Shown: positions 1-64,000 of the stretch, one piece after another
Numbering within the stretch: position 1 is the first letter of the stretch
How the letters are laid out: each line of letters begins with the position of its first letter
Assembly: GCA_018304425.1 (NCBI GenBank)
Contig: JAGVWE010000003.1
Coordinates: 138,413-202,412 of the forward strand
Source: Candidatus Iainarchaeum sp.
GTDB lineage: Archaea > Iainarchaeota > Iainarchaeia > Iainarchaeales > UBA10219
Direction of reading: 5' to 3'
DNA: 64,000 nucleotides
Position numbers and translations under genes: made by a program
The notes under the pieces: generated by a model
What the model was told of the DNA's origin: nothing
Databases searched by the model: none
Seen by the model: only the letters and a program-made list of their open reading frames with translations

Positions 1-660
1 GGCCCGGTAACCGCCCGAGAGCTTGCGGAAGTCATCGGACTTGAAGGAGTGGAAGCCTTCGGCGAACAAGGTGGAGTTCGAGAACACGCCGGCATCCAGG
101 TCCCTGATTCTTCCCACCAAATCGGTTTTCGCGTCCACGACCGTGCGGGGGATGCACTGGTCCTTCAAATCGCAGACCAGTTTTTCCACGCGCACCGGCA
201 CTTCCCGCACCAGTTGGCCGTCCTCGTCTACGACTTCGAGGAAGAGCTTTTTGGTTTCCACGGGCCTTGGGGCCGGCGGCTTTTCATCGCCGGGCGGCAC
301 GTAGTCCGGGCCCTCGACGGGTTTCTCAGCGCCCTTCTCGTGGCGGCACTCGACTTCCTCCGTCGTGGAGTCCAGGTAGAGCACCAGGGCCTTGGAGGCG
401 TTCTTGGCTTCCACACGGTAATAGTACTTGACGGGCATCTCCTTCTTGCACTCCGCGTCCAGCTCCTTTTTGACCGCGGAAACCGTGTCCTCGTCCCACA
501 AGGCGATGACTACTTCGGCGTCGGGAACCGAGTCAATGGCTTCCCGCACCACGGGAATGGCGCGCACCTTTTCCTCCAAGGAGGCCTTCCCGAAGTCCGG
601 CACGCAGCCAGCCAAAGCCACGAGGAAAGCCAGGGCAAGCAATAAAAGGGCTTTATTCAT
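1..660 (-). CDS. Lipoprotein of unknown function (partial, runs off the window start)
   Basis: Manual translation from ATG at 660: MNKALLLLALAFLVALAGC VPDFG (lipobox). Open to position 1. TATA-like tatataat at ~671-678. Confidence 0.8.
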   Translation of the reverse strand, partial: MNKALLLLALAFLVALAGCVPDFGKASLEEKVRAIPVVREAIDSVPDAEVVIALWDEDTVSAVKKELDAECKKEMPVKYYYRVEAKNASKALVLYLDSTTEEVECRHEKGAEKPVEGPDYVPPGDEKPPAPRPVETKKLFLEVVDEDGQLVREVPVRVEKLVCDLKDQCIPRTVVDAKTDLVGRIRDLDAGVFSNSTLFAEGFHSFKSDDFRKLSGGYRA

Positions 661-809
661 GGAATCCAAGTATATAATGCCTTTGGGGTTTAAATAGTTA
701 CGCCCCCCAGGCAGGCAAGAAAACGCATGGGCAAGCCTTTAAAACCTTGACGTTTCACAATTGGTATAGCGTTTTTTGCGCTGCAAAACGGATTTTTCGA
801 GGTGGGTTT

Positions 810-1238
810 ATGGCGGAAGACAAGAAACAAGTGCCCGTGGATGACGACGACGAGGGTTCCGACGAGGAACTGCCCTTTCCCCGCGCGACCATCGTCAACA
901 TGCTGCGACAGCACCTGGACTCCGGCAAGCAAATCAAGGGCCAGGTCAAGCGCGAGATGAACATCTGGCTGGGCAGCATGGTGGAACGCATCGCCCACAA
1001 GATGAACGCGCACCCCTACACCTACGTGGACGGCAGCATGTTCCGCGAGTCGATAGAGCCCTACGAGGCCATCCAAGAAATCGAGAAAGAAAAAGAACGC
1101 ATCATCAAGCAGCTGGAATCCGTCAAAGCGGCCTGCGACGTGCTCATCAGCGAAGTCGACCGGAAATTCGTGTTGAGAAGCGGTTTCGCCACCGAGTACC
1201 AGAAGGAAAAGGAAGCGGCCGCAAAGGGGAAGAAGTAA
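810..1238 (+). CDS. Histone-fold protein with acidic N-tail and C-terminal coiled coil
   Basis: EELPFPRATIVNMLR resembles histone-fold helix 1 (NF-YB/NC2-beta-like). SD GAGGTG lies 5 nt before ATG 810. Confidence 0.75.
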   Translation: MAEDKKQVPVDDDDEGSDEELPFPRATIVNMLRQHLDSGKQIKGQVKREMNIWLGSMVERIAHKMNAHPYTYVDGSMFRESIEPYEAIQEIEKEKERIIKQLESVKAACDVLISEVDRKFVLRSGFATEYQKEKEAAAKGKK

Positions 1239-1368
1239 AAACTTCCCTTTTCTTACCTATTTTTTAAGCCAGTCAATAGCTGCGCTTTGCAACCAGTTCG
1301 TAAAAGAAGATGTCCATGCAAAAGGCGCGTTGCCGCATGTAATGGTCAAACTCTTGCGCTGTTTGCCG

Positions 1369-1632
1369 TCAGGTTATCCTCAAGCCGGCAGCGTCATGCA
1401 GATTCCTGTGAAGCGAATCCAAGAACTGGCTCCGCAAGGCAGCGCGCCGCCAAGCTGAAATTTCGCCTCCCTGGTGGGCCAGAAAGTTCGCCTGGCGCTC
1501 CAATTCATACCAAGAGGAAGCAGGCCGGCCAAACACTTCCCGGATGCCCGCAGCCAGAGTGGCACGACGGGCTTTCCGTTCCCTGCGTACGGCCTTGAAC
1601 GAGGCCATTCGCTTCCTGAGGTTCAATCGCAT
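1369..1632 (-). CDS. Arg-rich orphan protein
   Basis: 87-aa ORF starting MRLNLRKRMASFKAVRRERKARR. AT-rich TATA-like element ~25 nt upstream. Confidence 0.55.
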   Translation of the reverse strand: MRLNLRKRMASFKAVRRERKARRATLAAGIREVFGRPASSWYELERQANFLAHQGGEISAWRRAALRSQFLDSLHRNLHDAAGLRIT

Positions 1633-1671
1633 GCATTACAATTGGGGCCCGAAAAATAAAAGGTTATATGT

Positions 1672-1929
1672 TCAGCCCCCGAAAACAATCCGCTCGATGT
1701 CGGCCTTCCGATGGACATTCAGCGAAACCTGCAGGCCGTAGTGGGCGGGTTTCGGCACGATTAAGCCCTCCTTAACGAGCTTGTCGAGTTCCTCCTCAAC
1801 GTCCTTTCGCTGGTCCTTTGGCAAGCCATGCGCAATCAGTTCATAGTCCAAGTGCTTGCCGCCCCATAGGTTCTTTCTAACCATTTTGTTGAGAATCCAC
1901 CAGCGAAGCTTCGAAGAAGGAAGTTTCAT
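1672..1929 (-). CDS. Small winged-helix-like hypothetical protein (DPANN type)
   Basis: 85 aa with WGGKH...LVKEGLIVPKP...QVSLN. Divergent TATA region at ~1950. Confidence 0.75.
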   Translation of the reverse strand: MKLPSSKLRWWILNKMVRKNLWGGKHLDYELIAHGLPKDQRKDVEEELDKLVKEGLIVPKPAHYGLQVSLNVHRKADIERIVFGG

Positions 1930-2022
1930 TTATTGATACATAAAGCGTTAAATATTTAAACTTTGCCAACATACAGCTAATTAGACAAACCGCAGGCGTT
2001 TGTCTACTTAAAGGTCGTTCGC

Positions 2023-2367
2023 ATGAAACAAATTCCCAATTCCCTGTTCGTCGAGTTCCTCGGAGATTACCCCCTTATTCGGGTGCTGGACTTCCTGATT
2101 GAGAATCGCATCTTCGACTACTCTAAGAAGGACATCTGCAAGTATGCTGACGTCTCTTGGAACACGCTGGAAGACTTCTGGGACGGCCTGGAAAAAAACG
2201 GCCTGGTGACCCACACCCGCAAGGTCGGCAAGGCCAACATGTACAAGCTAAACACGGCCAACCCCATGGCAAACCAACTCATCGAATTGGACAAAGCACT
2301 GATGAAGCAAGCCATGGATAAACTAGACGAGCACGAGAAAGTCAAGATTGTGGCGCGCAGCCACTGA
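2023..2367 (+). CDS. Winged helix-turn-helix protein
   Basis: FLGDYPLIRVLDFL...DYSKKDI...VSWNTL...TRKVGKANMYKLN is an HTH plus wing. Confidence 0.8.
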   Translation: MKQIPNSLFVEFLGDYPLIRVLDFLIENRIFDYSKKDICKYADVSWNTLEDFWDGLEKNGLVTHTRKVGKANMYKLNTANPMANQLIELDKALMKQAMDKLDEHEKVKIVARSH

Positions 2368-2373
2368 TTGGAT

Positions 2374-2493
2374 ATGAAACGAACGGAAGAAGACGAAGCG
2401 TGGGAACTCTTTGCCTGCCTATCCATGCGGCGCGCATGGGGCAAAACGGACCAGATTTGGGATAAAATCGCGGCAGAAGACTTAGCCAAGTAA
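2374..2493 (+). CDS. 39-aa peptide, possibly an antitoxin-like fragment
   Basis: Manual translation MKRTEEDEAWELFACLSMRRAWGKTDQIWDKIAAEDLAK*, starting 6 nt after the wHTH stop. Confidence 0.45.
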   Translation: MKRTEEDEAWELFACLSMRRAWGKTDQIWDKIAAEDLAK

Positions 2494-3045
2494 TTCCTCT
2501 ATTTTCCGCGCCACCATGCTCTCCGTGTTCCGGAACAGGAACGCCTCCACGGTGGAACCGTTGTGGCACTTGCGCACGTAGCTGGCTTTCTCGAAGTCGA
2601 GGATGCAGACCGTGTGGTCGGGGCGCACCAGGATGTTCCGCCCGCGCCCGGCGAGCTGACCATGGTCCACGCCGATTTTGTCGAGCTTTTGCGCCTGCTC
2701 CTGCAGGGAGGCGATGACTTTCTGCAGCAGGGCCTTGTCCGGCTTGCCTTCGAGGAACTTGTCGAAGGTCTGGCCCTCGACGAACTCCAGCAGCAGGCAG
2801 CGTTCCTCCTTGTCGAAGCCGATGAGCTTGGGGCCGATGCCGGCGCGGTTGGCCAGGGAGAGGCAGGCCGCCTCCTGTTCGACCATGAAGCGCCGCGTGG
2901 ACTTGTCCCGCTCGGCCTTGAGGGCAAAGGCCTTGCCCGCCTTGTCGTGGACGAGGTAGACCTGGCTGGAGTAACCCTTGGCCAGGGGCTTGCCCAGCAT
3001 AAGGTGACGGGCGGCGCAGAAGGCCTGGACGCGTTCCGAGTGCAT
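2482..3045 (-). CDS. Archaeal Ser/Thr protein kinase-like protein (COG2112 type)
   Basis: KGYSSQVY glycine loop, ALK lysine, HGQL...NILV, ILDFE motifs. Confidence 0.8.
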   Translation of the reverse strand: MHSERVQAFCAARHLMLGKPLAKGYSSQVYLVHDKAGKAFALKAERDKSTRRFMVEQEAACLSLANRAGIGPKLIGFDKEERCLLLEFVEGQTFDKFLEGKPDKALLQKVIASLQEQAQKLDKIGVDHGQLAGRGRNILVRPDHTVCILDFEKASYVRKCHNGSTVEAFLFRNTESMVARKIEELLG

Positions 3046-3069
3046 GCAGGGAATGAGGCGGAAAGGGCT

Positions 3070-4059
3070 TTAAGTCCCTTCCTTCAAGTAGGGCTCCAGC
3101 AGGCGTGCCCAAGCCATCGAAAGTTTATAGTATTCGTCCGGGCAACTCTCCGCACGCTCCGCAGGCAAAACCTCGTCATCTATCAGATTGGCGAAGCCCT
3201 CGGGGTTTCTGCCATACACCCAGCAGGCGATGTTGTAAAACCGCTGCTGGCCCAGGGCGTGCTCGTCCCAGAACGCCAGTTCCCCGGGCTCTTCAAGGGA
3301 AGACCACAGCATGAAGGCGGCGGCCGCATTCAAGGCAATGCCTGGCCCCGCTTCATCCCCTCTTTCAATCAGCAAAAAAGTCGCCAATTGGTCCACGCTG
3401 TCCTCTTCGCGTCCGGTGGCCGGCAAATCCAGCAAGTGGATGAGGGCATGGCCGGCTTCGTGATAGAATATAAACTCCGTGGCAAACAAAGTGGACTTCG
3501 TGGGGTCCTCTTCTTCGGCCGTGTTCTCGGCAAACAACGCTTGCAACTCGGAGACCAATTCATAGCATAAAACAAGGGTGGTTTCTTCCGGCAAATAAAA
3601 GGCGTTGGCTTCCCCGCAGTCCTGGAAAACCACCGGAACATCCCGGGGCAACGCCACAAAAGCATTCAAGCCGTCAACGATGCCCTCGAAATGCCTGGAC
3701 TCCTTCAAGTAAACCATCCACTCGTTGGCCGTGGGGTCGCTGGATTCCGCGTACCCTAGCTTGAAGTCGCCTTGGTCTTCAAACCGGGGAGGCTCCACGG
3801 CGGGGGTTTCAAGGGGCTTGGTTTCAACGGGTTCGACCGGAGTGGGCGGCGGGTTTGGAGTGGCTGGAACTCGAATCATTTTTCCCGCGGAATCGGGCCC
3901 GGCAACGGGTTCAGCAGCCTGGTCAAGGGCGTCCGCGGTTTTTTCCAGGGCCTGGGAGGCCTTCTGGAGGCCCTGGGCCGTGCAGCCGGCCAGCAAAATA
4001 AGCACGACCAAAAACAAGCCACCCCCTGGCAGGGGCATCCGCCTGAAAGACAAGAACAT
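3070..4059 (-). CDS. Lipoprotein metallopeptidase (DUF4344-like)
   Basis: LAGC lipobox, HEAGH zinc motif, GREEDSVDQLA, DEH..QQRFYNIACWVYG. Confidence 0.85.
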   Translation of the reverse strand: MFLSFRRMPLPGGGLFLVVLILLAGCTAQGLQKASQALEKTADALDQAAEPVAGPDSAGKMIRVPATPNPPPTPVEPVETKPLETPAVEPPRFEDQGDFKLGYAESSDPTANEWMVYLKESRHFEGIVDGLNAFVALPRDVPVVFQDCGEANAFYLPEETTLVLCYELVSELQALFAENTAEEEDPTKSTLFATEFIFYHEAGHALIHLLDLPATGREEDSVDQLATFLLIERGDEAGPGIALNAAAAFMLWSSLEEPGELAFWDEHALGQQRFYNIACWVYGRNPEGFANLIDDEVLPAERAESCPDEYYKLSMAWARLLEPYLKEGT

Positions 4060-4222
4060 CCAAGAAGTAAGGCAATTGGGCTATATAAGCCTGTCTGGCC
4101 CCATTAACACGCATATCCATCAAAAAACGCGTTAGCTTTAAAAACCTTCATATCCATCAATAATTTACGATTCCAATTAACCCTGATTAGGGCATTTTTG
4201 CCACTGAATGGAGGTCGATTTC

Positions 4223-5878
4223 ATGGCGGAAGCAGGACAACAACCAGTCATTTTCCTCTCTGAGGGAACCAAGCGCACCCGGGGAAGGGACGCGCAGCGC
4301 ATCAACATCATGGTCGCCAAGGCGGTGGCCAACGCGGTCCGGTCAACATTAGGGCCGAAAGGCATGGACAAAATGATTGTCGACGAGTTGGGGGACATCA
4401 CGATTTCCAACGACGGCGCCACCATCTTGAAGGAGATGAGCATCGACCACCCCGCGGGGAAGATGATGGTCGAAGTCGCCAAGACCCAGGATGACGAGGT
4501 CGGCGACGGCACCACGACCGCAGTAGTCTTCGGCGGCACGCTCCTGAGCAAGGCCGAAAGCCTGCTCGACGACGAGATTCATCCCTCCATCATCGTGAAG
4601 GGCTACCGGCTCGCGGCCGAGAAGGCCCGGGAGTTTTACACGCAAATCGCGGACGTAATCAAGTTCGATGACGTCAAAACGCTGAAGGAAATCGCCATCA
4701 CTTCGATGACCGGCAAGGCCTCCGAGGGCGCGGAAGAACTCGCGAACCTGGTCGTGCAGGCCGTGCGGCAGGTCGCCGAAAAGGAAGGCGACAAGATGGT
4801 CATCGACCGGGACAACATCAAGCTCGAAAAGAAGGTCGGCGCCAGCCTGCACGAGAGCCAACTGGTCAAGGGCATCATCGTGGACAAGGAAATCGTGCAC
4901 TCGGGCATGCCCAAGAAAGTCCAGAACGCGAAAATCGCGTTGGTGGACTCCGCGCTCGAAATCAAGAGCACGGAAGTCGACGCCAAGATACAGATTTCGG
5001 ACCCCGACCAGTTGCAGGCGTTCCTCGACCAAGAGGAGAAGATGCTGAAGAACATGGTCGACAAGATTGTGGCTTCCGGAGCCAACGTCGTGTTCTGCCA
5101 GAAAGGCATTGACGACATGGCCCAGCACTTCCTCGCGAAAGCCGGCATCTCGGCCATCCGCAGGGTGAAGGCCAGCGACATGACGGCCTTGGCCAAGGCC
5201 ACGGACGCCAAGGTCGCCACCCGGCTCAGCGACCTGGGCAAGGACGACCTAGGCTACGCGCAAAGCGTCACCGCCAAGAAAGTCGCGGGCGATGACATGG
5301 TCTTTGTCGAGGGCTGCAAGAACCCGAAAGCCGTTTCCCTGCTGGTCAGGGGCGGTAGCGAGCACGTCGTAGACGAAGCCGAAAGGGCCGTGAACGACGC
5401 CATCGGGGCAACGATGTCCGCCATCAAGACCGAGAGGGTGCTGGCCGGCGGCGGTTCCTCGGACGTCGAGGTCGCGAACAAGCTCCGCGACTACGCCAAG
5501 ACGGTTGGAGGCAGGGAACAGCTGGCCATCGAGGCCTTTGCCGACACCCTGGAAATCATCCCCCGCACCCTGGCCGAAACCGCGGGCATGGACCCGTTGG
5601 ACACCATTGTCGCGTTGCGCAGCAGGCACTCGACCAAGGAAGGCAAGTACATTGGAGTGGACGTCTACAAGGGCAAGCTCTCGAACATGAAGGACTTGCA
5701 CGTCATCGAGCCCCTGGCCTTGAAGACGCAGGCCATTTCCTCGGCCAGTGAGGTCGCGGAAATGCTGTTGCGCATCGACGACATCATCGCCGGCAGCAGC
5801 AAGGGCCCACCCGGCGGAATGCCCGGCGGCCACGGCCACGGCGGCATGCCCGGCATGGGCGACATGGGCGAGATGTAA
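4223..5878 (+). CDS. ths: Thermosome (group II chaperonin) subunit
   Basis: [17 protein letters not shown] motifs, GGM-rich tail. SD GGAGGT before ATG 4223. Confidence 0.98.
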
Positions 5879-5892
5879 CCCGCCCACCCCCC

Positions 5893-5915
5893 TATTTCTT
5901 TTTTTCTTTTATTTC
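5893..5915 (+). terminator. Oligo-T archaeal terminator
   Basis: T-rich tract directly after the thermosome stop. Confidence 0.6.
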
Positions 5916-5919
5916 CCGG

Positions 5920-7188
5920 TCACTCGTACCGGAGCGCGTCCACGGGATGCAAGCTCGCAGCCTGCCGGGCCGGCACCGCGCCGGCAACCACGCCGACCAC
6001 GGTGGAAAAAGCGATGGCGGCCAGCACCAGCAAGGGATTAACGACCGTGGTAATGCCTCCGCTGCTCCCCGGTCCCGGCAGGAGGCCCACGCCCAGCAAC
6101 GGCAGGGACAAGGCGATGAGGCTGCCGAGGACCGCGCCAATCACGCCGCCCACGAAACCGAACAACGCGGTCTCGATGAGGAACAACCGCAGGATTTCCT
6201 CGTTGCTGGAACCAAGTGCCTTCAGGATGCCGATTTCCTTGGTCTTCTCCAGCACCGAAGTGAACATGCTGTTCGCAATGCCAATCGAACCCACGACCAA
6301 TGAAACCGCGGCGATGGCCAGCAAGAACAAGACCAGGGTGCCGGTGACATCCGTTACCCGTTGCCGGATGGCCTCCGTGGAACTCACCGTGAAGTCCTTG
6401 TCGCGTTCCGTGACATGACGCGAAACCATGAGGCGCTGCTCAACGGCCTTCGCAGCCTCGGCCGAGTCGCTTCCCGCCACGAGCTTGACCTGGATGCCCG
6501 TGAACTCGTCTTCCGCAATGCCTTCCAGGAGGGCCTGGGCGGTCTCGTTCACCATGAAGGCCATCGAGTCATCCGAGCCGTTCAAGGACTCGCGGAGGAT
6601 GCCGACCACGCGGAAGGACCGCTTGTTCAGCACCAACAGGTTGCCGACCGCGAGCTTCTTCTTGAAGACCTCGTTGGCAATCCGCCACCCCACCACGACG
6701 CCATCCCGGTCGGCGGGCGTGAGATAGCGGCCCGAAGCCACTTCCGTGGTGTTGATGAGGCGCCAGGTCACCGGGTTGATGCCTTGCACGGACACCGTGG
6801 ATTCCTCGGCCAGGAACGACGCGGTCGCATTGCCCCGCACCACTTCATTGATGAACGCGACCTGGGGAATGGCTTTGAGGGCCAGCACGTCGCGGTCCGT
6901 GAGCGGCTCACTGGACGAAGCCGCAACCCCTCCGCCCCCGGGGATGCCGCCGCCGCGGAACTCGCCGAAGGTGCGGCTGGCCCGCGAAAAGCCGGGGCTG
7001 ACGTTGATGATGTCGGCTCCCAGGCCGCTCAGGCGCTGGTTGACGCTGGCCTGGGCTCCCTCCCCAATGGAGATGATGGCCACCACGGCAGCAACCCCAA
7101 TGATGATGCCGAGGAGGGTGAGCCACGAACGCAGCCTCCGGTGGAGGAGACTGTTCACAGCCAGGTTCACGGAGTCTTGGAACTTCAT
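5920..7188 (-). CDS. ABC transporter permease, MacB/FtsX family
   Basis: RSWLTLLGIIIGVAAVVAI and SVLEKTKEIGILKALG...A..L.PVDALRYE. Confidence 0.95.
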   Translation of the reverse strand: MKFQDSVNLAVNSLLHRRLRSWLTLLGIIIGVAAVVAIISIGEGAQASVNQRLSGLGADIINVSPGFSRASRTFGEFRGGGIPGGGGVAASSSEPLTDRDVLALKAIPQVAFINEVVRGNATASFLAEESTVSVQGINPVTWRLINTTEVASGRYLTPADRDGVVVGWRIANEVFKKKLAVGNLLVLNKRSFRVVGILRESLNGSDDSMAFMVNETAQALLEGIAEDEFTGIQVKLVAGSDSAEAAKAVEQRLMVSRHVTERDKDFTVSSTEAIRQRVTDVTGTLVLFLLAIAAVSLVVGSIGIANSMFTSVLEKTKEIGILKALGSSNEEILRLFLIETALFGFVGGVIGAVLGSLIALSLPLLGVGLLPGPGSSGGITTVVNPLLVLAAIAFSTVVGVVAGAVPARQAASLHPVDALRYE

Positions 7189-7192
7189 GCCC

Positions 7193-8442
7193 TCACTTGC
7201 CTGCTCTCTTGCGCTTTTTCAGGTAGAGGTAGTAGGCACCGCCCACCCCGACGAGTACGACCAGTGCAGGCAGCCAGGGAAAGCCGCCCTGCCTGGCCTG
7301 GCCCATGGCCTGCCCGCCTTCCGTGGAGGGCTGCCACAGGCTCTGGGGCAGGAAGTGCACGGTTTTCTTGACGGTCTGCCGTTCCCCCGTGGTATCGGTG
7401 TAGGTTATCTCGACCTGGAGGTCGGCAAACTTGGATTCCCCTGCCGGAGGCAAGGCATTGGTTTGCAGGAAGCCGCCCTGCCGGGCCTGCCTACGCGCTT
7501 CCGCTGTCCCACTGGTCGGCTCGATGCGAAAAGAGGCAATCGTGAAGTCGCCGCGGTTGAGGTTGCCGAGCACGGCCGTGTCAAAGCCCTGCGTCGAAAA
7601 ATGGGCCTGCTCGGGGATGCGCACCACGATGCCTTCCGCGTTGTTGGAGCCGATGTTCGCAATCGACAGGGAGACCTGGTTGTTGCCGGTTTCCTGGAGG
7701 CTCACGTCGAAGTCCGTCGTTCCCCCGACCACGAACCCGATTTTGGAAGTAAGCGTGTTGGTGGAAGCCGATTCGTCATTGTACGTGATGTTCGTGTCGA
7801 AGGCGTTCACGCCCGGCGTGATGTTGGGGTCAACGGCCACCAGGAACGTGACCTCGGCCTGCTTGCCTGCTCCCAGGGAGGCGACAGGTTGATGTTGGAC
7901 AAGACGTTGTTGCTGGTGTTGGACAAGGTGAACTTCACGTCCACCTTCCGACCCGGCAGCAAAACCACGGGCTCGACCTTCAATTCCAGGTTTTTCCGCG
8001 CCTTGTTGACGGGGATGGTGATGGTCTTGATGTCTTCCACTACTTCCTTTTCCACGTTTTCCGCGACGACGTTCATGCTCTTGTAGTTGATGCGGATGTT
8101 CAGGCTGTAAACGCCGGGCAAGGCGTCTTCCCTGATGCGGAACTTGAACAGGACGGTCTGCGTGATGTTGGGCCGGATGTTGTCCAGGCTGCTTTCCACG
8201 TCCAGGCCCTCGAACTCGGCCGGCAGCACCAGCTCGGCCTTGAGGTCCTTGGCCATGTTGACCATACCCTTGTTGTGGAGTTGCACGGACAAGCTGACCG
8301 TGTCCCCCACGTACACCTCGACCGGCAGGATGGAATAGTCGTCCTGGATGTTGATGACTTTGGCCGCCTCGATGTAGGCCGCATGGGCCGGCAGCGCCAG
8401 CCACGCCAGGGCCAATAAACCGATTACTGTTTTCATCTGCAT
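7193..8442 (-). pseudogene. COG1361-type S-layer-domain protein, frameshifted at ~7885
   Basis: The N-half (signal peptide MQMKTVIGLL, ORF 7807-8466) and C-half (VASLGAGKQAEVTF to C-terminal TM anchor, ORF ending 7193) are in different frames. It lies between the ABC ATPase and permease, the usual context for this family. Confidence 0.8.
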
Positions 8443-8462
8443 GTCCGTTCCTCCTTTGAGCG

Positions 8463-9134
8463 TCAAACAATCCGTCCATCCCTCACGTGCACTACGCGTT
8501 CCGCGTAGTCCGCGATGTCGGGTTCGTGCGTGATGACCACAATGGTGCGGCCCTGCTTCTCGTGCAAGCCGACCAAGAAATCCATGATTTCGTCCTTGGT
8601 CGCGGAGTCCACGTTGCCGGTGGGTTCGTCCGCGAGGATGAGCGGTGGGCCAGTTGACAGGGCGCGCGCGATGGCCACGCGTTGGCGTTCCCCTCCGGAG
8701 AGCTGGGCCGGGAAATGAGTCAACCGGTGCCCAAGGCCCACCAGCTTCAAGAGCTTCCGGGCGCGTTCCCCCATTTCCTGTTCGCCGAAGTCATGGATGC
8801 GGAGGGGCAGCAACACGTTTTCGAGGACGTTGAGGGTGGGGTATAAGTTGAACATCTGGAAGATGAAGCCGATTTTGCGGCCCCGGATACGGGCCAACTC
8901 GCTTTCGCGGAGGCTGGAAACCGGTTGCCCATCCAGCCAGACCTCGCCCCGCGTGGGAACGTCCAGGCAACCGATGAGGTTCAACAGGGTGGACTTGCCC
9001 GAGCCGCTGGGCCCCATGACGGCCACGAACTCCCCTGGCTTGACTGCAAGGTTGACGCCCCGCACGGCCTGGACTTCGACTTCCTCCATTTGATAGGTCT
9101 TCCAGACGTTTCGCAATTCGATGACCGGCCGCAT
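8463..9134 (-). CDS. ABC transporter ATP-binding protein (LolD/MacB-like)
   Basis: [27 protein letters not shown] motifs. Confidence 0.97.
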
Positions 9135-9210
9135 GGTTTAAATGTAGGACGCAACCCTTAATATACGTTGAGTGAAACCAGTTGAAACGGGAAACGAGGT
9201 GAAACGACTG

Positions 9211-9726
9211 ATGTCGACGGCGAAAAGGCACTCGTATGTCATGGTATTGGCCTTCTTGTATGCCGGCTTCTCCCTGGTTTTAACACTGCTGGTGGTGTAC
9301 CACCTCTTCTGGCGCCCGGAGGGCGGCGGCTTTGGCTTCCTGCCCCCGGGTGGCCGCGGTCACTCTCCCCTGTCTCCCTGGGCCTTAATCACTTCCGCGC
9401 CCTTCGTGGTGCTCTTGGCCGGCGGCCTCATCTCCCTATTCGCCGGCTACTCGATTTGGCAGTTGACGCGCAAAAAAGAGGTCCACGCGGCCCGGCACGG
9501 CGTCATGAACGCGTTACTGTTGCCCAATGAAGCCCGCCTCATCGGGTTGTTGAAGGCCTCCGAGAACGGCTTGACGCAGTCCAGGCTAGTGGTGGAGTCC
9601 GGCCTCTCCAAGGTGCAAGTGCACCGCATCGTCAAGAAACTGGAATCCCAGGACATCCTCTCCAAGCACAAGTACGGCTTGACCAACAAGCTCGTGCTCG
9701 CCAAGGACTACGCGGAACCAGCGTGA
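9211..9726 (+). CDS. Membrane-anchored HTH transcriptional regulator
   Basis: Two TM helices, then LTQSRLVVESGLSKVQVHRIVKKLE wHTH. Divergent from the ABC operon. Confidence 0.8.
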   Translation: MSTAKRHSYVMVLAFLYAGFSLVLTLLVVYHLFWRPEGGGFGFLPPGGRGHSPLSPWALITSAPFVVLLAGGLISLFAGYSIWQLTRKKEVHAARHGVMNALLLPNEARLIGLLKASENGLTQSRLVVESGLSKVQVHRIVKKLESQDILSKHKYGLTNKLVLAKDYAEPA

Positions 9727-9739
9727 CGTCCGGCTTCGC

Positions 9740-10135
9740 TCAGGCCTTCGCCTTCTCTCCAAAGCACATTTCCGTTTTCGACTCGGTGCCTGGGACGCTG
9801 AAGACCACGCAGCCGTTGCCGACCGCTTTTTCGTTGCCCCTAAAGTGCTCCAGCGCGGTCTCGTCCAGGTAAAAGTCGGCCGTGACAGTCGAGTCCTTGG
9901 CTATGAGGTGGCAGAGCTTCCCTGCGCCCTCCAACCGGTCGCTGGAATAGTCCTCCAAGCCCACGATGGAAGGCATGTAATACTTCATGCCAATTTGGTC
10001 ACCGGGTTGGCACCATTGGCCGCCAAGGCTTCCGCCCTTCAAGCCCTTCATGGTTTGGGTGATGTCCTTGGACGAACAGCCGGCAAGCAGCAAAAGCAGG
10101 AGCAACAAACCCATTGCAAGCCAAGCGCGTTTCAC
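9740..10135 (-). CDS. Small lipoprotein
   Basis: GTG start 5 nt after SD AGGTGA. LLLLAGC lipobox. Confidence 0.75.
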   Translation of the reverse strand: MKRAWLAMGLLLLLLLLAGCSSKDITQTMKGLKGGSLGGQWCQPGDQIGMKYYMPSIVGLEDYSSDRLEGAGKLCHLIAKDSTVTADFYLDETALEHFRGNEKAVGNGCVVFSVPGTESKTEMCFGEKAKA

Positions 10136-10136
10136 G

Positions 10137-11435
10137 TCACTCACCTTTCCTGAACTCAAAGTACTGCGAGGAAATGCCGATGCTGTTCAAAATGCTGGTA
10201 GAAGTCTCGGAACCGCTGGGGCTCGTGCCTCCCGTGGGCACCAACTGGAAGTAGGTGCAGTCGCTGCTCGTGGAGAGGTTGCCGCGCACCGTGTAAGGCT
10301 CGGCAATCGAGCCCGTCATGGTAAAGGCCTTGTCGTCAAACGAACCCGAGAGATAGGCCACGGCGCCCGGAATGTTGTTGTATTCGTTGAAGACCGAGGC
10401 CTGGAAGCCCTGGTTGGAGCCCGTGACCTCGGCCCGACCCACCTTGAGACTGCCCTGCACCCAGTTCCAGGTGCCCATGAAGCTGCAGGCGGCCTCCGGT
10501 GGCTGCGCGGGAGGCAACTCGACGGGGGGCCGCTTGACGGGAGGGAGCGGCGGTTGGGTGGGCGGCTGTTCCGTGGGCGGGTAGTAGGGCGGTTGCTCGG
10601 CAGGCGGCGTGTATGGCGGCTGCGGAGGCGTTTCCATGCTTTCCCCTTTCTTGAGGACGGACTGCAGCAAGTCCACGAGTTGCTGGGTGCGCTCGGGGCC
10701 CAAGGCGTTCAAGAGCTGGCGGAGGTTCCGCGTGTTGTGGACGAAGTGCGCGTAAATGAGTTCGCTCATCATCGAGTCCAAGCCCGGGACGAGGAAGGTG
10801 TCGCCGCGGGGCGCGTATTTTATGAGGGACTTTATTTCGTCGGGCGCGTGCTCGACCATCAACTCCATGACGTCGTCGGGGATGCTGGACACCAGGCGCT
10901 TGAGGTTTTCCTTCACCGTCTTCGGGTCGAGGCAGACCGTGTGCAGGTCGTCAAACTGGCCCTCGCATTCGCACTTTTTTCCGTTCACCGAGAGGGAGGA
11001 GTTCGCGGGGCAGCCGTCGTCGCGGCCGTGGACGTAGAAATTGTAGAAGAATTCCTCGAGGTCGCGGCCCTGCGCGCGGACGGCGTTGCAGACGGCCGAA
11101 AACTTATCGCCATAGTGAAGCGGCCGGCACTGGCCGCTGGCAAAGCATTTATTGCAGTCCTTGACCAGGACTTCGGCTTCCGTTTCGGCGTCAATGGGTC
11201 GTCCGTCATCAGAGTAACCGCCGGGGCCATACTTCCAGGGCTCCTGGATGCATTGCTGGCTGCACTTGTTCAGAACCTTCCACTCGCATTGCACGAACTT
11301 CTGGCAAGCCTTGGCGCATTCCGCGGCGCAGACCGCGTAAAGGGCGCGGTCCTTGGAAACGGTGTAGTTGGCTGCCCAGACAGAAGCCGCAAGCAAGACC
11401 AAAAACGCTCCCACTAACCCCCAACCATGCTTCAT
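10137..11435 (-). CDS. Secreted Cys-rich protein with Pro-rich linker
   Basis: Signal peptide, N-terminal Cys cluster, PPxxPP linker, beta-rich C-terminal domain. Confidence 0.8.
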   Translation of the reverse strand: MKHGWGLVGAFLVLLAASVWAANYTVSKDRALYAVCAAECAKACQKFVQCEWKVLNKCSQQCIQEPWKYGPGGYSDDGRPIDAETEAEVLVKDCNKCFASGQCRPLHYGDKFSAVCNAVRAQGRDLEEFFYNFYVHGRDDGCPANSSLSVNGKKCECEGQFDDLHTVCLDPKTVKENLKRLVSSIPDDVMELMVEHAPDEIKSLIKYAPRGDTFLVPGLDSMMSELIYAHFVHNTRNLRQLLNALGPERTQQLVDLLQSVLKKGESMETPPQPPYTPPAEQPPYYPPTEQPPTQPPLPPVKRPPVELPPAQPPEAACSFMGTWNWVQGSLKVGRAEVTGSNQGFQASVFNEYNNIPGAVAYLSGSFDDKAFTMTGSIAEPYTVRGNLSTSSDCTYFQLVPTGGTSPSGSETSTSILNSIGISSQYFEFRKGE

Positions 11436-11545
11436 GGGCTTGGCCCACGGAATAACGTTGACCCCGTATTTATAGGTTTCGTTCGGGGTTAGGCGGGCTC
11501 ATAGGGCCGCAAAAGGAATAAATAGGCGGGCGGCATAATGCATGC

Positions 11546-12490
11546 ATGCGACGCATGCCGCCAGCCAAACGCCGGCCTTACCCCAACGCTTCCAACCTCG
11601 CCCCGGAAATCGCCGAACGTGGCAGGGCCTTTGACGACGCACCCGAACCCGGGCCACGTACGCGCAGGCAAGTCATCGCTGACGCCAAAGCCTACCTGCG
11701 CGCGGCAAGCACGGTGAAGAACAGGACGCCCGAACAGATACTGGATATCAAGCGGGCACGGCAGCGGCAAATGAGGAACCGGCGATGGCATCCAAGGTGG
11801 CGCTTGAAGAACCTCCTGAAACACGATGCAGAACTCCGCAAGGCCTACCACCGGCTGGGCCCCGCAACGCATGATTCCCCAAAACGCATCCTGGGCAGGG
11901 CGCTTGCCGTCGCAGAAGCCGCAGAAATCGCAAGAGGGGGAACGGGGCGCACGGCCGTGCGGAGGGTCTTGGCCAAGCTACGGGCACACTGGCCCCCCTA
12001 TGTGACGGTAGCCGCCATGGCAGAGCTTAACCGAGCGGATCCGACTACCCGGCGGTTCACCCGCATCCGCAGCGAGAACCTGGCCAACCCCAGCCAATTT
12101 CCAAAAGAAAAAAAGAACCGCATCGTGACTGCTTGGGAAACCGCGGGCAAGGAAATCAAGGGTGCCTGGCGGCGGCTGCGAGCGGAAGATCGAAAGATAT
12201 CGCTGGGCGACATCAGCTGGGTGCTGGTCGAACGCGGACTGAAAAGGCTGCCGCCCCGCAGGGACTCCCATCAGGCCTTTTTCACGGGACTCACCAGCGA
12301 GCGAACACGGCCACTTGGGCTCTCACCGTTCCAGACCCTCGTGCTGGCCGAACTCCGGACTCCACAGTCCATCGTGGAGATTGCCGTGAAACTCGGCGTG
12401 GACCCGGCACAGGTGTCCCGCGCCCGCCTACGAATCCTGAGAAAGGCCGGCGTGTGGCGCCCTGAAAGACACCGGTCACCGGGAAGATAG
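11546..12490 (+). CDS. Arg-rich orphan with C-terminal HTH
   Basis: Starts MRRMPPAKRR and ends with SIVEIAVKLGVDPAQVSRARLR (HTH). TATA-like aataaata ~25 nt upstream. Confidence 0.7.
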   Translation: MRRMPPAKRRPYPNASNLAPEIAERGRAFDDAPEPGPRTRRQVIADAKAYLRAASTVKNRTPEQILDIKRARQRQMRNRRWHPRWRLKNLLKHDAELRKAYHRLGPATHDSPKRILGRALAVAEAAEIARGGTGRTAVRRVLAKLRAHWPPYVTVAAMAELNRADPTTRRFTRIRSENLANPSQFPKEKKNRIVTAWETAGKEIKGAWRRLRAEDRKISLGDISWVLVERGLKRLPPRRDSHQAFFTGLTSERTRPLGLSPFQTLVLAELRTPQSIVEIAVKLGVDPAQVSRARLRILRKAGVWRPERHRSPGR

Positions 12491-12543
12491 CCTGCACCTT
12501 TAAATAGTTCCTCGGCCCAGATGGTATAGCTCCCAAGAATTGT

Positions 12544-12915
12544 TTGAATCCAGTGATTGCCTTGCAGGTTGGAGAGTTGCGGCCTTACGCGAAAAAAGTG
12601 GAAGTAATCGTCAAAGTACTCGACAAGAACGAGGCCAGGGAAGTCCACTCCAAGCTTGACAACCGAAACCACTCCGTCACCGAGGCGCTCGTCGGGGATT
12701 CCTCGGGAACCATCCTGCTCACTCTCTGGGATGACGCCATCGACAAGCTCGTCACCGGCAAATGCTACAAGCTCTCCAACGCCTTCACGTCTCTCTTCAA
12801 GAACACGCTGCGCTTGAACCTCGGCAGGTACGGCAAGCTCGAAGATCACCCCGAAGACGTGGCAGCCAACGCCCACCACAACCTGTCCGAGAAAGAGTTC
12901 GAGGGCCGAGGGTAA
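12544..12915 (+). CDS. ssb: Single OB-fold ssDNA-binding protein (SSB/RPA)
   Basis: VIVKVLDK.EAREV...VGDSSGTILLTLWD...LNLGRYG. Exact start uncertain (12544-12562). Confidence 0.9.
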   Translation: MNPVIALQVGELRPYAKKVEVIVKVLDKNEAREVHSKLDNRNHSVTEALVGDSSGTILLTLWDDAIDKLVTGKCYKLSNAFTSLFKNTLRLNLGRYGKLEDHPEDVAANAHHNLSEKEFEGRG

Positions 12916-12934
12916 GGTTGCGGGCCGGCGGGCT

Positions 12935-13924
12935 TCAGGACGGGAGTTCCTGGCCGGGAAACTTGGCGGCGAAACGGCGACGCAGTTCGACCACGTCTGC
13001 CCGGCTGAAATGGGCCGGGTGGGTGCGCAAGAGCCTCGAGAGCGCGGTGACGTCGGCCCCTCCAGGATTCCGGGCACTGGCCAAAAGGAGTGCGGCAGCC
13101 CGGACATAGTGCTTTTTTTCATAGGCCTTCGCAATGGCAGCGGCATAGCGGTTCTTCGGGGACTGGATTCTACCGGGACGCTTCCGAGAAAGCGAATAGG
13201 GCACTTCGGGGAGCGGCTCGTGGAAGCGCAGACGATAATTCCGCCGGACAATCTCTCGCTCGGTCTCCCTCAGCGGGGTCTCCAAAGAGGCGTTCCCGAA
13301 GATCAGCCGGATCTTGATTCTCGCCCCTGGAGTGCCTTCGAGGATATACCATTGCAACGCATCGAACACCCTTCCATCCCTCATCGCGGCTGCCCCCTCT
13401 TCCTCGTATCGCTCGGCCGGCCGAAGCATGCTGCTCAGCGACCTGGTGGTCTCAGGCTCGACGTAGCGAGGACTCACGTCCCCAGATGAAAGCCATGCGC
13501 GCACGCGCTCCGACATCCGGTGGATGGTGCCGAACTCGTCGCAATAGGGGCCGAGCGCCTCGACGAGTTCCCTCGCTTTTTCGTGGTCGGTCTTCGCCAG
13601 GTGCTCCGCGACCGCCAGGGCCTTCTGCTGCAGGTAACGTCTGAAGGTCTGCCTGACGCTGGCGTCGCGGATGGCGAGGAAGTTCTCGGCCAAGCGGAAC
13701 CACTTGTACACGTCCGGGACCTCGACCCCGGTGTTCCGGAAGAAGGTCCGTGCCCTCCGCTCCGCGAGCTCGTGCCGGCCGTGCAGGAAATCTAAGTCCA
13801 CGGCAGCGGAGACCGCATCGAGGGCCTTGGAGAGAGTCCTCTGCAGGGTTACCCGTTTCGCCTCAGGCAGTTTCCCACGCCCGCGGGTGAGGCCATGCCG
13901 TGCCCTGGAGGGAATCGCCGCCAT
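12935..13924 (-). CDS. Arg-rich orphan protein, predicted helical
   Basis: 329-aa ORF starting MAAIPSRARHGLTRGRGK. TATA-like ttaaata ~25 nt upstream. Confidence 0.7.
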   Translation of the reverse strand: MAAIPSRARHGLTRGRGKLPEAKRVTLQRTLSKALDAVSAAVDLDFLHGRHELAERRARTFFRNTGVEVPDVYKWFRLAENFLAIRDASVRQTFRRYLQQKALAVAEHLAKTDHEKARELVEALGPYCDEFGTIHRMSERVRAWLSSGDVSPRYVEPETTRSLSSMLRPAERYEEEGAAAMRDGRVFDALQWYILEGTPGARIKIRLIFGNASLETPLRETEREIVRRNYRLRFHEPLPEVPYSLSRKRPGRIQSPKNRYAAAIAKAYEKKHYVRAAALLLASARNPGGADVTALSRLLRTHPAHFSRADVVELRRRFAAKFPGQELPS

Positions 13925-14031
13925 GCAAAAACTAGCCTCCGCCCCCCTATTTAATCGTTTCGAGTAGGGGGGTGGACGGGACCAAGGCCCGGAGCACTCC
14001 TTAAAACCCTTTCTCCCCCCAAACTGAGTCT

Positions 14032-14109
14032 ATGAACGGCAGAAGGGATCTAGAAATACTCCGGCAAATACCTCTCAGAAGGGGCCTTCGGCAAATTCTG
14101 CGGTACTAG
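14032..14109 (+). CDS. Putative 25-aa leader peptide
   Basis: MNGRRDLEILRQIPLRRGLRQILRY*. TATA-like cttaaaa at ~14000. Contains two ATA codons. Confidence 0.35.
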   Translation: MNGRRDLEILRQIPLRRGLRQILRY

Positions 14110-14180
14110 CGCCGCGCCCAGCCGTTCGAATACCCCGTTTTTTAAACCTGTTTCCCTTGAAAACAATGGAACTAGGCCCG

Positions 14181-14254
14181 GGGCCCGTAGCTCAGCCTGG
14201 CAGAGCATTGGTCTTATACACCAAGCGCCGGCGGTTCAAATCCGCCCGGGCCCA
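14181..14254 (+). tRNA. tRNA-Ile (anticodon UAU)
   Basis: Cloverleaf: acceptor GGGCCCG/CGGGCCC+A, D stem GCTC/GAGC, anticodon arm TTGGT-CTTATAC-ACCAA, T arm GGCGG-TTCAAAT-CCGCC. Confidence 0.93.
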
Positions 14255-14277
14255 TTCCAGCGCGAGGCGCTCAACCC

Positions 14278-17181
14278 ATGACCGACAAGAAAAACCTGGA
14301 GCCCTTCACCCTCCAAAAAGAAGAAGAAGTGAAGGCCTTCTGGAAGCAGGCGGGCGTTCCCGAAAAGGTGCGGAAGCAGCACGCGGGCAAGGGCAAGCCC
14401 TATTACTTCATGGACGGGCCGCCTTACGCGACCGGCCACATCCACATGGGAACGGCCTTGAACAAGGTGTTGAAGGACGTGGCTTTGCGCTCCAAGCGCA
14501 TGGAGGGCTTCGATGTCTTCGACCGGCCCGGCTATGACACGCATGGCCTGCCCATCGAGCACCAAATCGAGAAGGAACTGGGCTTCAAGGTGAAAGCCGA
14601 CATCGAACGGTTTGGGGTCAAGCCCTTCGTGGAGAAATGCAGGGAGTACGCGACGCGCTTCATCGGCACCATGAACGAGGAATTCGGGAACCTCGGCGTG
14701 TGGATGGACTGGAAGAACCCGTACCTGACGCTGAGCAACGAGTACGTGGAAGCCATCTGGTGGACGTTCAAGACCGCCTACGAAAAGGACTTGTTGTACT
14801 TGGACAGCTACTCGGTGCACGTATGCCCCCGGTGCGCGACCGCCGTGGCGTACAACGAGATAGAGTATTCCAAGGTCGGCGACGCCAGCGTCTACTACAA
14901 GCTGACCCTAAAAGACCAGCCCAACACCCACCTGGCGGTGTGGACGACCACCCCTTGGACCATCCCCGCCAACCGCGGGGTCATGGTGCATCCAGACTAC
15001 GAGTACGCTTTCGTGGAAACCAGGGAGCACGGCACCCTGGTGGTCGCGAAGGACCTGGTCTCCAAGCTCATGCCCAAGTTCGGCGTCAAAGAGCACCGCG
15101 TGACGCAGGTGAAGAAGGGAGCCGAATTGGTTGGTCTCCGGTATTCCGACCCGCTTGGCAAGCACATGAAAATGTCGTACACGGAAAAGGATTTGCGCGT
15201 CATCCCAAGCCCCCGCTACGTGAACCTCACGGATGGAACTGGCTTGGTGCACTGCGCGCCCGGCCACGGAAGGGAGGACTACGAGGAAGGCAAGCGCCAC
15301 GGCCTGAGCATCGCGTGCCCCGTGGACCTCACGGGCACGCTGAAACCCGAAACCGGGAAGTACGCGGGCAAGCGCGCGAAAATCGTGGACGCGGAAATCG
15401 TGGAAGACTTGAAAGCCGATGGCTTCGTGTTGGGCGAGGAAAAGTACGTGCACGATTATCCCTTCTGCTGGCGGTGCAAGCAGGCCCTGCTCATGCTGGC
15501 CGTGCCCCAGTGGTTTTTCCGCGTGACCAAGCTGCGCGAAAAGATGCTGAAAGAAAACGAGGAAGTCAACTGGGTGCCGGGCTGGATGAAGGACCGCATG
15601 AAGAACTGGCTCGAGAACCTGGGCGACTGGCCGGTTTCCAGGGAACGCTACTGGGGGACGCCGCTGCCCATCTGGCAATGCGGTGCCGCCGATGCCCCGG
15701 GCTGCGGGCACATCGAGGTGTTCGGTTCGGTGGCCGAGCTGGGCGGGAAAGCCAGGCTACCCAAGGAACTGAATCTACACAAGCCGGAGATTGACGGAAT
15801 AACCTTCCCCTGCCTCAAGTGCCGCAAGGAGATGAAGCGCATCCCCCACGTCCTAGACGTCTGGTTCGACGCGGGAGTTTCCTCTTGGGGGGCACTTGAC
15901 TACTCGAGGGACGACCAACTGTTCAAGCGCTATTGGCCGGCCGACCTCAACATCGAGGGCACGGACCAGGTGCGGGGCTGGTGGAACTCCGAAATCATCA
16001 CTTCCACGATTTGCTTTGACGCCAAGCCCTTCAAGAACATCGCCGTGCACGGCATGGTGCTGGACATCACGGGCAGCAAGATGTCCAAGTCAAAGGGCAA
16101 CGTGATTGGGCCCGCGGAAGTCATCGCCAAACACAACCGCGACTACTTGCGCTACTTTTTGGTCAGCGAGAGCCGGGGAGAGGACTTCAACTTCTCGTGG
16201 GATGCCTTCAAGGACATCGGGCGGTTCTTCAACATCCTGTGGAACACGTATAACTTCGCGCAAATGTACGCGTTCGTGGACTTCAAGGAATCCGCGGCGA
16301 AGGCGAAGCTGAACGTCGAAGACCAGTGGATTCTCAGCAAAATGAATTCCCTGGTGAAGAAAGTGCGGGAAGCCTATGACTCCTACGAGTATTTCAAGGC
16401 CCCGGATGCCATCAACCGGTTCGTGTTGGAGGACCTGAGCCGCACCTATGTCAAGCTCATCCGCGACCGCGTTGGAACAAAGGACGGGCGGGGCGCCGAG
16501 GAAACGCTCAACTACTGCCTCGTGACCCTGGCCCGGCTGTTGGCGCCCATTACCCCCCACGTGACCGAATACGTGTACCAGCACTTTAAGGGGCCAAGCC
16601 TTCCGGAAAGCATCCACTTGCTGTCCTTGCCGGAACCCGAGGAAAAGCGGATGGACGCGGGCCTGGAAAAGGAAATGGAGTTGGCCATGGAAATCGCGCA
16701 AGCCACGCTGGCCTTGCGCGAGGAAAAGAAGCTGCGCCTGCGCTGGCCGCTCAACGAGTTGGTCGTGCAGTCGAAGGACGGAAGGGGCGTAGGGCGCGCC
16801 GCGGGCATCCTGGCCACGATGTGCAACGTGAAAAAGGTTTCCGAGGCCACGACGGCCCCCAAGGGAGAGTATGCCAGCAAGCCTGTCGACGAGTTGACTC
16901 TGCACCTCAACACGGCTGCCGATGAAAGGCTGCGCGACGAGTGGGAGGTCAGGGAACTGGTGCGGCGCGTGCAGGAACTGAGGAAAGAAGCAAAGCTCCA
17001 GCCCGGCCAAAAAGTGGACTTGCTGATTGCCTGCGACGACGGCAAATTCCTCGAAGCCCACCGGAAGGCCGTCGAGGAAGAGACGCACACGCGGTTTGTG
17101 AACGGCGAGGGCCTGCCCCCAGCAGGGGAGAAACGCGAGAAGCTATTGGACCGCGTGTTCTACGTCAAGCTGAAGCCCTAG
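14278..17181 (+). CDS. ileS: Isoleucyl-tRNA synthetase (archaeal type)
   Basis: DGPPYATGHIHMG, WTTTPWT, GTGLVHCAPGHG, KMSKS motifs. Confidence 0.98.
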   Translation: MTDKKNLEPFTLQKEEEVKAFWKQAGVPEKVRKQHAGKGKPYYFMDGPPYATGHIHMGTALNKVLKDVALRSKRMEGFDVFDRPGYDTHGLPIEHQIEKELGFKVKADIERFGVKPFVEKCREYATRFIGTMNEEFGNLGVWMDWKNPYLTLSNEYVEAIWWTFKTAYEKDLLYLDSYSVHVCPRCATAVAYNEIEYSKVGDASVYYKLTLKDQPNTHLAVWTTTPWTIPANRGVMVHPDYEYAFVETREHGTLVVAKDLVSKLMPKFGVKEHRVTQVKKGAELVGLRYSDPLGKHMKMSYTEKDLRVIPSPRYVNLTDGTGLVHCAPGHGREDYEEGKRHGLSIACPVDLTGTLKPETGKYAGKRAKIVDAEIVEDLKADGFVLGEEKYVHDYPFCWRCKQALLMLAVPQWFFRVTKLREKMLKENEEVNWVPGWMKDRMKNWLENLGDWPVSRERYWGTPLPIWQCGAADAPGCGHIEVFGSVAELGGKARLPKELNLHKPEIDGITFPCLKCRKEMKRIPHVLDVWFDAGVSSWGALDYSRDDQLFKRYWPADLNIEGTDQVRGWWNSEIITSTICFDAKPFKNIAVHGMVLDITGSKMSKSKGNVIGPAEVIAKHNRDYLRYFLVSESRGEDFNFSWDAFKDIGRFFNILWNTYNFAQMYAFVDFKESAAKAKLNVEDQWILSKMNSLVKKVREAYDSYEYFKAPDAINRFVLEDLSRTYVKLIRDRVGTKDGRGAEETLNYCLVTLARLLAPITPHVTEYVYQHFKGPSLPESIHLLSLPEPEEKRMDAGLEKEMELAMEIAQATLALREEKKLRLRWPLNELVVQSKDGRGVGRAAGILATMCNVKKVSEATTAPKGEYASKPVDELTLHLNTAADERLRDEWEVRELVRRVQELRKEAKLQPGQKVDLLIACDDGKFLEAHRKAVEEETHTRFVNGEGLPPAGEKREKLLDRVFYVKLKP

Positions 17182-17243
17182 TTATCGGCAATCGACGAAG
17201 TAAGTTTATTAAGCAGGTGGGTGCCATTAGTTCCGGAGAATGC

Positions 17244-17393
17244 ATGGGTTGGCTAGGATTTCCAAAATACCAGTGGCGCGGATTAAGCTATCTACTGGTG
17301 ATTGGTGGCATCGGCTTGTTGCTCCTCAAAGAATACGCGGTGGGCGCCCCCTTGATAATCATTGGCGGCTTGATAGGAATAACCAATGGGTAA
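17244..17393 (+). CDS. Small 2-TM membrane protein
   Basis: 49 aa, MGWLGFPKYQWRGLSYLLVIGG... TATA tttattaa upstream. Confidence 0.6.
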   Translation: MGWLGFPKYQWRGLSYLLVIGGIGLLLLKEYAVGAPLIIIGGLIGITNG

Positions 17394-17715
17394 GAACATG
17401 AATCCGAGGGAATCACGAGCATTTGGTGCCGGAAAACTGAAGCACGACCGCATGATTAAAATCACGGCCCTGGTGCTCACTTTCGGCGGCTCCATTCTTG
17501 CCGGCCTCGCATTCAATGAAAAAATCCTGCTTCCCGCAAGCAAGGAAATAATCATCGTATTGTTGGCAGGCATCCTGTTCCTGTTGCTGCTTTTCCAAAA
17601 CGCGAAGTTGAACGCGCTGGAACAAATTTTGGGCTGGGATGAAAAAGCCGAAGAAGGAAAGATGAATCTGCTCGCCCGGTGGATTGACAAAGCAATTAAG
17701 CCAATCACAAGATAA
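17386..17715 (+). CDS. Small membrane protein
   Basis: Two hydrophobic helices. Start overlaps the upstream stop. Confidence 0.65.
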   Translation: MGKNMNPRESRAFGAGKLKHDRMIKITALVLTFGGSILAGLAFNEKILLPASKEIIIVLLAGILFLLLLFQNAKLNALEQILGWDEKAEEGKMNLLARWIDKAIKPITR

Positions 17716-17721
17716 CAGAAG

Positions 17722-18882
17722 CTATTCGCCCTGACCCGCCACGTACTCCCCATAGTCGAAGTGCAGGTATTTCAGTACCTCGTTTTCGTCTTCGTGGCGC
17801 GTGTAAACCGTGGAGAAAAACGGGTACTGGGTGTGGTCCACGACGACGTAGTCCAGGACTTCGCGGAAGGTTTGCTTGAACTTTTCGTGGTCAACCGAGT
17901 AATGGCTTGGCAGGCCCTTTTTGGGGCGCTGGCCCAAGACGAAGGCATAGGTCCGGTCATCTGGTTTGGATAGGATGTGCTTCCAGTCGGGTGCCTGGCC
18001 TTCGAAGAAGTGCCGGTACTCGTTCACGCCGAAGGCATGGAAGGACAAATCGGCGAGGCCGAAGCCGCCAAACCGGAGGGGGTTGACTTCAATGGGGCGG
18101 AGGCCCTTCCGGGTCAAGCGGAACTCGAAGTGCACGGGAAAAGAAGCCAGCGGCGCCAGGGACCCGAGTTTTCCGAGGAAAGCCGTGACCGATTCCAATA
18201 ACCGGCGCAACAGGGCGTGGCTCGTATAGTACACGACGTTCCGCGAGTCCTCGGGCGAGGCAAACGGGTGCTTGGAGAGGCCGACCACGGCGGGTTTGCC
18301 GCGCGTGTCAAAGAAGGCATCGCACGCAAACTCCTCTCCCTCGATGAAGTCCTCGACCAGGAACTTGTCCGCGTTGAGCACGGCGTCATTGAACGAGCCC
18401 TGGAAGGCGCTGATTTCGGCGAGGACCCTTGGAACGGCGTCATCCCACTCGGCTTGACCTGAAACCCTGGCGTTGCCGCGGCCGCAAAAGCCAATTGAGG
18501 GCTTGAGGAACAGCGTCCTCCCGGCAGGCACGTGGAAGCCGGCGAGTTCCCCGCGTGTCAACTCGGCGAAAAAGAAGTCCGGAAACCAGGCGCGGAGTTT
18601 TTCCCGCAAGGCAGCCTTGTCCTTGAAAACCGTTATCGCATCCACCAGTGGCTTCCGCCCGGACGCGTACACGAGCGGAAGCGAGTCCTCGGCATTCGAG
18701 TACACCACGGTGTCGGGCGCGGCCAGCAATGCCTTGGCCCTGGCTTCATCCACGAAGGACAGGTTGACGGGAAGCAGGGCGCGGAGTTCCTTGGAGGCAT
18801 GCACGGGAACCCGGTACTTGGCCAGGGTCTCCAACAACAACCTGGAAAGAAAGGACTTGGACAACAAGCACAAGGCGTTCAT
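17722..18882 (-). CDS. ATP-grasp domain protein
   Basis: KDKAALRE, FLKPSIGF, FLVEDFIEGEEFACD, PIEVNPLRFGG motifs. Confidence 0.9.
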   Translation of the reverse strand: MNALCLLSKSFLSRLLLETLAKYRVPVHASKELRALLPVNLSFVDEARAKALLAAPDTVVYSNAEDSLPLVYASGRKPLVDAITVFKDKAALREKLRAWFPDFFFAELTRGELAGFHVPAGRTLFLKPSIGFCGRGNARVSGQAEWDDAVPRVLAEISAFQGSFNDAVLNADKFLVEDFIEGEEFACDAFFDTRGKPAVVGLSKHPFASPEDSRNVVYYTSHALLRRLLESVTAFLGKLGSLAPLASFPVHFEFRLTRKGLRPIEVNPLRFGGFGLADLSFHAFGVNEYRHFFEGQAPDWKHILSKPDDRTYAFVLGQRPKKGLPSHYSVDHEKFKQTFREVLDYVVVDHTQYPFFSTVYTRHEDENEVLKYLHFDYGEYVAGQGE

Positions 18883-18913
18883 GGCGTTTGTACAAGGTAG
18901 AGGGCAACGCCTT

Positions 18914-19900
18914 TTAAAGATTGACCCACGCCCAGGCCAGCAGCGGGAAGACGAGGGTGGCCTCGGCCTCGATGGCCACCGCGTTGCGCTGGTCTTTGAG
19001 CTTGTTCCAGCTCACGGCCTCCTTGGGCAGGGCCCCGGACAGGCTGCCATCGTATTGGGTGCCCGTGGAAACGTAAACCGCGTAATCCAGGCCGTCGCGG
19101 AGGATGGCCGCGCCAATGAGGTGGTGCTTGGCGATGCCGCCCCCAAGGATAACTCCGCCAACCTTATCAGGCTGGAGGATTTGGTCGTAGAACTTGGTGA
19201 CGTCGGCCGCCTGGTCGATGACCAGCTTCTCGCGCTTGCCTTGGTTGAAGAAGTAAAAGTGGTCGCCCATGGCCCCGTCCACAAAGCCCGGGCAGTAGAT
19301 GGGAATGCGGTTCTGGGTGGCCCAATGGAGCACGGAGTGCTTGTCCTGGATTTCCTTGCCCAACTCGAAGACGTAGTCGCTGGGCGCCCAGATGCGCTTC
19401 TGCGCGTAGCGCTTTTCGATGAACTTCGTGTGGAAGGCCTCGAAGTCCACGTAGTGGTCGTCGGGCACGAAGAGGTTGCCGATGCGGTTGAGCTTGTTGG
19501 CCTTGACTTCCGAGTCATTCACTTCAAAGTCGCCGACCCGGAACGGGTGCCTGGACTTGATGCAGTCCTCTTCGATGGCGCCGGTGGAGGTGACGATGGC
19601 CGCAACCAACTTGTGTCTGACCAACTGGGCGATGATCTCCCGGAGGCCGGACGAAACCATGTTGGATGTGAGCGACAGGAAGACCGCGGCCTGGTCTTTT
19701 TTCATGCGCTGGACCAATTCGACGGCGCGGCCGAGGTTCGAGGCCTGGAAGCCGAGCGAGGAATAGTGGCCGAGCAGTTGCCTGACGGAAAGGTTCTTGT
19801 CGAGCGCGAAGCCCTGCACGGGCGGAAGCTGTTGGAGGTCGATGGACTTGCTTGCCTTGCGGCGGCGGAAGCTGGGGTTCTTTTGAGTCATGGAAAACAC
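18914..19900 (-). CDS. dys: Deoxyhypusine synthase
   Basis: GFQASNLG, TSNMVSSGLRE, NRIGN, GGGIAKHH, DGSLSGA.PKEAVSWNK. Confidence 0.93.
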   Translation of the reverse strand: MFSMTQKNPSFRRRKASKSIDLQQLPPVQGFALDKNLSVRQLLGHYSSLGFQASNLGRAVELVQRMKKDQAAVFLSLTSNMVSSGLREIIAQLVRHKLVAAIVTSTGAIEEDCIKSRHPFRVGDFEVNDSEVKANKLNRIGNLFVPDDHYVDFEAFHTKFIEKRYAQKRIWAPSDYVFELGKEIQDKHSVLHWATQNRIPIYCPGFVDGAMGDHFYFFNQGKREKLVIDQAADVTKFYDQILQPDKVGGVILGGGIAKHHLIGAAILRDGLDYAVYVSTGTQYDGSLSGALPKEAVSWNKLKDQRNAVAIEAEATLVFPLLAWAWVNL

Positions 19901-19910
19901 GAAAAAGCGG

Positions 19911-20081
19911 TTACCCGGCCACTAGGTGGATGGCTAGGACGATGGCCGAGAACGCGCCCGCAAAGAGCACCACGAATTCGGGGGTGAGCTTGGGGCCCGC
20001 GGTGTCCGCGTCGAAGAACCGCATGATGCCGATGCTGGAGCTCGGAGCCGAGACCCCACCGGAAGTGCGCTGGAACTTCAT
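19911..20081 (-). CDS. secG: Preprotein translocase subunit Sec61-beta (absent from the ORF track)
   Basis: Manual translation MKFQRTSGGVSAPSSSIGIMRFFDADTAGPKLTPEFVVLFAGAFSAIVLAIHLVAG*, with the G.MRFF...P.LTPE signature. Confidence 0.9.
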   Translation of the reverse strand: MKFQRTSGGVSAPSSSIGIMRFFDADTAGPKLTPEFVVLFAGAFSAIVLAIHLVAG

Positions 20082-20134
20082 TTTAACGCCTCAATAGAAG
20101 GCTTTTATAGGAGAAGGTTTAAAATATATCCTAT

Positions 20135-21097
20135 ATGTATCCCGTGCCTGAAAACCCGGCCAAGAGCGCCCTGAAAGTCACCATGCTGGTGGCGCTCATC
20201 GCGGTGCTCTGGTTTGTCGGGGTGTGGACCGGCGCCATCCGGTGCAGCCTGTTGCCCGGCGGCTGTCCGGTGTACTGGGGGTTACTGCGAAGCGGCACCG
20301 GCGGAAAACCCGAGATTTTGATTGTGCACGGCGAGGAAGACGACCCCGGCCTCGGCGACCCCAAGCTGTTGGAGAAAGCCCTGTCCGACCCCAACATCCT
20401 GGCAGTCCACCCGGATGCGGTGAAGGTGGAGCGGGTGACCAAGGACTTCCTGAAAGGCTATGACCTGGTCATCGTGACCAAGGCCAAAGTCATTCCCACC
20501 AAGAAGGTCAAGGAATTCATTGACTTTGCCGCGGAAGGCGGGCGCCTGGTGTGGACCGGGGACGCGGGCACGGCGTTGGGCGGAGACGAGAGCCCGGGAG
20601 AGGCCCTGTTGTTGAAGAGCCAGCGGCCCGGCGAAGAAGACGTGAACGAGGTCATCGGCCCCTGGGCGAGGAGGGACGGCGAGTACATGGTGCCCTTGGA
20701 CGAATTCATTGCCGCGGAATTCCTGGGCACGTACTGCGAGTTGAAGAACTGCCGGGACGCGAACCAGCTGATGGGGCTGTTGGAGGCCTTGCCGGGGAGA
20801 AAGCATCCACTCGTTGAAGGCATCCGCGATGACCTCGAATTCTATGGCGACTTCGCGTTGGTCAATCAACGCGAGGGCAACAACGCCAAGCGCGTGCTCA
20901 CCCTGAAATACGGTTCCGAACTCGTAACCAAGGACAAGCGCAAGCTCGGCAAGGAATTCCCGGTCATCATCAGTTCCGGGCTGGGCACCGGCAAGGTCGT
21001 CTATTACGCCGCACCCCTCGAATACTTCTTCGCCCCAGGGCGGCCCAAGAAGTACTACCAGTTCCTGGAAAACATGTACAAGGGCATGCTGAACTAA
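20135..21097 (+). CDS. Membrane-anchored protein with GATase-like alpha/beta extracellular domain
   Basis: N-terminal TM, then YDLVIV...FAAEGGRLVWTGD...HPLVEGI...GKVVYY. Confidence 0.75.
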   Translation: MYPVPENPAKSALKVTMLVALIAVLWFVGVWTGAIRCSLLPGGCPVYWGLLRSGTGGKPEILIVHGEEDDPGLGDPKLLEKALSDPNILAVHPDAVKVERVTKDFLKGYDLVIVTKAKVIPTKKVKEFIDFAAEGGRLVWTGDAGTALGGDESPGEALLLKSQRPGEEDVNEVIGPWARRDGEYMVPLDEFIAAEFLGTYCELKNCRDANQLMGLLEALPGRKHPLVEGIRDDLEFYGDFALVNQREGNNAKRVLTLKYGSELVTKDKRKLGKEFPVIISSGLGTGKVVYYAAPLEYFFAPGRPKKYYQFLENMYKGMLN

Positions 21098-21588
21098 CGC
21101 CCGAATAGCGCATCGATGAAGTCAAGGCGCGCTGCCTTGTAGATTCTGTACTTTCTCACTCCAAGCGTTGCGGCCAGGGAAAGATGAAGCTGGATGTTTA
21201 GCATCATAACCTGAGCCTGCGTAAGAGGCGCAGATTTCTTCCGGAGGCGTCGCTTCAAGACCCCATGCTCAGACAACCAGACTTCAGCGTCGAATAATCC
21301 CCTTGCGATGTTTCTTGGGACTGCTTGCTTGCGCGTCAAGCAATTCATGGCTTCAAGAACATAACTCAGGAACAGGTTCGCCTGTTTTGCCCCAACCAGC
21401 TTTGCGGGGGGCAAATGAAACCCCTTAAGGACACGTTCACCAAGAGCCTGGAAAGCAAACGTCTTGCCTGGGCCACCTAATTCAGGCCGTGCTTCCTCAA
21501 GGAACCGCTGATGTTGGGGACGCAGGCGATTGCGGCGGGCAACCGAAACAACACCCCGACGGCGGCGGCTGGACCCTGGAGTGGACAT
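21094..21588 (-). CDS. Arg-rich orphan protein
   Basis: Starts MSTPGSSRRRRG. More AT-rich codons than neighbours. TATA tttata ~25 nt upstream. Confidence 0.65.
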   Translation of the reverse strand: MSTPGSSRRRRGVVSVARRNRLRPQHQRFLEEARPELGGPGKTFAFQALGERVLKGFHLPPAKLVGAKQANLFLSYVLEAMNCLTRKQAVPRNIARGLFDAEVWLSEHGVLKRRLRKKSAPLTQAQVMMLNIQLHLSLAATLGVRKYRIYKAARLDFIDALFGR

Positions 21589-21781
21589 ATTCAAGCAGAA
21601 GCAGCAAATTCCTATAAATCTTGCTTTAGCGGTTTAAGCGACCTAAAACAGCCCGCGGAAACCTTTATATATACTAAAAGCATAGGTATAGTAGGGTTCA
21701 GGGGGCAAGGGAAAGGTATATAAATCCCTTAAGCCCTAAATACATAGCAATTAACAAGTTAATTGGAGAGGGTGAAAAAGA

Positions 21782-22675
21782 ATGTATCCTGAAGCTGGTG
21801 GAGCGGATTTGCCTCCGGCAGGCGGCGGGGGTTATTTCCCGGAGCCTGATTGGAAGAGCCGGATTGCCTACAATCTCGAAGGACTTATTCCCTTAATCCT
21901 CATACTCATCATCGCCTTTTTCTTGGCGGTCAAGTTCAACATCGTTTCGAGTTCGACCCCTTTCGTGGGGCCCATTGCAAACGTTTTCGGCGTCGGCAGC
22001 AGCCCCGTCAAGTTGCTCATCATCGGCAAGAGCAGCCCGGAAGTCATCGACGTCCTGAACAAGAACCCGGACCTCGTGGTTTACCGCATGAAGTCCCCGC
22101 ATGAACTCGAGCGGAACCCCAAGGAACAGATTTCACAGTACGACGTCGTCATGCTGGACCAGAGCCAGGAAGCCGACAAAGCCATTTCCCGGAGGCTCGG
22201 CGATGCCTTGAACAGCTGGGTCAAGGGCGGCGGAAACCTGGTCACGGTCATGGACTCGGGAATCCGGCGCACGGGCCTGGGTGGACAGGTCGCGTTTGAC
22301 GTCGTCGGCTGGCAGGGTACCATCGGAGACGTAGTTCCCGTTAGCTGCGACCGCGTCGGCGAAGGACAATTGGCATGCGAAAACAAGATTATCGTCCGCG
22401 GAAAACTCACGCGACAGATTGAGTCCCATGCCATCATGTCCGGCATCGAGGTGGCGCCACCCCAGGAAGGAGCCTTCTTCCTGCTGGAAACCTTTGACGT
22501 CACCCCCACCGGCACCGAGGTGGCCTATGTTTCCGAGGCAAGGGGCATCGACTCCTTCCCCGGCATCGTGGAAAAGAAGATGGTGGTCGGGAAAAGCGTT
22601 TACTTCAACTATAACCCGGGCATCACCCAAACCATCCTCGAGAACACGCTTAAATACATGCGGAAAGCGATTTAA
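21782..22675 (+). CDS. Membrane-anchored GATase-like protein, paralog of 20135-21097
   Basis: TM, then YDVVML...WVKGGGNLV...HAIMSGI...GKSVYF. Strong SD and tandem TATA boxes upstream. Confidence 0.8.
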   Translation: MYPEAGGADLPPAGGGGYFPEPDWKSRIAYNLEGLIPLILILIIAFFLAVKFNIVSSSTPFVGPIANVFGVGSSPVKLLIIGKSSPEVIDVLNKNPDLVVYRMKSPHELERNPKEQISQYDVVMLDQSQEADKAISRRLGDALNSWVKGGGNLVTVMDSGIRRTGLGGQVAFDVVGWQGTIGDVVPVSCDRVGEGQLACENKIIVRGKLTRQIESHAIMSGIEVAPPQEGAFFLLETFDVTPTGTEVAYVSEARGIDSFPGIVEKKMVVGKSVYFNYNPGITQTILENTLKYMRKAI

Positions 22676-22822
22676 CCCCCTTAAGGGGGTGGAAACCGCC
22701 TCCCCTCTTTCCTTTTTCTTTCAGCCCTTTTTCCGGCCAGCGGCAGCCCTTTAAAATGAGTTTGGGAAAACCATGCTATTAGTGCCACCAATAGGGAACG
22801 ACTTACCAGTGGAGGCGATGGC

Positions 22823-23098
22823 ATGGCGGAAAACGACAACACGGTGTTCGTGGGAAAAAAGGGGACCATGGCCTATGTCTTGGCCGTGGTCACGCAAATC
22901 AACCAGGGTGCGAGGGAAGTCACGGTCAAGGCCCGGGGCAAGGCCATTTCGCGTGCCGTGGACGTCGCGGAAATCGTGCGCAACAAGTTCGACACGAACC
23001 TCCTGGTGTCCGGCATCGGCATCTCGACCGAGGAAGTAAGCACCGAGGACGGCACCCCGTTAAAGGTTTCGGCCATTGAAATCACGCTCAGGAAGTGA
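22823..23098 (+). CDS. albA: DNA/RNA-binding protein Alba
   Basis: VFVGKK..MAYVLAV...[16 protein letters not shown]...VSAIEITL. Confidence 0.97.
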
Positions 23099-23116
23099 GC
23101 CAAGGAGTTGGAGCCG

Positions 23117-23614
23117 ATGAAGTTCCCGCTGTGCGAGCAATGCATTGAAGCCGAAGAGCTTTGCCCGGCCTGCGAACAGCTGCTCCGGGAGGGGAAAATC
23201 ACCGCGCTCGACGTCGCGGTATCGCACCTCCTCGGCAGGCTCAAGCGGAAGCTCTCGCTGGAGAACGCGGACTTCGTGAAGGCCCTGGACCTCGGAAAGC
23301 TCGTGGTCATCGTGGCCACGGGAAAAATCGGGGTCTTCATCGGCCGGAAGGGCCGCATCGTGACCGAGGTCAGCCGCGAGCTCGGAAGGAAGGTCCGGGT
23401 CATCGAGCAGACTTCGGATGAGAAAAAGATGGTCCAGGACCTGGTGGGAAAGGCACAGGTCCTCGGCATCAACAAGGTGTTTTCCCCGGCCGGCCAGGAA
23501 TACAAGGTCGTGGTGGCCAAGAAGGACGCGCCGCGCCTGGTGTCCGGCAAGGCAAGGCTCGAAGAAGCCATCCGCCAGCTGCTGGGCGCCAAGGCCACGA
23601 TTGCGTTCGAGTGA
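23117..23614 (+). CDS. Archaeal NusA-like KH-domain protein with N-terminal Cys motif
   Basis: CxxC-x6-CxxC, then IGRKG KH motif, LGRKVRVIE. Confidence 0.85.
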   Translation: MKFPLCEQCIEAEELCPACEQLLREGKITALDVAVSHLLGRLKRKLSLENADFVKALDLGKLVVIVATGKIGVFIGRKGRIVTEVSRELGRKVRVIEQTSDEKKMVQDLVGKAQVLGINKVFSPAGQEYKVVVAKKDAPRLVSGKARLEEAIRQLLGAKATIAFE

Positions 23615-23761
23615 ACGGCAGGCGAAAACTATTTATGCTCCTTCGACCCAATAGGTTTACGCAAATTCTTGGACAGCCTTTCGCTGCCGAACCAAGTAGG
23701 GGTTTCCGTCCACCGGCTTATACGGGCTTCGAGAACAAAAAGCGAAAGATATATTAAGGAG

Positions 23762-23797
23762 TCATGATGTATCATGATACAACATGAGCGGTCATGA
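23762..23797. promoter_or_regulatory. Phased TCATGA operator array
   Basis: (T/A)CATGA at 23762, 23772, 23782 and 23792. Includes the perfect palindrome TGTATCATGATACA (23768-23781). Confidence 0.7.
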
Positions 23798-24287
23798 CAC
23801 CAGGCAAAACGAACAAAACCGGGGCTTCGTGGAGCGCATTGCCCCCGAATTCACCGAGTTGACCCTAGACGTCAAGGAATTGCAGGAGCAGGGCAAGGAC
23901 CCGTTGTTCGTCTCTGCGCTCTTATTCCGCCTCATAAAGGAGCGGGAGCGCACCAACCGGCTCTTGGACGACTTGAACGACAAATATGACCACCTGATGC
24001 TGGAATTAAAGCAGCGAAGAGGGGGGGAGTCCGCCGGCCCTACACCCATGCCCCTGGGAACGGGCATGCAACCGGATGCCGGTAACTTCCACCTGCTGGC
24101 TGTGCAGGACGACCAAATCCTTAAATACGTCGAAGAGCACGGCCAGGCCACCGCTGCCGACATCAAGGCCATCATGAACTACAAGCGATTGAACGCGGCC
24201 TCGCAGAGGCTCAACAAACTGCACCGGGAGGGGCACCTCAAAAAAGTCCAGCAAGGCAAGCGGGTGTTATTCTTGTCCAGAAACTAG
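23784..24287 (+). CDS. Coiled-coil plus C-terminal winged-helix protein
   Basis: N-terminal heptads, then ATAADIKAIMNYKRLNAASQRLNKL...KKVQQGKRVLF. Confidence 0.8.
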   Translation: MSGHDTRQNEQNRGFVERIAPEFTELTLDVKELQEQGKDPLFVSALLFRLIKERERTNRLLDDLNDKYDHLMLELKQRRGGESAGPTPMPLGTGMQPDAGNFHLLAVQDDQILKYVEEHGQATAADIKAIMNYKRLNAASQRLNKLHREGHLKKVQQGKRVLFLSRN

Positions 24288-24564
24288 GAGCAGGCGTTTG
24301 GCATCATGGAACGTATTCAACCCCCACCTCACTTCCCTGGTGCCAAAAACTGCCTCCTTCCATTCAGAGGAAAACAAGCCTCCTTGACTCCCAATATCAA
24401 GGAAACCTCCCAAGTCAACGCCAACAGAAAAACAACAAAAAAAGCGAATCGGGTGAAACGGGGCCCCGCTGCTCGTGCAGCGGGGTATCCCATTTCCTAC
24501 TTCTTTCACGCCGCCTTTCACCCCCCCCCAAAGGCTTAAATAACACCTTGGACAAGAGTAAGGT

Positions 24565-25002
24565 ATGCGACGCCGAAGCGTTCCGAGTAGAATGCGTACA
24601 CCGGGTGGACGGCCGGACGCCAAACCAACCGGCGCCTCGAAGCCGTCTGACGCTGCCAGGGCACGGAGAGCACAGACAATAAGGGACCTCAAAAGAATTG
24701 GGAGGCACCGCGTCCCGCCTGAACTCGTGGCAGGGTTGAGAAAAGCCGTGGCCCGGGAAGACCGCATCCGGCAGGTGATGATAGCCGCGCAACGAGCCTG
24801 GCACCGCAAGCCCGGGAGCCCGGCACAGGCCGCTTTCTGGGCAAGACTAGACGAACGCAAGGCACGCGCTTTCTTTGAAGACTGCGCGGCCAAGGAAGTG
24901 GCCTTGCGCGCAGCCCAGCGGAAGCGTGTGTCCTCCAACCTCGAGCGAACGCTTGCCAACATGTGGTGGACCGAGTGGAAGGCGCTGCCGACCGGCAAGT
25001 GA
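24565..25002 (+). CDS. Arg-rich orphan protein
   Basis: Starts MRRRSVPSRMR. TATA cttaaata ~25 nt upstream. Confidence 0.65.
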   Translation: MRRRSVPSRMRTPGGRPDAKPTGASKPSDAARARRAQTIRDLKRIGRHRVPPELVAGLRKAVAREDRIRQVMIAAQRAWHRKPGSPAQAAFWARLDERKARAFFEDCAAKEVALRAAQRKRVSSNLERTLANMWWTEWKALPTGK

Positions 25003-25039
25003 GGCGGCAGACTATACGAGAAGCAGTAGAAAGCCGTGA

Positions 25040-25501
25040 TTATTTTTTGGCCATGCTCTCGCGTAGTTGCTGCAAGAGCTTCTTGCCGGACTGCATCTGG
25101 TTGAAGGCCTGCTCCGTGTCCGCGTCCCTGAACTCGACTTCGAATTCGCCGGAAGGCAGTTTGACGAGTTGGACGCTGTCCCCGTATTTTTCCTGCAAGC
25201 CTTCGAGGAGTTCTTCTTCTTTGACGACCAGGTTGAGGCGGCTGGCCACCAGGTTCTTGGTCTTGCCCAGGTCCAGGACATGGGAACGCAGTTCCTCGAC
25301 GAGGCTCCGGGCTTCCTCGCCGTGCGGGGAAACGTTGACCTCAACGTTGTCCAAGCCTTCCTTGGCGATGGCCTGGCCGAGCCCGGCCTGCTTGGCCTCC
25401 ACTTGTTTGAGTAACCGCTCGAATTTCGCGAGCTCGGCTTCCACGCGCGTCAACAAAAAGCGGAGCCGTTCCTCTTGCTCTTTCAACTCGGATTCAGGCA
25501 T
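25040..25501 (-). CDS. Coiled-coil hypothetical protein
   Basis: 153 aa, Glu/Lys-rich heptads, native codon usage. Confidence 0.8.
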   Translation of the reverse strand: MPESELKEQEERLRFLLTRVEAELAKFERLLKQVEAKQAGLGQAIAKEGLDNVEVNVSPHGEEARSLVEELRSHVLDLGKTKNLVASRLNLVVKEEELLEGLQEKYGDSVQLVKLPSGEFEVEFRDADTEQAFNQMQSGKKLLQQLRESMAKK

Positions 25502-25559
25502 AAAACCGAGTAATTTAGTGGCCTAAAAGATTTATATACGCGAACGCCGTAGTCCTTGC

Positions 25560-26855
25560 ATGGGCATGGACCTGAGCGAAAAGAAGTCGGTGCTGGGCCG
25601 GACCCTGGAAGACATCGAAAGATACGGGGAAAGGGGCACGGCCTACATCGGCAAGGTCGTGATGTCGGCAGGGGAAAAGCCGGTGCTGGGCCGGAAAATC
25701 CTCTTGGACGTCGCAAAGCCCCACCTCATCCTGATTTGCGGCAAACGCGGCGGCGGGAAGTCCTTCAGCATGGCCGTCCTCCTCGAGGAGATGGCGCGCC
25801 AGCCCCCGGAAATCCGGAACCGGTTGAGTGTCATCGTGATTGACACGGTCGGCATTTTTTGGACGCTCAAAATCCCGGACCGGAGGAACCCAGCCGAGTT
25901 AGCGGACTGGGACTTGAAGGCCGACAAGACCAATGTCAAGGTATTGGTGCCGAAAGGCAGACTCGACTTCTACCAGAAAAACGGTTTGCCGGTGGACGGC
26001 GCCTTCACCATCAAGGTGTCCGAAATCGGCGCCGAGGAATGGCTGGCCTTGTTCAAGCTGACGTGGAAGGACGCGGAAGGCGTCTTGCTGGCCCGGGTGC
26101 TTGAACGCGTGCGGGAAACGCTGGGCACCCTGTACGGCTTGGACGAACTCATTGCCGAGACCAAGAAGGACGATGAAAGCGAGAAGCTGGCCCGGCAGGC
26201 CCTGGCCAACCGCTTCGAGGTGGCCAAGGTGTGGGGCTTGTTCGAAAAGGAGGGCACCAAGATGAAGGACCTGGCTGCGCCCGGGGAAATCACCATCATC
26301 GACGTCTCGGCGTACCGGCAGGCCATCGGCATGCAGGGAACCAGGGACATCATCGTGGGCTTGATTGGCAAGAAACTGTTCGAGGAGCGCATGCTGTTCC
26401 GCAAGGAGGAAGAGGTCAAGGTCATCAAGGGCTTGAAGCGGGAGTCGTCCATGCCGATTGTCTGGATGTTCATTGACGAGGCCCACATGTTCATGCCCAA
26501 GGACGAGGACAACATCGCATTGCAGGTGCTATTGGAATGGGTGCGGGTGGGAAGGCAGCCGGGCCTGAGCCTGGTGCTGGCCACGCAGAGGCCGAACAAA
26601 CTGCACCCGGACGCGATTTCGCAGGCGGACCTGTTCATCAGCCACCGCCTGACCGCGCAGCCGGACATCGAGGCCGTGGCCGAGCTCCGCCCGAGTTACA
26701 TGGCGCAGGACTTCGGCAAGTACTACCAGGAGATGCCGCGCAGTAAGGGCTTTGCCGTGGTCTTGGACGACAACACGGAGAAGATGTGGCTCATCAAGAT
26801 GCGGCCCCGGTTCTCGTGGGACGGGGGAGTTACCGCGAGCGCGTTCACCGACTGA
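25560..26855 (+). CDS. HerA/FtsK-superfamily ATPase (DUF87-like)
   Basis: Walker A GKRGGGKS, Walker B FIDEAH, GRQPGLSLVLATQRP. Confidence 0.9.
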   Translation: MGMDLSEKKSVLGRTLEDIERYGERGTAYIGKVVMSAGEKPVLGRKILLDVAKPHLILICGKRGGGKSFSMAVLLEEMARQPPEIRNRLSVIVIDTVGIFWTLKIPDRRNPAELADWDLKADKTNVKVLVPKGRLDFYQKNGLPVDGAFTIKVSEIGAEEWLALFKLTWKDAEGVLLARVLERVRETLGTLYGLDELIAETKKDDESEKLARQALANRFEVAKVWGLFEKEGTKMKDLAAPGEITIIDVSAYRQAIGMQGTRDIIVGLIGKKLFEERMLFRKEEEVKVIKGLKRESSMPIVWMFIDEAHMFMPKDEDNIALQVLLEWVRVGRQPGLSLVLATQRPNKLHPDAISQADLFISHRLTAQPDIEAVAELRPSYMAQDFGKYYQEMPRSKGFAVVLDDNTEKMWLIKMRPRFSWDGGVTASAFTD

Positions 26856-28269
26856 TGACCACGGGGTTTTCGTTGCCGGCCGCGTGCAGGTAGTTCAAGG
26901 TGAACAAGTTCGCGTACAAGGGGTCGAGGGGGCCGGTGAGGGTGTACGAGCCGCTGCCGGCCGCGCGCACGGAGACGAAGTCCGAGGCCACGCTTTCGAG
27001 GCCGGAGAGGTCGTTGGGCGAGCGCAGCAGGGTGCTGTACTCCTGGTCACGCAAATAGACCACGAACAGGTAGCCCTGGGGCCCCAGGCCCTCGGTTAAG
27101 CTGGTTTCCAGGAATTTGGCGGCAGTCAGGGATTTGACGGTGCCACGGAAGAAGGCAATCCAGCCATGCCTTTCCACGACCACCTCATCCAGGTGGGGGG
27201 CGAGGAGGCCCGCGATTTCGGGGTCCCTGGCGTCTGCCGGCACGCCGTAGACGAAGAAAACCGCCTTTTCCCCTGGGTGGAGGACGCGACCGAAGCCGGT
27301 TCCAACCAGGGCGTCGAAGGTCTGGTAGCCGAAGAACAACAGGAGCAGCAGCCAGACGACCCGGTGGGGCACGGCGAAGCGGCGCAGGAAAAGCACCAGG
27401 CAGAGCAAGGAGAAGGCGAGCACGCTGAAGGCGTAGGTAGCTGCGATGGTGGCCCCGAACAGGTAGCTGCCCAGGAAGAGGATGCCGCCGGTGCCGAAGA
27501 GGGGGTAGAGGAATTCCTGCCAGGGCTTCAACGCGAGGCCGGAGCGGGCCTTGAGCCAGTAGAAGAGCAGCAGGCCGATGAGGAGTTGCGAGGCCGCGGT
27601 GAAAAAGTTTCCGTCCAGCATCACCACCAGGAGGCCGAAGGAAACAATCCCCCAAAGCATGGGGCGGACGTTGTGCTGCCCCGAATAGGCGGCCAGGCCT
27701 TCCTGGAGGGCGAAGTAGGCGGCGAAGAAGAGCATCACCAGGAGGGCCAGGGAAAAGAGGGCGGCAAAGGGAACGATGGCGTACATGGGTCTGCCGGTGT
27801 CGTATTTGAGGGGCGCACCCAGCCACTGCGTGACCTGGGACAACGCGATTTTCCCTTCATGGGTGTGGCCGAGGTAGCTGGCCTCCCATTCGATGCGGTC
27901 ACCTGAACCGATCAGGGTGCCAACAATGGAAGAAGAATCTTGCAGGGTGAAGCCTGGCACGGTCGTGTAGAGGACGAGGAAGTGCAGGAAGAAGCCGGTC
28001 AACGAGGCAAGGCAGACCATGTAGAGGAACCAGTGGAAGGGGTGCGGGTTGCGCAGGAAAAAAGCGGGAAGCCTGCCATGGTCTTTCAGGTGGAGCACGC
28101 CAAAGTAGAGCAGGAGCCAGCCGAAGAAGGCCAGGCTCTTGCCGAAGGAGTTGCCCTCGAAATAGGTCTTGGTGAAGGCATGCACGAGGAGTTCAACGGG
28201 TTTGAACAGGAAAGCCAGGACCAGCACGAACAGGGAGGCAAGCAGGGCGGTTTTCGCGTTAAAGGCCAT
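26845..28269 (-). CDS. Polytopic membrane protein (possible GT-C fold)
   Basis: About 11 TM segments plus a soluble C-terminal domain. Start MAFNAK at 28269. Confidence 0.75.
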   Translation of the reverse strand: MAFNAKTALLASLFVLVLAFLFKPVELLVHAFTKTYFEGNSFGKSLAFFGWLLLYFGVLHLKDHGRLPAFFLRNPHPFHWFLYMVCLASLTGFFLHFLVLYTTVPGFTLQDSSSIVGTLIGSGDRIEWEASYLGHTHEGKIALSQVTQWLGAPLKYDTGRPMYAIVPFAALFSLALLVMLFFAAYFALQEGLAAYSGQHNVRPMLWGIVSFGLLVVMLDGNFFTAASQLLIGLLLFYWLKARSGLALKPWQEFLYPLFGTGGILFLGSYLFGATIAATYAFSVLAFSLLCLVLFLRRFAVPHRVVWLLLLLFFGYQTFDALVGTGFGRVLHPGEKAVFFVYGVPADARDPEIAGLLAPHLDEVVVERHGWIAFFRGTVKSLTAAKFLETSLTEGLGPQGYLFVVYLRDQEYSTLLRSPNDLSGLESVASDFVSVRAAGSGSYTLTGPLDPLYANLFTLNYLHAAGNENPVVISR

Positions 28270-28330
28270 GGTATCCAGTGCCCGGCAAGCGAATAAAAAC
28301 ATATTTAAAGCCTTGAACCGTATTCCTTGC

Positions 28331-29704
28331 ATGGGGGAAACCAAAGCCATTGGCTTGCTGCTGGTCGTGTGCCTAGCGGCCTTGCTGGTCCCGTTCGCGC
28401 GGTTCGACCAATTCGTTTCCAGCGACTTGTGGGAAAGGCAACGGGTTTCCGCCGAGATACTGGAAAACGGTTTCGTCCCCGAAAAAAACATGGCCTACTC
28501 GCCTTCGGCGCCGTTCCTCTACCCGCCCTCGTTTGACCTGCTGTTGTCGCTGGCGGTGGCGACGGGCGCAGACTACCTGTCAGCCGTGAAAGTGCTTTCG
28601 TTGGCCGTTGGAGTCTCGCTGGCGTTCTTTGCCTACCTGCTTTCCCGGCGGTTTTTCAGGCCCGAGATTGCCTTGTTGTCCGCGTTCTTCGTCTTCTTCA
28701 TGCCGCGCGTGTTCCGGTTAAGCCTCCAGCCCATTCCGGAGACCCTGGGCCTGTTGTTGTTCGTGGTCACACTCTACTTTGCCTCCACCAACCGGTTGAA
28801 GCTGGCCGGCTTGTTTGCTTCGGCGTTGATGTTCTACCACACGCGGTCCTTCTTCAACTTACTGCTGGTCAGCGGCATCCTGTTCCACTCCCTGCACGGC
28901 GTGCAGGGACTCAAGAAGATGAAGTGGCTGCTGGCCTTGCCCCTGCTTTTTTCCCTGGCCTACTGGCTGGAGCGACTGCCTGCCGCGTTCAAGTCCACGC
29001 AGTTGCTGAACCCCTTTGTCTCCGAGTGGAGCCTCCTGCAAGTGCTGGGCCCCCAAGCCCTGCTGGCCGCCTTCTACCTGGTGTTCTGGTGGAAATACGC
29101 CCGCTACAAGCCCCTCATCCACTGGACCGGGGCCTTCGTCCTCTTGTACGTGGCGGCGCTGGGCACCGGCAACAAGACCCTGGCCTTCCGGGAACTGACT
29201 TACTTGTTTGTGCCGGTTGGCCTACTCTCCAGCGCCCTGGTATGGCGTTTACGGGCTTTAAAGGGCTTCATCGTGCCATTGGCCCTGCTTTTTTCGCTGG
29301 GCTACGCGTTTTACCTGAACTTTAACCCAGCCTATCCCCTCGAAAAAGAGGGCGTGCAAGCCCTTTCCATGGCTTCCCGACAAGGGTTTGGAGCCGTTTT
29401 AACCGATTTCGTGACCGGTTACGGGGTGCCAGGCATTGCCCACAAGAAAACCGTGATTGGCGCCTTCATGGAAAACCTACCGGACGCCAACCAGCGGCTC
29501 TTGGACGCCAAAGAATTCCTGTCCACTTCCAGCCCCGAAACCGCGGTGGCGCACATGAAAAAGTACCGGGCGGGAACGGCTTTCCTGGGCAGGCTGGCCG
29601 CCGAAAACCAGTGGGGCCTCGACACGGACTACACGAAATTCGATTCCCCTTCCTTCAACAAGGTGTACGACAACGCGTTCACGAAAGGCTACTCACTTAC
29701 TTGA
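28331..29704 (+). CDS. GT-C-type membrane glycosyltransferase-like protein
   Basis: SSD.W..., P..YPP.F, many TM segments, C-terminal VLTD..GY...FNKVYDN domain. Confidence 0.75.
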   Translation: MGETKAIGLLLVVCLAALLVPFARFDQFVSSDLWERQRVSAEILENGFVPEKNMAYSPSAPFLYPPSFDLLLSLAVATGADYLSAVKVLSLAVGVSLAFFAYLLSRRFFRPEIALLSAFFVFFMPRVFRLSLQPIPETLGLLLFVVTLYFASTNRLKLAGLFASALMFYHTRSFFNLLLVSGILFHSLHGVQGLKKMKWLLALPLLFSLAYWLERLPAAFKSTQLLNPFVSEWSLLQVLGPQALLAAFYLVFWWKYARYKPLIHWTGAFVLLYVAALGTGNKTLAFRELTYLFVPVGLLSSALVWRLRALKGFIVPLALLFSLGYAFYLNFNPAYPLEKEGVQALSMASRQGFGAVLTDFVTGYGVPGIAHKKTVIGAFMENLPDANQRLLDAKEFLSTSSPETAVAHMKKYRAGTAFLGRLAAENQWGLDTDYTKFDSPSFNKVYDNAFTKGYSLT

Positions 29705-31045
29705 AGGCACGGGCTGCGCGGCCGGTGGCTGCTGGGGTTGTGCTCCGGAAACGGGTTGCGGTTTTTCCTGCACGGCTTCCTTGGAGGCGAAGACGGCCAG
29801 GCCATCGTTCAACAAAAACGAGTCCAGGGAACGCTGGTTGGCGTGCGTGATAATGGTTTGCATGACGGCCTCCTTTTCCGCCAAGAACAACAGCACGTTC
29901 TTTTCCTTGCCCAAAACGAGGGCCACGATGCCTGAACCCTCGTGATCCAGCTCAATGCCGTTGACGGAAAGCGCGGGCTCCGTGGTCAAGCCGATGGCAG
30001 CCGCGTTCTCCCCCACCAGGTTCTTGGAACCGAAATCCGTGACAATGATTTGGTTGGCCGCGGCCGATGCCGGGCCCTGGCCCTGGCCCGGCGCCACGAC
30101 ATTGGCTTCCAAGCCCTTTCCGTCCAGCAGCCCCTTGAGGGCCAGCGCCACCCGCAGGAACTTCGGGGAATACACGATGTCCACGCGTCCCCTGAACAGG
30201 TAGGGGAAGTCCCTGAGCGAGGGCCGCTTGTTGGCGGAGACCAGCCACTGCGCGAGGTTGCTGGCGAACTGCTTGTTGCCGGCCGACTCGTTGAATTGGT
30301 CGCTCAAAAAGGTCTGGTCGCAGAGGGCAAGCACGCCCCCGTTCAAGGCGACCGGCGAAAACGAGGCCCGGGACTCGATGGCGGTTGATTTCGTTCCCTT
30401 GGAGGAGAACACGATGCCTTTCTCGTTGGGCGCCACGCTGCACGCGATGTAAAAGGCGAGCTTCTTCACTCCCTTGAAGAGCGCGTTGCCCGCGAACTGG
30501 CTGAAGTACGGGTAGCGGAAGTTGCCGTCGTTTTCCCCGAAGTCATACAAGTAACCGGATTCGAAGAACAAGTCAAAGGCCGTGGCCAGGGAATTGGCTT
30601 GATGGCTTTTCTCGGGGTCCGCGATCAAAAGGATGCGGCCGCCCCGCGAAGCAAACCGCTGGACGACAACGATTTCCTGTTCCTGGAACGCCTTGACCGA
30701 CTGGATGGACACGAAGGCGCTGGCTTCCGCGAGCTTGTCCTCCAAGAGGTTCCCGTCCGCCACATACTCGACGCGGTAGCCCTTGGAGGCCAGGGAAGAA
30801 AAAAAGCCCGAGAAATTCCGTTCATCAAAGGCGTTGTCATGCGCCCGGTCCACCAAGACCATTCCGTCTCCTTGCGCGAACTTTTCCCTGAACTCCTGCA
30901 CCGGGGCTTCCGGAACGGAAATGTCGAGGTTGTGGAGGACGGTCTTCGGCGGCACGTAAACGCCCCTATAGTACAAGAGGGCGTGGGCCGCCAAAACCAG
31001 CAAAACCAGGGCAACGAACAGTTTCACGTGCTTTTTTCCGTTCAT
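29693..31045 (-). CDS. Membrane-anchored DUF4350/GldG-like protein
   Basis: TM, then VLVDRAHDN...RGGRILLIADP...NKQFASNLAQWL. Coupled to sppA. Confidence 0.75.
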   Translation of the reverse strand: MNGKKHVKLFVALVLLVLAAHALLYYRGVYVPPKTVLHNLDISVPEAPVQEFREKFAQGDGMVLVDRAHDNAFDERNFSGFFSSLASKGYRVEYVADGNLLEDKLAEASAFVSIQSVKAFQEQEIVVVQRFASRGGRILLIADPEKSHQANSLATAFDLFFESGYLYDFGENDGNFRYPYFSQFAGNALFKGVKKLAFYIACSVAPNEKGIVFSSKGTKSTAIESRASFSPVALNGGVLALCDQTFLSDQFNESAGNKQFASNLAQWLVSANKRPSLRDFPYLFRGRVDIVYSPKFLRVALALKGLLDGKGLEANVVAPGQGQGPASAAANQIIVTDFGSKNLVGENAAAIGLTTEPALSVNGIELDHEGSGIVALVLGKEKNVLLFLAEKEAVMQTIITHANQRSLDSFLLNDGLAVFASKEAVQEKPQPVSGAQPQQPPAAQPVPSSK

Positions 31046-31047
31046 GT

Positions 31048-31902
31048 TCAGCCCTCGTGCTCCACGTACAAGAAGTAATTGGCCGGAACCGTGTTGGTCT
31101 TCGGGCTCAACTGGTTTTCGTCGACGAACAACACGACTTGCACGCCCTGCTTCTTCTTGCCCATCCACTCGCTTACATCCCTCACCCGGTAATGGACGAT
31201 GCCGGCGAGTTCCGCCGCCTTTTCGAGGGCGCGAATCCCCGAGCCGATTTCGTCGACCAAGCCGTACTTCACGGCCTCCATGCCCTTGTAGACCTGGGCT
31301 TCGGCGATGACTTCCTTGGGCAGCTTAAGCCTTCCCTGCCGTTGTTCGACGACGGCGTTGAGGAAGCTCTCCTTTATCAACTCCACTTGCCGCGCGTAGT
31401 GCCGCTTGCCGGTCCGCTGGCCCTTGAAGGGCCCGGTGATGATCTTGTTTTCGCCGACTTCCTCGGGCTCGGGCAACGACGAAATCACGCCCACGCCCCC
31501 GATGTCACTGGAAGGCTTGGCGACCACGTAGTTGGCGGCCACCGAGGCATAGTAGGCGCCGCTGGCCGCAATCTGCTCGACTTCCACCACCACGGGCTTG
31601 GCCTTCCGCAACTCCAGGAGGCTCAGGTAGAGGTCCTCGGAGGCCGCCGCTTCGCCGCCCGGGCTGTTGACCCTGACCACCACGGCCTTGATTTCCGGGT
31701 TCTCCCGGGCAAACCGCACCTGCTCGGAAAAGTCTTCGGCGAACGCGGAATTGATTTCGGCCTTCAAGTCCAGGGTGCCAATCACGGGCTGGGGCACGAG
31801 GTAAGAGGCCAATACCAGGCCAAACGCCAGGGCCAAGGCCATGGTCAAAGGCAGTGAGTGCCTGCGCCAAAAGCGTTTAACGGGTTCCCAGCTGTTCTCC
31901 AT
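31048..31902 (-). CDS. sppA: Signal peptide peptidase SppA (S49)
   Basis: VRVNSPGG, AASGAYY, IGGVGV, GLVDEIG motifs. Confidence 0.92.
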   Translation of the reverse strand: MENSWEPVKRFWRRHSLPLTMALALAFGLVLASYLVPQPVIGTLDLKAEINSAFAEDFSEQVRFARENPEIKAVVVRVNSPGGEAAASEDLYLSLLELRKAKPVVVEVEQIAASGAYYASVAANYVVAKPSSDIGGVGVISSLPEPEEVGENKIITGPFKGQRTGKRHYARQVELIKESFLNAVVEQRQGRLKLPKEVIAEAQVYKGMEAVKYGLVDEIGSGIRALEKAAELAGIVHYRVRDVSEWMGKKKQGVQVVLFVDENQLSPKTNTVPANYFLYVEHEG

Positions 31903-31970
31903 ACCTTACCGCTCCCGCACTAAAATAGCCTGGATTGAGTTTAAAAGGGTTTCACACGAGAAATCTGGAA

Positions 31971-32152
31971 GCCCAGGCCAACGAAGAGAGGCCTACCGCC
32001 CCATTGAACCCTGCGGGTGAAATGGGGCACGTCCGCAAGTGCCAGTTGACCAGGGCAGTGTCCTGCAAGGCAGGACACGTTTCCCCGAAGACACAGTCTT
32101 CGGGGCCTCGTCCCCAAGGGGACAAGGTCGCAGGCCTTTTGTAAAAAGGCCT
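31971..32152 (+). ncRNA. Putative structured RNA or hairpin cluster forming the tRNA-Val leader
   Basis: Six consecutive hairpins between TATA tttaaaa (~31940) and the tRNA. Confidence 0.4.
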
Positions 32153-32153
32153 T

Positions 32154-32225
32154 GGGCGCGTGGTCTATCGGTATGACGTCGCCTTCACACGGCGGAGGTA
32201 GTCGGTTCAATTCCGGCCGCGCCCA
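32154..32225 (+). tRNA. tRNA-Val (CAC)
   Basis: Acceptor GGGCGCG/CGCGCCC+A, anticodon arm TCGCC-TTCACAC-GGCGG, T arm GTCGG-TTCAATT-CCGGC. Confidence 0.93.
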
Positions 32226-32306
32226 TTTCTTCCCTTTTTTCCAAGTGCGTGGCCTGCGGTCGGCGAAGGCAAAAGGTTTTATGCACGCACCCCCCACCAA
32301 GTATAT

Positions 32307-32771
32307 ATGAAGAAGGGAACGCCTGGATGGAATCCCCTGCAGAAGGGAAGGCGAACACCCAAGAGGAAACTGCGCCTGCTCGCGGCGAAGCGGCACGCGC
32401 CTCCCGCTGACGTAGTCGCGCGGATGTCCCCAGAGAAACAGTTGGCGTTCGCGGCCAGGGAACTACACATTTTCCACCAGGTGCCAAGGTTCCTGAGGGA
32501 AGCGATCTGCCGGCAGGTATTCGAGTACATGACGGATGAAGTGGCGCGGCTCAGCCGGGCGCGGATGCGGTTGGGCACGCGGCTGAGGCAGACCCGCGGG
32601 TCAGCCAAGGCAGTGGCACGCGCAAAAACCAAACTGGATGAATTGGATGCGGAAATCGGCTGGCTTGAAAAAATCCGGGATGAACCGTCCGAGCAATGGA
32701 TAGAGGCCGAGAACTGGATCCGGGCGAAGCGCAGGGAACTCCTCAGGCAGGGCATCCTGAAAAAGGGGTAA
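32307..32771 (+). CDS. Arg/Lys-rich orphan protein
   Basis: Starts MKKGTPGWNPLQKGRRTPKRKLR. TATA ttttat ~25 nt upstream. Confidence 0.65.
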   Translation: MKKGTPGWNPLQKGRRTPKRKLRLLAAKRHAPPADVVARMSPEKQLAFAARELHIFHQVPRFLREAICRQVFEYMTDEVARLSRARMRLGTRLRQTRGSAKAVARAKTKLDELDAEIGWLEKIRDEPSEQWIEAENWIRAKRRELLRQGILKKG

Positions 32772-32828
32772 GGCTGCCTGGGCCAGGCGAACCGTTTTAA
32801 GACCTTGGATGCAAGTGGAGTGGGAAAC

Positions 32829-33500
32829 ATGCTCGAATCCCTGCCAAGCCTTTCATTCGCCTTCCTGGCCCTCGCGTTGGGCTTCAAGCACAGCTATGAC
32901 GCTGACCACATCGTGGCCGTTGCCAACCTCCTCCGAAAGTCGAAGTCGTTGCGGGAAGCCCTGGGCATGAGCGTCAGTTGGAGCCTGGGCCACATGCTCA
33001 CGGCTTCCGGCATCACCGCGTTCCTCTACGTGTTCCGGGAATCCGTGCTCCGCTTGCTGCTCGAAAAATTCGAGTTGCTGGTGGCCGTGATGCTGATTGG
33101 CCTGGGCCTCTACAGCCTCTACGACTTGACGCGGTTCCACCGGCACGAGCACGAAGGCGAAAGCGGAAAGCACGCGCACCTCCACGTGCACGCGAAGAAC
33201 GAGCAAGGCAGGCACCTGCACCAGCACATGTTCGGCATCGGCATCGTGCACGGCCTCGCCAGCAACGACGAACTCCTCATCCTCTTGACGGCCTCGCTGG
33301 GCCTGAACTCCCTGGCCGGGATGCTGGCCGGAACCGCCTTGTTCAGCGTTGGAGTGGTTGCGGGCATGATGGTGTTTGCCGTGGTTTTCACGTACCCCTT
33401 GTTCCGCGCGCACTCCGACAAGCTCTACGCCGCGTTCACGGTGTTGGTAGCCCTGGCCAGCATAGCCTATGGCTGGTTGATGCTGCGCGGGCTGGCCTGA
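32829..33500 (+). CDS. Nickel/cobalt transporter (NiCoT/UreH-like)
   Basis: GFKHSYDADH, WSLGH, His-rich loop, GIVHGLAS. Confidence 0.9.
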   Translation: MLESLPSLSFAFLALALGFKHSYDADHIVAVANLLRKSKSLREALGMSVSWSLGHMLTASGITAFLYVFRESVLRLLLEKFELLVAVMLIGLGLYSLYDLTRFHRHEHEGESGKHAHLHVHAKNEQGRHLHQHMFGIGIVHGLASNDELLILLTASLGLNSLAGMLAGTALFSVGVVAGMMVFAVVFTYPLFRAHSDKLYAAFTVLVALASIAYGWLMLRGLA

Positions 33501-33543
33501 ACCGGGCGGGCAAAACCTTAATAACCCGTTAAGCCAATAATCT

Positions 33544-33632
33544 GCTGAGGGGCGACCCGGAAAAGGCGGCGCTAATTTCAAGCTCCCCAAGATTGAAATG
33601 CCGCGCAATAAGAAGGGCACGCGCTCCTTAGC
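33544..33632 (+). ncRNA. Unrecognised structured RNA motif, copy 1 (5' leader of the YncE-like gene)
   Basis: Four nested stems with compensatory changes relative to copy 2. Starts ~20 nt after TATA cttaataa. Confidence 0.7.
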
Positions 33633-33654
33633 CACTTATTTGAGGCGCTCGGAC

Positions 33655-34728
33655 ATGAAGCTACCCCTTGCCACAGGCGTTTTGCTGCTTGTTTTGCTGC
33701 TGGGATGCACGAGCCCGCCAAAAACGGGGCCGGAGCGCGCGGTCTATGTCGCCAACGAAAAAGGCGCCAGTCTCTCGGTCGTTGATGCGGCAACCAACAA
33801 AGTCGTGGAAACGATTGCATTGGGCGGCCACCCGCACAACGTCAACGTGAGCGCCGACGGGAAATACTTCTTCGCCACCAACCACTCCGAAGACGAGGAA
33901 GAAGAAGCGGGGAAAAAGGAGGAAACAGAGCACGACGACCACCATGCCGGTGGCGAAAGCTTTGTCCGCATCCTGGACGCGCGAACGTTGCAACTCGTGA
34001 ACTCGATTGCGCTGGAACAATTCGGCGCCCACGTCGTGCCAAGCCACGATGGCAGGAGCCTGTTCGCCTCTGACCAGGGCGCGGACTTCCTGGAAGTCCT
34101 TGACCTGGAGGAAGGCACCAGGCTGTCGCGCATCAAGACCGGGCATGGGCCGCACGGCTTCGTGGTGAGCCCGAACGACCAATTCGTTTACACGCCCAAC
34201 GTGGCAAGCAACGACATAACGGTCATCGACGTTGCGGCGCAAGAAGCGATTGGGACCATTGTCCCGGAATACGGCGGACACGCCTGCGAAAAACCCGTGG
34301 CCATGGGCATTGACACAGGAGGCCGTTATGGTGTTGTTACTTGCGGCGGCAGCTTCGACGCCTACAAGATAGATTTCGCGGAAAAGAAAGCCGTAGGCCG
34401 CGTGGAGTTCAGGAAAGGGGAATACCCAGGCCCCATCCAAACACCCTTACACCCCGACGGAAAAACCCTCTACATCCCGGACATGCGGAACGGCGTGGTG
34501 CACAAGGTTGACTTCGAGTCCTTCAAGCTGTTGAAAGATATCCCTGTAGGAAAGGGCGCGCACGGCATCGCCTTCAGCGCCGACGGGAAAACGGCTTACA
34601 TCACCCTGACCTGGGAGAACGCCCTGGCCGTCCTTGACCTGGCTACGGAGCAGGTCAGGGCCCGCATCCCGGTGGGCGAGGAACCCAACGGCGTGGCCGT
34701 GCGGGGCGGAAAGAACCAGGGATGGTAG
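33655..34728 (+). CDS. YncE/YVTN-type beta-propeller lipoprotein
   Basis: LLGC lipobox, VYVAN, PH.V..S.DG blade repeats, His/acidic insert EHDDHH. Confidence 0.9.
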   Translation: MKLPLATGVLLLVLLLGCTSPPKTGPERAVYVANEKGASLSVVDAATNKVVETIALGGHPHNVNVSADGKYFFATNHSEDEEEEAGKKEETEHDDHHAGGESFVRILDARTLQLVNSIALEQFGAHVVPSHDGRSLFASDQGADFLEVLDLEEGTRLSRIKTGHGPHGFVVSPNDQFVYTPNVASNDITVIDVAAQEAIGTIVPEYGGHACEKPVAMGIDTGGRYGVVTCGGSFDAYKIDFAEKKAVGRVEFRKGEYPGPIQTPLHPDGKTLYIPDMRNGVVHKVDFESFKLLKDIPVGKGAHGIAFSADGKTAYITLTWENALAVLDLATEQVRARIPVGEEPNGVAVRGGKNQGW

Positions 34729-34730
34729 CG

Positions 34731-35069
34731 TCAAATGGATTGGACCGGGGGCGTTGTGCCGAAGAAGAAGGCAGCCGCTCCAACCAAAGCAAACAGGACT
34801 CCCATTCCCAGGAACACCCAGAAAAACAGGCTGCCGCCTCCAAGGAACGCCTCGACTGGTTGGGCTTCATATGGATTCCCTGGGTTGACTTTTACCGCCA
34901 ACGTTGAACCCGGTGAGTGTTCGTCCGCATAGCGTTGGGCGGCACCGTAATCGCCAGAACCGGGGGACGTGTAAGCGTTCGTGTATTCTTTTCCCTGATA
35001 AGTGAATTTGTATTTCAGGATGCTGCCCCACGCGATGCCGGTGTCCTTGACCCAGCCAAGCCAGCCCAA
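34731..35069 (-). pseudogene. 5'-truncated DUF3592-like paralog
   Basis: Aligns to the C-terminal ~100 aa of 35301-35813 (DYGAAQRY.DEH, VKVNP). Lacks the first TM. Confidence 0.65.
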
Positions 35070-35130
35070 GCCCCAGAAAGCCTTAATAAGCAGTTAGCGC
35101 CTATAATGTGATTGAAAGTGGTTGGAAAAA

Positions 35131-35216
35131 TAAGGAGCCACCTGGAAAAAGCGGTCCTCTTTCAAGCTCCCCAAGATTGAATCAAACCGCATAATAAGCA
35201 AGGCAACGGCTCCTTA
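35131..35216 (+). ncRNA. Unrecognised structured RNA motif, copy 2 (stand-alone)
   Basis: TAAGGAGCC/GGCTCCTTA closing stem and identical TTCAAGCTCCCCAAGATTGAA apex. Confidence 0.7.
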
Positions 35217-35300
35217 CAATCCATTCGCCAGCTAGTTCTTCGAATACGGTTTCAAGGCAGCCAGCAGGCGACAAAAAAGGGGTTAACCTCCCTGCAGGGG

Positions 35301-35813
35301 TTAAAGGTTTTGGCCGGCAGCCGGGGCCACGCCCAGGAATAATACCGCTGCGCCAATCAAGGCAAACCCGATGCCCATGCCGAGGAAAATCATCATAGCC
35401 AACCCCATTCCGCCCAGCAAGGCATCCGCGGGATGGGAGTCATAGGGGTCGGCCGGGTTGACTTTCACTTGAATCGGGGTTCCCGAAAGGTGCTCGTCCG
35501 TGTACCGCTGCGCGGCCCCATAGTCGCTGGAACTCGGTGAATTGAAAGCATTCGTGTAGTCTTTGCCCTCGAACGTGAAAGAATACTTGAGCGTGTTGCC
35601 CCAGGTGACGCTCGAGCCACTGCGCCCCGTGGAACGGTCCTCGAACACGCTGGACTCCACGACCCTGGCATCTATGGAAACCCAGGGCGTGGTCTGCTCC
35701 TTGTACAAGAAGTAACCGCCTAGGCCGGCAAAAACGAGGCCCACCACCAAGAAAAGGGCTCCAACCAGTTTCGGGTTATTGGTTTGATACGAATACAATT
35801 GCATGCAAGGCAA
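35301..35813 (-). CDS. DUF3592-like membrane protein
   Basis: TM, beta domain (W...ARVVESSV...YSFTFEGKDY...VKVNPADP), TM. Confidence 0.8.
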   Translation of the reverse strand: MPCMQLYSYQTNNPKLVGALFLVVGLVFAGLGGYFLYKEQTTPWVSIDARVVESSVFEDRSTGRSGSSVTWGNTLKYSFTFEGKDYTNAFNSPSSSDYGAAQRYTDEHLSGTPIQVKVNPADPYDSHPADALLGGMGLAMMIFLGMGIGFALIGAAVLFLGVAPAAGQNL

Positions 35814-35883
35814 TAGAAGACCATGGACCTATTTAAAGGTTCCTCCAATGGCAGCTGAGAGTGCACGGGGCAGACCTTTTTAC

Positions 35884-36050
35884 AACCATCAAAAGCTTCG
35901 CTTTTGGTGGCGTCGTCCACGAAGTGGACAACGAAGCCCTGGGAAAACGTCCCCTGCGCGGCAGGGGGCTGGCTTGGCCTATCGGCCTCGCTATTTATGG
36001 CCCACCATCAAAACCTTCGGTTTTGGTGGCCTCGTCCACGAAGTGGACAA
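35884..36050. repeat. Two ~48-bp REP-like double-hairpin repeats
   Basis: accatcaaaaScttcgSttttggtggcStcgtccacgaagtggacaa at ~35885 and ~36004. Confidence 0.8.
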
Positions 36051-36103
36051 GGTCTTTAGATGGGCCGACGTATAGCGCGCAGCCGCCGCTATCGTGCGGC
36101 TAA

Positions 36104-36187
36104 TGCACGGGGCAGGATTCGAACCTGCGCACGCACTGAGCGACCGGGTTCTAAGCCCGGCGGATTTGGCCGCTTTCCTACCCGTGC
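36104..36187 (-). tRNA. tRNA-Leu (UAG)
   Basis: Acceptor GCACGGG/CCCGTGC+A, anticodon arm CCGGG-CTTAGAA-CCCGG, long variable arm, T arm GCAGG-TTCGAAT-CCTGC. Confidence 0.92.
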
Positions 36188-36228
36188 AGCAAGAGGATGG
36201 CTCAGGCTTATTTAAGGCGAGCCTGAAT

Positions 36229-36387
36229 TTAAAGTAGTAGTTCGGATAAATAGAGCGACTGGGCCTCATGAACGTTGCACAGGGCTTCCGCTTTGGTCTC
36301 GCCCTGTGAAATGCATCCCGGCAGTTCTGGGATGTAAACCGTGTACCCGCCCTCTTCTTGGGCTTCAAGAACCACATGCAATTTCAT
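36229..36387 (-). CDS. HicB-family antitoxin, solo (absent from the ORF track)
   Basis: Manual translation MKLHVVLEAQEEGGYTVYIPELPGCISQGETKAEALCNVHEAQSLYLSELLL*. Confidence 0.85.
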   Translation of the reverse strand: MKLHVVLEAQEEGGYTVYIPELPGCISQGETKAEALCNVHEAQSLYLSELLL

Positions 36388-36437
36388 GACAACCAAGGAA
36401 TATAGGTGCTTAGCTTATTTAAAAACATTTGGCCTGT

Positions 36438-37010
36438 TCAGCCCAGCTTATGCCGTTTAAGCCATCTCGCCAGCTTCTTGGCGGCCACGGCCCGGTGGCT
36501 GAACTTGTTTTTCTCGGCCAAGGGCATCTCGACGATGGTCTTCGAATAGCCTTCGGGGATGAAGAGCTTCTCGTAGGCCAGGCGCTTGGAGTGCGGCTTC
36601 TTCAGCTTCGAGCCCATGCTACCCTCCAGCGTGCCCACGAACAGCTTGCGCTGGTTCTTGCGCTTGCCCCACTGGAGGACGATAACAACCTTGAACAACG
36701 CGCGCCGGTCCTCTCCCTGCAAGAGCTTGAGCAAGCCCTTGAACCCGATTCCCAAGTAGACGCGTTTGGCGAAGATGCCGGGAAAATCATGATAGGCCTT
36801 GAAGTAAATGCCGGTGTCCTCGACGATGACCGGCTTTTTCACGAGGGCATAGGCTTGCTCGGCCTTGTAGAGCGCCACCCTTTCCTGGGAGCCCACGTCC
36901 GGCTCCGCCAGCTCGGTGTCCACCTGCTCGACTTCAATGCCGTGGGAAGCCAGGACGTGCGCGACCTCTTCGACCTTGTGCTCGTTGGAAGTTACGAAAA
37001 AGAGTTTCAT
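36438..37010 (-). CDS. rdgB: Non-canonical purine NTP pyrophosphatase (RdgB/HAM1)
   Basis: FVTSNEHKVEE, VIVEDTG, FPG, KNKFSHR motifs. Confidence 0.93.
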   Translation of the reverse strand: MKLFFVTSNEHKVEEVAHVLASHGIEVEQVDTELAEPDVGSQERVALYKAEQAYALVKKPVIVEDTGIYFKAYHDFPGIFAKRVYLGIGFKGLLKLLQGEDRRALFKVVIVLQWGKRKNQRKLFVGTLEGSMGSKLKKPHSKRLAYEKLFIPEGYSKTIVEMPLAEKNKFSHRAVAAKKLARWLKRHKLG

Positions 37011-37026
37011 GTTGGTTCCCCGCCCT

Positions 37027-37974
37027 TCAGCCGAACATGTAGACTTCGGTGTCCCCGCCCTTCTTGTGCCAGACGCCCTTCTTGGACTGCTTGGGCTTGG
37101 GAAGGTCCTTCTTGTTGACCAGGGTACGGTAAGGGAACGGGATTTCCACGCCTTCGGCGTCAAACCGCTTTTTCACGGACTCCAGCAGGTCCATGGCCAT
37201 GAAATCGGCTATCTTCTGGTCCTTGGCCCAGTAAAAGAGGCGCAGGACGACGGCCGAATCGTCCAACTTGGCCACCTTGACGACCACGGACTGTTCCCCG
37301 TCGAAGACGCCCTGCTTCACCTTATAGGCAAAATAGTCCGGGTGCTTCCGCACCTCCGACTGGAGGATGGCCCGTGCCAGGTCGATGTCGGAATCGTAGC
37401 TGATGCCGAAGTCCAGCTGTTTGATGGCCTTCTCGTCCTTGATCGTGTGGTTGAAAATCAGCTCCTCGGTGATGATGGAATTGGGGATGATGACGCGCGC
37501 GTTCTCATTGGTGCGGATGACCGTATCCCGCAAGGTGATGTCCTCCACCTTCCCATAGATGTCCTTAACCTTGATGCGGTCCCCCACGCGGAAGGGCTGG
37601 TACATCGCGATGGTGACGCCGCCGATGATGTTGGAGGCAGCCTTTTGCGCCGCGAAACCGATGATGATCGCCAGGACACCGGCACCGGCGAAGAGGCTCA
37701 GGGTCAGCTGGCTCAGCTCAGGAACCAGGGAAATCGCAGAGATTATGCCGAACAACCAGATGAGCGCCACGACGATGCGCGCCGTGATGGTGTATTGCGT
37801 CTTGTTGAAATGGATTCGTTTGCTGGTCTTGTCAAAGACCCCCCGCAGGATGTTGCTCACCACGAGTGCCACCACGTACGTGATGAGGAGCACGAGGAAA
37901 GGCCCCAATACGTGCTCGTATTGGCCAAGGAAGTCAAGGGCCGTAGTCAAGTCAAGCAGTGCCATGCAAACCAT
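37027..37974 (-). CDS. mscS: Small-conductance mechanosensitive channel
   Basis: GFAAQ..SNIIGG, PFRVGDRI, IIPNS, IPFPYR. Confidence 0.95.
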   Translation of the reverse strand: MVCMALLDLTTALDFLGQYEHVLGPFLVLLITYVVALVVSNILRGVFDKTSKRIHFNKTQYTITARIVVALIWLFGIISAISLVPELSQLTLSLFAGAGVLAIIIGFAAQKAASNIIGGVTIAMYQPFRVGDRIKVKDIYGKVEDITLRDTVIRTNENARVIIPNSIITEELIFNHTIKDEKAIKQLDFGISYDSDIDLARAILQSEVRKHPDYFAYKVKQGVFDGEQSVVVKVAKLDDSAVVLRLFYWAKDQKIADFMAMDLLESVKKRFDAEGVEIPFPYRTLVNKKDLPKPKQSKKGVWHKKGGDTEVYMFG

Positions 37975-38041
37975 TCTAATAACGGCAATGAGCTATAATA
38001 GGCTTTGGGTTCGGAAAGGCAAACTCCTGGGCTGCCGCAAA

Positions 38042-39388
38042 TCAGTAATCCTGTTCCCGGATTCCCTCGACTTCCCTGGGCTCCGGCCCGGCTTCAAGGT
38101 GGACCGCTTCCCGGGGCGGCCGCTCCATGGGCTTCGATTCTTCCAAGACCTTCTTGCCCGGCGGCCCTTTCCCCGCGCTTCCATTGCCTGAACCCGGTGC
38201 GCAGAAAAACCGGAACCCAATGGTGAACACCAGGATGGTGATGAGTATCACGGAAAAGGCGATGCCCGTGTACTGCTCGCTCCCCGGAATGCCGTAGGTC
38301 GAGGGCATCACGGCCAGCACGGCCGCCGCGAACCCGCGCGGCATGGCGATGGTCATGAGTTTTTTTTCCTGGGAAGAGAATTTCCCGCCAGCGGCCGACA
38401 GCCACACGGCGAGGGGCCGCACCAGCAGGACGGCGGCGGAAACCGCGAGCCCGATTAGGAACGTGCCGGTCTCCAGGGACATCAGCAGCCCGATGAAGAC
38501 GAAGAAAAAGGTCTTGATGAAGAAGCTCAGCTGTTCGTGGAAGCCGCGCGCGTCCTGCTTGAAGGCGATGACTTCGGGGAACCGCAGGGCCCTGGAGATG
38601 GCCGCGCCGTTGCCCAGCACCACGCCGAACAACAGCACCGTGATGGCCGCGCTTCCGTTCACCGCATTGGATATCACGTACAAGAACATCATGACGGCAA
38701 AGGTCAGCGTATACGAGTAGGCCGTGCCCTGCAGGAACCGCAGCAGCCACAGCCACAGCAGGCCGGCGACGATTCCCAGGAAGCCGCCGACCGAGAACTG
38801 GGCGGCGATGTTTTTCACCACCGTGTCAAGGCCCGAGCCCGGCTCCAAAATGAATTGGATGACGGCGATGACCAGCACCACGCACAGGGTGTCGTTGACC
38901 GCGGACTCGATGCTGAGCAGGTTCGCCACTTCTTCCCGGAGTTTCGCGGTCTTCCCCAAGGGCATGATGATGATGGAAGAGGTTCCCCCCACAATGGAGC
39001 CCAGCAGCACGCTGTTGGGCAGCGACCAGCCGGGGAGGAAACCAAGAAACGCGAGTCCCTCGCTCACTGCCACGACGGCCGCCACCGAAAAGAGCACGCC
39101 CAGCACGGCCAAGGCGAATCCACGGGGGGCACCGGAGAGCAGTTCGCCCAGCTTCAAGCCCAGGCCGCCCTCGAACATGATGACCACCAGGGCCAGGGCC
39201 GAAAAGAAGGGCGCAAGGCCCCACACGAAGTCCCGTGAAACCAGGTGGAAGACCGGGCCGAGGAGCACGCCGATGAGCACCAGCCAGAGGACGTCCGGCA
39301 CCTTCGTGCGCACGAAGATGACTTCGCCCAGGGTGCCCATGACCAGGATGCCGGCCACGATGAGCAAGAACAACGAAATGGGGTCCAT
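38042..39388 (-). CDS. Cation/H+ antiporter (CPA1, NhaP-like)
   Basis: MFEGG, ESAVND, MPRGFAAAVLA, about 12 TM segments. Confidence 0.92.
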   Translation of the reverse strand: MDPISLFLLIVAGILVMGTLGEVIFVRTKVPDVLWLVLIGVLLGPVFHLVSRDFVWGLAPFFSALALVVIMFEGGLGLKLGELLSGAPRGFALAVLGVLFSVAAVVAVSEGLAFLGFLPGWSLPNSVLLGSIVGGTSSIIIMPLGKTAKLREEVANLLSIESAVNDTLCVVLVIAVIQFILEPGSGLDTVVKNIAAQFSVGGFLGIVAGLLWLWLLRFLQGTAYSYTLTFAVMMFLYVISNAVNGSAAITVLLFGVVLGNGAAISRALRFPEVIAFKQDARGFHEQLSFFIKTFFFVFIGLLMSLETGTFLIGLAVSAAVLLVRPLAVWLSAAGGKFSSQEKKLMTIAMPRGFAAAVLAVMPSTYGIPGSEQYTGIAFSVILITILVFTIGFRFFCAPGSGNGSAGKGPPGKKVLEESKPMERPPREAVHLEAGPEPREVEGIREQDY

Positions 39389-39440
39389 GGGAGAATAGAA
39401 GCGTAAGTGCATTAAAAGGCTTTCGCCGCTTTGCCTGGCC

Positions 39441-41075
39441 TCAAATCGGGCACACGTTTTTGTCGAATTTGTCCGAGAAAATCATGTTTTCGCCGTAGGT
39501 GATGGGCACGTCCACGATGCAGACGTTCTTCGTGGACAAGGCTTTTTCCAGGGTCGGGTAGAGGTCGGCCGCGCTTTCCACCCGGTAGCCCTTGGCGCCG
39601 AAGCTCTCCGCGTAGGCCACGAAGTCAGGGTTGGTGAAACTGACCCCGGACTCCCGGCCGAACTTTTTTTTCTGCTTCCAGCCGATGACCCCGTACTTGG
39701 CGTCGTTGAAGACGACGATGGTGAAGTGGACGCCCAACCGCTTGGCGGTCTCTATTTCCTGGGAGTTCATGAGGAAGCCCCCGTCCCCCGTGACCGCCAG
39801 GACCTGCCGCTTGGGTTCCGCGAGCTTGGCCGCCACGGCCCCGGGAACCGCGATTCCCATGGAGGCGAAGCCGTTGGAGATGATGACCGTGTTGGGTTCG
39901 CGCGCGGGATAGTTGCGCGCAATCCACAGCTTGTGCGCGCCGACGTCACTGATCAGGATGTCGCAATCGCCCATGGCCTTGCGGATGTCGTACAACACTT
40001 TTTGGGGCTTCAAGGGGAAGGAGACATCCAGCTTGTTGGCCGCGTATTCTTCCTTGATGAGGGTCCGCAGCGTGTTGGGATAGTCAAAGCCCTTCCGGAA
40101 GCCCGTCCGGGTGGAGAGGATTTTGAGCGTGGTCCGGAGGTCGCCCACGAGTTCCACGGCGGGAACATAGTTGGCGTCGACTTCCGCTGGCACCGAGTCC
40201 ACGTGGATGATTTTCTTGTTGTTGGCCGGGTTCCAGAGGCTTGACCCGTATTCCACGAAGTCATAGCCTACCGCGATGACCAAATCAGCCTGGTCAAAGC
40301 CGCAGGACACGTAGTCCTTTTGCTGCAAGCCAATCGTGGCCAGGCAGAGCTCGTGCTTGGCCGGAATCACGCCCTTGGCCATGAACGTGTTGGCCACGAA
40401 CACGTTGTTCTTGACCGCGAACTCAACGAGTTCCCTGGAAGCGCGGCCGCGGATGACGCCGTTGCCGGCCAGGATGAGGGGCTTTTCGGCTTGCTGGATG
40501 AGTTCAACGGCCTTGTCGAGTTCCAGTATGTCCGGGTGGAAGCGCGGGCTGGAGGTCACGCGCAGGGGCCTGGCGTCCGACTGGAGGCCGGCAATATCTT
40601 CCGGCAACTCGATGTGGGTTGCCCCAAACTTCTCGGTTTGCGCGACGCGGAAGGCCTTTCGCACGATTTCCGCGACCGAGTCAGGGGAAGCGATGCGGGC
40701 ATTCCATTTGGTGATGGGTCGCAACGCGCTCACGATATCAATGTACTGGTGGGATTCCTTGTGGGTCTTGGCCAGGCCGGCCTGGCCAGTGATGGCCACG
40801 AGGGGCGCGCGGTCCATGTTCGCGTCCGCAACCCCCGTGATGAGGTTCGTTGCCCCAGGACCAAGCGTTGCCAGGCACACGCCCGCGCGCTGGGTCAACC
40901 GCCCATAGACATCCGCCATGAAGGCCGCACCTTGTTCGTGGCGCACGGGCACGAATTTTATCCTGGCCCCGTTCATGGAATCCAGGATATCAATGGTTTC
41001 CTCGCCAGGCAAGCCGAAGACGTACTCGGCTTCCTCGTTTTCGAGGCATTCCACGAACAAGTCGCTTACCTTGAT
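39441..41075 (-). CDS. Acetolactate synthase large subunit (TPP enzyme), probable ATC start
   Basis: FGLPGEE, RHEQGAAFMAD, GDGGF motifs. The N-terminus reads (I)KVSDLFVECLE from 41075. Confidence 0.93.
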   Translation of the reverse strand: MKVSDLFVECLENEEAEYVFGLPGEETIDILDSMNGARIKFVPVRHEQGAAFMADVYGRLTQRAGVCLATLGPGATNLITGVADANMDRAPLVAITGQAGLAKTHKESHQYIDIVSALRPITKWNARIASPDSVAEIVRKAFRVAQTEKFGATHIELPEDIAGLQSDARPLRVTSSPRFHPDILELDKAVELIQQAEKPLILAGNGVIRGRASRELVEFAVKNNVFVANTFMAKGVIPAKHELCLATIGLQQKDYVSCGFDQADLVIAVGYDFVEYGSSLWNPANNKKIIHVDSVPAEVDANYVPAVELVGDLRTTLKILSTRTGFRKGFDYPNTLRTLIKEEYAANKLDVSFPLKPQKVLYDIRKAMGDCDILISDVGAHKLWIARNYPAREPNTVIISNGFASMGIAVPGAVAAKLAEPKRQVLAVTGDGGFLMNSQEIETAKRLGVHFTIVVFNDAKYGVIGWKQKKKFGRESGVSFTNPDFVAYAESFGAKGYRVESAADLYPTLEKALSTKNVCIVDVPITYGENMIFSDKFDKNVCPI

Positions 41076-41491
41076 GGTTCCACCTTCAGGCAGTCGTTGC
41101 AGAGGCCCTGGAAAGTGAGGTGGTGGCCTGAGATGTGGAGCCCGGTTTTCTCGGAAAAGCTTCGCTCGATTTCGCGGCTATAGCTTGGCACGTCGGAAAC
41201 CCTTTGGCAGGACGTGCAATGGAAGTGATAGTGCTCGGAGAGGTTGGAGTCGAACCGCGTGATGCCGCGGTCGCAGTGGATTTCCCGGAGCAGGCCCTCC
41301 AGGCGGAGGATGTGGAGGTTCCGGTAGACGGTTGCCAGGGAAATCGAGGGCAGCCTGGGTTTCACGGCTTCAAAGACTTCCAAGGCGCTGGGATGCGAGT
41401 CCAGGCCCTTCACGCCTTCAAAGACCTGCATGCGTTGAACGGTGATGCGGCGGTTTGCCTTCCGCAACTGGTCCACCAATACAGCCTGCAA
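41066..41491 (-). CDS. Fur/PerR-family transcriptional regulator
   Basis: HPSA, ISLATVYRNL, HYHFHCTSC, GLCNDC. Confidence 0.95.
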   Translation of the reverse strand: MQAVLVDQLRKANRRITVQRMQVFEGVKGLDSHPSALEVFEAVKPRLPSISLATVYRNLHILRLEGLLREIHCDRGITRFDSNLSEHYHFHCTSCQRVSDVPSYSREIERSFSEKTGLHISGHHLTFQGLCNDCLKVEPSR

Positions 41492-41596
41492 TCAAACCCC
41501 CCTTACCGATAAAAGTTCTCAATAGCATGCATTGGCAAGCGTCAGGTATAAAAACCCTATTAAGGCCATTAAATAGCGTTTTGTTGAACCTACTTC

Positions 41597-42841
41597 ATGG
41601 TGCCAGGAATGCCGGACAAAGCACAAGAATTTGACGTCATCGTGGTGGGAGGCGGACCTGGCGGGAGCACATGCGCGTCCTTCTGCAGCAAGGCCGGGTT
41701 GAAGACCCTTTTATTGGAGGCCAGCAAGTTCCCCCGCGACAAGGTGTGCGGGGACGCGATTTCCGGGAAATCCATCGGCATCCTCCGCGAACTCGGCATC
41801 GAAGCCGAGATGCAGAACATCCTGCACGGCCGGGTCAATGGAGTCCTGTTGAGCAGCCCCAAGGGCACCCTGCTGGAAGTGCCGATTCCGCAAACGTTCA
41901 AGGACCGCGAGTCCTACGGCTACTGCTCGCGGCGCATGGTGTATGATAATTTCCTGTTCCAGCACGCGAAAAAACTCGCGGTGACCATGGAGGAATTCCG
42001 GGTAACGGACCTGGTCAGGGAAGGCAGCCAGGTAGTCGGAGTCAAGGGCCTGGACTTGAAGACCCGGCAGGAAAAGGAGTTCCGCGCCAAAATGGTCGTG
42101 GGCGCGGACGGCGCCAACTCAGTGGTTGCCATGAAAACCGGCTTGCACGAAGTCGACCCCAATCATTCCTGCATCGCTTTGAGGGCCTACTACGAGGGCA
42201 TCACCGGGATGAAGAACCTGATTGAAATCCATTTCCTCGAAGAAGTCCTGCCGGGTTATTTCTGGATTTTTCCCCTCGAAAACGGCCTCGCCAACGTTGG
42301 TGTTGGCATGATTACCCATGACCTGCGGAAGTCCAACAAGAAGCTCGAGGAAGCCTTGAACAACGCCATCCAGAGCAAGCTGTTCCGGGAACGGTTCAAG
42401 GACGCGAAACTCATCGCCCCCATCCGGGGCTGGACCCTGCCATTCGGCTCGAAGCACCGGAAATGCTATGGCAACGGCTTCGTGCTCCTAGGCGATGCCG
42501 CCTCGCTCATCGACCCCTTTTCCGGGGAAGGCATCGGCAACGCCATGACTTCGGGGAGGACGGCTGCCCGCATCATCAAACAGGCCTTCGAGGCAGGGGA
42601 TTTCTCGGAAGCGTTCCTCAAAAAATACGATGCAACGCTCTGGCAGGAAATCGGGCCCGAACTGCAGACGAGCCTCATGCTGCAGAAAGTGGGGAGGAAC
42701 ACGATGCTGCTGAACATGATTATCAGCAAGGCCGCGAAAAACAAGCACCTGCGCGACCTGATTTCCGGCATGCTCGTCAACGAGGTGCCCAAGAAGACCC
42801 TCGCCGACCCCTTGTTCCTGCTGAAAGTGCTGGTCAGCTGA
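41597..42841 (+). CDS. Geranylgeranyl reductase family flavoprotein
   Basis: GGGPGG, FPRDKVCGD, GYFWIFP, GDAA..IDPFSGEGI. Confidence 0.93.
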   Translation: MVPGMPDKAQEFDVIVVGGGPGGSTCASFCSKAGLKTLLLEASKFPRDKVCGDAISGKSIGILRELGIEAEMQNILHGRVNGVLLSSPKGTLLEVPIPQTFKDRESYGYCSRRMVYDNFLFQHAKKLAVTMEEFRVTDLVREGSQVVGVKGLDLKTRQEKEFRAKMVVGADGANSVVAMKTGLHEVDPNHSCIALRAYYEGITGMKNLIEIHFLEEVLPGYFWIFPLENGLANVGVGMITHDLRKSNKKLEEALNNAIQSKLFRERFKDAKLIAPIRGWTLPFGSKHRKCYGNGFVLLGDAASLIDPFSGEGIGNAMTSGRTAARIIKQAFEAGDFSEAFLKKYDATLWQEIGPELQTSLMLQKVGRNTMLLNMIISKAAKNKHLRDLISGMLVNEVPKKTLADPLFLLKVLVS

Positions 42842-42852
42842 GCCGCCTACGT

Positions 42853-43161
42853 TCAGCGGAATTGCTCGAAAAGCAGGCGCACTTCTTCGCTGGCCTTTTC
42901 AGGGCTCCACGGAGGGTCGAACACCACTTCGATGTCGATTTCCGGGTCCTTGAAGCCCAGGTCCTCGAGGGCCAGCCGGGAGTTGCCCACAATCATGGGC
43001 GCGGCCGGGCAGCCGGGGCTGGTCAAGGTCATCCGCACGTACACCTTCCCGCCTTCCCTCAATTGAATGTCGTAAACCAGGCCCAGGCTCACGATGTCGA
43101 TTCCCAACTCCGGGTCGATGACCTGTTTGAGGCCTTCGCGGACTTGTTCAACGGAAACCAT
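42853..43161 (-). CDS. DUF59/SufT Fe-S assembly protein
   Basis: VIDPELGIDIVSLGLVY, MTLTSPGCP, FDPPW. Confidence 0.93.
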   Translation of the reverse strand: MVSVEQVREGLKQVIDPELGIDIVSLGLVYDIQLREGGKVYVRMTLTSPGCPAAPMIVGNSRLALEDLGFKDPEIDIEVVFDPPWSPEKASEEVRLLFEQFR

Positions 43162-43206
43162 GGCGCCCCCCTTAACAACATTCACCCATAAGAATTTAAA
43201 AGAGGT

Positions 43207-45867
43207 TCAACCGGCTGAAAACGGGTTATAGGCCTGGCAGGCGGACTTATCTGGGCACACCGGGTTTTCACCGGGGCAGTCAAAGCAAGGCAAAGTCTTT
43301 TGCGCCATGAAACAACAGGTGAATTGGTTCATGACCTGGTTGTTGTATGTGTATTTCTGGGTGCCGAACTTTATGTAAGTGCATAGAGTAGTACACACGG
43401 GTGGTTCTTGTTGTGGGACAAAACCGCCGCAAAAGCTTTGAGGGTCTTGGCCCATGGTCTGGCCGCTGCCAATAAACCTACCAATGGAACCAAGGCTCTG
43501 GCCAAACCGTTGATTGCAGTCAAAGGGCGTGGAATCACAGACATCCCCTAACCTGTCCGCATCCTCGTCCCCTTGGTTAGAGTTAGGCGTGTGCGGGCAG
43601 TTGTCCTGGTCATCGCAGATGCCATCATTGTCCGAGTCAGGGCAACTGGGGGTCTGCGGGCCTTCGTCGACAGGCGGGCCTTCATCGACCGGGGGCTGGG
43701 TTACAAGTCCTGTGCCAGGTGTTTCGGTAACCAACTGCTGGCAAATGCAGCTGTTGGGGTTACACGTGTATCCAGCAGGGCAAGTCGTTGTATCACAGTA
43801 CATCGTCTGCTGGTTATACAAAATACTGCCCCCGCCCCAGCCACAGGGAAGCCTCCTCTTTGGCTCACAGGCACAGGAATTGGGGTTGCAGGCTAATCCT
43901 TCGGGGCAGTCATCCTTACAGACCTCCTTGCCTTGGTTAAAGTACGAGGTATATGTTTCGCCCATCCTGGCTATTATGCCCGAGCATTTCCGCACAGGCT
44001 TTTCAACGATGGTTTTGGGGGTGCAGGTACAACTGCTGGCATTGCACTGATAACCCGGCGGGCAGTCGTCCTTACAGGTCATTCCCGAGGGACTGAAGGG
44101 ATTGCGGTCAGTCGCATCCACGTAGGTTGTGTTGGCCGCGCAACTCTTTTCTTCCTTGACCGGCTCACAGACACAGGCCGAATTGCAGCGCTGGTCTCCT
44201 GGACAGTCATCCACGCACTCCTTGCCTGGCGGCAGTCTTGCAATCGTGCCACCGGGTCTATAACCAGTTGTGCGCGTTCTCTCCCTGCAGGATTCCCCTG
44301 GTTTTTTCACGCAGACACAACTCCTTTGGTCGCATTCGGTTCCGTCAGGACAGTTGTCTTCGCAAGCCATTTTCTTGGCGTCAAAGTCGGAGGCAAAGGT
44401 TTCCCCTGGTTTAACGGTTTTTTCAGCGCACTTCCTTGTGGGAGGCTCTTCCTTTTTCTTGCACGTGCAATCATTCAAATTGCAGGTTTCTTTTGGATCC
44501 TTGCATGGCGTTCCCACTTCGCATTGCTCCCAGGGGTCGAGGATTTTGTCCCCACAATAGGGGATATCCCATGGCCACTCCTCACATGTGCAGTTATTCA
44601 TGTTGCACATCTGCCAAGGATTGGGACAGGGGTCAAACCACTCGCATTGCTCGGGCGGAGACTGCAGCACACCGTCCCCACAGAATTCCTCGGGCGGGAT
44701 TTTTTTGAATCTCCAGAGCTGGAGCGGCGTTACGGCGGGGTTCCTGTCAAAGCCTTCCAGCACTTTTCCGTTCACCGGCTCGGCTTTCCTCCACTTGCCG
44801 TCATAGCGCGAGAAGTAAATCTCGCCGGGAGCGTCTGCATCACTCCACCAAACATCCAAGCCAATGGTGCGCCCAAGAATAAAGGTCAAAGAATTCCTGA
44901 AATCCTTGCCCTTCGTGTCAGCGGCGAGGGCCTTTGCCAGGCCCCCAAAGACATCCACTGCATACCATAAAGCCCCTTTCTTCAGGTAAACGCTGTACGC
45001 CTTGCTTTCCCGGTCGTACGCCAAATCAGGCATCATTTCCTTGTCAACAAGTAGGCTGGGCCCTGATTCCTCTGCCCACATGGCGGCATAGACTTGGCCA
45101 TCGATTGCAGGCCAAACCGCTGCCCCCGGCCCTTTGGAGGCTGCATCAACGCCCGTCCTTTGATCGGTTGGAATCTTGTTATCTATCACTGCCTCAGCCA
45201 GTTGCCCTGGCACCTCTTTTGCCGGCCGCCATTTTCCTTCCTTGAAATAACTGCCATAGGCTTTTCCGCCGGAACCGTTATCTGCTGTGAACACTAAACC
45301 AAACGCTCCCCAGGGACTCCAGGCAAGCTCTGGGAGGCTAACCTTTTTTAGGCCTGCTCCCCTCCAAAGGGGTTCGGCTTTCCCGCCAAGCACAGCGTAC
45401 ATGAGTTCACTGGAACCATCCTCATTCAAGTGTACCCAAACAATTAGCACAGAATCGGGGCCCACTGCAACGGTTGGATCCAAGTCGTTGCCTGGCAACG
45501 CTGCCAAAGAGGTGGGCGCAGCCCATTTCCTGGACTTCCATTCAGAAAAATAAATGTCAAAGTCCCCGGACGGGTTTTTGTGAGACCAAACCGTTACCGC
45601 ATAATTATCCTTGGATGAAACATCTGGGTCATGGTCTTCGCCGGACAGAAGGGCAACCGGTGCACTCCTCCCCCCGCCTGGCACAAACCAGGCAACCCTT
45701 TGGTCGTCGTACAAGGAATACCAGATGTCCCAGTCTTTTCCCTTGTGCTGCCAGACCACGAGGGCATCAACGGCTTCCTTGGAGGCAGTCACAAGCCCGG
45801 TACTGCAGCCAGCCAAAAGAATCAGCAAAACTAGGAAAGCAACCACTAAAACAGGCTGGCCCCTCAC
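43207..45867 (-). CDS. Large lipoprotein: propeller-like domain, Cys-rich repeats, TSP3-like repeats
   Basis: LAGC lipobox, VW..DI.Y blades, about five C.DDCP.G..C..SC.C repeats, DSDNDGICDDQDNCP. Confidence 0.85.
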   Translation of the reverse strand: MRGQPVLVVAFLVLLILLAGCSTGLVTASKEAVDALVVWQHKGKDWDIWYSLYDDQRVAWFVPGGGRSAPVALLSGEDHDPDVSSKDNYAVTVWSHKNPSGDFDIYFSEWKSRKWAAPTSLAALPGNDLDPTVAVGPDSVLIVWVHLNEDGSSELMYAVLGGKAEPLWRGAGLKKVSLPELAWSPWGAFGLVFTADNGSGGKAYGSYFKEGKWRPAKEVPGQLAEAVIDNKIPTDQRTGVDAASKGPGAAVWPAIDGQVYAAMWAEESGPSLLVDKEMMPDLAYDRESKAYSVYLKKGALWYAVDVFGGLAKALAADTKGKDFRNSLTFILGRTIGLDVWWSDADAPGEIYFSRYDGKWRKAEPVNGKVLEGFDRNPAVTPLQLWRFKKIPPEEFCGDGVLQSPPEQCEWFDPCPNPWQMCNMNNCTCEEWPWDIPYCGDKILDPWEQCEVGTPCKDPKETCNLNDCTCKKKEEPPTRKCAEKTVKPGETFASDFDAKKMACEDNCPDGTECDQRSCVCVKKPGESCRERTRTTGYRPGGTIARLPPGKECVDDCPGDQRCNSACVCEPVKEEKSCAANTTYVDATDRNPFSPSGMTCKDDCPPGYQCNASSCTCTPKTIVEKPVRKCSGIIARMGETYTSYFNQGKEVCKDDCPEGLACNPNSCACEPKRRLPCGWGGGSILYNQQTMYCDTTTCPAGYTCNPNSCICQQLVTETPGTGLVTQPPVDEGPPVDEGPQTPSCPDSDNDGICDDQDNCPHTPNSNQGDEDADRLGDVCDSTPFDCNQRFGQSLGSIGRFIGSGQTMGQDPQSFCGGFVPQQEPPVCTTLCTYIKFGTQKYTYNNQVMNQFTCCFMAQKTLPCFDCPGENPVCPDKSACQAYNPFSAG

Positions 45868-45931
45868 CCTCGCATCCCCTTAAAATAAATCTCCCCCAGA
45901 AATGCATTAAAAGCCCTCGCATTGGGAGCAG

Positions 45932-46276
45932 CTATTTAAAGGCCGTTGTTTGCTGCAAGGCATCGATTTTGGCCGCCAACACGAAGTCGTTTTCGCTCAA
46001 GCCCCCGATGGCGTGGGAGGACAAGCGCAGCGTCAAGCGGTTCCACTTGACTTCCATGTCCGGGTGGTGGCCCTCGCTTTCCGCGAGTTCAGCCACTTTG
46101 TTCACGAACGCCATGTTTTCCTTGAAGTCCTTGAACTTGAATGCCCGCGAAATGGATTTCGCGTCCGGGCCCAGGTCCCAGGTGCCAAGCTCGGCGTGGT
46201 AAAACCGTGCCTGGGCTTCCGTGAACGGCTTTACGCCGCCCTCACAGGGTTTGCAGCGTTTGGAGGCAAGGTCCAT
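45932..46276 (-). CDS. phhB: Pterin-4-alpha-carbinolamine dehydratase
   Basis: CKPCEGG, EGHHPD, HAIGGLSENDFVLAAKID. Confidence 0.95.
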   Translation of the reverse strand: MDLASKRCKPCEGGVKPFTEAQARFYHAELGTWDLGPDAKSISRAFKFKDFKENMAFVNKVAELAESEGHHPDMEVKWNRLTLRLSSHAIGGLSENDFVLAAKIDALQQTTAFK

Positions 46277-46345
46277 GCCTACAATAAGGCTTAAATAATA
46301 GAAAAACCTATTGATTGCCTACTTTGAGGGGTATGGGTTAGCTCA

Positions 46346-48910
46346 ATGGCTTGGACAGACCTGTTCGCGGAAATCAAGGCACACCCCAAGCGGTTCCTGG
46401 CCGCCTTCCTGGTCGGCATGGTTCCAGTCCTGAACCTGTTGTCCTGGGGCTACGCCCACCGCGTCCTCCAGGAAACCAGCCGCCAACGAAAACCCACCCT
46501 GCCCGCCTTCGAACCCTCGGTGGAACTGTGGCTAACGGGCCTGAAAGTGGGCCTGCTGCTTTTCCTCTACAACCTCGTGCCGGGCCTCCTCCAATTCGTG
46601 CTCGCCGTACTCGCCGCCTGGATTAACTCCCCGCTTGCCGCTTTGCTCGTCCTGCTGGTGTCCATCGTCCTGAGCTTTGCCGCCATGATGGTTTTCTTCA
46701 TTGCCTGGAAACGGTTTGCCGCCACCGACTCGTTCAAGCAGGGCCTGCGCTGGCAGTCCTTCCTGTCCGAGGCCCTTGAAAGGGGTTTCCTCTGGTTGTC
46801 CGTCAAGCTCACGGTGTTCGCGGTCCTGGTGCTGGTCGTGGCAAGAATGCTGGGCCTCTTCGGCTTGCTTCCCCTGGCCGGCCTGTTCCTCTTCCTGCTC
46901 GTGGCCGCCATGGCCCTGGGCTTGCGCCAAAAAATGTCGTTCGAAAAAATCTCGATTCCCACGCCCCCCAAACGGGGCGGCCCCGGCCAGAAGGGCCTCG
47001 GCCAACCCGGCCTCGGCCGGAAAGGCCTGCTGGTGCTGGGCCTCGTGCTCCTGTTAGTCGGCGAATTCGCCTTCGTGGGCAGCCACATGGAACCCATTCA
47101 ATCCCAGACCCAGAAGAAAATCGGCGTAGAATTGTGGAGCGTGAAGCTGATAGCGCCCTCGTTCTGGCAGTGGCTCTGGCTGTCCGAAGAAGAACTCAGC
47201 CTTACCACGCGGGTCAATGAAACCCAGCACGACCACGGCTGGCAGTCCAACGCCTTTCAGCTCGACAAAAGCGCGAACGCGAGCTGGGACCCACTTGGCA
47301 CCAGCGGCTACTTCAGTTTTTCAAAACCAAAACCCCCGATTTACTCCCACCTCCAATGCCACTACCTGGATGACCCGACCGATGGCTGCTTTGAAGTCAA
47401 GAATTCCAGCATCGGCATCACCTGGAAGTTCATGCAAAAACTGTTCGAACTCTTGGCCGGGCAAATCCTGAAAACCCTAACTGGCCAAATCACGCCCGGC
47501 GGCATCGCCATCGACTTCCTGGTTGGGCTGGTCACCGACCAAATCAGCGGCTTCCTGGGCCTGGACGCTGGCATCCTGGATGGCTTGACGGGCGCAGGCA
47601 AGTCCAGTGCCGGCTCGGTGCAAGCCGCAGGCACTTCGGAAGCCATCAACGCGGGCATGGAGGCCCTTGGCAAGGCCACGGAAGAAGGCGCGGGCATGCT
47701 GGGCCAGTCGCGGCTCGGAAAAGCCGTCACCTCCGCCCTCGAAAAACAGTTCGGAAAGGGCACGGGCGGAAAAATCGGCTTGAACATCACCCTCGGTGCC
47801 TTGACCGACATCCTCGTCAAAATCATTTCCGAACTCATCTTTGGCTTGATTCCCAAGACCACCACGGTGCTGGCCAGCGGCTGTGCGAACCTCGCAACCG
47901 AAAGCAAGGTCGGGCTCTCAGGGGACTACACGGGCTATGTGCTTACACTGGCTCGCGAAGAGACCACGGACATCCAATGTGAGGAAAAAATCGTTCCGCC
48001 CACGACCGGCACCATCTACATCCCCCCGGATGGCACGGGCAAGACCGGGGGAGACCCCTGGCGGGAGCCTCCACCCATTCCCCCGCCGGAGCCGCCGCCT
48101 GTCACGCCCCTGCCGCCCACGACACCGGGAACCCCTGGCGGGGCCAAGAAATGCACCAGTGAAAAGGACTGCTATGACCTCGACCAATACTATTGTTCGG
48201 GGCTGGTCGCGCACGCCGACATGGGCCAGTGCATCAAAGGCGAGTGCCGCGTCCTCAAGCAGTCCAGGGACTGCGACGACAAAAAGGACTCCACCGAAGA
48301 CCTGTGCGAGGCCTCGAAGACCGACGTGAAATGCATCAACCGGCCCAGGTGCGGCAACGGCAAGCAGGACTCCGGGGAAAACTGCTCGAATTGCTCGAAG
48401 GACGTGAAGTGCGCGGCCGGGCAATACTGCGAGGCCGGCGTCTGCAAGGAGCCGCCCTGCAAGGACCACGGCGGGGACACGGACGGGGACGGCACCTGCG
48501 ACGACGTGGACAACTGCAAGGACATTCCCAACGACCAGCGCGACCTGGACGGGGACGGCACGGGCGATGTATGCGACGAGGCCCCCATCGACTGCGGGGG
48601 ATGGGCAGCGGAAAACGGCCACGAAAGCTTTTCCAGCGGCTGGACTTCCCCCGGCACCGAGGAAGCCGCCAAAGACTTCTGCATCCGCAAGATGTGGGAA
48701 GGCGTGGACAAGCCGGTTTGCTATACGACGTGCCTCAAGGTGTTCATCAACGCCTACATGACGCCCAACAACGTATTCACCTGCTGTGCCCGCTACGTGA
48801 CCAGGATTGCCTGCGACGACTGCCCGGGCCAGCACCCCAACTGCCATCCCTGCGGCGAAGACTATGACAGCTGGATTGGCGGCGGGCCCGTTGTAGAAGG
48901 CGGGTCCTAG
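46346..48910 (+). CDS. DUF4013-like anchor fused to a large Cys-rich/TSP3 ectodomain
   Basis: PVLNL..WGY..LP.F..GLK..Y N-domain, CGNG...GENC.NC, DTDGDGTCDDVDNC. Confidence 0.85.
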   Translation: MAWTDLFAEIKAHPKRFLAAFLVGMVPVLNLLSWGYAHRVLQETSRQRKPTLPAFEPSVELWLTGLKVGLLLFLYNLVPGLLQFVLAVLAAWINSPLAALLVLLVSIVLSFAAMMVFFIAWKRFAATDSFKQGLRWQSFLSEALERGFLWLSVKLTVFAVLVLVVARMLGLFGLLPLAGLFLFLLVAAMALGLRQKMSFEKISIPTPPKRGGPGQKGLGQPGLGRKGLLVLGLVLLLVGEFAFVGSHMEPIQSQTQKKIGVELWSVKLIAPSFWQWLWLSEEELSLTTRVNETQHDHGWQSNAFQLDKSANASWDPLGTSGYFSFSKPKPPIYSHLQCHYLDDPTDGCFEVKNSSIGITWKFMQKLFELLAGQILKTLTGQITPGGIAIDFLVGLVTDQISGFLGLDAGILDGLTGAGKSSAGSVQAAGTSEAINAGMEALGKATEEGAGMLGQSRLGKAVTSALEKQFGKGTGGKIGLNITLGALTDILVKIISELIFGLIPKTTTVLASGCANLATESKVGLSGDYTGYVLTLAREETTDIQCEEKIVPPTTGTIYIPPDGTGKTGGDPWREPPPIPPPEPPPVTPLPPTTPGTPGGAKKCTSEKDCYDLDQYYCSGLVAHADMGQCIKGECRVLKQSRDCDDKKDSTEDLCEASKTDVKCINRPRCGNGKQDSGENCSNCSKDVKCAAGQYCEAGVCKEPPCKDHGGDTDGDGTCDDVDNCKDIPNDQRDLDGDGTGDVCDEAPIDCGGWAAENGHESFSSGWTSPGTEEAAKDFCIRKMWEGVDKPVCYTTCLKVFINAYMTPNNVFTCCARYVTRIACDDCPGQHPNCHPCGEDYDSWIGGGPVVEGGS

Positions 48911-48933
48911 TTGCTCGTGCCCAACTGATATCC

Positions 48934-51453
48934 ATGGGACTCAATGAAATCATGGGGGAAATCCAGCGGCACCCCAAACGGTTCCTCGCGGCCTTGGCTG
49001 CCAGCCTCTTTCCGCTGACGGGCTTGTTTTCGGCCGGTTATTTGACGGCCGTGCTCCGGGAAACCAGCAAAAACGGGAAACCGTTGTTGCCACCCATTCA
49101 TGCGCCCACACGGCTTTTCATGGACGGTGTAAAGGTCGGGACCCTGTTTTTCCTCTACAACCTCCCCACCAGCGTAGTGGGCGCCTTCCTGGGGCTGGCG
49201 GCCGCAACCGTCGGCGGTGCTTTGCCGTGGCTTGCGGCAGCGGTTTACCTTGCCCTTGGCTTCGCTTCCCTGGCCCTCTTTTTTGTTGCCTGGAAGGAAT
49301 TCGCGTTGACGGGCTCCCTGCGGAACGCGCTTCGCTGGCGAGAAAAAATTCCGGCGGCATTCGAAAAGACGTTCCTGGTCAGCTACCTTAAACTCTGCGG
49401 GTTCGGAATCCTGGTGTTGGCCATTGCCCGGCTGATGGGCTTCTACGGCATCCCCTATTCGGCCGGCATGTTCCTGTTCCTCCTCACCGCAGCTTGCTCC
49501 CTTGGAACCAAAAACCAAGGGCCCTCGCCGAATGCGCCACCGGCCCAAACAGCCGGAAAAGCGCGGAATCCCGGAAAACTGGTGCCCCTGCTTCTGGTGT
49601 TGCTGCTGTTTTCATCGGCGGCTGCGCAGGCCCCCCTTATCGCGCCCAGCGAGTTCAAGTACGTCAAGAACGTGACCGTGTACATCAGAAACGCGGATAT
49701 CACCGCCAGGAATTCGTGGTACTATTATTGGCTGGAGGACAAGGAACTCGCCATTGAGTCAGAGGCGACGGAAGGTAAGGACAAGAGCATGAACGCTTCC
49801 GTCGGCCTAGAGAATGCAATCCATTCCAATTGGGATTACTGGAGCCTGACAGGCCAATTCACGTTCCGCGAGCAGCCTGGAAAAATATACGCCTATTCCA
49901 AATGCAGTGAATTCAAGCCAGCCCTGCGCGGCTGCTTCAAGCTGGTCGAAACCAGCGCGGGAAGGGGCACGAAGTTCGCGCAAAAATTGTATGAGTTCAC
50001 GGCCTCCAACGCCGCCAAACTCCTCACCGGCCAGTACACGCCAGCAGGCTTTGCGCTGGACATGGTAGTCGACCAATTGGTTGGCCTCCTCATCGGGCAG
50101 ATAGACCGGCTCACGGGCATCAGCGCCATCGAAGAGCCAGGGGTCTTCGACCAGGCCGGCATCGCCACCGAAGGAGGGGTAGTGAGCGGCGGCGCAGGCA
50201 AGGCAGCCGACATCTTCCGCGCAGGCACGCGGTTCGAGGTGGGGGACACGAAAATCTCTGATTGGGTGAAGGGAAAGCTCCACACCGAACTCGGAAAGTT
50301 CGCCGGCGACGTCTCGATGAGCGTGGTCACCGACCTCGTCGTGAGCCTCACCTCAAAAGCCATATTCGAGTGGTGGATTGAAAAACAGTCCACGGTGCTG
50401 GCAAGCGGTTGTAGCCCCATCAACCTGGAGCCCGAGCAACCGCTTGGAAACTATGAAATAACGCTCACGGACCCTTCGGGGGAGTCAAAGTATTCCGCTA
50501 CGCTCGTCGTCGGCCCCATTGAAAAGGACACGGCCCAGGAATGCTTGCAGCCAAGGGACCTCATCAAGGCAGACAACGCTGGCAACGCTCCCGCGGACGC
50601 GCCAACACCCGACGCCAAAGGCGGGAAACCGCCTGCGCCTGGCAAACCCCCGGAGCCAGGGGACGACAAAAAGGGCCATCCCTATACCGTGGACGAACCT
50701 GAATGCAGGTCGGATGCCGAGTGCGGGCACCTTTCCGGCGCGCGCTGCAACGGCCCCATGGTGGTCAACGAGAAAGGCATCTGCATTGGAGGAAGGTGCG
50801 TGAAGGGCGAGGGAAAATCAGTGGTCTGCGATGACCGGGACAGTAGCACCGATGACTCCTGTGAGGAAGGCGGGGCCGGGGGAGCGCACTGTGTTTTCAC
50901 GCCCAAGTGCGGGAACGGCAAAAAAGACTCGCGAGAGAACTGCAGCAACTGTCCAGCTGATGTCCCATGCCCTCCTGGCACGCAATGCCAGAACAAGGTC
51001 TGCGAGAAAATCGACCCCTGCAAGGACAAGGGCGGCGATTCCGACAATGATGGAATATGCAATGACCAGGACAACTGCGACAACGCGCCGAACCCGGACC
51101 AAGTGGATGCGGACGGAGACGGGAAAGGCGATGCCTGTGACACGAGCCCAATCGACTGCGGGAAATGGGCGGACGGCGTTGGCGGCTCTGGATACAGCAG
51201 CGGCTTTGTCTCACCCGGCACCGAGCAGGCCGCCAAAGACTTCTGCGGGGAAAGCATGTGGAACGGCGTCGAGAAACCGGTGTGTTACACCACTTGCCTC
51301 AAGGTGGAAGTGAAAATGTACCACACGGCCAACGGCATGTACGTTTGCTGCTCCCGTACCAGCAGCTACCTGCAGTGCACGGACTGCCCAGGTGAATCCC
51401 CAGCCTGCCCCAGTTGCGGGCCCGGATACTCGCAGAGCGCACCCGCCAATTAA
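48934..51453 (+). CDS. Tandem paralog of 46346-48910
   Basis: Same architecture. Shared EI..HPKRFLAA, TVLASGC, SPGTE.AAKDFC, KPVCYTTCLKV. Confidence 0.85.
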   Translation: MGLNEIMGEIQRHPKRFLAALAASLFPLTGLFSAGYLTAVLRETSKNGKPLLPPIHAPTRLFMDGVKVGTLFFLYNLPTSVVGAFLGLAAATVGGALPWLAAAVYLALGFASLALFFVAWKEFALTGSLRNALRWREKIPAAFEKTFLVSYLKLCGFGILVLAIARLMGFYGIPYSAGMFLFLLTAACSLGTKNQGPSPNAPPAQTAGKARNPGKLVPLLLVLLLFSSAAAQAPLIAPSEFKYVKNVTVYIRNADITARNSWYYYWLEDKELAIESEATEGKDKSMNASVGLENAIHSNWDYWSLTGQFTFREQPGKIYAYSKCSEFKPALRGCFKLVETSAGRGTKFAQKLYEFTASNAAKLLTGQYTPAGFALDMVVDQLVGLLIGQIDRLTGISAIEEPGVFDQAGIATEGGVVSGGAGKAADIFRAGTRFEVGDTKISDWVKGKLHTELGKFAGDVSMSVVTDLVVSLTSKAIFEWWIEKQSTVLASGCSPINLEPEQPLGNYEITLTDPSGESKYSATLVVGPIEKDTAQECLQPRDLIKADNAGNAPADAPTPDAKGGKPPAPGKPPEPGDDKKGHPYTVDEPECRSDAECGHLSGARCNGPMVVNEKGICIGGRCVKGEGKSVVCDDRDSSTDDSCEEGGAGGAHCVFTPKCGNGKKDSRENCSNCPADVPCPPGTQCQNKVCEKIDPCKDKGGDSDNDGICNDQDNCDNAPNPDQVDADGDGKGDACDTSPIDCGKWADGVGGSGYSSGFVSPGTEQAAKDFCGESMWNGVEKPVCYTTCLKVEVKMYHTANGMYVCCSRTSSYLQCTDCPGESPACPSCGPGYSQSAPAN

Positions 51454-52499
51454 TACGGCCAGGACCTTCCCAGCATCCGCGCATAGTTCCTGGGCTTGCG
51501 CTTCTTCCAGTCCCCCTTGTGGTAGAGGTAGCTGGCGATGAGTGGAACAACGGTTGTGGCTTCGGCGTACACCATTTGTTCGTAGACCGTGTCCACCTTG
51601 CCCCAGGAACTGGCTTCCTTGAGGGTGGAACTCGAGCAGGCGCCGTCGCGGACGTCGGCCACCGTTATTTGCACCGCGTACTTGTGGGGGGGCACGTCGT
51701 GGCCGAGGACTTCCGCGCAAACCACGGTGTCTTGCGCGAAGTTCTTGGGAACGCCGCCCCCAACCATGAAGAGCCCGGAAACCGGCGAAGCCATCTTCAG
51801 CCGGGTCAGCTCGTGGAAGTCCTTGACCGAGTCAATGGACAGGTAGGGCTTGCGCTTCTCCATGCGCCGCACCTGGTGCATGACCAGGCCAAAGCCCGCG
51901 CTCGAGTCCGTGAACGCCGGGCAGAAGATGGGCACCTTCTTCTTGTACGCGATTTCGACCAGGGAGCTGTGTTTTTTGGCGTGCTTGGAGGCCCATTTCC
52001 CCATCTCCCAAATGAATTCCCTTGAACTGTAGGGCCGCGGCTCCAGGTAGTCGGCTATCTTGCCCACGGTCTTGTCGCAGTGCTGGAGTTCCTCTTCGTC
52101 GATGAAAGTATCGTAAATGCGGTCGATGTAGTTCCGGCGCAGCATCTTGTCGTCGACGTTGACTCTTCCCTTGTAGTGGCTGTAGCCAAGGGCTTCCAGG
52201 AAATCCATGTCCACGATGCTGGCCCCGGTTGCCACAACCGCGTCCACCATGTTGTGCTTGACGAGGTCATGATAAACTTGCATGCAGCCGCCCGCGCTGG
52301 TGCTGCCCGCCAAGACCAGGGTGATGGCGCAGTCCCGGTCCTTGACCATCATGTCGTAGAGGTCGGCGGCACGCGCGGTGTCCCGCGAGGAAAACGACAT
52401 GCCCCTGTAAGAGTTTATGATGGGTCGGGCGTCAAAGGACTTGATGTTGATGTGCCTTATTTTTTCCCTGAGCAACTGGCGTTTTTGCTTTTTGTTCAT
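51450..52499 (-). CDS. Deoxyhypusine synthase-like protein (bacterial SpeY-like clade)
   Basis: IDRIYDT, GGGVPKNFAQD, QITVADVRDGACSSSTLKEASSWGK. Confidence 0.88.
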   Translation of the reverse strand: MNKKQKRQLLREKIRHINIKSFDARPIINSYRGMSFSSRDTARAADLYDMMVKDRDCAITLVLAGSTSAGGCMQVYHDLVKHNMVDAVVATGASIVDMDFLEALGYSHYKGRVNVDDKMLRRNYIDRIYDTFIDEEELQHCDKTVGKIADYLEPRPYSSREFIWEMGKWASKHAKKHSSLVEIAYKKKVPIFCPAFTDSSAGFGLVMHQVRRMEKRKPYLSIDSVKDFHELTRLKMASPVSGLFMVGGGVPKNFAQDTVVCAEVLGHDVPPHKYAVQITVADVRDGACSSSTLKEASSWGKVDTVYEQMVYAEATTVVPLIASYLYHKGDWKKRKPRNYARMLGRSWPY

Positions 52500-52542
52500 G
52501 GCACGGAGAAGGAACTAAAACCATAAAAAGGTATCCTGTGCC

Positions 52543-52980
52543 TCATTCGCCCAAGAATTTCTTGCGCGCTTCGTACGAGAAAATGACGGGCACGAAGTAG
52601 GTTACGTCCGCCAACAGGGTGCCGGCCGCAATGGCCAGGGCGTAGTCCGCGATGACCAGGGGGAGCGCCGCCAAATAGAAGGGGCGGATGAGGAAGCTGT
52701 CCAGGTACTCGCCGGGGCCGAACTCCAGCACCAGGTTCCGCAAGGCCAAGGCGTACGCCTTCCACCCAAACCGCTGGTGCCGGCGCTGGCGCGCGAGTTC
52801 CTACCAGGCCAGGGTACCATAAAAGAAGAAGTTGGTGGCCCAGGTCGTAATGAACGCGGAAACCAGGATGCTGCCGGACAACCCCAAGGCGGCCTGCGCG
52901 GAAAGGAGGGCGGCCACGAAACTGATGACTTCGGCTGGGCCATAGCGTTTCAGCCACTCAACGAGTTTTTCGCGGAACAT
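52543..52980 (-). pseudogene. Membrane protein interrupted by an in-frame TAG (52801-52803)
   Basis: MFREKLVEWLKRYGPAE...FYGTLAW*ELARQ...LEFGPGEYLDSFLIRP...YEARKKFLGE*, all in one frame. Confidence 0.8.
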
Positions 52981-53032
52981 GCATCCACCTGGCTCGGAAA
53001 CGTTTTTATTGACAATTACCGACCATTGGTTG

Positions 53033-54085
53033 ATGCAAGCCTTTCCCGCGCAGGCCCTCTTGAAGTGGTTCTCAGCCGAGCAGCGCCCTCTGCCTTGGCG
53101 CGAGGCCTATAACCCGTACGAGGTCTGGGTCTCGGAAATCATGCTCCAGCAGACGCGCGTCGAACAGATGCTGCCCTACTACGAGCGGTTCCTCCAAAAA
53201 TTCCCTTCCGTCGAGGCCCTTGCGCAGGCGGACGAACAGGCCGTGCTGAAGGCCTGGGAGGGCCTGGGGTATTATTCGCGGGCGCGGAACTTCCACGCGG
53301 CGGCGAAGCGGGTCGTGGAGAGGTTCGGGGGAAAACTGCCGATGCGGCTGGATGACCTGCTGGAACTGCCGGGCCTCGGCCCCTACACCGCTGCGGCAGT
53401 GGCGAGCATCGCCTTCAACAAGAACCATGCGGTGGTGGACGGCAACGTGGTGCGCGTGCTGTCGCGGTTTTTCGCGCGAGCGGGAGAGGCAAAGGACTTC
53501 CAGGAGACCGCACAACAAATCCTTCCAAAGGGAAGGGCTCGCGCCTTCAACCAGGCCCTGATGGAGCTGGGCGCGCTGGTGTGCGTGCCGCAGCAGCCCC
53601 TGTGCGGGCAGTGCCCCTTGAACGGGGAGTGTGTGGCGCGGAAACAGGGAATGCAAGAAGAGTTCCCCGAGCGCGCCACCAAAAAGCGGCGGCCCACCAA
53701 GGTGTTCGCGGCCGCTTGCGTGCGCGAGCCCCTGCTGGGGGCCGGCAGCAGGGACGGGTTGTGGCTGGTGAAGGGCGAGAACAAGTTGTTGGGCGGTTTG
53801 TGGGGTTTTCCCCTGGTTCCATTCAAGCCCTTGGCCGACGCCAAGGAGACGCTGGAAAAGCGGTTCGACCGCGAGTTCGGCGTGCAGTTGACGCTCCACA
53901 AGGAGCTCGGCCGGGCCGAGCATGACTACACGCACTTCCACCAAGTTATCGTCTTGTTCGAGGCCAGCGCGGAGGGCAGGAAACTCGTGCTGGCCTCGGA
54001 AAAGGAGCTGGCCAGGCTCCCGCTGTCGAAGGTCAACCAGAAGCTGTTGAAGCTCAGCGGGGCGGCAATTTCAAGGCGTTCCTGA
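53033..54085 (+). CDS. mutY: A/G-specific adenine glycosylase
   Basis: VSEIMLQQT, WEGLGYYSRARN, HhH LPGLGPYTA, VDGNV, C-x6-C-x2-C-x5-C. Confidence 0.96.
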   Translation: MQAFPAQALLKWFSAEQRPLPWREAYNPYEVWVSEIMLQQTRVEQMLPYYERFLQKFPSVEALAQADEQAVLKAWEGLGYYSRARNFHAAAKRVVERFGGKLPMRLDDLLELPGLGPYTAAAVASIAFNKNHAVVDGNVVRVLSRFFARAGEAKDFQETAQQILPKGRARAFNQALMELGALVCVPQQPLCGQCPLNGECVARKQGMQEEFPERATKKRRPTKVFAAACVREPLLGAGSRDGLWLVKGENKLLGGLWGFPLVPFKPLADAKETLEKRFDREFGVQLTLHKELGRAEHDYTHFHQVIVLFEASAEGRKLVLASEKELARLPLSKVNQKLLKLSGAAISRRS

Positions 54086-54364
54086 ACCGCGAATACCGGT
54101 CATGGCATTCCGTCAACTTCTTTTGGTGGAATTTGTCGTCCGCATAGCGGTCGTCCTCCGACCACGACGTGAGAATGGTGCGGTGTTTTCGGACGAGTTC
54201 AGCGTTTTTCCGTTTTTTCTCCAGTGCTTTCGTCTTTTCTCGCCAACTTCCTTCAGGCAAGTGTTCAAGTCATGGAGTTCCTGTTCCTCTGCGTTGGTAG
54301 TCGAAAGCCGCAAAAGGGAAAACAGCGCAGACTGGAGTGTCCGACCAAGAGAACCCGAAACCAT
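54054..54364 (-). pseudogene. Possible frameshifted helical orphan
   Basis: ORFs 54113-54364 and 54054-54260 join into one plausible protein across GAGAAAAG at ~54238. Confidence 0.35.
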
Positions 54365-54394
54365 ATTTTAAATGATGCGGGGAAGGAAATTAAT

Positions 54395-54616
54395 ATGAAG
54401 CGGTTGTGGGTGGCAATTGCACTGGCCTTGTCCACTGGCCTCTTGCAACTGGAATCAATACGCGCCGTTTTTTCCGGGGTGTTCTCGGCTGAAACCAGCG
54501 GGCTCTTATTTGATGTGGCGACCGTAGTGGTGTTCGCACTCTTCCTGCTCAGCGCCCAACGCTTTGCCTCCAAGCACGCCAAAGGCTGGCGGCAAACGGC
54601 CAACGGCGTCCACTGA
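54395..54616 (+). CDS. Small 2-TM membrane protein
   Basis: Starts MKRLWVAIALAL. TATA ttttaaa upstream. Confidence 0.6.
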   Translation: MKRLWVAIALALSTGLLQLESIRAVFSGVFSAETSGLLFDVATVVVFALFLLSAQRFASKHAKGWRQTANGVH

Positions 54617-54647
54617 CTTGGCGGGCGCAACCAGAAGCTGCTTGCCC

Positions 54648-54986
54648 TCACCTGTACTTGAATTTCCGGTCGTACTCCTTGTAGTCCATCCACTCAAGAC
54701 AGATGAGGAACAAGTTGACCTGATCGCCCAAAAGCGTGTAGATGAGGCGCCAATAGGAATCGAGGCTAAGTTTCCATGGGTTGGTGACGTCGTACTTGCG
54801 CACGTACTCCAATGGCCAGAGTTTGCGTGGAATCTTCTTTCCGGCTTCGCGGTTTTCGGCCAGCTTCGTGGTCGCCTTCTCAATCAATCCAAGCAGATAG
54901 CGCGCTTCACCATCCCCACGCAAAGTCTTCGCCTTCAGTTTGGCGAAATCCTTTTCGAATTCGGGGGAATAACGCAGTTCATGCAT
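54648..54986 (-). CDS. RelE-like toxin (DPANN type)
   Basis: YSPEFEKDF...GKKIPRKLWP.EY..Y..TN.WKL.L...WRLIYT...EYDRKFKY. Confidence 0.75.
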   Translation of the reverse strand: MHELRYSPEFEKDFAKLKAKTLRGDGEARYLLGLIEKATTKLAENREAGKKIPRKLWPLEYVRKYDVTNPWKLSLDSYWRLIYTLLGDQVNLFLICLEWMDYKEYDRKFKYR

Positions 54987-55254
54987 GGACTGGCACGCTC
55001 TCGGCAAGGAGTTTCCTTGATTTCGGCGAGCCAGCAAAAATCCAGACCAACTTATCGTCTTGGGTGAGCATTACTTTTCTTGAATCAATTAGGTAGTTGA
55101 TGACCAGCTTATAGGTTTGGTACATCATCTTCTTGGGCAACCGCTGCCAGAGCCTCGTACGGGAGGGGTAATCCCGCGCATTCTTTATGGTGTCCTCAAT
55201 CATGAGCACCGTGTCCAGACGCGGATAATGAAGCACTTCGGTTCGGGCCTGCAT
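54979..55254 (-). CDS. Winged-helix putative antitoxin
   Basis: HYPRLDTVLMIE..LPKKMMYQT...YL..S.K. Overlaps the toxin start by 8 nt. Confidence 0.75.
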   Translation of the reverse strand: MQARTEVLHYPRLDTVLMIEDTIKNARDYPSRTRLWQRLPKKMMYQTYKLVINYLIDSRKVMLTQDDKLVWIFAGSPKSRKLLAESVPVHA

Positions 55255-55255
55255 A

Positions 55256-55273
55256 TCATATAAGTTTATATGA
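55256..55273. promoter_or_regulatory. Operator palindrome TCATATAA-gt-TTATATGA
   Basis: Perfect 8-bp inverted repeat just upstream of the antitoxin ATG. Confidence 0.6.
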
Positions 55274-55396
55274 CGATAATTTAAGCTTATTTGAGGATTT
55301 TGTCCAGGCATCGACGATCGAAGCAGCAAAAACTATTTAAATATTTCGTCATTCAACGTAATTCATGCAAAACCGAGGGCCTAATATAGCAAATAC

Positions 55397-55424
55397 ATGC
55401 ATAGATAATGCATTGGCAATGCAT
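55397..55424. promoter_or_regulatory. Three phased ATGCAT boxes (11-bp period)
   Basis: ATGCAT at 55397, 55408 and 55419, directly before ATG 55425. Confidence 0.6.
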
Positions 55425-55688
55425 ATGCGTACCACCTTGGAGTTCAAGGGAGCGACCAACCTTATCCTCGAGAAAGCCATAGAATTGGGTTTGGCGCGCT
55501 CCAAGACCGAAGCCATCCGACTCGGCGTGTTCGCCTTGAACAAGGAATACCGGCTGGTCAAGGACCTGGAGATGGAGTTAGTGGCCAGGAAACTGCAAAA
55601 AGAAGAAGCCGAAATGAAAAGGAAAGGCATAAAGTCCCTTTCCGAAGAAAAAGCCCTCGCCCCTTACAGGCGGGAGCATGGACCTTAA
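55425..55688 (+). CDS. Ribbon-helix-helix-like antitoxin
   Basis: MRTTLEF...LEKAIELGLARSKTEAIRLG. Confidence 0.75.
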   Translation: MRTTLEFKGATNLILEKAIELGLARSKTEAIRLGVFALNKEYRLVKDLEMELVARKLQKEEAEMKRKGIKSLSEEKALAPYRREHGP

Positions 55689-55780
55689 ACCCTGGAAAGT
55701 CACGTTCAAGTCCGGTTGGGACAAGCACTTCCCAAAATTCGACAAAGGCACGCAACAACGCATCCTCAAGAAACTAATGG
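55678..55780 (+). pseudogene. Truncated RelE-like toxin
   Basis: WKVTFKSGWDKHF.KFDKGTQQRILKKL, then the frame runs into the 3' end of the convergent gene. Confidence 0.65.
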
Positions 55781-55796
55781 CTGGCCGAACAATGAA

Positions 55797-58187
55797 TCAT
55801 TTCGGCGCAACCGTCACGTGGCCGGTGACGTTGACCGGGTTCGGGTCGCCCAAGTGGAGCAGCACTCCATTGGCCCAGTCGTTCTTGTTATAGATGTCCG
55901 TGCAGCCCGGCGTGGTGTCCGTGAAGGTAAAACCGTAATGGTATTGGGGATAGTAGAAGAAGCTCAGGGCCCCGCTCGCCGTCACGCAAACCGAGATGGT
56001 CGACTTTGGCGGGATGCCCAGTATGCGGTAACCATAGGTCCCTCCCGTGGGAGTCAAGTCAAAGGCGATGTTGGCGCCACTGTAATTGAGGTTGCTGATT
56101 CTGCCGGCGCCGCTTAAGCTGCTTTCATGACTGGAATACTCGGGTTTCTGCTGGGTGGGCGTGAACGAGCAGCTCTGCGTCCCCGTTTCGGTGGTTGGAG
56201 GTTTAGAGGCCGTGGTGCCGCAGGCGTTGGCATCGGTGCAGGTCCTGGTCCTTGTCCGGCTCTGCGTCCCGCTTTCCGGGCACGTGTCCCACGCGCTCCA
56301 GGAAGACCATTCCCCGCAACCCCAGTTCTCCACGCAGGCCTGGCAGTTCTGGGACTCCGTCACGGGCGGCCTCGAACTGGTGGTGTCACAACCCGCGGCA
56401 TCCATGCAATTCCGGCTCCGATTCTGGCTTCCGCTGGTGCAAGAACCCCACGCGCCCCACTCCCCGCAAGACCAGTTCTCCTGGCAGGCGAGGGCATTGA
56501 CCATGATTTGAGCGGCCGCCTTGCTAATCCGGGTTGTCTGAACGTTCACGCCGACAACCAAGGGGATACGGCCGCTTTCATTGGGTTGGGCGACCAGCCC
56601 GATGTTGCGAACCCAATCGTCGAGGTTGACCGTGCATTGGTTGGGGGAACCGCACTGCGCGAGATTGCCGATTAGCTTGGGCTTGATAGTTGGAATAACG
56701 GGTTCAACCAAGGACAATTCAATGGGGATGTCCAGGGGCCTGTTCGGATAAGCGATGGAGAGCCCGAAGCCCGTGGCGTCCGCGGCCACTTCGCTGACGG
56801 GTTTGCCGTCCAGGGTCAAGGTCACGGTGGGAGGGTTGTACTTGCAGTTCCGCTCCATGGTCTCGCTTTCCTTGGGCTTGTCGGCGCCCACGCAATCAGC
56901 CGGGCAGGTCCGGGTCCTGGTGCCGGTTTGCTTTCCTTTGGGGTTGCAATCAGTCCACTGCCAGTCGGCCCAGGCACTGCAGCGGCTTTCGCAGGGCGAA
57001 GCCGGCGCGCTCCTAGCACTGATCGTGTGGTCCACACGGTACAGGCCCCTGTCCTCGACAAAGAGCCCCAGGTTGCCGGCAGGCAATCCCGTGGTGTCCA
57101 AGGGAATGATGAACGTGTCGTTTCCCTGGCGGCAGCCGGTAAGTCCTTTTATCTCCGTGTCTATGTGGGTCAACGTGCTGGATCCGGTCGTCAGGCTCGA
57201 GTCCAGGTAAATGGAGGTTCCTCCGTAGGGAGTGAGGTCCACGGGCACCGGTTCATTGGTGCCGCTGCCCGCACAGCTTGCTTCCCCTGAAACACCGGAG
57301 CTAATAATGCCTATCCTGAAAACCTCGCCCGCGAGCCTGGCCGCAAGGTTGGTGCCGGCAATGGCGTCAGCAGAAATAGAGCCAGCACCCAGGACAAACC
57401 CCATTTCCTCTCCGTCCAGGCCGCTGGGAAGCGAATCGAGCCCGAGGGTTATACTCTGAAACGCGGCCTTCTTTCCCCTCGTGACCACCACTTCGTTTTT
57501 CTTTCCCGGCGTTAAGTCAATGAAAGAAGACTTCTTTCCGTCCACCCGGATTTCGACGTCCAGTGGGGGGTCGCCGTCTTTTTTGGAGCCCGCCATGTAA
57601 ACCTCCAAGTGGTCTGCCTTGCCGCCCACGAATTCAACGCCGAGGTTGAGGCCGGCATCAGCAGAAAAGAGGGCGCAGTTCCCTGAATCGTCTGGCGCGC
57701 ACACCCGGAGTTGCTCGAACGCCATCCCGTCATCGCCTAGCTTGCCTTCCATCACGTGGTTACCTCCGCTTGCGGGGGCCGTGGCTTTGACGGTGTAGGG
57801 AGTGCCTGCCGGCCCAGCCAAGAGAATGCTGACTATGGAAGGCTTTCCTGGAACTGGTTGTCTTTGGATGCCCATGGAATCAAAACCAATGGCTTGGCGC
57901 TCGGGCTGGTAGGTGTAGGCCAACAGGAGGGAGTCCTTCAGGTTCTTGAGGGCTGCCCTGATTTCAGTTGGGTCCGTGGAGACCAGGGTTGTACTGGACT
58001 GGACGCGTTTGGGGGGCGTTCCCTGGTCGGGCGTTTTTGTCGTCGAAGGCGAAGCCGCGGGTTCACCAGGCGTTGGAGGCGCGGAACCCGTGTCAGGAGC
58101 AGGTGCAGGGATTTTCTGGTCGTTGCAGCCGGCCAGCAAGAGAAAGCCAACCAGCAGCAGACAGAGCAGGGCTTTTCCGGCAACCAT
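55797..58187 (-). CDS. Large lipoprotein with S-layer-like segment and TSP1-like repeats
   Basis: LAGC lipobox, FVLGAGSISADAIAGTNLAARL, three W..W..C...G.Q.R.R.C repeats. Confidence 0.85.
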   Translation of the reverse strand: MVAGKALLCLLLVGFLLLAGCNDQKIPAPAPDTGSAPPTPGEPAASPSTTKTPDQGTPPKRVQSSTTLVSTDPTEIRAALKNLKDSLLLAYTYQPERQAIGFDSMGIQRQPVPGKPSIVSILLAGPAGTPYTVKATAPASGGNHVMEGKLGDDGMAFEQLRVCAPDDSGNCALFSADAGLNLGVEFVGGKADHLEVYMAGSKKDGDPPLDVEIRVDGKKSSFIDLTPGKKNEVVVTRGKKAAFQSITLGLDSLPSGLDGEEMGFVLGAGSISADAIAGTNLAARLAGEVFRIGIISSGVSGEASCAGSGTNEPVPVDLTPYGGTSIYLDSSLTTGSSTLTHIDTEIKGLTGCRQGNDTFIIPLDTTGLPAGNLGLFVEDRGLYRVDHTISARSAPASPCESRCSAWADWQWTDCNPKGKQTGTRTRTCPADCVGADKPKESETMERNCKYNPPTVTLTLDGKPVSEVAADATGFGLSIAYPNRPLDIPIELSLVEPVIPTIKPKLIGNLAQCGSPNQCTVNLDDWVRNIGLVAQPNESGRIPLVVGVNVQTTRISKAAAQIMVNALACQENWSCGEWGAWGSCTSGSQNRSRNCMDAAGCDTTSSRPPVTESQNCQACVENWGCGEWSSWSAWDTCPESGTQSRTRTRTCTDANACGTTASKPPTTETGTQSCSFTPTQQKPEYSSHESSLSGAGRISNLNYSGANIAFDLTPTGGTYGYRILGIPPKSTISVCVTASGALSFFYYPQYHYGFTFTDTTPGCTDIYNKNDWANGVLLHLGDPNPVNVTGHVTVAPK

Positions 58188-58256
58188 TTCATTTTACAAG
58201 GATTTAACTCCTATATAAGCGTTTTTATGGCCCACTGGAATTGCGCCCCAACGCAA

Positions 58257-58790
58257 TCAGCGCCTTCTCCGCCCGATGGCACGCCCCGGGTTTTTTCGCC
58301 TGGGTGCAGGCCGCTGGAAAACTGGCATTTTCCGACGCGCTTTCAGTTGCAACGCGTGGGGGAGTTCAGGCGCCTTTTCTTTAATGTTTTTGTCGATGTC
58401 CCATTGGGTGGTGCACCCGATTGCCTTGCCAGGGTACCCCATTTCCCGCATGAATCGCGCGAACCTGGCATGCGTTCTTGCCAGCACCTTTTCAACCCCG
58501 TGTTTCCTCAACACCATTTCAACGGAGGGCACCAGCACGCCGATGGCCCGCAACCCAGCCGCTGCTTCAATGCCCTCTGCCGGCATTATCCGCGAATACG
58601 ACGCCGTTGTGCCCCCTCCAACGATGGTGCCTTCCAAGGCAGCCACTTCCTGTCGCCCGACAAATGCCGCTGCCAGCACGGGAACCGTGCCACCAACCGA
58701 CCTCCCAATGCGAACCCGGATGCGGTGGCCCAACCAAGCTATTCCAGCGCCCCCGCGGACCACACGCAAAACCGGCTTGGATTCGTCCAT
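58257..58790 (-). CDS. Basic orphan protein, possible degenerate GNAT-like fold
   Basis: Beta-rich start, LRKHGVEKV...FMREMGY, poly-Arg C-tail. TATA upstream. Confidence 0.6.
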   Translation of the reverse strand: MDESKPVLRVVRGGAGIAWLGHRIRVRIGRSVGGTVPVLAAAFVGRQEVAALEGTIVGGGTTASYSRIMPAEGIEAAAGLRAIGVLVPSVEMVLRKHGVEKVLARTHARFARFMREMGYPGKAIGCTTQWDIDKNIKEKAPELPHALQLKARRKMPVFQRPAPRRKNPGRAIGRRRR

Positions 58791-58851
58791 AGCATTCCTT
58801 GCAGGCCTTAGGGTAATTAAATACGAACGCCTTACACCGTTTAAGGTTCGA

Positions 58852-59031
58852 ATGCACACCAAAAGCGTGGCCTTCTCACTGGACCGGCAAGGCGTGACAG
58901 GCAAGGGCCTGCTTGCATGCATCCAAGCCTATTTCAGCGAGCACGGACTTGAACCGCTGCGGTTCGCCATCGTGAAGGCAACCCGCGAAAAAGTGTCCGT
59001 CGAAGCCATTGTCTTGGAGCGGGGCAAATGA
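58852..59031 (+). CDS. 59-aa protein coupled to the DUF3326 gene
   Basis: EPLRFAIV...VEAIV. ATGA overlap with the downstream gene. Confidence 0.7.
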   Translation: MHTKSVAFSLDRQGVTGKGLLACIQAYFSEHGLEPLRFAIVKATREKVSVEAIVLERGK

Positions 59032-60029
59032 GCCGCGAATTCGTCGTCGCGCACGTGGTGCCCACCGGCCTCCGCGCCAGCGTGGGCGGCTATGTGGGGG
59101 ACGCAACGCCCCCGACCAATAAGATGGCCGAGGTGTGCGACAAGGTCATCGTGCACCCGAACGTGGTCAACGGGGTCATGCTGAACTGCGCCAAGGAAAA
59201 CGTGCTCTACGTCGAGGGCTATCACCTGGACCGCTTCTTCCTCGGCGAAACCGCGTTACGCGAAGTCAAGCAAAACCGAATCGGCGTGGTGCTTGACCAC
59301 GTCGACGAAAGGCACTATAACTTCGGCGTCAACCAGGTGAACGCCGTCAAGGCCAACAAGGGCATCAAAGTTACCGGCATCGTGCGCACGCGCGAGAAAA
59401 TCAAGGACAGCGTTTTCAGGAGCAAGACAGGGGCCTACATCGGGAAAATCGGGAACCCCGAGGTAATCTTCGAGGCCTGCCATGCCCTGCTGGCCGAGGG
59501 CGCGGACGCGCTCTGCCTTTCCGCGAAAATCAACGTCTCGCACAAAATCATGGCCGAATATTTTCGTGGCAGGATACCGAACCCCTATGGGGGATTGGAG
59601 GCCATACTCTCGCACGCGGTGTCGAAAAAGTTTGGGGTGGCCTGCGCGCACGCGCCCCTGCAACTCTACTCCCAGCGATTGCATGACTTTGGCATCGTGG
59701 ACTGGAGGGGCGCGGCCGAAGTAGTTAGTACGGCCTACCTTGGATGCGTCTTGCAGGGCCTGGACAGGGCACCAAGGCCGGTGCCGGTGAAGCGGGCCAA
59801 GCCAAGCGATTGGCGGATTGGAGACCTGGCCGCCCTGGTGTGCCCACACAATGCCTTGGGCGGCATCCCCATGCTGGCCTGTGAGGAACGCGGCATCCCT
59901 GTCCTCGCCGTCAAGGAAAACAGCACGATTTTGCGGGTGACAAAGGAACGGCTTGGCTTGAAGAACGTGGTCAAGGTCAAGTCGTATGATGAGACCGTAA
60001 AACTGTTGAAGAAGATGCGGCGGCGCTGA
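59028..60029 (+). CDS. DUF3326 family protein
   Basis: VPTG..ASVGGY.GDA.P, HPNVVNG, YVEGY.LD.F, EAILSH, CAHAP. Confidence 0.9.
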   Translation: MSREFVVAHVVPTGLRASVGGYVGDATPPTNKMAEVCDKVIVHPNVVNGVMLNCAKENVLYVEGYHLDRFFLGETALREVKQNRIGVVLDHVDERHYNFGVNQVNAVKANKGIKVTGIVRTREKIKDSVFRSKTGAYIGKIGNPEVIFEACHALLAEGADALCLSAKINVSHKIMAEYFRGRIPNPYGGLEAILSHAVSKKFGVACAHAPLQLYSQRLHDFGIVDWRGAAEVVSTAYLGCVLQGLDRAPRPVPVKRAKPSDWRIGDLAALVCPHNALGGIPMLACEERGIPVLAVKENSTILRVTKERLGLKNVVKVKSYDETVKLLKKMRRR

Positions 60030-60098
60030 GCCGGAACGCAAAAATCGTGCCACTCCAGCCTGTTGCTTTTTAACAGTATTTCATTTTGCTTATTGGTG

Positions 60099-61262
60099 AT
60101 GAAGTTTTTGAAATGGGCTGCTAAACAGTTTTCTGATTTTTTGGATGGCGTGGTTTTCGAAGTATTGTCGTTTTTTTACCGTGAACGGGCCAGTGTCGTC
60201 ATTCCGGCCTTCAACGAACAGAAAACGGTTAGAAACGTCGCACAGGCGGCGCTGAAGTCGCGTTTTGTGGGCGAAGTCATCGTCGTGGATGACGGCAGCA
60301 CGGACAAAACCGTCGAAGTGGCCGGGAAACTGGGCCGAACCAGGGTGGTTTTGCACAAGCGAAACCTGGGAAAGGGCCTGGCCATAAAAACAGGCATCAA
60401 ACACGCGGCAAACGATGTCGTGCTCTTTTTGGATGCCGACCTGCAAAACATGACCCCGCATAAAATTGACAACCTCTTGTGGCCCTTGATTAGCGGGGAA
60501 GCCGATTTCGTGAAGGCCGGTTTTTCCCTTAAACGCGGGCGCGTCACCGAAATCGCCGTAAAACCGATGATGAAAATACTGTTCCCCGAACACGATTTCA
60601 GTCAGCCCATTTCAGGGCAATTCGGGGCAAGGAAAAACTTCCTGACAAAAATAAAGGTCATCGACCGGTGGGGCATTGACATCGGCATTTTCCTGGACGC
60701 AATAAAAAACAGGTTGCGCGTGGTGGAAGTGGACATCGGCGAAATAGTGCATAAGGCGCGCAGCACCGAAGAAAAAGCCGAAATGTCCAGACAGGTCATG
60801 GAAGTGATGCTGTCCAAGGCGGGGTTGTTTGCCGAACGCTTCCCGAACGTGGTTTTCTCCGAGCATGCCCTGTTCTCCGGCGACTCGGTCAAGGACCCCA
60901 TTGCATCTGCCGTGATTCAGCGCCTTAAAAAACGCCGGTTCAACCTGTTCCTGCTTTGCTATGGTTCCGCGGAAAACGCCAGGGAAAAAGCCAGGCAATT
61001 GCAGATAGGAAAATACTTGGTTGCCGGAAAGAACGGGCCGCTGGAACTCCTGAGGGACTTTAAAAAAGCGCTGAAAAAGAATCACGTGAAGCCCGCAGAA
61101 ACGGCCTTCATTGGTTCGAAAACGTTTGAAGCCACCTTATTCGGCACGGTGGGCATGGGAATCGCCTTCTCCAAGCAAAAAGAGGTCTGCCTGAAGGCAG
61201 ACCGGACCATTAAGTCGCTCCCCGAAATACTGTTGCTGGAAGAATGGACTGCGCCGGCCTAA
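60099..61262 (+). CDS. GT2 glycosyltransferase (GpgS-like) fused to a degenerate HAD-like domain
   Basis: VIPAFNE, VDDGSTD, FLDAD, GRVTE..KP, QPISGQF. C-terminal AFIG...GMGIAF..ADRTI. Confidence 0.85.
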   Translation: MKFLKWAAKQFSDFLDGVVFEVLSFFYRERASVVIPAFNEQKTVRNVAQAALKSRFVGEVIVVDDGSTDKTVEVAGKLGRTRVVLHKRNLGKGLAIKTGIKHAANDVVLFLDADLQNMTPHKIDNLLWPLISGEADFVKAGFSLKRGRVTEIAVKPMMKILFPEHDFSQPISGQFGARKNFLTKIKVIDRWGIDIGIFLDAIKNRLRVVEVDIGEIVHKARSTEEKAEMSRQVMEVMLSKAGLFAERFPNVVFSEHALFSGDSVKDPIASAVIQRLKKRRFNLFLLCYGSAENAREKARQLQIGKYLVAGKNGPLELLRDFKKALKKNHVKPAETAFIGSKTFEATLFGTVGMGIAFSKQKEVCLKADRTIKSLPEILLLEEWTAPA

Positions 61263-61320
61263 GCCCCCCCCAGGCAAGGAAGGCCAATGGTATTTTATTT
61301 GTTTTAACTCTACTAAGTTC

Positions 61321-62328
61321 ATGAACCCGCTGGACCTTGCCTCGTTTGCTTTTGGCTTGGCCGTCCTGTTAAAGGGCTCAGACTTATTCGTGGAATCGGC
61401 TTCCCGCTTGGCGCGGTTCCTCCGCATGCCCCCCCTGGTTATTGGGTTAACCATTGTCGCCATCGGAACCTCGTTGCCCGAACTGGCCACCTCCGTGGTT
61501 GCCTCCCTCCAGAACAGCCCGTCCATCGCGGTCGGCAACGTCATCGGCTCGAACATCGCGAACATTTTACTCATCCTTGGTGTCAGTGGCCTGCTCTTCA
61601 ACGGCGTGAACGCCCAAAAAAAGGTTTTCCAAAAGGACTGCTTCATCATGTTCGCGGTAACGGTTTTGTTTTATATTTCGATGATGGATGGCATACTCTC
61701 GCCGAGGCAGGGGCTGTTCTTCCTCCTCCTCTTTTTTCTTTACACGCTCATCAGGCTGAAAATGAGGTTCGAGTTCAGGAAGCTGTTCGACTTCCGGACT
61801 TACCTGCACGCGGCCTACCATTTTAATCACCGGGGGCACCACTTTCAAACAAAACTGGTGCTGGACCGAAAGCTGGCGTCCAGCTGCTTCCGACAATTTT
61901 CCCTGCTTGTCATTGGCTTGGCGGGCGTAACGTATGGCGCCCAACTGCTGGTGGATGCAGCCAAAGGCATTGCCCTGGCGCTTGGAGTAAGCGCGGAAAT
62001 AATCGCGGTTACCGTCATTGCAGTTGGAACGTCCCTGCCGGAAGCCAGCGTATCCATCACGGCAATAAGGAAGAAACTGCCTGAAATCGCATTGGGAAAC
62101 ATCATCGGCTCGAACATCGCGAACATTTTGCTTATCCTTGGAACCTCGGCACTGATTGCGCCCCTCGCCGTTGAGTTTGCCAGGATCCAGACCCAACTGG
62201 TGTTCATGCTTGTTGCCGCCGCGCTCCTCACCCTGACCGTGAGCGCAGGCGAAAAAATTTCAAGAAACGACGCCATTGTTTTCCTGCTGGTCTTCGCCTT
62301 GTTCCTGGCCAGCCTGGGCTCCGCCTGA
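61321..62328 (+). CDS. Ca2+/Na+ antiporter (YrbG/CaCA)
   Basis: Two GTSLPE...GN.IGSNIANI alpha-repeats. Confidence 0.95.
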   Translation: MNPLDLASFAFGLAVLLKGSDLFVESASRLARFLRMPPLVIGLTIVAIGTSLPELATSVVASLQNSPSIAVGNVIGSNIANILLILGVSGLLFNGVNAQKKVFQKDCFIMFAVTVLFYISMMDGILSPRQGLFFLLLFFLYTLIRLKMRFEFRKLFDFRTYLHAAYHFNHRGHHFQTKLVLDRKLASSCFRQFSLLVIGLAGVTYGAQLLVDAAKGIALALGVSAEIIAVTVIAVGTSLPEASVSITAIRKKLPEIALGNIIGSNIANILLILGTSALIAPLAVEFARIQTQLVFMLVAAALLTLTVSAGEKISRNDAIVFLLVFALFLASLGSA

Positions 62329-62392
62329 AGGGGAAAAATTGCCCCACAGAAAGTAATAAATAGGGGAAAACCCCTTTTTCTGTGGAAATCCG

Positions 62393-63385
62393 GTGAAAGG
62401 TTTTGCTGTGCAGGAATTAACCGCGTTGGTCTTAATTTCCTTGGTTTTTTTAGCGGGCTGTCCACAGGCAGGAACGCCCCAGCAAACCCCGCAGACGCCG
62501 ACAGAGCCTTCCAGTGACTCCCAGCCAACGACGGGAACCGAACCCGCTACGCCGACCCCACCCGCCGCTTTGCGGGAAAACGATGGCAGCAGCGGAGGGG
62601 ACGCGCCCGACCGGTTCCAGGACGGCCTGGTGGAATTGGCGGCCGGCGAATACACGGAGAACGCGATTGCGAAACCCGGAGACCTCGACTTCTACAAGTT
62701 CACGGTGGGAGCAGGGGACTGGTTCAAGGCAACGGTTACCCCGACTTCAGAGTTGGACGCCCAAATCCTGATTTACGGCGAAGGCGGAAAAGAATCCACG
62801 TGGGACTACACATATTATTGGGTTGGAAACACGGAAGGCGATTCCACCTTCAAAATCAATTCCGCCGCGGCGGGAAAAGAAGAGGGCTTCTGGAGCCAGA
62901 TGAGCTCGGAAGAAAAAACCTACACGTATTATTTTAGCGTGGGCCCGGCCGAAGGAGGGGGCACGGGGAACTACACCATCCAGCTCGAAGTGCGGCCGCA
63001 GGACGACGCGGGCACGGGAAAAGACGCCGGGGAAACCCCGGCCAAGGCCCTGGCCATTGGCCCAGGAACCGAGCACCGGGCACTGCTCAACTGGAACGAC
63101 AAAGTCGACTGCTTCAAGCTTTCAACCGGGGGCAACGCGACCGTGACGATAAGCCCGGAAACGGACTTGGACGTTTCCCTCACCCTCCACGACCACGGGG
63201 GAAAGGACGCGACCTGGGACCTCACCTACTACAAGAAAACCAACAAGGACAAGGCAGGCTTCTCCATCGACGACGCCTCCGCGGGCATCCCCGAAAGCGT
63301 GACCTGGGAGACGACCGGAAGCATGCAATTCGTTTGCGTGAAAAAGAAGGGCGGCCAAGGGAATTACACGGTCGAATATTCCTGA
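62393..63385 (+). CDS. Lipoprotein with two PPC-like beta domains
   Basis: LAGC lipobox, P/T linker, D.DFYKF...GNYT repeated twice. Confidence 0.85.
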   Translation: MKGFAVQELTALVLISLVFLAGCPQAGTPQQTPQTPTEPSSDSQPTTGTEPATPTPPAALRENDGSSGGDAPDRFQDGLVELAAGEYTENAIAKPGDLDFYKFTVGAGDWFKATVTPTSELDAQILIYGEGGKESTWDYTYYWVGNTEGDSTFKINSAAAGKEEGFWSQMSSEEKTYTYYFSVGPAEGGGTGNYTIQLEVRPQDDAGTGKDAGETPAKALAIGPGTEHRALLNWNDKVDCFKLSTGGNATVTISPETDLDVSLTLHDHGGKDATWDLTYYKKTNKDKAGFSIDDASAGIPESVTWETTGSMQFVCVKKKGGQGNYTVEYS

Positions 63386-63478
63386 TTGACTCAAATCCCC
63401 GGAGGGTTGCGGCTAAAGCGACCCCCAAGCGGCCGGTTTAAAGCACTTCGCCAGGAAAATTTGTAGGACAAGGTACTA

Positions 63479-64000
63479 ATGACATTCAAGGAATTGAACC
63501 TGTTGGAACCGCTGCAACGGGCGTTGGACAAGGAAGGCTACACCGAGCCCACGCCCATCCAAGCCAAGGCCATCCCGCCCTTACTGCAGGGCCGCGACCT
63601 GATAGGCATCGCCCAGACCGGCACCGGCAAGACCGCGGCCTTCGTGCTGCCCATCCTCCAACGGATGTCACTCGACCGCAAGCAAACCCAGCCCGGGGCC
63701 CCACGCGTGCTAGTACTCGCCCCCACCCGGGAACTGGCCAGCCAAATAAACGAAAGCTTTTCCGCGTACGGGAGGTTCATGCCCTTCCGGCACACCGCCA
63801 TCTTCGGGGGCGTTGGACAATTTCCCCAGACCCGGGCCCTAGCGCACGGCGTCGACATCCTCGTTGCAACACCCGGAAGGCTCATGGACCTCATGCAGCA
63901 AGGCTACGTAAAATTGCGCGCCGTGGATTTCTTCGTCCTGGACGAGGCCGACCGCATGCTGGACATGGGCTTCATCCACGACGTCCGCAAAATCGTGGCC
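63479..64000 (+). CDS. DEAD-box RNA helicase (RhlE-like), partial
   Basis: Manual translation MTFKELNL...[34 protein letters not shown]. Confidence 0.95.

Follow-up and report, generated by a model that had tools for sequence, protein, structure and literature searches.

What kind of element is a sequence of about 90 nt that stands twice, 1.6 kb apart, in an archaeal genome of 1.48 Mb? The window analysed here is the whole 64,000-nt stretch of the contig, and a preliminary description of it had singled out the two copies as a candidate riboswitch or small RNA. To our knowledge, uncultivated archaea with small genomes have yielded very few descriptions of regulatory RNAs, and riboswitches are generally rare among archaea. 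Copies 1 and 2 (Table 1) are 79% identical by alignment column over promoter and motif, and their RNA cores are 78% identical in nucleotide sequence. When copy 1 was compared with its own genome by BLAST, copy 2 was recovered at E 2.8e-11 and everything else was no better than E ~1; the genome holds two copies of the motif. The 21-mer TTCAAGCTCCCCAAGATTGAA occurs twice in the window, once in each copy (at 35161-35181 in copy 2), and in none of 100 shuffles. Against Rfam 15, the whole window gave only three tRNAs at the gathering score, and positions 33400-35400 searched at E<=10 gave three chance-level rows, the best with 18.8 bits against a gathering score of 55.8. The motif matches no catalogued RNA family, and the earlier remark that it could not be matched to the NiCo, yybP-ykoY, fluoride, cobalamin or TPP consensus extends to any family of Rfam 15.

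Table 1. Positions of the motif copies and of neighbouring features, counted from the first nucleotide of the window.
Feature	Position	Strand	Basis or remark
NicO-superfamily (Ni/Co-type) membrane transporter, upstream of copy 1	32829..33500	+	Pfam NicO 27.5 bits vs cut-off 27.7
CCTTAATAA, BRE/TATA-like box, presumed promoter of copy 1	33516..33524	+	predicted start near 33546-33549
Copy 1 of the RNA motif	33544..33632	+	MFE -34.6 kcal/mol, z -2.12; covariance model 108-109 bits
Copy 1, P1	33544-33554/33622-33632	+	consensus structure
Copy 1, P2	33556-33558/33615-33617	+	consensus structure
Copy 1, P3	33566-33570/33600-33604	+	consensus structure
Copy 1, P4	33577-33581/33593-33597 plus 33583-33584/33590-33591	+	consensus structure
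Copy 1, apical loop CCCCA	33585-33589	+	consensus structure
Invariant apical hairpin TTCAAGCTCCCCAAGATTGAA, P4 and C-rich loop	33577..33597	+	the same in both copies, L092 and the X15 relative
TTATTT, T-rich tract 4 nt after P1 of copy 1	33636..33641	+	read from the sequence
SD GAGG (33642-33645) and start ATG (33655-33657) of the YncE-like gene	33642..33657	+	sequence reading
YncE/YVTN-type beta-propeller lipoprotein	33655..34728	+	Pfam YNCE 1.4e-18; NCBIfam YVTN repeat 8.1e-33
Two TATA-like boxes before copy 2: CCTTAATAA (35081-35089) and TATAAT (35102-35107)	35081..35107	+	
19-nt insertion relative to copy 1, after the copy 2 boxes	35111-35129	+	alignment
Copy 2 of the RNA motif	35131..35216	+	MFE -24.5 kcal/mol, z -3.00; covariance model 96-98 bits

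The two copies were folded separately, and each gave the same P1-P4 architecture on the + strand, in agreement with the single fold that had been ascribed to both. The + strand, as proposed before, is fixed by the G.U pairs and by the z of copy 1, which is -2.12 on this strand against -0.19 on the - strand. The unpaired bases of the internal loop between P2 and P3 (GGAAAAR/AAUAAG) are kept in all sequences, and the most conserved part of the motif is the apical hairpin with its CCCCA loop. It had also been observed that GCTCC of the loop duplicates the 3' strand of P1; this is so in both window copies and does not extend to L092, a homolog on a metagenome contig, in which that strand reads CGCCCC. 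K-turn, loop E, tetraloop-receptor and C/D-box readings of the fold were tried by inspection only, and none fits.

Substitutions between the copies were then compared with the consensus structure. Copies 1 and 2 differ at 8 of 48 paired nucleotides and at 9 of 36 aligned unpaired ones; all 24 comparable pairs are canonical in both copies and none is broken. RNAalifold returned 26 pairs, with three double compensatory changes (G-C/C-G, C-G/U-A and C-G/U-A) and two G.U/A-U swaps, the same list as in the preliminary description. In a simulation with eight random substitutions at paired positions, all pairs were kept in ~1.5e-4 of trials, a test that is circular in part, since these sequences also gave the structure. 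With L092 added, pair 9-85 appears as A-U, G.U and G-C, and pair 28-60 as C-G, U-A and U.G. Paired cells amount to 89.7% over the three sequences, a figure that falls to 27-46% if the partners are shifted by 1-3 columns. A column-shuffle control gave 4 double-change pairs against 2.8 (114 of 500 shuffles as high) and a covariation score of 0.192 against 0.118 (32 of 500); for paired cells the count was 11 of 500. The covariation among homologs that had been looked to as a check is present at a level only modestly above chance in this control, and the set behind it consists of three alignable sequences and one near-identical variant.

The same data bear on a reading at the level of DNA. The invariant core is an inverted repeat, TTTCAA-N11-TTGAAA, and copy 2 lies in a divergent promoter region; a dimeric regulator could use the palindrome as its operator, or the palindrome could belong to a bidirectional promoter, and the RNA fold would then be incidental. 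However, TTCAA-N11-TTGAA has six matches in the genome, two of which are the motif itself, compared with 0-9 for spacings from N7 to N15. An operator was rejected on this count, the N11 spacing being no commoner than others. The compensatory changes of P1-P3 lie far outside any operator and the G.U pairs are strand-specific, and a DNA-level element is extremely unlikely.

Two members of the motif come from other sources. The homolog on L092 scores 75.9 bits; folded alone it adopts the same architecture, but its z of -0.71 is no better than that of shuffles, and P1 has lost its five outer pairs and P2 one of its three. Other proteins encoded on this contig are 26-35% identical to their best matches in the source genome. 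The fourth member belongs to a ~90%-identical relative in one groundwater run (X15), which differs inside the motif at 33544, 33545 and 33599 only. At the copy 1 locus (copy 2 has no cover in X15), a single change is seen in the 87 nt of the core (33546-33632), compared with 44 in 353 in the remainder of the contig (Fisher p 3.7e-4), and the block of promoter, RNA and SD has 4 changes in 144 (p 1e-4), X15 being the only source of variation against the window. Runs X10 and X12 match the stretch at 100% identity where they cover it, copy 2 included, and run X14 contains part of the YncE-like gene only. None of the public runs listed with this DNA is an RNA run. The RNA is thus shown to be conserved above the neighbouring coding sequence in the X15 relative, which speaks for purifying selection.

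Could the motif nevertheless be a functionless intergenic segment, in which structure and compensation arose by chance after a local duplication in a GC-rich genome? Two copies per genome, a very narrow distribution, the weak covariation statistics on three sequences and the z of the L092 fold would all agree with it. Such a segment would, however, have had to keep pairing through eight of eight stem substitutions and to be conserved in the X15 relative far above flanking coding sequence, and a third homolog with the same fold occurs in an organism as divergent in its proteins as that of L092. We regard this explanation as very unlikely.

In the searches the motif has a very narrow distribution. 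No match was obtained with covariance model R1 in 60 genomes of the same order, or with covariance model R2 in 150. The 21-mer core, with up to three mismatches allowed, had 14 matches in the 214 other genomes of the class, which is the whole phylum, and none was confirmed by the covariance model with filters off (best 16.6 bits). In species-representative genomes, the exact 17-mer core was found in 68 stretches, all of them bacterial, where ~69 are estimated by chance; none is a full match to the covariance model (best 18.6 bits). Among metagenome contigs, 110 stretches with the core (80 searched with R1, the other 30 with R2) yielded one true homolog, L092. The one stretch with the core in viral contigs has no motif match, and blastn of plasmid and phage collections gave none. 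The excerpts returned by a full-text literature search contain nothing specific to the motif. A MITE or other mobile repeat was rejected: such an element, present in many copies, had been named at the outset as one of the findings that would speak against an RNA, and the genome holds two copies only, with no plasmid or phage match.

The surroundings of copy 1 are as the preliminary description had them, with a Ni/Co transporter upstream, a TATA-like box, and the SD and ATG of a YncE-type lipoprotein. The transporter start (ATG 32829) was placed by inspection, the listed ORF opening at TTG 32805; the protein has an HSYDADH motif and a His-rich loop. The end of the same NicO gene precedes the motif in L092 and X15, and at copy 1 and both of these loci the motif lies ~45-60 nt behind the NicO stop codon. 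This constant position behind a NicO-type transporter suggests, by association only, a role of the RNA in metal homeostasis. NicO orthologs of 50-55% identity in three other families have no RNA downstream, and their next gene begins after 9-28 nt.

The YncE-like lipoprotein, whose 5' leader is copy 1, carries the lipobox LLGC, an acidic/His-rich insert and a weak match to AztD (1.2e-10, below the cut-off). Its start is taken to be 33655, because an in-frame upstream ATG at 33598 is destroyed in the X15 relative (T>G at 33599). At E<=1e-25, none of the phylum's 214 other genomes gave an ortholog of the gene, and it is absent from L092, which would fit its later arrival behind an existing RNA gene. 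TATA-like boxes are seen ~27 nt before the ATGs of the neighbouring genes ORF154 and NicO (inspection only). Both genes look leaderless, and a structured leader of 110 nt is therefore unusual in the stretch.

At the other loci the surroundings differ. In L092, the motif and a TTTTT tract are followed by a convergent Lrp/AsnC-type gene. Two - strand DUF3592 paralogs of 56% protein identity flank copy 2, which stands in the 231 nt between them. Copy 2 has no + strand gene upstream, the end of the YncE-like gene being ~400 nt away with a - strand gene between, and no + strand ORF of at least 40 aa after it starts before 35563, in keeping with the lack of a downstream ORF noted previously. A gene on the same strand follows the motif at two of four loci (copy 1 and X15), and at L092 and copy 2 there is none. 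Duplication of the whole RNA-gene unit in tandem, as a single recent event, was rejected on the disparity between the DUF3592 proteins (56%) and the RNA cores (78% of nucleotides).

These arrangements are relevant to a cis-acting riboswitch or sensing leader, in which the P2/P3 internal loop would bind a metal ion or small ligand and control read-through into, or translation of, the YncE-like gene, the orphan copies being relics or trans-acting riboswitch-derived RNAs. Copy 1 fills the space between the promoter box and the SD/ATG, as it does in the X15 relative. Its neighbours are metal-related (NicO with its His-rich loop, and the beta-propeller with its insert and AztD-like match), the unpaired bases of the internal loop are kept throughout, and the aptamer-like fold is separated from the SD by a T-rich tract. 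A cis-regulatory reading accounts just as well for the leader position at locus 1 and for the constancy of the NicO neighbour. A 5'-UTR position at nearly all loci is not what is observed, however, with two of the four lacking a same-strand downstream gene. No clear pairing that hides the SD or acts as a switch was seen; the motif fold persists in extended transcripts, in which the SD is held in a weak stem of 3-4 bp. The most invariant element is the terminal hairpin and not a junction, none of the NiCo, yybP-ykoY, fluoride, cobalamin, TPP or other Rfam models matches, and the NicO orthologs of three other families are directly followed by the next gene without such an RNA. On balance a riboswitch is unlikely. 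A new class of ligand- or metal-sensing RNA in a DPANN-like archaeon, tied to Ni/Co-type transport and serving both as the leader that controls the YncE-like protein, taken as an extracytoplasmic metal-binding lipoprotein, and, from the orphan copies, as a free sRNA, is also unlikely. Of the initial alternative of riboswitch or sRNA, the real, repeated + strand structure stands, and the sRNA is favoured, because only two of four loci have a downstream gene, no convincing expression platform was found and the apical hairpin is the most conserved part; the riboswitch is the less likely of the two.

Each copy probably has its own promoter, because a CCTTAATAA-type box is placed as before a tRNA gene: the box of copy 1 stands 20 nt from P1, the same spacing as that of CCTTAAATAAGCC from the mature 5' end of tRNA-Leu (36103-36188, - strand). 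The box is kept at all three aligned loci (copy 1, copy 2 and L092, in the last as CCATTAATAA), and its presence at copy 2, where no + strand gene lies upstream, gives further support. CCTTAATAA occurs 15 times in the genome, and 9 of the 13 other occurrences have an ORF of at least 60 aa starting 20-69 nt downstream. The first of the two boxes before copy 2 may also serve the divergent DUF3592 gene. On the 3' side of copy 1, TTATTT precedes the SD and may be an incomplete termination signal of archaeal type; the TTTTT of L092 is in the equivalent place, 8 nt after P1, and at copy 2 no T-run of four or more is found until ~35313 (~95 nt after the motif).

The motif might instead be a 3'-UTR element of the NicO-type transporter mRNA, which would stabilise or process the 3' end and possibly release a 3'-derived small RNA. 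The short distance to the NicO stop at three loci and the first T-rich tract, just behind the motif, are consistent with this. Copy 2, however, is without an upstream + strand gene and yet keeps the fold and a promoter-like box, and the box has the spacing of a tRNA promoter to P1. A 3'-UTR element is, in our judgement, distinctly unlikely.

The reading that we favour, tentatively and at somewhat less than even probability, is that the motif is a lineage-specific gene for a structured non-coding RNA of ~90 nt, present in two paralogous copies. Each copy would be transcribed on the + strand from its own BRE/TATA box, with the start at the foot of P1, and the RNA would fold as a four-helix rod capped by the invariant hairpin that presents the CCCCA loop. 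It would act in its own right via this hairpin, most likely in that its C-rich loop pairs with G-rich (Shine-Dalgarno-like) stretches of mRNA or in that it binds a protein. At locus 1, partial read-through of TTATTT would let the RNA double as the 5' leader of the YncE-like mRNA and would tie this recently acquired gene to the promoter of the RNA.

Possible partners of the apical loop were searched for in the genome. The 3' end of its 16S rRNA reads ...CACCUCCU. Complementarity to the loop was found at 183 sites genome-wide, a noisy set. In the start regions of neighbouring genes, the best target was the DUF3592 gene at 35069 (-18.6 kcal/mol, top 0.9% of random windows), which is not significant after five tests, and no convincing mRNA target was found. 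The latter result would also be expected of a protein-binding RNA, a decoy or scaffold whose hairpin and A-rich internal loop are recognised by a protein and which does not pair with mRNA. A segment of 21-22 nt is invariant in its paired and unpaired bases in four of four sequences while the other stems vary, as such recognition might demand. However, no candidate partner protein co-occurs with the motif, inspection of the loops revealed neither a K-turn nor any other known protein-binding motif, and the present data fit base pairing alike; we consider a purely protein-binding RNA distinctly improbable.

The candidate RNA is compact; its fold is defined, it has a likely promoter, its hairpin is conserved, and it stands beside metal-homeostasis genes. 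It is a concrete object for in-vitro probing and for mining of metatranscriptomes of groundwater communities. A role as a sensor, or in regulating metal uptake or efflux, would make it an example of how reduced genomes regulate with few protein factors, and under the ligand- or metal-sensing reading it would count among the rare riboswitches of archaea; a lineage-restricted sRNA and nothing more would be a modest addition to the catalogue.

Among known systems, archaeal H/ACA guide RNAs are similar in having a single long hairpin with a large internal loop between lower and upper stem, and in two of three sequences, copy 2 and L092, an ACA stands behind the lower stem. Copy 1, however, has no ACA, no K-turn or K-loop is readable in the upper stem, and there is no Rfam H/ACA match. 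A strict bipartite pattern complementary to the internal loop had 18 matches in the genome, none of them in 16S (C4:122630-124079) or 23S (C4:124697-127647), and an H/ACA guide RNA was rejected. The NiCo (czcD-motif) and other bacterial metal riboswitches are, like the motif, structured RNAs of ~90 nt near Ni/Co-type transporter genes; the 5' leader position at one locus and the conserved internal-loop purines are further points of likeness. The NiCo fold is a four-way junction, whereas the motif is a single rod-like hairpin, has no Rfam match and is found downstream, not upstream, of the transporter. From the bacterial metal riboswitches in general it differs in that half of its loci have no regulated gene and its host is an archaeon.

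C-rich apical loops are known from trans-acting sRNAs: in staphylococcal RNAs of the RsaE/RNAIII type, UCCC loops pair with G-rich ribosome-binding sites. Archaeal sRNAs are known in Methanosarcina and Haloferax. The motif differs from described sRNA families in that it has no sequence or model similarity to them, no target was found and one copy is fused as an mRNA leader; its host, unlike those of known C-rich-loop sRNAs, is an uncultivated small-genome archaeon. It resembles the C-rich-loop sRNAs in being a short stand-alone gene with its own predicted promoter and, in L092, a T-run, and in forming a stable hairpin with an invariant CUCCCCA loop that is complementary to GGGGAG/GGAG-type sequences.

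The preliminary description had placed two copies of a ~90-nt RNA motif in the window, and both are present there (Table). Their alignment spans ~180 columns at 79% column identity and includes a common promoter-like box. A BLAST-type self-search of the genome with copy 1 returned copy 2 at E 2.8e-11 and no other notable match, and the 21-mer TTCAAGCTCCCCAAGATTGAA, the same in both copies, occurred 0 times in 100 shuffles of the window. A MITE was rejected because the copy number (two in the genome) is too low. Folded alone on the + strand, both copies form the same four-helix hairpin, with P1 at the foot and P4 at the apex (copy 1, -34.6 kcal/mol, z -2.12; copy 2, -24.5 kcal/mol, z -3.00). 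The reverse strand of copy 1 folds no better than shuffles (z -0.19). RNAalifold on the two copies gave 26 pairs and the same three double compensatory pairs and two G.U/A-U swaps that had been claimed from inspection. Of 48 paired nucleotides 8 differ between the copies, as do 9 of 36 aligned unpaired ones, and all 24 comparable pairs are canonical in both. In a simulation of 8 random substitutions in paired positions, all pairs survived in ~1.5e-4 of trials, the structure tested being derived from the same sequences. A DNA operator is not supported, since the half-site pattern shows no enrichment at N11 spacing and the compensation falls outside it.

A third motif sequence, full length at 75.9 bits, was found on metagenome contig L092, the sole true homolog among 110 metagenome stretches with the 17-mer core. 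Folded alone, it has the architecture of the copies, with a stability that shuffles match (z -0.71). Core identities are 78% for copy 1/copy 2, 86% for copy 1/L092 and 83% for copy 2/L092. In the three-sequence alignment 89.7% of the cells are paired, compared to 27-46% when the partners are slid by 1-3 columns. The L092 sequence lacks the five outer P1 pairs, and one of its three P2 pairs is broken. Thus, the conserved architecture is a 6-bp P1 core, a P2 of 2-3 bp, a P3 of 5-6 bp and an invariant P4 with its loop. Covariation, proposed earlier as a check, was borne out in part. Pairs 9-85 (A-U, G.U, G-C), 28-60 (C-G, U-A, U.G) and 12-82 (G-C, C-G) vary yet pair, but column shuffles of the three sequences lend only modest support above chance (double-change pairs 4 against 2.8, 114/500 shuffles; covariation score, 32/500; paired cells, 11/500).

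A fourth member, from groundwater run X15, emerged when contigs from four runs were aligned to the locus. It has 45 differences in 440 nt over 33455-33894. Three are inside the motif (33544, 33545 and 33599) and one of these inside the core 33546-33632, so that 1 of 87 core nucleotides changed against 44 of 353 on the remainder of the contig (Fisher p 3.7e-4). For the block of promoter, RNA and SD (33505-33648) the count is 4 of 144 (p 1e-4). The RNA has thus changed less than the protein-coding DNA that flanks it on both sides, and is under purifying selection. The change at 33599 destroys the sole upstream in-frame ATG, so the motif is not coding. A duplication without function is unlikely in view of this core conservation and of the pair survival in simulation.

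The motif family is new to Rfam 15. The preliminary description could match it to none of the NiCo, yybP-ykoY, fluoride, cobalamin and TPP consensus structures. At gathering thresholds, cmscan found three tRNAs only in the whole window, and at E<=10 the region 33400-35400 gave only three chance-level rows. Separately, an H/ACA guide was rejected, there being no K-turn and no rRNA complementarity. The covariance-model search suggested earlier gave no match in same-order genomes, either with R1, built from two sequences (0 in 60), or with R2, built from three (0 in 150). The 21-mer core at <=3 mismatches matched 14 of the other 214 class genomes, and an unfiltered run of the model upheld none of these. 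For the exact 17-mer core, 68 stretches of species-representative genomes matched, all bacterial and about as many as our own estimate of chance expectation, and 0 of 68 gave a full-length model match. No match was obtained in plasmid or phage collections, and full-text literature searches listed nothing on the motif.

Coordinates of the motif copies and neighbouring features (window positions unless stated)
Feature	Position	Remarks
Copy 1	33544-33632 (+)	
Copy 2	35131-35216 (+)	231-nt spacer between two - strand DUF3592 paralogs, on the strand opposite to them
CCTTAATAA box	20 nt before P1 of copy 1	
ORF	32307-32771 (+)	154 aa, very basic; directly after tRNA-Val, before NicO-like gene
NicO-superfamily membrane protein	upstream of copy 1	231 aa; HSYDADH and His-rich loop; Pfam NicO 27.5 bits, cut-off 27.7
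YncE/YVTN beta-propeller lipoprotein	ATG 33655, downstream of copy 1	SD GAGG; lipobox, acidic/His-rich insert
DUF3592 paralogs	34731-35069 (-), 35301-35813 (-)	tandem; 56% identical over 98 aa
L092 motif	L092 1986-2073 (-)	
L092 protein	L092 934-1911 (+)	325 aa; two Lrp/AsnC-type halves; convergent on RNA
Two-hairpin element, window	32085-32152, 35872-35935, 35990-36060	
Two-hairpin element, genome	C1:289567, C1:292523, C3:220885, C3:229183	contigs of host genome

The box before copy 1 would serve as the promoter of the RNA. In the window, CCTTAAATAAGCC precedes the mature 5' end of tRNA-Leu by 20 nt, and on L092 a CCATTAATAA box stands at nearly the same distance from the motif. The TATA-like boxes reported before copy 2 are the kept box and a second TATAAT that, given a 19-nt insertion in this copy, restores the spacing. 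The box word occurs 15 times in the genome against ~4 expected by our own composition estimate, and 9 of the 13 other occurrences have an ORF of at least 60 aa starting 20-69 nt downstream. From this placement and genome-wide context, the predicted 5' end of the RNA is the foot of P1 (near 33546-33549).

The L092 motif, like copy 1, follows the end of a NicO-like gene; TTTTT lies 8 nt after its P1, and the convergent Lrp/AsnC-type gene right behind leaves no room for a regulated gene. The product of that gene resembles several metal-related regulators (ChrS, ArsR and AdcR types) weakly, below threshold. Copy 2 likewise has no downstream gene, as noted earlier. In extended folds the motif stays intact and the SD is held weakly, so no convincing expression platform is seen. 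Between the riboswitch and the sRNA offered by the preliminary description, an sRNA gene is favoured. A riboswitch or sensing leader fits locus 1 and the metal-gene context but is weakened by the two orphan loci, by the lack of a convincing platform and by an invariant element that is a terminal hairpin. A 3'-UTR element of the NicO gene agrees with three loci, but copy 2 does not fit.

The host genome (1.48 Mb, 7 contigs, 92.6% complete, ~58.6% G+C) is archaeal, as the archaeal model scores its SSU rRNA at 1327 bits and the bacterial one at 1023. The collection searched has no second genome from its family or genus; from its phylum it has 215 species genomes of 0.3-1.5 Mb. Public runs with this DNA carry groundwater or soil metagenome labels. 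The Ni/Co transporter reported upstream of copy 1 has NicO-superfamily features but scores just below the Pfam cut-off. At E<=1e-10 it has matches in only 4 of the 214 other phylum genomes; NicO orthologs from three other families (50-55% identity) lack the RNA, the next gene coming immediately behind them. The lipoprotein gene downstream, its SD and ATG as first described, encodes a product that resembles the zinc chaperone AztD only weakly, below threshold. No ortholog was found at E<=1e-25 in the other 214 phylum genomes, it is absent from L092, and it was apparently added later, behind an RNA gene already in place. The block 32307-35813 looks patchy within the phylum, and the distribution of these two genes suggests a locally acquired metal-related island.

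The 154-aa ORF has no Pfam or NCBIfam match, and its product is probably a coiled-coil. It looks leaderless because a TATA-like box lies ~27 nt before its ATG; the NicO-like gene, arranged alike, also looks leaderless. At the copy 2 site, the upstream DUF3592 paralog ends at a T6 run (35269-35274, read on the - strand), short of copy 2. The downstream paralog lacks ~57 N-terminal residues of the other, including the first hydrophobic segment, and the promoter-like box of copy 2 lies immediately next to its listed TTG start. A second repeat family, unrelated to the RNA motif, consists of ~60-80-nt elements of two hairpins each, present at least 7 times in the genome. In its two sequence variants the first hairpin is wholly different in sequence and still a hairpin. 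Copies adjoin tRNA-Val and tRNA-Leu and bracket the block ORF154-NicO-RNA-YncE-DUF3592-RNA-DUF3592; they may represent a MITE-like element, a tRNA-flank element or an island border.

We propose that the motif is a gene for a small non-coding RNA that would work through its invariant apical hairpin and the CCCCA loop there, presumably acting in trans and possibly linked to metal homeostasis. At locus 1 the RNA would also form the 5' leader of the YncE-like mRNA, through read-through of the TTATTT tract. A noisy genome scan for loop complements identified no target, and the best of five neighbouring start regions ranked only in the top 0.9% of random windows. That scan also met apparently many intergenic TTGGGGGGTT-type runs near TATA-like boxes genome-wide (for example C1:164608, C1:451770, C4:151338, C7:55340). 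A protein-binding RNA and one acting by base pairing accommodate these data alike. In either case the motif would belong to a known kind, the small structured regulatory RNAs, with a very narrow known distribution of four sequences.
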